15,220 bases of DNA from Myxococcota bacterium (GTDB lineage: Bacteria > Myxococcota_A > Bradymonadia > UBA7976 > UBA1532): positions 1 to 15,220 of the forward strand of contig JAYZEG010000085.1 in assembly GCA_036337435.1 (NCBI GenBank). The letters run 5' to 3'. A program made the translations under genes and the position numbers. Under the pieces are notes generated by a model. That model made no database searches. It was not told the DNA's origin and saw nothing but the letters and a program-made list of their open reading frames with translations. Shown piece after piece: positions 1 to 15,220 of the stretch. How positions within the stretch are numbered: the stretch's first letter is position 1; every line of letters begins with the position of its first letter.

Positions 1-389
1 CGTCGACGATCGTCAATGGTCCAAGAAAAGCTCAACGACCGCATCAAGAGGTATTTTGTTATTTCCGATGCGCCGTCCTTCAATCCGGCCAGCACATGCT
101 CGAAAGCACCCCGGTCGTCCCCTTTTAATCCGGCTAAGCGACTGGCAATGCTGTGACTCGCTGCGCTTTCAGGGGCGATTTTCATTGCATCACTGACCGC
201 TGATTCGAGTCCTTCCGGGCTTTCAGCAGAAAAATAGCTTTCCAGCGCAGTGAGGAGCGACGCCTGGTCCGAGACCGCAGCGGGTTTTAGAGTCAGCGGG
301 ACGCGAGTTTGCTGTGCACCACATCCGCAGAGTAAAAGCGTAAGAAAGACCCATTGGTTCGGAGACCTACCCACTGAAAACCTCTTCAA
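1..389 (-). CDS. Putative lipoprotein, N-terminal part (runs off the window start)
   Basis: Not in the ORF track; my translation. Open frame from TTG at 389 (alternative GTG at 374) to the window edge: MKRFSVGRSPNQWVFLTLLLCGCGAQQTRVPLTLKP... Basic N-terminus, hydrophobic stretch and lipobox-like LCG|C, then helical-looking sequence. Starts 4 nt after the stop of the upstream co-oriented gene. Confidence 0.75.
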   Translation of the reverse strand, partial: MKRFSVGRSPNQWVFLTLLLCGCGAQQTRVPLTLKPAAVSDQASLLTALESYFSAESPEGLESAVSDAMKIAPESAASHSIASRLAGLKGDDRGAFEHVLAGLKDGASEITKYLLMRSLSFSWTIDDRR

Positions 390-393
390 TTTG

Positions 394-906
394 CTACAAT
401 CCTTTTAACCGATTCACCAAGGCCACCGATCGTGACTGCACTCGCGGATCAAACGACGTGAATTCGAGGCCTTTGAGTCGCTCAATGAATCGGTTCTTGC
501 GTGGCAACGGCAAGCCTCGATCTAAATATTCCCCAATCATCGTCAACACATTGGCCAGCACTGCGTCCTTTGGGTGCTGAAGTGCCTGAAGCCAAAACTC
601 AGGGTCTTCCGGCATATCAAATTTCTTTAAGAATTTATCTAAGGTTCTCTCCAGGGCACGCCCCCCCTTGGACTCTCGAATATCCCGCAAGAGCTGTTGG
701 CGTTCGCTCGGCCCTTTATCATGGCCTGCCGGCAATTTGTCCTTCAGGTGTGCAGGGACCACGCCCTTGTCGAAAAACGCGTCCAGCTGTCGTTTATAAT
801 TGGCTGTCGCACTCTCGACTCGAGCTTGCCGCTGACCCCCCGAGGGCCGATCTGACCGCCCGTCTCTTTGTCGATCGATTTCTTTCCAGCTTTTCTTGTC
901 GGACAC
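394..906 (-). CDS. Hypothetical basic, helical protein (170 aa)
   Basis: Track ORF 394..978 re-started at GTG 906 because AGGAG lies 8 nt upstream. Begins (M)SDKKSWKEIDRQRDGRS; rich in Lys/Arg; no catalytic motif recognised. Confidence 0.8.
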   Translation of the reverse strand: MSDKKSWKEIDRQRDGRSDRPSGGQRQARVESATANYKRQLDAFFDKGVVPAHLKDKLPAGHDKGPSERQQLLRDIRESKGGRALERTLDKFLKKFDMPEDPEFWLQALQHPKDAVLANVLTMIGEYLDRGLPLPRKNRFIERLKGLEFTSFDPRVQSRSVALVNRLKGL

Positions 907-1014
907 CCGTCTCGCTCCTATTTTTGTGCTCGGCCACAACATAACTCGACAAACCAGCGGCAGCAACGGGCTAATCATTGAAAGCAGCCGTCTTGTGACC
1001 GACAGAGTCGTCCA

Positions 1015-1045
1015 GGCATCTAGTACAAGCCGGCCTCTAGATGCC
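1015..1045. repeat. Perfect 9-bp inverted repeat GGCATCTAG-N13-CTAGATGCC in the divergent intergenic region
   Basis: Read directly: 1015-1023 is the reverse complement of 1037-1045. Function unknown. Confidence 0.7.
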
Positions 1046-1057
1046 CACCCCCCTCGT

Positions 1058-1096
1058 GAGCCGTGAATTGAAATGAGATGACGGCTCGATTAAGGT
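1058..1096 (+). promoter_or_regulatory. Candidate sigma70-type promoter for the MoxR-VWA operon, overlapped by a 7-bp inverted repeat
   Basis: TTGAAA (1068-1073), 17-nt spacer, TAAGGT (1091-1096). GAGCCGT (1058-1064) and ACGGCTC (1081-1087) bracket the -35 box. Confidence 0.4.
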
Positions 1097-1122
1097 TTTG
1101 TGGTATGTAGCCGCCCTATGAG

Positions 1123-1962
1123 ATGGAGAAAGCTGTGTTTACTAATTTTACCGGAACGGAAAACTACATCGCGTCGATCGAACTCCGAGAGGCGGTGAAC
1201 GTCGCGCTGGCTCTGGAACGCCCCCTCTTGATCAAGGGTGAGCCGGGAACCGGCAAGACCCTACTTGCCGAGGCGGTCCGTGATGCCCTAAAGCGGCCCT
1301 TACACACCTGGCATGTGAAGAGTACATCCCGTGCCCAGGACGGCCTGTACGTCTACGATGCTGTCCAGCGACTACACGACAGTCGATTCGGCGATAAAGA
1401 TGTCGGAGACATACGCCAGTACATTCGGTTTGGCGCCCTAGGGCAGGCGTTTGTTAACGAGGAAGAGAGCATCGTCCTCATCGATGAAATCGATAAGGCA
1501 GACTTGGAGTTTCCCAATGACCTGCTACACGAACTCGACAAAATGGCGTTCACGGTTCTGGAGACCGGCGATAACCATGTGGCCCAGCATCGCCCACTCG
1601 TTATCATCACCAGCAACAATGAGAAGGAATTACCTGATGCGTTTCTCAGGCGGTGTATCTTCCATTTCATTGCGTTCCCCGATGAAGACCTCATGGCCGA
1701 TATCGTTAGGGTTCATCACCCAAAGGTAAAGCAAACGCTCATCGACGAGGCCATCGCCCGTTTTTACTGGCTCCGGAACATCCCCGACCTTCGCAAAGCA
1801 CCGTCTACCAGCGAGCTCATCGACTGGATCAGTGCGCTTATTAAAGGCGGGGTGACGGAAGATGAACTGGCTCATCGCGTCCCGTTCCTAGGGACTTTGC
1901 TCAAAAAAGAGCAAGACTTAGACACCTTGGAAAGGTTCAAAAACCGTCGAGGACGGATGTAG
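1123..1962 (+). CDS. MoxR-family AAA+ ATPase (resembles the PA2707 subfamily)
   Basis: Walker A GEPGTGKT, Walker B VLIDEIDKAD, sensor/Arg-finger TSNNEKELPDAFLRRC, subfamily-like WHVKSTSRAQDGLYVYDAVQRL and PSTSELIDW; followed 2 nt later by a VWA gene. Confidence 0.95.
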   Translation: MEKAVFTNFTGTENYIASIELREAVNVALALERPLLIKGEPGTGKTLLAEAVRDALKRPLHTWHVKSTSRAQDGLYVYDAVQRLHDSRFGDKDVGDIRQYIRFGALGQAFVNEEESIVLIDEIDKADLEFPNDLLHELDKMAFTVLETGDNHVAQHRPLVIITSNNEKELPDAFLRRCIFHFIAFPDEDLMADIVRVHHPKVKQTLIDEAIARFYWLRNIPDLRKAPSTSELIDWISALIKGGVTEDELAHRVPFLGTLLKKEQDLDTLERFKNRRGRM

Positions 1963-1964
1963 GC

Positions 1965-3167
1965 ATGAGTGCCGCAATACCAAGCCCTCCCCAAGCAGGA
2001 AGGCTGTTTCTCGAGTTCTTTTATTTGGTCCGAAGCGTGGGCATACCCGCATCCAGCCGGGAATGGCTGATGTTCTCAGAAGCCCTAGAAAAGGGGCTTG
2101 TGGCAGCCGACTTGTACCGTTTTTACGCGATAGCGCGAGCGACTCTGGTCAAAAGCGAGCAACATTACGATCTCTTCGACCAGTGTTTTACCCATTATTT
2201 TGCGGGTGCCGATAAACCTCGAGCGTTTCAAAAAGCTCTCGACCAATGGCTTCAAACACCAATCGAAATGCCCCAACTGTCGGAGGACCAGTTGGCGTTA
2301 CTGGAAAAACACGACCTGGAGACCCTTCAGAAGATGTTTGAAGAACGTCTTGCGGAGCAAAACGAGCGCCATGACGGGGGCAACAAGTGGATTGGGACTG
2401 GAGGTACAAGCCCCTTTGGACACGGTGGGCAAAATCCTGCTGGCATTAGAGTGGGTGGTGCTGGTGGCGGCAGAAGTGCGGTGCAGATCGCTGCGAAGCG
2501 GCGCTTTAGGTCGTACCGAAATGACTTGGTTTTGGACACGCGACAAATTGGAATGGCACTCCGAAAGCTTCGGCGCTTAGGTCGCGAGGGCGCACGCACT
2601 GAAATCGATATTGATGAAACCATCAGTGCAACGGCAAAAAATGCTGGTGATTTGGATATTTGCTTTGCGCCGCCGAGAGAAAATCGCTTGAAAGTGTGCC
2701 TTCTCATGGACGTCGGAGGCTCCATGGATCCCTTCGCCCGCCTGGTCAGTCAGCTGTTTAGCGCGGCCCATCAGGCCACACACTTCCGTGAATTCCACTC
2801 GTTCTATTTTCACAACTGTATCTACGAAGAAGTCTATCGCCACGCGCATCTAAAAGACGGTATGTCGACAGTCGAGCTGATGCGCTGGCTGCAACCAGAG
2901 ACACGTCTGATCGTGGTCGGTGATGCTCACATGGCACCTTACGAGCTGGTCTCAGTCTATGGAGCCATCGACTATTGGCATCAGAATGAAACCTCTGGTC
3001 TCGACTGGTTGAAGAGGCTCGATGGCCACTTTAACAAATGCGCATGGCTAAACCCCATTCAAAAGCGCTACTGGGGTCATCCCACAATCCGCATGGTCTC
3101 TGAAGTCTTTCCCATGCATGAACTCACACTGAAGGGGCTCGAGGGTGCCATTAGCGACCTTCATTAG
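1965..3167 (+). CDS. VWA-domain (CoxE-like) partner of the MoxR ATPase
   Basis: MIDAS-like LMDVGGSMD, Gly-rich HDGGNKWIGTGGTSPFGHGG, YFHNCIYE, VGDAHMAPYEL and WLNP motifs; typical operon position after a MoxR ATPase. Confidence 0.92.
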   Translation: MSAAIPSPPQAGRLFLEFFYLVRSVGIPASSREWLMFSEALEKGLVAADLYRFYAIARATLVKSEQHYDLFDQCFTHYFAGADKPRAFQKALDQWLQTPIEMPQLSEDQLALLEKHDLETLQKMFEERLAEQNERHDGGNKWIGTGGTSPFGHGGQNPAGIRVGGAGGGRSAVQIAAKRRFRSYRNDLVLDTRQIGMALRKLRRLGREGARTEIDIDETISATAKNAGDLDICFAPPRENRLKVCLLMDVGGSMDPFARLVSQLFSAAHQATHFREFHSFYFHNCIYEEVYRHAHLKDGMSTVELMRWLQPETRLIVVGDAHMAPYELVSVYGAIDYWHQNETSGLDWLKRLDGHFNKCAWLNPIQKRYWGHPTIRMVSEVFPMHELTLKGLEGAISDLH

Positions 3168-3183
3168 GTTGAAAATGGCCGAC

Positions 3184-3483
3184 TCAGACTCGGAAATTCC
3201 ATGCTTTCTTGAAGGCTACGATCGGCTGTAGTACCTCGTCGACATAAGCGCGGTGTCTCGGATGAACGATGTAGTCGTCGACCTCTTTTGCTGTCCGGAA
3301 TAGAACTTCAAGCATGAGGTCCCAAGAACGCCGTGATTCCCCCTCCAATGTTTGCGAAACATGGACGGATTGTACCTGAGGAATCTCGCCGAAGAATGCG
3401 ATGGTTTTGGCGGTGAAGTCGGCCAACCAGTCTGCTGAAATCGTCGATTCATGAAGCTTAAGCAAGACTATTCTCTTAATCAT
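3184..3483 (-). CDS. Dabb family (stress-responsive A/B barrel) protein, 99 aa
   Basis: Re-started at ATG 3483, which has a strong AAGGAGG SD. MIKRIVLLKL N-terminus, IPQV, and F....EVDDYIVHPRH motif match the Dabb pattern. Confidence 0.88.
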   Translation of the reverse strand: MIKRIVLLKLHESTISADWLADFTAKTIAFFGEIPQVQSVHVSQTLEGESRRSWDLMLEVLFRTAKEVDDYIVHPRHRAYVDEVLQPIVAFKKAWNFRV

Positions 3484-3624
3484 CTCTGCCTCCTTTTTGA
3501 CGTCATGTTTCACTCAGCTAGACAGACCGGTGAAAGCAAGATGTTAACGCTACGGTGAAGCCCCTAAAAGCACAAAGGGAAAAGAATGCCAACTCACGTG
3601 TTTCGTGCGCCGTGTGGGCCACCA

Positions 3625-4416
3625 TCAACTGGAGGGGTACTCGGACTCGACATCAGCCAGGGCTTGCCGACAGGCTACCCAGACCTTCACTCGCCCAGTG
3701 CGCAATAGATTCTTCTCTAGCGCATGGGCCAAATCGCTCTTGGTCGATGCCGGTAGACTCCGACAACGACGGGCTAAGCGCTCGGCCGTCATTGGCGATA
3801 CAAGTGCGAATTGCGTCCCGACTTCATTGGCAAATTGAGGTGCCCGGAAAAGAAAATCAGGAATCCAACTTATGGCATCAGGCAGCTCTGATGGGTCTAA
3901 CGACCGCCAAGCGAGCCCCTGCAGAGACGGTCGTTGCGCCGCATGCGCTTTGGCACGGCCAAGGATCGGGTCTCCGGGTATACAGGTCGTCAAGAGGAAT
4001 TCTATGGCCAACCAGCTCAATGAATAGCCGGCCATCTCCCCGAGCGGACGCTCCCTTTCGACAGCCTCAAAACGGAGTTTTCGTGTCTCACTCTGACCTC
4101 GGTCTCCGCCGACCATATACCCATCAAACAACTCAGGGTCTGCCTCGACTCGTTCCATCAGGGCATGCCTGAGTCCGCGAAGTTCGAGTCGTTCAGCCGT
4201 GTACAAGGCCAATTCTAGACATGTCCCCTCGCCCGTCTCAATAAAGTGAGTGACAAGGTCTTCGAGGGCGTTCGCCAAACCGTTATCCGCGATTGCCGCG
4301 CGCAGCAGCCATGGCCGCTTATCCGGCTGCAGCCGCAATGTGGCCTCCATATCGCTGGCATCTGGAGTCTTGACGCCCTCGAATAAAAAAGGTGTATAGC
4401 TATGTCGAAAGTCCAT
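3625..4416 (-). CDS. Hypothetical protein (about 263 aa, Ala/Leu-rich, probably helical)
   Basis: Long ORF filling the space between neighbours. Start moved to ATG 4416 (MDFRHSYTPFLFEG) because the longer track start overlaps the divergent gene at 4499. No family recognised; start uncertain. Confidence 0.7.
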   Translation of the reverse strand: MDFRHSYTPFLFEGVKTPDASDMEATLRLQPDKRPWLLRAAIADNGLANALEDLVTHFIETGEGTCLELALYTAERLELRGLRHALMERVEADPELFDGYMVGGDRGQSETRKLRFEAVERERPLGEMAGYSLSWLAIEFLLTTCIPGDPILGRAKAHAAQRPSLQGLAWRSLDPSELPDAISWIPDFLFRAPQFANEVGTQFALVSPMTAERLARRCRSLPASTKSDLAHALEKNLLRTGRVKVWVACRQALADVESEYPSS

Positions 4417-4498
4417 TGAAACGCTTTCTTGAGATGGGCATGCTAGGCATCGAGAGCAGCCTTTACTCACCAGACGACCAAATAGCCAGGAGTCCATA

Positions 4499-4801
4499 AT
4501 GCATGACACAGGCCATCAAGGACTATTCGCATTCGATGGAGACCGATTTCATCATCTGATCCAAGAGACGCCAGAACTCGATCACGCCGCCTGGTTCGAA
4601 AGTATAGGCCTGCCCTCATCCGGTCCAGAATACGATGCCATCCTTCGGGGTAAAGTGTATCATGATATCGACAGTGATAAGATTTATCTGGGCTATTATG
4701 GGACCGCATACCTGAGCAATCAGCGATATGAGACCATCGCGCGTATCTTCGAGCTCGACGAGACGCGAATTGTCGAGAAAATGCTGAACGAGCCATACTA
4801 G
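4499..4801 (+). CDS. Small acidic hypothetical protein (100 aa)
   Basis: AGGAG 7 nt before the ATG; protein-like composition (DHAAWF...EYDAILRGKVYHD); ends 5 nt before the convergent J-protein stop. Confidence 0.78.
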   Translation: MHDTGHQGLFAFDGDRFHHLIQETPELDHAAWFESIGLPSSGPEYDAILRGKVYHDIDSDKIYLGYYGTAYLSNQRYETIARIFELDETRIVEKMLNEPY

Positions 4802-4806
4802 CCGGC

Positions 4807-5751
4807 TTAACTCTCCTCGACCGTCTCGGTTTCATCGATAACATTTGCCACGTAGTACGGTTCCATTTCCCGCGCCAACCGGAGACATTCATCGTCAAGG
4901 GTATCGGGTATCTGTATCATCACCCGGACATAGAGATTTCCGCGTCCACCCTTTTGAGTCATTCCTTTGCCACGGAGACGAAGTTTCTGACCGCTGCGAC
5001 AACCGCTGGGCAGGGCTAACCTCACCATGCTGCCTTCCGGTGTCAGTACGTCAACCTTTCCACCTTCCATTGCCTGTAGGACCGAAATAGGCAAGTCGAG
5101 ATAAAGGTCAGCACCGTCCTGGTCAAAGCCGGGGGGCGACGCGACTCGGATGACGGCAATGAGGTCACCTGAACCGCCGTGTCCGCGTTCCCCCTTCCCT
5201 TTCAGTCTCATCTTCTGGCCATCGGCGACCCCTGGTGGAATCTTCAACGTCACGGCAAAGCGACCCAAGCGAACGTCTCGCCCAACCAAGGCATCACGTA
5301 GACTGATCGTCACCTCCTGTTCGATGTTGCGACCCCGTCGCTGTACCCGAGGCCCGAAGCCACCTTGGCCACCAAAACCACCTTGGCCAAAAAGGCTGCC
5401 CAGTATGTCTTCGAAGTCGCCGAAGCCACCAAAGCCTCCATGGCCCCCCTGAAAACCGCTGCCAAAACCCTGCCCAAAGCGACCAGCCCACTGTTGATAA
5501 TTACGGGCTGCATCTGGATCAAAGCCATCCCGGAGGCCGTCGGGGCCAAACTCATCGTAGGCTGCCTTTTTCTTGGTATCACCAAGCACAGCAAAAGCCG
5601 CGGAAACAGCCTTAAACTTTGACTCGGCCCCGGGGCTTGAATTTCGATCTGGGTGGTATTCCCGTGCCAGCCGTCGGTACGCCTTTTTGATTTCATCATC
5701 TGATGCCGTACGACTTACGCCCAAAATGCCATAAAGGTCTTGATCTGCCAC
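4807..5751 (-). CDS. Class B J-domain co-chaperone (DnaJ/CbpA-like, no zinc finger), 314 aa
   Basis: Re-started at GTG 5751 ((M)ADQDLYGILGV). J-domain with YHPD, G/F-rich linker with DFEDILGSLFG, no CxxCxGxG repeats, C-terminal domains KIPPGVADGQKMRLKGKG and SGQKLRLRGKG...GNLYV. Confidence 0.93.
   Translation of the reverse strand: MADQDLYGILGVSRTASDDEIKKAYRRLAREYHPDRNSSPGAESKFKAVSAAFAVLGDTKKKAAYDEFGPDGLRDGFDPDAARNYQQWAGRFGQGFGSGFQGGHGGFGGFGDFEDILGSLFGQGGFGGQGGFGPRVQRRGRNIEQEVTISLRDALVGRDVRLGRFAVTLKIPPGVADGQKMRLKGKGERGHGGSGDLIAVIRVASPPGFDQDGADLYLDLPISVLQAMEGGKVDVLTPEGSMVRLALPSGCRSGQKLRLRGKGMTQKGGRGNLYVRVMIQIPDTLDDECLRLAREMEPYYVANVIDETETVEES
5360..5389. repeat. Short direct repeat (CCACCTTGGCCA x2, 18-nt period) encoding GQGGFG repeats of the G/F linker
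   Basis: Copies at 5360-5371 and 5378-5389 inside the J-protein gene. Confidence 0.7.
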
Positions 5752-5783
5752 AATTTCATCCGTTGTTCGCACTAATGAGGGCC

Positions 5784-5812
5784 AATCTAAGCACCAAATG
5801 GCGCAAGGGCAA
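5784..5812 (-). promoter_or_regulatory. Candidate sigma70-type promoter for the J-domain gene
   Basis: Minus strand TTGCCC (5812-5807), 17-nt spacer, TAGATT (5789-5784), about 30 nt upstream of the GTG start. Confidence 0.3.
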
Positions 5813-5903
5813 CCCCACAAAGCGGACTCTCTCCTCAATGCGAGGTTTACTGTGGGTCCAATATTCGGTAGGACTCAAGAGTATTGCCCGAGGGAGAGCC
5901 ACA

Positions 5904-6986
5904 GTGAAACGCTACAGTGCATACGAATTCCCAGAATACATCGACTGGACGCCCGATGACGAGGCCCAAAGGGAATTTCGACAACTGGTGGCAGCTGGGC
6001 CTCGAGCCGCGGTGATCGCCGACATTACAACAGAGAAACTGCTGGACCTCTACCGTGGGTTGGTCGCCGCACGCCTTCATGATATCCAACTCAAGCGTTG
6101 GGTCAAACAAGGTGTCATCACAAAAGCATGGCTTGGAAGTGGCGAAGAGGCTGTTACGGTCGGAACGTGTGCCGCTCTTGACGTGGGTGACGCTGTCGGG
6201 CCCATGATTCGAAATGCTGCGGCACTCATCGAACGGGGCGTTCCTCTTCTCGACTGTTTCTCATCATACCTTGGCACGACGGACAACATCACCAATGGAC
6301 GAGACCTACACATCGGCGACCCGTCGCGCGGTGTGATTCCTCCAATCAGTCACGTCGGCGACCTCGTCCCCGTAATGACGGGCTGCGCTTTGGGTTTTAA
6401 ACTTCGCGGAGAAAAACACGTTGCGCTCACCTGGACAGGCGATGGGTCAACAGCGACGGGCGCGGTCCACGAAGGCCTTAAGATGGCCGTCGCTTTGAAA
6501 GCACCTCTCATCTGTGTGATCCAAAACAATCAAGTCGCCCTGGGTACCCGTGTCGACGATGGTGAGGTTGGCAATTTCAGTGCGTATGGTGATGCATACG
6601 GCGCAAAGCTAATCGAGATGAACGGCAACCACATTCTTGACGTTTACGCCGCATCACTGGAGGCAGTAGCAGCCTGTCGTGATGAGTCTGGCCCGGTGAT
6701 TATGGTCGGCCGAACATTCAGGATGGGCGGACATGCCACACACGATGAGCGAGAAGCGCGGGAGCTCTTCGACGATGAGCTGTATGCCTATTGGGGTAAG
6801 CGCGATCCAGTTGGTATGTACGAGACATGGCTGATTGAAGACCGCGGTCTATCGAAAGCTCAATTGACAGACATCGAAGACCAAACACACGCAGCGATTG
6901 AGGCTGCGGCTCGTCTGGCGGTGTCACGTCGAGACTCCCATGCACCGGATCCGGCGACACAGCGCGATGGTGTCTACGCGGAATGA
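5904..6986 (+). CDS. TPP-dependent 2-oxoacid dehydrogenase E1 alpha subunit (substrate uncertain), 360 aa
   Basis: Re-started at GTG 5904 after GAGGGAGAG. TPP-binding motif GDGSTATGAVHEG...IQNN, GSGEEA, active-site loop FRMGGHATHD and W..RDP motif. Confidence 0.92.
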   Translation: MKRYSAYEFPEYIDWTPDDEAQREFRQLVAAGPRAAVIADITTEKLLDLYRGLVAARLHDIQLKRWVKQGVITKAWLGSGEEAVTVGTCAALDVGDAVGPMIRNAAALIERGVPLLDCFSSYLGTTDNITNGRDLHIGDPSRGVIPPISHVGDLVPVMTGCALGFKLRGEKHVALTWTGDGSTATGAVHEGLKMAVALKAPLICVIQNNQVALGTRVDDGEVGNFSAYGDAYGAKLIEMNGNHILDVYAASLEAVAACRDESGPVIMVGRTFRMGGHATHDEREARELFDDELYAYWGKRDPVGMYETWLIEDRGLSKAQLTDIEDQTHAAIEAAARLAVSRRDSHAPDPATQRDGVYAE

Positions 6987-8065
6987 GCAACACGACCGGC
7001 CGATTATTTAGAGCGACCACATTTGGTGAGTCGCACGGCGAGATGATGGGCGTTGTCATCGATGGATGCCCACCAGGGGTCGTCATCGACCTGCCGCAAG
7101 TGCAAGCCGACCTGGACCGCCGCCGGCCTGGCCAAACACACCTGACCACGCCACGCGATGAGCGCGATACGCTGCGGGTTGTTTCAGGGCTCTTTGATGG
7201 AAGCACAACGGGCTCACCATTGACGATTGTTTTCGAAAATCAAGACACACGGTCCCGAGATTATCAGGGAACTAAAGACCTATTTAGACCAGGCCATGCA
7301 GATTATGGCTACCATATGCGCTATGGGGTCCGAGACCATCGTGGTGGTGGCCGTGCGAGTGCAAGAGAAACCATCTCTCGTGTCGCTGCAGGTGCAATCG
7401 GCCGCCAAATACTGCAGGATCGATTTGACATCGATGTCATCGCTTGGGTGAGTTCAGTCGGGTCAATCGAAGCCGCCATCGATGTGATGGAGATCTCTCG
7501 AGCGGATGTCGATTCACATCCCACCCGATGTCCCGACCTCCGAGCTGCAAAGGAAATGGAAGCCAACATCCAAGCGGCAAAAGCAGCGGGTGACACCCTC
7601 GGCGGCTGCGTTTCTGCCGTGGCGAAAGGTGTGCCAGCCGGATGGGGAGCACCGGTCTTTGACAAATTCGAAGCTGATTTAGCGAAAGCATGCCTGTCGT
7701 TGCCGGCTTGCAAAGGATTCGAAATTGGCTCTGGTTTCGCGGGAACACAGATGAAGGGCAGTGACCACAACGATGAGTTTACACTCGATAATGGTCTCGT
7801 CAGCAGTCCAACAAATCACGCCGGCGGCGTTTTGGGTGGCATTACATCTGGACAGCCGATCCAAATCAAATGCGCTTTCAAGCCCGTATCGACTCATTTC
7901 AAGCAGCAACGGACCGTCACCAAAGACTTAGACCCTGTTGAGTTCAAGAACGTGGGGCGTCATGACCCCTGCGTCCTACCCAGGGCGGTCCCACTGGTGG
8001 AAGCCGCTCTTTGGCTTACCTTGACCGACCACTACTTGATTACGCTCTCACTCGGTCGCTCTTAG
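6983..8065 (+). CDS. aroC: Chorismate synthase
   Basis: TTFGESHG, RRRPGQ, RPGHADY, RGGGRASARET, KGFEIGSGF, GGVLGGIT, FKP and GRHDPCVLPRAVP signatures; ATGA overlap with the E1-alpha stop. Confidence 0.98.
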   Translation: MSNTTGRLFRATTFGESHGEMMGVVIDGCPPGVVIDLPQVQADLDRRRPGQTHLTTPRDERDTLRVVSGLFDGSTTGSPLTIVFENQDTRSRDYQGTKDLFRPGHADYGYHMRYGVRDHRGGGRASARETISRVAAGAIGRQILQDRFDIDVIAWVSSVGSIEAAIDVMEISRADVDSHPTRCPDLRAAKEMEANIQAAKAAGDTLGGCVSAVAKGVPAGWGAPVFDKFEADLAKACLSLPACKGFEIGSGFAGTQMKGSDHNDEFTLDNGLVSSPTNHAGGVLGGITSGQPIQIKCAFKPVSTHFKQQRTVTKDLDPVEFKNVGRHDPCVLPRAVPLVEAALWLTLTDHYLITLSLGRS

Positions 8066-8094
8066 ATCCACTCATTGGGGGCAGACAAGCGGCC

Positions 8095-9501
8095 CTATTC
8101 AAAACATGCGTTTACTTGTTCGCAGGAGTCCGTCTCCGTCAAGCAGGCCCAAGACTGAGATGAAATTGCATCTTCGCCCTGTGCGACGGCACAGAAATAG
8201 GGGCAAACGCCGTTTGTGGCCAATGGATTTCTGTCCGGCAAACACGGCACCAGTGCCGCGCAGGCTGCATCGCAGACATCATAGTCATTCTCGGGCATGT
8301 CCAAGCAGATGTTAATCAGCGCGCCTGACCCGTCCATCTCACCGCTGTCGATTGTGAAATACGTTGTAAAACCGGTCGCCATCTCAGAGCCACAGTCATT
8401 CTGCGCGACAGCGGCAGCCACATCGGCTTCAGCCAACGTGTTGTTGTCGACCAAGAACTCACACAGGCCACTGACAGCCTCTCGTACACCGACTTCGAGC
8501 CGGGCACTTGCGGGGCATGTGTCAGCAATGCAGCCCTGAACTTGGTCGCCGAGACCTCGGCAGCTTTCAAGGCGCGGTGGTGGTTCATTTTCATCGAAGC
8601 AAGCAAATACATCGCCACATTGATTCTGCTCTGAGACGCAATTCCACTGGCTCGTGGATGGCACGCCCTCAGTCGCAGCACCACAGAGGAAACGGCAGGT
8701 TGGATAATCACCGAAGCCGCCTCCATCTTCGGGCCGCGTATCCTCAGGAATGCATACATCTAACTGCTGGCATGCAGCGTCACAAACAGCCTCTGAATTC
8801 ACCGGCCCGTTTGAACAAAGGGGTACGAGACCACCGGACCCATCGGGCCCCTCTTCAGCAAGAATAAAACCCAGGACCGACGTCACCAGAATATTGTTAC
8901 ATTCGGCATCAGCTAAGTCAGACAACTGGCTTTCTTCGAAATCGCCTCGCTGCACGGCCGATGCACAGATACTGCCAAAGAGAAAGTCAACGCCCGAACC
9001 AATGGCCCCTGCATTTGGACAGACATCGGCAAAACAGCGACCTGCAAGTGCCACGTAATCATCACAAATTGGGTTCATTGCGACCATTTCAGAGCCGCAG
9101 CGGTCGGCAATGGCAGGAGACCGCTCCGACACAGCACTGACAATGTCAGCGCATTGGCCGTCCAACGACACCTGTTCAATGAAATCATCCTGAGCGGCGC
9201 AACTCATACGGCAAGCGGCTCGGAGAACGATGGCATTGGCAGACGGACACACATCATCGGCACAATCAACGAATCGATCGCAGATGGAATCACACGTTGC
9301 AGGTTCTCCCGTTCCCCCGTCACCGGTTTGCGTCATCATATCCGCGTTTGAGGTCGCGTCAGCCGAATCACCATCGACCGATGTCCCATCCATCTCAAAA
9401 CCTGCATCGACCGTCGGTGTAGCCGAACCCACGCTGCTGTTTTCGTTGGTACAGCCGAAAAAGCCAGCTGCGATCATCACTAGTAATACACATATTCTCA
9501 C
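8095..9501 (-). CDS. Cys-rich acidic lipoprotein with an internal tandem duplication (468 aa)
   Basis: GTG start with GGAGG SD; signal peptide ending FFG|C17; D/G/S/T-rich linker; one 8-Cys module then two homologous 14-Cys modules. Confidence 0.88.
   Translation of the reverse strand: MRICVLLVMIAAGFFGCTNENSSVGSATPTVDAGFEMDGTSVDGDSADATSNADMMTQTGDGGTGEPATCDSICDRFVDCADDVCPSANAIVLRAACRMSCAAQDDFIEQVSLDGQCADIVSAVSERSPAIADRCGSEMVAMNPICDDYVALAGRCFADVCPNAGAIGSGVDFLFGSICASAVQRGDFEESQLSDLADAECNNILVTSVLGFILAEEGPDGSGGLVPLCSNGPVNSEAVCDAACQQLDVCIPEDTRPEDGGGFGDYPTCRFLCGAATEGVPSTSQWNCVSEQNQCGDVFACFDENEPPPRLESCRGLGDQVQGCIADTCPASARLEVGVREAVSGLCEFLVDNNTLAEADVAAAVAQNDCGSEMATGFTTYFTIDSGEMDGSGALINICLDMPENDYDVCDAACAALVPCLPDRNPLATNGVCPYFCAVAQGEDAISSQSWACLTETDSCEQVNACFE
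8101..9066 (-). repeat. Protein-level tandem repeat: two modules of about 155 aa (aa 146-302 and 314-467)
   Basis: Manual alignment: CFADVCP/CIADTCP, DGSGGLVPLC/DGSGALINIC, VCDAACQQLDVCIP/VCDAACAALVPCLP, CRFLC/CPYFC, WNC/WAC, CGDVFACF/CEQVNACF; 14 Cys in each, in the same order. Confidence 0.88.
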
Positions 9502-9570
9502 GGGCCTACCTCCACGCGCCGAGACTCGACGGCCATACTAAAGCATATTCAGAGTGTCTATGTCGATGAT

Positions 9571-10551
9571 TTAGGATGCGTTTAAATCCCGTTCCAACAT
9601 GCGTTTCAATGGGCGCAGGGCGGCGACTCTAATGTCTTCGGGCACGTCGATAGCAGGTGCGAGATTATGCAATGCAGAGTAGAGCTTTTCGAGTGTGTTC
9701 AATTTCATGTGAGGACATTCATTACAGGCACAGTTGGCCTCAGGCGGGCCCGGAATCAACGTCTTGTTCGGCGCTGCTTTTGCCATCTGATGCAGAATGC
9801 CAGATTCGGTCAAAACAATAAATTTATCTTCGGGCGAATCACACACATAGTTGAGCAGTGAGGAGGTCGAACCAATATGATGGGCATGTCTTAAAACCTG
9901 GGGTTCACATTCAGGATGCGCGATGACTTTAGCGTCTGGATGCCGGACCTTCAATTGCACCAACTTCTTCTCGCTGAACACTTCGTGAACCTGACACGTA
10001 CCCTGCCACAGCACCATATCGCGCCCAGTTTGCTCCATGACATATCGACCTAAGTTACGGTCAGGCGCAAAGATCAAGGGTTCATTCGGATCAAAGAGAT
10101 TGACGATGTCAACGGCATTACTTGACGTACAAATGACGTCGCTCAACGCCTTAACGCCCGCCGAGCAATTGATATAACTGACGACTTTGTGTCCAGGGTG
10201 AGCCTCTTTAAACGCCTCTAGTCGATCAGCCGGACACGCATCTGCGAGAGAACAACCCGCAGCCAAATCCGGGAGCACTACCGTCTTATCGGGATTCACA
10301 ATTTTGGCTGTTTCAGCCATAAAGTGCACACCAGCAAACACGATAACGTCAGCGTCGGTCGTGGCAGCCTTTCGGCTGAGTTCGAGAGAATCACCGACGA
10401 AATCTGCAATATCCTGAATGTCCGGATCTTGATAATAGTGAGCCAGAATGATGGCGTTTTGCTTTTTCTTTAATTCGTCGATGGCATCGAACAAATCAAT
10501 CTGTGGATCGATTTCGTGCCCGTCAGAAATTTGGATAAAGCGATCGTTCAC
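9571..10551 (-). CDS. nadA: Quinolinate synthase A ([4Fe-4S])
   Basis: [73 protein letters not shown]; three cluster Cys present; GTG start with AGGAG. Confidence 0.98.
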
Positions 10552-10561
10552 GGAACGTCTC

Positions 10562-11416
10562 CTACTCTTGACTCAAAGCCCGTACGACAACTGAGGCGGC
10601 CGTCAAACCGAACGTTCCCGTGACAAAGGATGCACTCCCATCAATACGGACACGCCGATCACATGTTAGCAAGCCATTTTCGCCTTGTGGGCAGACACAG
10701 ACAAAGCCGGTCCCCTCATCGTAAGCAAGGTCTTTTGGAGCCTGCACGAATTCAGTGCTGTAAACAGCCGGTATGCCCCACGGGGCTCGTCCTCGGGGAA
10801 AACCGTGTTTTTCTCTCAGGATTTTACGGACGTTGACGGCCATTCGACAATTCTTCGTTTTATTGAGGTCGACCACGTCTATTTGTGTCGGATCCCAACG
10901 GCCCGCAGCCCCCATCGACGAAACCAGTGGCACCCCCCGCTGCTTACAGGTTGCGATAAGGTGGCATTTAGCCGTAAATTGGTCGATGGCATCGACGACG
11001 AAGTCGGGATCGCCATCCAGCAATTCATCAGAGCTTTCCGCCTGGTAAAACAGCTTTATTGCTTCCACGGTCGCCATGGGATTTATTCGTCTTAGTCGGT
11101 CAGCCATCAGTTCGACTTTCGGCTTGCCTATGTTGCCTTTCATCGCGTGAAGTTGCCGATTGCAATTGGTGACACAGACATCGTCAAAATCGACGATACG
11201 AATCCGGCCCACGCCGCTTCGGACCAGTGACTCTGCCGTAAAACTGCCGACACCGCCAATACCAAATACGATAACGAAGCTATCCATGAGTGACGCCATA
11301 CCATCATCGCCGGTCAACCGGGCCATCCGGTCAAACCGTCTATGTAGTTTGTACGATTTACTCTGTTTTGAGGCGGCGTCGGGTTGAGCCGCGTTATGAA
11401 TTTCTATGCCGTTCAT
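10562..11416 (-). CDS. tcdA: tRNA threonylcarbamoyladenosine dehydratase (ThiF/E1-like superfamily)
   Basis: [74 protein letters not shown]-type SD. Confidence 0.93.
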
Positions 11417-11456
11417 GCCTCACCTCGCAAGTCACTGAACACGATTTCTGAATTCA

Positions 11457-12239
11457 TCAGGACCACGCCCGGTCTCCTAAAAGAACCTCACAATTGGTCG
11501 TTGATTGTCTCAAAATCTCGTTTTCATCACACCCCTTTAGTTGGGCGATATGCTTCGCCACATCAATTACCACAGTTGGCTCGTTTCGGTCACCCTTGAT
11601 GATCGGCTGATCCGGGGCGTCACTCTCAATCAGTAGGCGGTCGCATGGGACTGCGTTCGCAAGGGCATGAGCGCGCCCTGGATTCATTCGCATTATGCTG
11701 GTCCCGAAGCTGATACATAGGCCCCATTTCAAATAAGCTTTCATCACCTCTACTGAGCCGCTGAAGCTATGGACCATGCCTGTACTCGGTCGATAGTCGC
11801 TCAAAATCTCTAGGGCGGCTCCATGACAACCAACAATGTGGAGAATGAGAGGGCTGCTGAGGTCTTGAGCCAGTTCGATCTGTTTCCTGAACGCAAAGCG
11901 CTGCAAGTCCAACGAGGACTTCGGAGCAAAGTGCTTATCTAGTCCGGTTTCGCCAATCGCCGCTGGTGGTCTGGACGATGAAAACAAGTCTGGGATAGAG
12001 CGAATCCATCGCTCGAGCTCCGCACGGTTACTTTTTGAAACCGCGACTGGATGAATGCCGGCTGCCCAAGCAATGCCTGGATGTGCACGAGCCAGCCGTT
12101 GCTGCCTTGCCCATCCCGCGTGCTCAACACCGCTGACCAAAAAGCGATTTATACCTCGCTGAGCGGCTCTATCGATCACCGCCACCCGGTCCGGCTCGAA
12201 GGCGTCAAAATCGAGATGACAATGGGCATCGATGTACAT
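11457..12239 (-). CDS. tatD: TatD family metal-dependent nuclease/hydrolase, 260 aa
   Basis: Re-started at ATG 12239 (MYIDAHCHLD). Motifs GIHP, AIGETGLD, LILH, HSFSGS and LLIESDAPD. Which TatD paralogue is not resolvable. Confidence 0.92.
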   Translation of the reverse strand: MYIDAHCHLDFDAFEPDRVAVIDRAAQRGINRFLVSGVEHAGWARQQRLARAHPGIAWAAGIHPVAVSKSNRAELERWIRSIPDLFSSSRPPAAIGETGLDKHFAPKSSLDLQRFAFRKQIELAQDLSSPLILHIVGCHGAALEILSDYRPSTGMVHSFSGSVEVMKAYLKWGLCISFGTSIMRMNPGRAHALANAVPCDRLLIESDAPDQPIIKGDRNEPTVVIDVAKHIAQLKGCDENEILRQSTTNCEVLLGDRAWS

Positions 12240-12354
12240 GGGCGTCGTTTTTTTCCACGAGGCTGGTCTGAACCACACCATATATGGGACCATTCAACTG
12301 TGATAACAAGACAATCCATTTAAAAAAACACTCGGGGCCGATTCCAGACGACCA

Positions 12355-13200
12355 ATGCACTTAAAACGACTCATATTGTATTTTATGATCACTCTATTGA
12401 GCGGATGCTTTGATCGATTAAGCGGTGCCACGCCAACCATTCGGACTGTTTCCCCGAACCCCATGGTTTTAGGCGAGCGGGCTACGGTGAAAGGTCTGTT
12501 ATTTCCAGCCGATTCAAGGGTTTTCGTCGATGGACAGAACGCGACTGTAGAAGATATCAGCGGGCGAGAAATCACCATTCGTGTGCCGAGACAGGCTGCT
12601 GCGGGTCATCGTCTCTTACTTCTCCGCAGTCCTAGCTTAACAAATTCAATGACCTACCCTGTGGAGATTGTCTCGCGGAACATGAACTCAAGTCCCGATG
12701 CCCAACAACCAGTATCTGCTGATTTTGGTACAGCGTTACCTCAAGACCAATTTACAGATGCGGGCATCCCAAACCGTTTGCTCGGTGTTTTCTCGCCGGA
12801 TCCCAGTACGGAGGGAGCAGTGACCATCTCTTCCATTGATCAAGTTGACGGACAGCTTCAACTCAGAATCGATCTACCGGAGTCGGCCGGCGAGATTTGG
12901 GGCGTTGCTTTTCATCTTGTATATGACCCCAATATTATGGTTTTCAGGTCGGTTTCAAACAGAGACACATCACGGGCTTTCCAGATCAAAGAAGCACCCA
13001 TAGGCCGACTCCTGGTTGGCTGGATTCTCCAAGCTGAGGACCAAAGACAATTGGACATACATTTCGACTTGGTTGGACGCGGTGAAGCCCGACTCGACTT
13101 TCCGATTCATCACAGAACACTCAGGGACGAAAACAACAACCCCGTCCCTAATGTCTCATGTCTGACCGGCAGCGTTCGAGTCCGAGAGGTAAACCCATGA
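12355..13200 (+). CDS. Lipoprotein with an IPT/TIG domain and a C-terminal cohesin-like beta-sandwich (281 aa)
   Basis: Lipobox LSG|C18. PTIRTVSP...GERATVKG..F.....VFVDG...ITIRVP (about 12433-12670) fits IPT/TIG. Low-complexity P/D/Q linker. From about 12814: LQLRIDL...IWGVAFHLVYDPNIMVF...GRLLVGW...LDIHF...GEARLDF...LRDENNNPV...GSVRV fits a cohesin pattern. CDS is secure; domain calls are moderate. Confidence 0.8.
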   Translation: MHLKRLILYFMITLLSGCFDRLSGATPTIRTVSPNPMVLGERATVKGLLFPADSRVFVDGQNATVEDISGREITIRVPRQAAAGHRLLLLRSPSLTNSMTYPVEIVSRNMNSSPDAQQPVSADFGTALPQDQFTDAGIPNRLLGVFSPDPSTEGAVTISSIDQVDGQLQLRIDLPESAGEIWGVAFHLVYDPNIMVFRSVSNRDTSRAFQIKEAPIGRLLVGWILQAEDQRQLDIHFDLVGRGEARLDFPIHHRTLRDENNNPVPNVSCLTGSVRVREVNP

Positions 13201-15026
13201 AGTGCTGTCTGACCCTCGTCATGTTGCTGGCATATACTGCACATGGGCAGGAGAGACGGCTGGTAAAAGACTTCTGCGGCCTGAGTGCGCCCGCAATCGA
13301 GCCATCTCAAGAAAAACGAGCGGACCGTGTCGGCGACTACGACATAATCAGCCTCGACGTAACGTTGTCGGAGTCAGGCGCGGGGTTCTACACCCGTGCG
13401 AGTTACCAAATCATCGTGTTTGCTCTTCTCTCAATCGAGTCCGAGATCTCGTTTTTCGTACCTGGACTCGATGTTGATGAAGTCACTATGCGAGACGAGA
13501 GCGGTGCCCGGACGCCAGCAAACTTCCGTCCGGATTCTGATACTGGACTGCTCTATGTCGAGCTGGATGATGGTCTGGCAGCGGACGCCATTGTGACTTT
13601 TGAGCTGACCGGTTCCCTTGCTCTCGAGCGGGTCTGCACTGGACCCAGAAACTGCATTTTAGAGGGCGACTACCAACATCTGGCGACAGCTGGCTGGTAT
13701 CCAATGAGCGATACGTATGCAACGGATGACCGTTTTCACATCCGTACATCACTGCGAGAGTCAGTGGGGTCCAACGCCGTCGGACGAACCATTGGCATTG
13801 TCGCTCCGGACGATGAGGGGAACGTGTACTTTCAAACAGCCACAAGAACCTACCTTCCAGCCGTTACGCGAGGCCCGTACAGCGTCATACAGGGGGAAGC
13901 CGGGTTCGAATTTTTCGCACCTCAAGATGTGAATCGCGTCGCTTTCAACGGGGCCCTAGCAGAGAGTCGACTCCTCTACGAGAGCTTGTTCGGCGACATG
14001 CCCTTCGCCCCCATCCAAGTCGCCACCATCAGCGACGAAGCCCGAGTGGCAATCGGAGCCCAAGCCCTCATCCTCGTGCCCGCTGGTCTATGGCGCATAT
14101 CCAGAGACGACCCATTTTTTGAAACCGTGCTTGAAATCTTGAGTCATGAACTGGCGCATCAGTATTTCTTTAACTTGGTTGCCATTACGGACCCACGCGA
14201 CGGTTGGTTATCCGAGGGATTTGCGGAGTATGCGGCGACCCGTGCCTCGGAGTTCCGGACCGGCGAACAGACCCATATCATGCGAAATTATTGGGCCTAC
14301 ATGCTCGCCGCCAACGGACGTAACGATGCACCGGTGTACGGCTTAGCCGTGCGTGATAGCCCCATCGTATATGAAATCATGTATCAAAAAGGCAGCTCGC
14401 TCCTCGAAATGCTCCGCCGCCGACTCGGCACGCAGCCGTTTGACCAAGCACTGTTGGACTACACCCAACAATTTGCCAATCAGATCGCGACGACAGCAGA
14501 ATTCGAAACTTTTCTTGTCGCACGCTTCCCCGAGGCGAATATCGAGTCATTTTTCCAGAACTGGGTCTATCTGAGCGGCTTTCCAGAGATGACGCTTCGG
14601 GTGACCAGGCAGCGATTGGACAGCGGTCAATTGACCGTGGAAACATCCGTCAGAGTGCCAGCGGGTACCGATGGACTTAGTGAACCAATTCCCGTTCGGA
14701 TCATCGGAAATGGCCCCCCTGTAGACACCATCCTAAATGCCGACGCAACCGAACAGGCCATCAGCTTGGAAAGTGCCGCCCACGGTCTTCAAATTGACCC
14801 TGATATAACCTTCTTTCGCCGTATTTATGCCGAACCACGAACGGACATAAACTTAAACGGGGTCGTCGATGGAATGGATTTACTAGACGTCACCTATGCG
14901 ACCAACTGGCCAACCCCAGGCCTGCACTGGGATGAGTTGGCTGACGTCAATGGAGATGGAATCACAGACACCCTAGACATAGACGAAGTCATCGATCAAC
15001 TCGGCACGTTTAACGGCCCTCGCTGA
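13197..15026 (+). CDS. Secreted M1-family (gluzincin) zinc peptidase with a C-terminal dockerin-like domain (609 aa)
   Basis: Re-started at ATG 13197 (GAGG SD, ATGA overlap). Signal peptide ending AHG|Q; HELAH-x18-E (14145-14216, WLSEGFAEY); YQKG...LEMLR catalytic Tyr motif; FFQNWV...GFP; IDPD; two Ca-loop repeats DINLNGVVDGMD (14844) and DVNGDGITDTLD (14943). Confidence 0.92.
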   Translation: MKCCLTLVMLLAYTAHGQERRLVKDFCGLSAPAIEPSQEKRADRVGDYDIISLDVTLSESGAGFYTRASYQIIVFALLSIESEISFFVPGLDVDEVTMRDESGARTPANFRPDSDTGLLYVELDDGLAADAIVTFELTGSLALERVCTGPRNCILEGDYQHLATAGWYPMSDTYATDDRFHIRTSLRESVGSNAVGRTIGIVAPDDEGNVYFQTATRTYLPAVTRGPYSVIQGEAGFEFFAPQDVNRVAFNGALAESRLLYESLFGDMPFAPIQVATISDEARVAIGAQALILVPAGLWRISRDDPFFETVLEILSHELAHQYFFNLVAITDPRDGWLSEGFAEYAATRASEFRTGEQTHIMRNYWAYMLAANGRNDAPVYGLAVRDSPIVYEIMYQKGSSLLEMLRRRLGTQPFDQALLDYTQQFANQIATTAEFETFLVARFPEANIESFFQNWVYLSGFPEMTLRVTRQRLDSGQLTVETSVRVPAGTDGLSEPIPVRIIGNGPPVDTILNADATEQAISLESAAHGLQIDPDITFFRRIYAEPRTDINLNGVVDGMDLLDVTYATNWPTPGLHWDELADVNGDGITDTLDIDEVIDQLGTFNGPR

Positions 15027-15220
15027 TTTTGAATCGAAGCATGTATTGCCCCAGCTGACTGTCCATAGGGACCCGTAAGGATAATTTAAAACGGCCTGTT
15101 TCATCGGTTTTACCACCACCGAGAACAACCCGGTCAAGACCCTGTTTAAGGGCATAAGCTTCGATATACACCCGGGCTGCCCCACGGTTCAGGCCCGTTT
15201 TTTTGACCATACCTTCGACG
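15010..15220 (-). CDS. C-terminal end of a gene entering from beyond the window (beta-rich, possibly Ig-like tail)
   Basis: Frame stays open to the window edge (...VEGMVKKTG...); GKTDETGRFKLSLRVP...GQYMLRF has a beta-sandwich-like pattern; TAA at 15012-15010. Confidence 0.65.
   Translation of the reverse strand, partial: VEGMVKKTGLNRGAARVYIEAYALKQGLDRVVLGGGKTDETGRFKLSLRVPMDSQLGQYMLRFKISEGR

Follow-up and report, generated by a model that had tools for sequence, protein, structure and literature searches.

A pair of adjoining genes at positions 12,355 to 15,026 of the window (the whole 15,220-nucleotide stretch of Myxococcota DNA that was analysed) probably encodes a dedicated two-component tether, in which a lipoprotein with a cohesin-fold domain (gene 1) would hold a dockerin-bearing, M1-fold zinc peptidase (gene 2) at the cell envelope. 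When the profiles built here were run against the 29,718 ORF segments of this genome, which is 87% complete, only the gene 1 cohesin and the gene 2 dockerin were retrieved, and no second cohesin or second two-loop dockerin was found. One cohesin and one dockerin cargo in the genome thus point to a tether of two components. The sequence-only reading of the same DNA had spoken of a cellulosome-like complex built on a scaffold, which is overstated, as the 87%-complete genome holds a single cohesin and a single dockerin cargo, with no multi-cohesin scaffold or adaptor. Among the three Pfam dockerin matches in the genome, one exceeds the cut-off. The loci L002 and L003 were rejected as dockerins, being single loops under the cut-off, as was C23 as a second cohesin (E 0.035, half of the model covered, no adjoining dockerin).

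Organization of the Locus

The two genes and their parts are distributed as follows.

12355..13200, forward strand: gene 1, a 281-aa lipoprotein carrying one cohesin-fold domain (ORF and AlphaFold2 model)
12355..12408, forward strand: putative lipoprotein signal peptide and lipobox, Cys18 (sequence pattern)
12427..12681, forward strand: IPT/TIG immunoglobulin-like spacer, aa 25-109 (PF01833, VIA fold match)
12682..12774, forward strand: flexible linker, about aa 110-140 (low pLDDT, variable length in the alignment)
12775..13191, forward strand: cohesin-fold domain, aa 141-279; G183, A185, G222, R257 and N261 form the centre of its predicted docking face
13184..13200, forward strand: Shine-Dalgarno-like GAGAGG and ATGA stop/start overlap (sequence), suggesting coupling
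13197..15026, forward strand: gene 2, putatively secreted M1-fold zinc peptidase with a C-terminal dockerin (609 aa)
13197..13247, forward strand: putative Sec signal peptide, aa 1-17 (hydropathy)
13338..13925, forward strand: beta-sandwich domain I of the M1 fold, about aa 48-243, containing the Cys147/Cys153 pair (model secondary structure)
14046..14060, forward strand: position of the GAMEN motif, here VAIGA (alignment to puromycin-sensitive aminopeptidase, PSA)
14145..14384, forward strand: catalytic core, with the zinc site H317, E318, H321 and E340, and Y396
14583..14834, forward strand: beta-sandwich domain III of the M1 fold, about aa 463-546 (model strands aa 464-546)
14841..15002, forward strand: dockerin, aa 549-602, with calcium loops D550-D561 and D583-D594 (PF00404)

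Every sequence feature that had been listed for the two genes beforehand was recovered where it had been placed, including the overlap that had led to their description as coupled genes. Here GAGAGG at 13184-13189 is followed by ATGA at 13197-13200, and an NTGA overlap recurs in 16 of the 16 family genomes that have both genes (with ATG in 7, GTG in 8 and TTG in 1), which makes translational coupling plausible; likewise, a gene 1 homologue lies immediately 5' of gene 2 in 16/16 family loci. Because the overlap is conserved, the start of gene 2 was set at 13197, and the longer ORF opening at 13158 was discarded. No third conserved gene is common to the 15 loci compared, where neighbours recur only among close relatives. 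A promoter scan returned 7 promoter-like sites against 2.5 expected, dispersed on both strands and none informative, and a terminator scan called no terminator-like site 3' of gene 2. In the one seawater metatranscriptome that was searched, 0.08 of the words were present and two 151-base contigs fell inside gene 2, which is insufficient for conclusions on expression or habitat.

The Lipoprotein and Its Cohesin-Fold Domain

Gene 1 is a putative bacterial lipoprotein, as judged from a hydrophobic signal ending in a lipobox cysteine (LLSG-C18 by pattern). The cysteine is found in all 15 complete family copies of the gene and is invariant in the 17 rows of the alignment, and the distant cohesin ORFs carry a hydrophobic stretch followed by [GAS]C in 17/17 cases, again by pattern. 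The residue that follows the cysteine is variable (Asp in 4/15 family copies), and thus no sorting signal can be derived from it. The genome encodes LolA and three secretins, so that the host is counted as a two-membrane bacterium.

The AlphaFold2 model of gene 1 (mean pLDDT 87.5) places an IPT/TIG domain after the anchor, in line with the TIG-like domain first noticed in the sequence: PF01833 matches aa 27-93 (29.1 bits; cut-off 20.9), and the domain superposes on 1qhp with a VIA Z of 13.3 (rmsd 1.7, 80 residues aligned). As it is missing from many distant members (L059, L061, L062, L076 and L117), this domain is, on sequence evidence, an optional part of the family. The linker that follows, flexible as had been proposed, falls below pLDDT 50 at aa 117-136 and is rich in Pro, Asp, Ala and Gly and variable in length among homologues.

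The C-terminal domain, in which GVAFHLVYDP occupies aa 183-192 as described, is assigned a cohesin fold on profile and model-based fold evidence, and is not a member of PF00963. The earlier identification as a cohesin therefore stands for the fold, while the Pfam search proposed for it gave no match: PF00963 is not matched over its curated cut-off in gene 1 or anywhere in the genome, and weak matches appear in only 4/15 family members (best E 0.0062). The domain aligns with the cohesins 6kgc, 2w1n and 4uyp at VIA Z 13.1, 12.8 and 12.4 (rmsd 2.8-2.9, 124-127 residues aligned), and the jelly-roll beta-sandwich match extends over the whole cohesin domain (127/144 aligned to 6kgc). For aa 152-279, every VIA row from Z 13.1 to 9.9 is a solved cohesin; the first non-cohesin comes at Z 9.6, and adhesin beta-sandwiches are next in the list at Z 9.6-9.2. 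A non-cohesin fold, which had been named as the outcome that would speak against the cohesin, did not emerge. In addition, the top 14 matches of the cohesin profile among PDB sequences are cohesin-containing chains, and an ESM Atlas search of the domain gave 0.93 (Atlas TM 0.79). Identity to most of the matched cohesin structures is only 10-17%. A two-domain adhesin identity, suggested by the first Foldseek rows for the whole gene 1 model, was set aside in favour of the domain-level VIA comparison, since those rows match two successive beta-sandwiches at an rmsd of 16-21.

The Peptidase and Its Dockerin

The N-terminus of gene 2 is hydrophobic (mean hydropathy 2.1 over aa 3-14), as it is in the homologues, which agrees with the signal peptide proposed for it and leaves this putative. 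The model of the protein (mean pLDDT 80.2, pTM 0.83) aligns with tricorn factor F3 over 483 residues (VIA Z 35.7, rmsd 3.4), and PF01433 is matched (70 bits; cut-off 27.7). Cys147 and Cys153 are each conserved in at least 90% of the 23 rows. The HExxH-x18-E site had been called intact, and indeed H317-E318-x-x-H321 is separated from E340 by 18 residues, with H317, E318, H321, E340 and Y396 invariant in 23/23 homologues.

The glutamate of the GAMEN/GXMEN motif of M1 aminopeptidases binds the free amino end of the substrate, as presented in 10.1101/2023.05.30.542994. In the 23 aligned rows of the gene 2 family, column 286 contains no Glu and column 287 is Gly in 19, Ser in 2 and Ala in 2; G[GA]xE occurs in 0/23 aligned members and in 1/21 further members, compared with 21/29 control M1 matches (GAMEN in 3 more) and 3/3 other M1-like genes of this genome. 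In the lineage L182, GGGES occurs close to where GAMEN would lie. As the glutamate is missing, the gene 2 product may, from its sequence, not be an aminopeptidase. A further contact to the amino end is made by a glutamate of domain I, Glu180 in PSA; its counterpart in gene 2 could not be placed with confidence, either way.

The helical M1 domain IV is absent from gene 2, where the dockerin terminates the chain some 60 residues past domain III. The match of the A2 profile of the family to IRAP/APN ends at profile position about 540-553, and all pepN equivalogs score far under cut-off against gene 2. As modelled, gene 2 thus comprises the first three M1 domains, the zinc site intact, and a dockerin in place of domain IV, so that its designation as an M1 peptidase is borne out by fold and zinc site, with the GAMEN motif and domain IV both missing.

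At the C-terminus, the two D/N-rich 12-residue loops in which a dockerin had been recognized begin at D550 and D583, 33 residues apart, and Dockerin_1 (PF00404) is matched at aa 549-602 with 23.7 bits, over the cut-off of 22.9, and with 25.1 bits in a second search. The ligands D550/N552/N554/D558/D561 and D583/N585/D587/D591/D594 place Asp or Asn at loop positions 1, 3, 5, 9 and 12, and helices are modelled at aa 559-568 and 592-601. D550, D558, D561, D583 and D594 are invariant in 23/23 homologues at 20-43% identity, which argues that the loops are more than chance; position 5 of loop 1 is Ser or Thr in 14/23. The two repeats are not symmetric, G559 and L563 being conserved in repeat 1, and the best PDB matches are the cellulosomal dockerins 2y3n_B (E 5e-6) and 6kg9_A (E 9e-6). 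With the query used, the dockerin profile had matches in 0/82 genomes of the other 7 families of the class. Domain III precedes the dockerin in a manner resembling an X module.

Predicted Docking and Conservation of the Pair

The interface proposed between the two domains was returned by a complex model of partial-length proteins with a score of 0.89, against 0.01 for the best of three controls, none of which was a non-cognate cohesin or dockerin. The mark used for this score is reached by 116/157 solved and 2/215 mismatched pairs, counts that hold only roughly here. At least 92% of contacts are shared between runs, with a partner pLDDT of at least 77. The modelled interface comprises 21 of the 139 cohesin residues and takes in 6 of the 15 most conserved positions, including A185, the sole invariant one; this small residue and glycines lie on the modelled docking face, opposite the near-invariant G559 of the dockerin. 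Mean conservation is 0.55 at the interface and 0.47 in the rest of the domain, a difference that is not significant (permutation p 0.077) and derives from the same alignments that were fed to the model. The model supports binding of the gene 1 cohesin to the gene 2 dockerin, with a pass that may reflect likeness to the cohesin-dockerin complexes already solved.

Co-occurrence of the two genes, seen in 16/16 family loci, extends through the phylum. Neither a missing interface in the model nor a failure of the homologues to co-occur, the other outcomes named beforehand as counting against the pair, was thus encountered. Among 401 phylum genomes, which include relatives that are not independent, 64 of 73 cohesin places adjoin a dockerin (within 3 kb of a dockerin place, on the same strand), the cohesin being upstream in 50 and downstream in 14; 49 of the 64 lie in genomes that supplied no seed sequence. 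Adjacency is kept where the gene order is reversed and where the TIG domain has been lost, and all 14 adjacent pairs that were retrieved consist of an M1-dockerin and a cohesin lipoprotein. Exactly one cohesin is present in 63/68 genomes with a cohesin match. The third word-based protein search brought no further full-length members.

Proposed Mechanism and Alternative Explanations

In the tether that we favour, both proteins would be made from one coupled transcript, as the gene overlap suggests, and exported through Sec, as their signal peptides suggest. The gene 1 product would be lipidated at Cys18 and would display its single cohesin on a flexible stalk; the gene 2 dockerin would bind two calcium ions and dock on it one to one, in the model chiefly via its first helix, and docking would keep the peptidase at the cell envelope. 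The zinc site is complete in sequence, but the domain IV lid and the GAMEN grip on the amino end are gone, so that the cleft is probably open and the enzyme probably no classical aminopeptidase. Its likely job is local breakdown of peptides or proteins at the envelope; the analysis lent no support to the earlier suggestion that the tether serves the digestion of protein or prey. As to location, we lean slightly towards the outer surface or outer-membrane vesicles over the periplasm, since a periplasmic enzyme would be retained without a tether. Only tentatively do we go further and picture a phylum-wide envelope protease, in which an M1 scaffold without lid and grip has turned into an endopeptidase with an open cleft, or into some other non-aminopeptidase, displayed on the Gram-negative outer surface or vesicles via a calcium-dependent cohesin lipoprotein.

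The complex might also form for another purpose, with the lipoprotein mainly controlling the enzyme. It might chaperone folding or export, inhibit the peptidase, activate it by replacing the domain IV lid, or serve as an adaptor that brings it to a periplasmic substrate, in the way that the lipoprotein NlpI acts for the protease Prc in E. coli. Strict one-to-one coupling suits such a dedicated partner, and the dockerin occupies the exact place of M1 domain IV, which in the PSA account of 10.1101/2023.05.30.542994 closes over the active site and is required for folding in E. coli. We nonetheless regard control as unlikely, as the lipid anchor and long linker in all members checked suit an anchor, and some genomes (L063, G429) have two M1-dockerin genes per detected cohesin. 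Far less probable is that the domains do not bind and are linked by co-expression only, the cohesin fold serving for adhesion or for carbohydrate binding and the dockerin as a stabiliser that binds calcium: the adjacency seen in either gene order, the placement of A185 and the glycines opposite G559, and the gap between the model score and its controls speak against this, even if identity to most cohesins is low, adhesin sandwiches come next in the fold list, Pfam Cohesin finds no match in gene 1, and three dockerins on non-M1 proteins have no cohesin match in 5 kb. Least probable of all is that the lipoprotein anchors a larger assembly of the cellulosome or planctosome kind, for which other loci would encode multi-cohesin scaffolds and several dockerin enzymes. 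A few relatives do have extra dockerin proteins (G017:C18; second M1-dockerins), multi-cohesin proteins score against the cohesin profile in a wide library that lacks genomic context, and the genome is incomplete; the single cohesin and two-loop dockerin found in it, the one cohesin typical of cohesin-positive genomes and the lack of a third gene common to the 15 loci all weigh the other way.

Comparison with Known Systems

Cohesin-dockerin docking is best known in the cellulosomes of Gram-positive anaerobes, and many cohesin and dockerin copies outside cellulosomes have no known partner. In the present case, gene coupling identifies the cognate pair, which is retained in many families of a single Gram-negative phylum and offers a minimal, testable non-cellulosomal case that standard annotation misses because Pfam Cohesin does not match. 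It also brings to attention an M1-fold enzyme without aminopeptidase motif or lid, and possibly a natural route for enzyme display on Gram-negative envelopes.

OlpA and OlpC of Clostridium thermocellum (3ul4 and 4dh2; Z 10.9 and 11.0), which are single-cohesin, SLH-anchored proteins, are alike in presenting one cohesin on a cell-surface anchor and in binding a dockerin enzyme directly, which is here predicted; the present pair differs in its lipid anchor in a two-membrane bacterium, its single, presumably co-transcribed peptidase cargo and the lack of a detected cellulosome. The closest profile sequence matches (E 0.0065-0.017) are the cohesins of Clostridium perfringens NagJ (GH84C; 2jh2, 2ozn, 2w1n) and Archaeoglobus fulgidus (2xdh), which are also close in fold (Z 12.8 and 12.1) and likewise dock outside cellulose degradation. 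In NagJ the cohesin forms part of a glycoside hydrolase, whereas here it sits on a separate lipoprotein whose gene is coupled to that of a peptidase in many families of one phylum.

Compared with the M1 aminopeptidases PSA, tricorn factor F3 and IRAP/ERAP1, gene 2 shares domains I-II(-III), HEXXH-x18-E and the catalytic Tyr, with the dockerin replacing domain IV and the GAMEN glutamate gone. The two-domain Deinococcus M1dr (6a8z; Z 34.7) is described as likewise missing the C-terminal domains; unlike gene 2, it has a Glu at the GAMEN position in the alignment.

Peptidase docking by cohesin and dockerin has been proposed from genomes of uncultured bacteria for the planctosome (Andrei et al. 2019, PMC6461901) and for a cellulosome-like complex of Ca. 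Stygibacter (Williams et al. 2021, PMC8542988). As outlined in these reports, those systems have scaffolds of 2,210 or 3,755 aa and either an adaptor or cohesins in tandem, and their cargo is M12B/M14 or S8/C25, in contrast to a 281-aa lipoprotein with one M1-fold cargo. Dockerin peptidases with measured binding to surface-anchored cohesins are described in PMC12484212 and PMC4611034 (an R. flavefaciens cysteine peptidase, a C. thermocellum S8 peptidase and an R. bromii peptidase); in those descriptions they are minor cargo among many in Gram-positive anaerobes, are not M1 enzymes and come without a dedicated coupled anchor gene. A literature search whose reach did not extend to Peer et al. 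2009, a review of non-cellulosomal cohesins and dockerins, returned no description of this pair of cohesin lipoprotein and M1-dockerin. Collectively, since neither its components nor the docking of peptidases as a concept is new, the pair is a variant of known systems rather than a new type of system.

Domain architecture of the gene pair

The window, contig C85 of the 4.4-Mb, 87%-complete source genome (G000), carries two genes coupled by an ATGA overlap. The motifs described in the sequence-only reading are all present: the lipobox, an HExxH-x18-E site and a pair of loops spaced by 33 residues.

Features of the window
12355-13200, + strand: gene 1, 281 aa, lipoprotein
13197-15026, + strand: gene 2, 609 aa, M1-fold peptidase
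8095-9501, - strand: cysteine-rich protein, 468 aa, lipoprotein-like start, no Pfam family
9571-12293, - strand: divergent block with TatD and ThiF-family genes (Pfam)

In gene 1, Pfam places a TIG domain above cut-off at aa 27-93 and gives no Cohesin match, while 4 of 15 gene-1 family members show a weak one. Four concordant lines of sequence and modelling evidence, partly non-independent, nevertheless identify the C-terminal domain as a divergent cohesin fold. In particular, in the ESM Atlas aa 140-281 are grouped with cohesin clusters by features (0.93) and match them in structure (TM 0.79), and all 10 of the 10 best family-bearing matches of the feature search belong to one family or clan. 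With a 15-sequence profile of the domain, the top PDB matches are cohesin chains of NagJ from C. perfringens (E 0.017), and cohesin-containing chains fill the first 14 of 16 rows for a broader 17-sequence profile (best E 0.0065). The AlphaFold2 model (50 sequences, pLDDT 87.5) matches 6kgc over aa 152-279 in VIA (Z 13.1, rmsd 2.9, 127 aligned) and the cohesins 2w1n and 2xdh (Z 12.8 and 12.1), the best-scoring non-cohesin reaching Z 9.6. The cohesin proposed from sequence thus stands by fold and profile but not by the Pfam Cohesin search.

The dockerin proposed for the C-terminus of gene 2 is recovered by Pfam itself (Dockerin_1, aa 549-602, 23.7 bits vs a cut-off of 22.9). Its profile ranks cellulosomal dockerins first in the PDB (2y3n_B, E 4.8e-6), and five aspartates of the calcium loops are unchanged in 23/23 aligned gene-2 members. 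The second repeat is variable at loop positions 10-11, which suggests that docking may occur by a single mode through helix 1.

The remainder of gene 2 has the fold of M1 enzymes, with a Pfam Peptidase_M1 match at aa 309-456 (70 bits) and a model (19 sequences, pLDDT 80.2) that resembles them (Foldseek E 1e-28; tricorn factor F3, VIA Z 35.7). All 23 aligned members keep the zinc ligands and the catalytic Glu and Tyr. C-terminal of the domain III beta-sandwich there is the dockerin alone, which in alignment and model occupies the position of the helical domain IV. The site of the aminopeptidase motif GAMEN aligns to VAIGA, and Glu is absent from columns 286 and 287 in all 23 rows. The lenient pattern G[GA]xE occurs in 0/23 aligned members and 1/21 further distant ones (L182, GGGES), compared with 21/29 other M1 matches, 3 more of which display GAMEN, and 3/3 other M1-like genes of the source genome. 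One study reports that the GAMEN Glu of puromycin-sensitive aminopeptidase binds the substrate amino end and that the active site is covered by domain IV when it closes (10.1101/2023.05.30.542994). Because this Glu is absent and domain IV replaced, gene 2 is not classed as an aminopeptidase, and an open-cleft, non-aminopeptidase activity appears plausible. The "M1 peptidase" of the sequence-only reading is therefore right as to fold and zinc site, the missing GAMEN having passed unremarked.

In the lineage L182-L185 (genus g69), GGGES lies near the GAMEN position, the glutamate being possibly kept or regained. Residues 18-45 of gene 2 (window 13248-13331, +), between signal peptide and domain I, could be a propeptide; their pattern is partly conserved among homologues, and model confidence is under 50 at aa 12-41.

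Conservation of the pair

Gene 1 was found in 16 of the 28 genomes in the taxonomic family, and the best gene-2 matches fall in the same 16. Some M1 match is present in 24/28, those of the 8 genomes without gene 1 being weak only (E 3e-12 or worse). In 16/16 family loci gene 1 immediately precedes gene 2, with an NTGA overlap, and a lipobox is kept in 15/15 complete gene-1 copies, the residue after its Cys being variable. Among the best 80 of 536 M1-like loci in the species collection, 12/12 dockerin-positive loci have an adjoining cohesin match; a 13th is cut by the contig end, one has weak TIG matches only, and 66 have none. In the 7 distant loci of those 12, the cohesin gene is upstream in 4 and downstream in 3.

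In 401 sampled genomes of the phylum, matches to the cohesin profile occur in 68 (73 places) and those to the dockerin profile in 93 (111 places). A same-strand dockerin place lies at most 3 kb from 64/73 cohesin places (62 genomes; cohesin upstream in 50, downstream in 14), which upholds co-occurrence; 15 of the 64 supplied profile seed sequences, leaving 49. At least 6 of the 9 unpaired places sit, by coordinates, where the contig stops before any partner dockerin. Twenty loci, hand-picked for spread, were retrieved: 14 adjacent pairs, all 14 being an M1-dockerin with a cohesin lipoprotein, and 6 from the 26 dockerin-only genomes. Three of these 6 held a pair overlooked by the profile scan, one with a weak cohesin match (E 6e-4), and the other 3 had their dockerins on proteins of a different kind and gave no cohesin match. 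The spread is patchy (28/29 genomes of one family, 0/34 of another), and since related genomes are not independent all these counts are descriptive, not statistical. Many distant members lack the TIG domain; the constant elements are the lipobox, the linker and the cohesin, and no third gene accompanies the pair across 15 loci compared.

The cysteine-rich protein at 8095-9501 matches Lepto_8Cys weakly, below cut-off, and 5 other family loci contain related ORFs. The divergent block, with one further gene that we take to be quinolinate synthase-like, is syntenic only in close relatives.

Predicted docking and number of partners

The predicted complex of cohesin aa 138-281, dockerin aa 541-609 and two calcium ions supplies the interface expected of the two domains, with a score of 0.89 vs 0.01 for the best control, the controls being unrelated proteins, not other cohesins. 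Runs share at least 92% of contacts, with partner pLDDT at least 77. The score mark is reached by 116/157 solved and 2/215 mismatched pairs, counts only roughly valid for this complex, and the pass may reflect likeness because similar complexes are already solved. The nearest modelled contacts join A185, the sole invariant cohesin residue in 50 rows, and G222 to G559 (kept in 22/23 gene-2 members), L562 and L563. The 21 cohesin residues of the modelled interface take in 6 of the 15 most conserved positions; on average the interface is not significantly more conserved than the rest of the domain (p 0.077), and the same alignments fed the complex model. We regard it as very improbable that the two proteins do not bind.

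The survey of the source genome bears on the "cellulosome-like complex" of the sequence-only reading. Pfam finds one dockerin above cut-off and no Cohesin there, and among 29,718 ORF segments the built profiles, the broad one drawing on 387 database domains, retrieve this pair only. One cohesin and one cargo argue against such an assembly, within 87% completeness; a second M1-dockerin is present in a few relatives (L063, G429). A larger complex is scarcely credible. Sequence and comparison establish the architecture, intact zinc site, calcium loops, lipobox and gene coupling, folds and docking interface being modelled; a real cohesin lipoprotein/dockerin peptidase pair is well supported by comparison and modelling. 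Probably, the genes are co-translated, both products exported by Sec and that of gene 1 lipidated, and the peptidase would dock one-to-one on the lipoprotein and be retained at the cell envelope; the genome encodes LolA and three secretins. Nothing that points to a part in predation was found. A controlling role for the lipoprotein we consider rather unlikely.

Other arrangements were observed. At L063:5038-9497 (+), one cohesin lipoprotein gene precedes two tandem M1-dockerin genes; L173 (G429:C307) has an M1-dockerin and no cohesin match in its 3.2-kb locus, in a genome with one cohesin match; and G417:C42 and G213:C165 carry second dockerin matches in genomes with one cohesin match. A 1095-codon frame of a family member (L154:4259-7543, +, G017:C18), with IPT-like domains, an internal dockerin and no M1 domain, is a possible second cargo. 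Non-M1 proteins with dockerins occur at L232:2614-4518, L233:112-2079 and L234:995-3112, in genomes without a cohesin match; in two of them the dockerin lies close to the N-terminus and the C-terminus weakly matches a choice-of-anchor Z repeat. Large proteins with 6-14 cohesin-like repeats (P0041, P0070, P0074 and others) match the cohesin profile, and a dockerin-like stretch is also present in 9/149 cohesin-profile matches of the protein library. In the source genome, L002:1066-2904 (-, G000:C95) is a lipoprotein-like ORF of 612 aa; it contains two heme-binding CxxCH motifs and a single stretch resembling a calcium loop.

Comparison with known systems

Published genome studies propose that peptidases dock on large scaffolds through cohesin-dockerin pairs in Planctomycetes (PMC6461901) and in Cloacimonadota (PMC8542988), peptidase docking has been measured in Ruminococcus and Clostridium (PMC12484212, PMC4611034), and adjacent cohesin and dockerin domains are recorded in syntrophic sulfate reducers (PMC10553843). 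The main text of two Myxococcota genome surveys leaves cohesin and dockerin unmentioned, and no published account of an M1-dockerin with a cohesin lipoprotein was found in a search of largely open-access literature.

OlpA and OlpC are single-cohesin anchors. Both match the gene 1 cohesin domain in fold (VIA), and by analogy the pair may work as they do; it also resembles the pairs that C. perfringens and A. fulgidus have outside any cellulosome.
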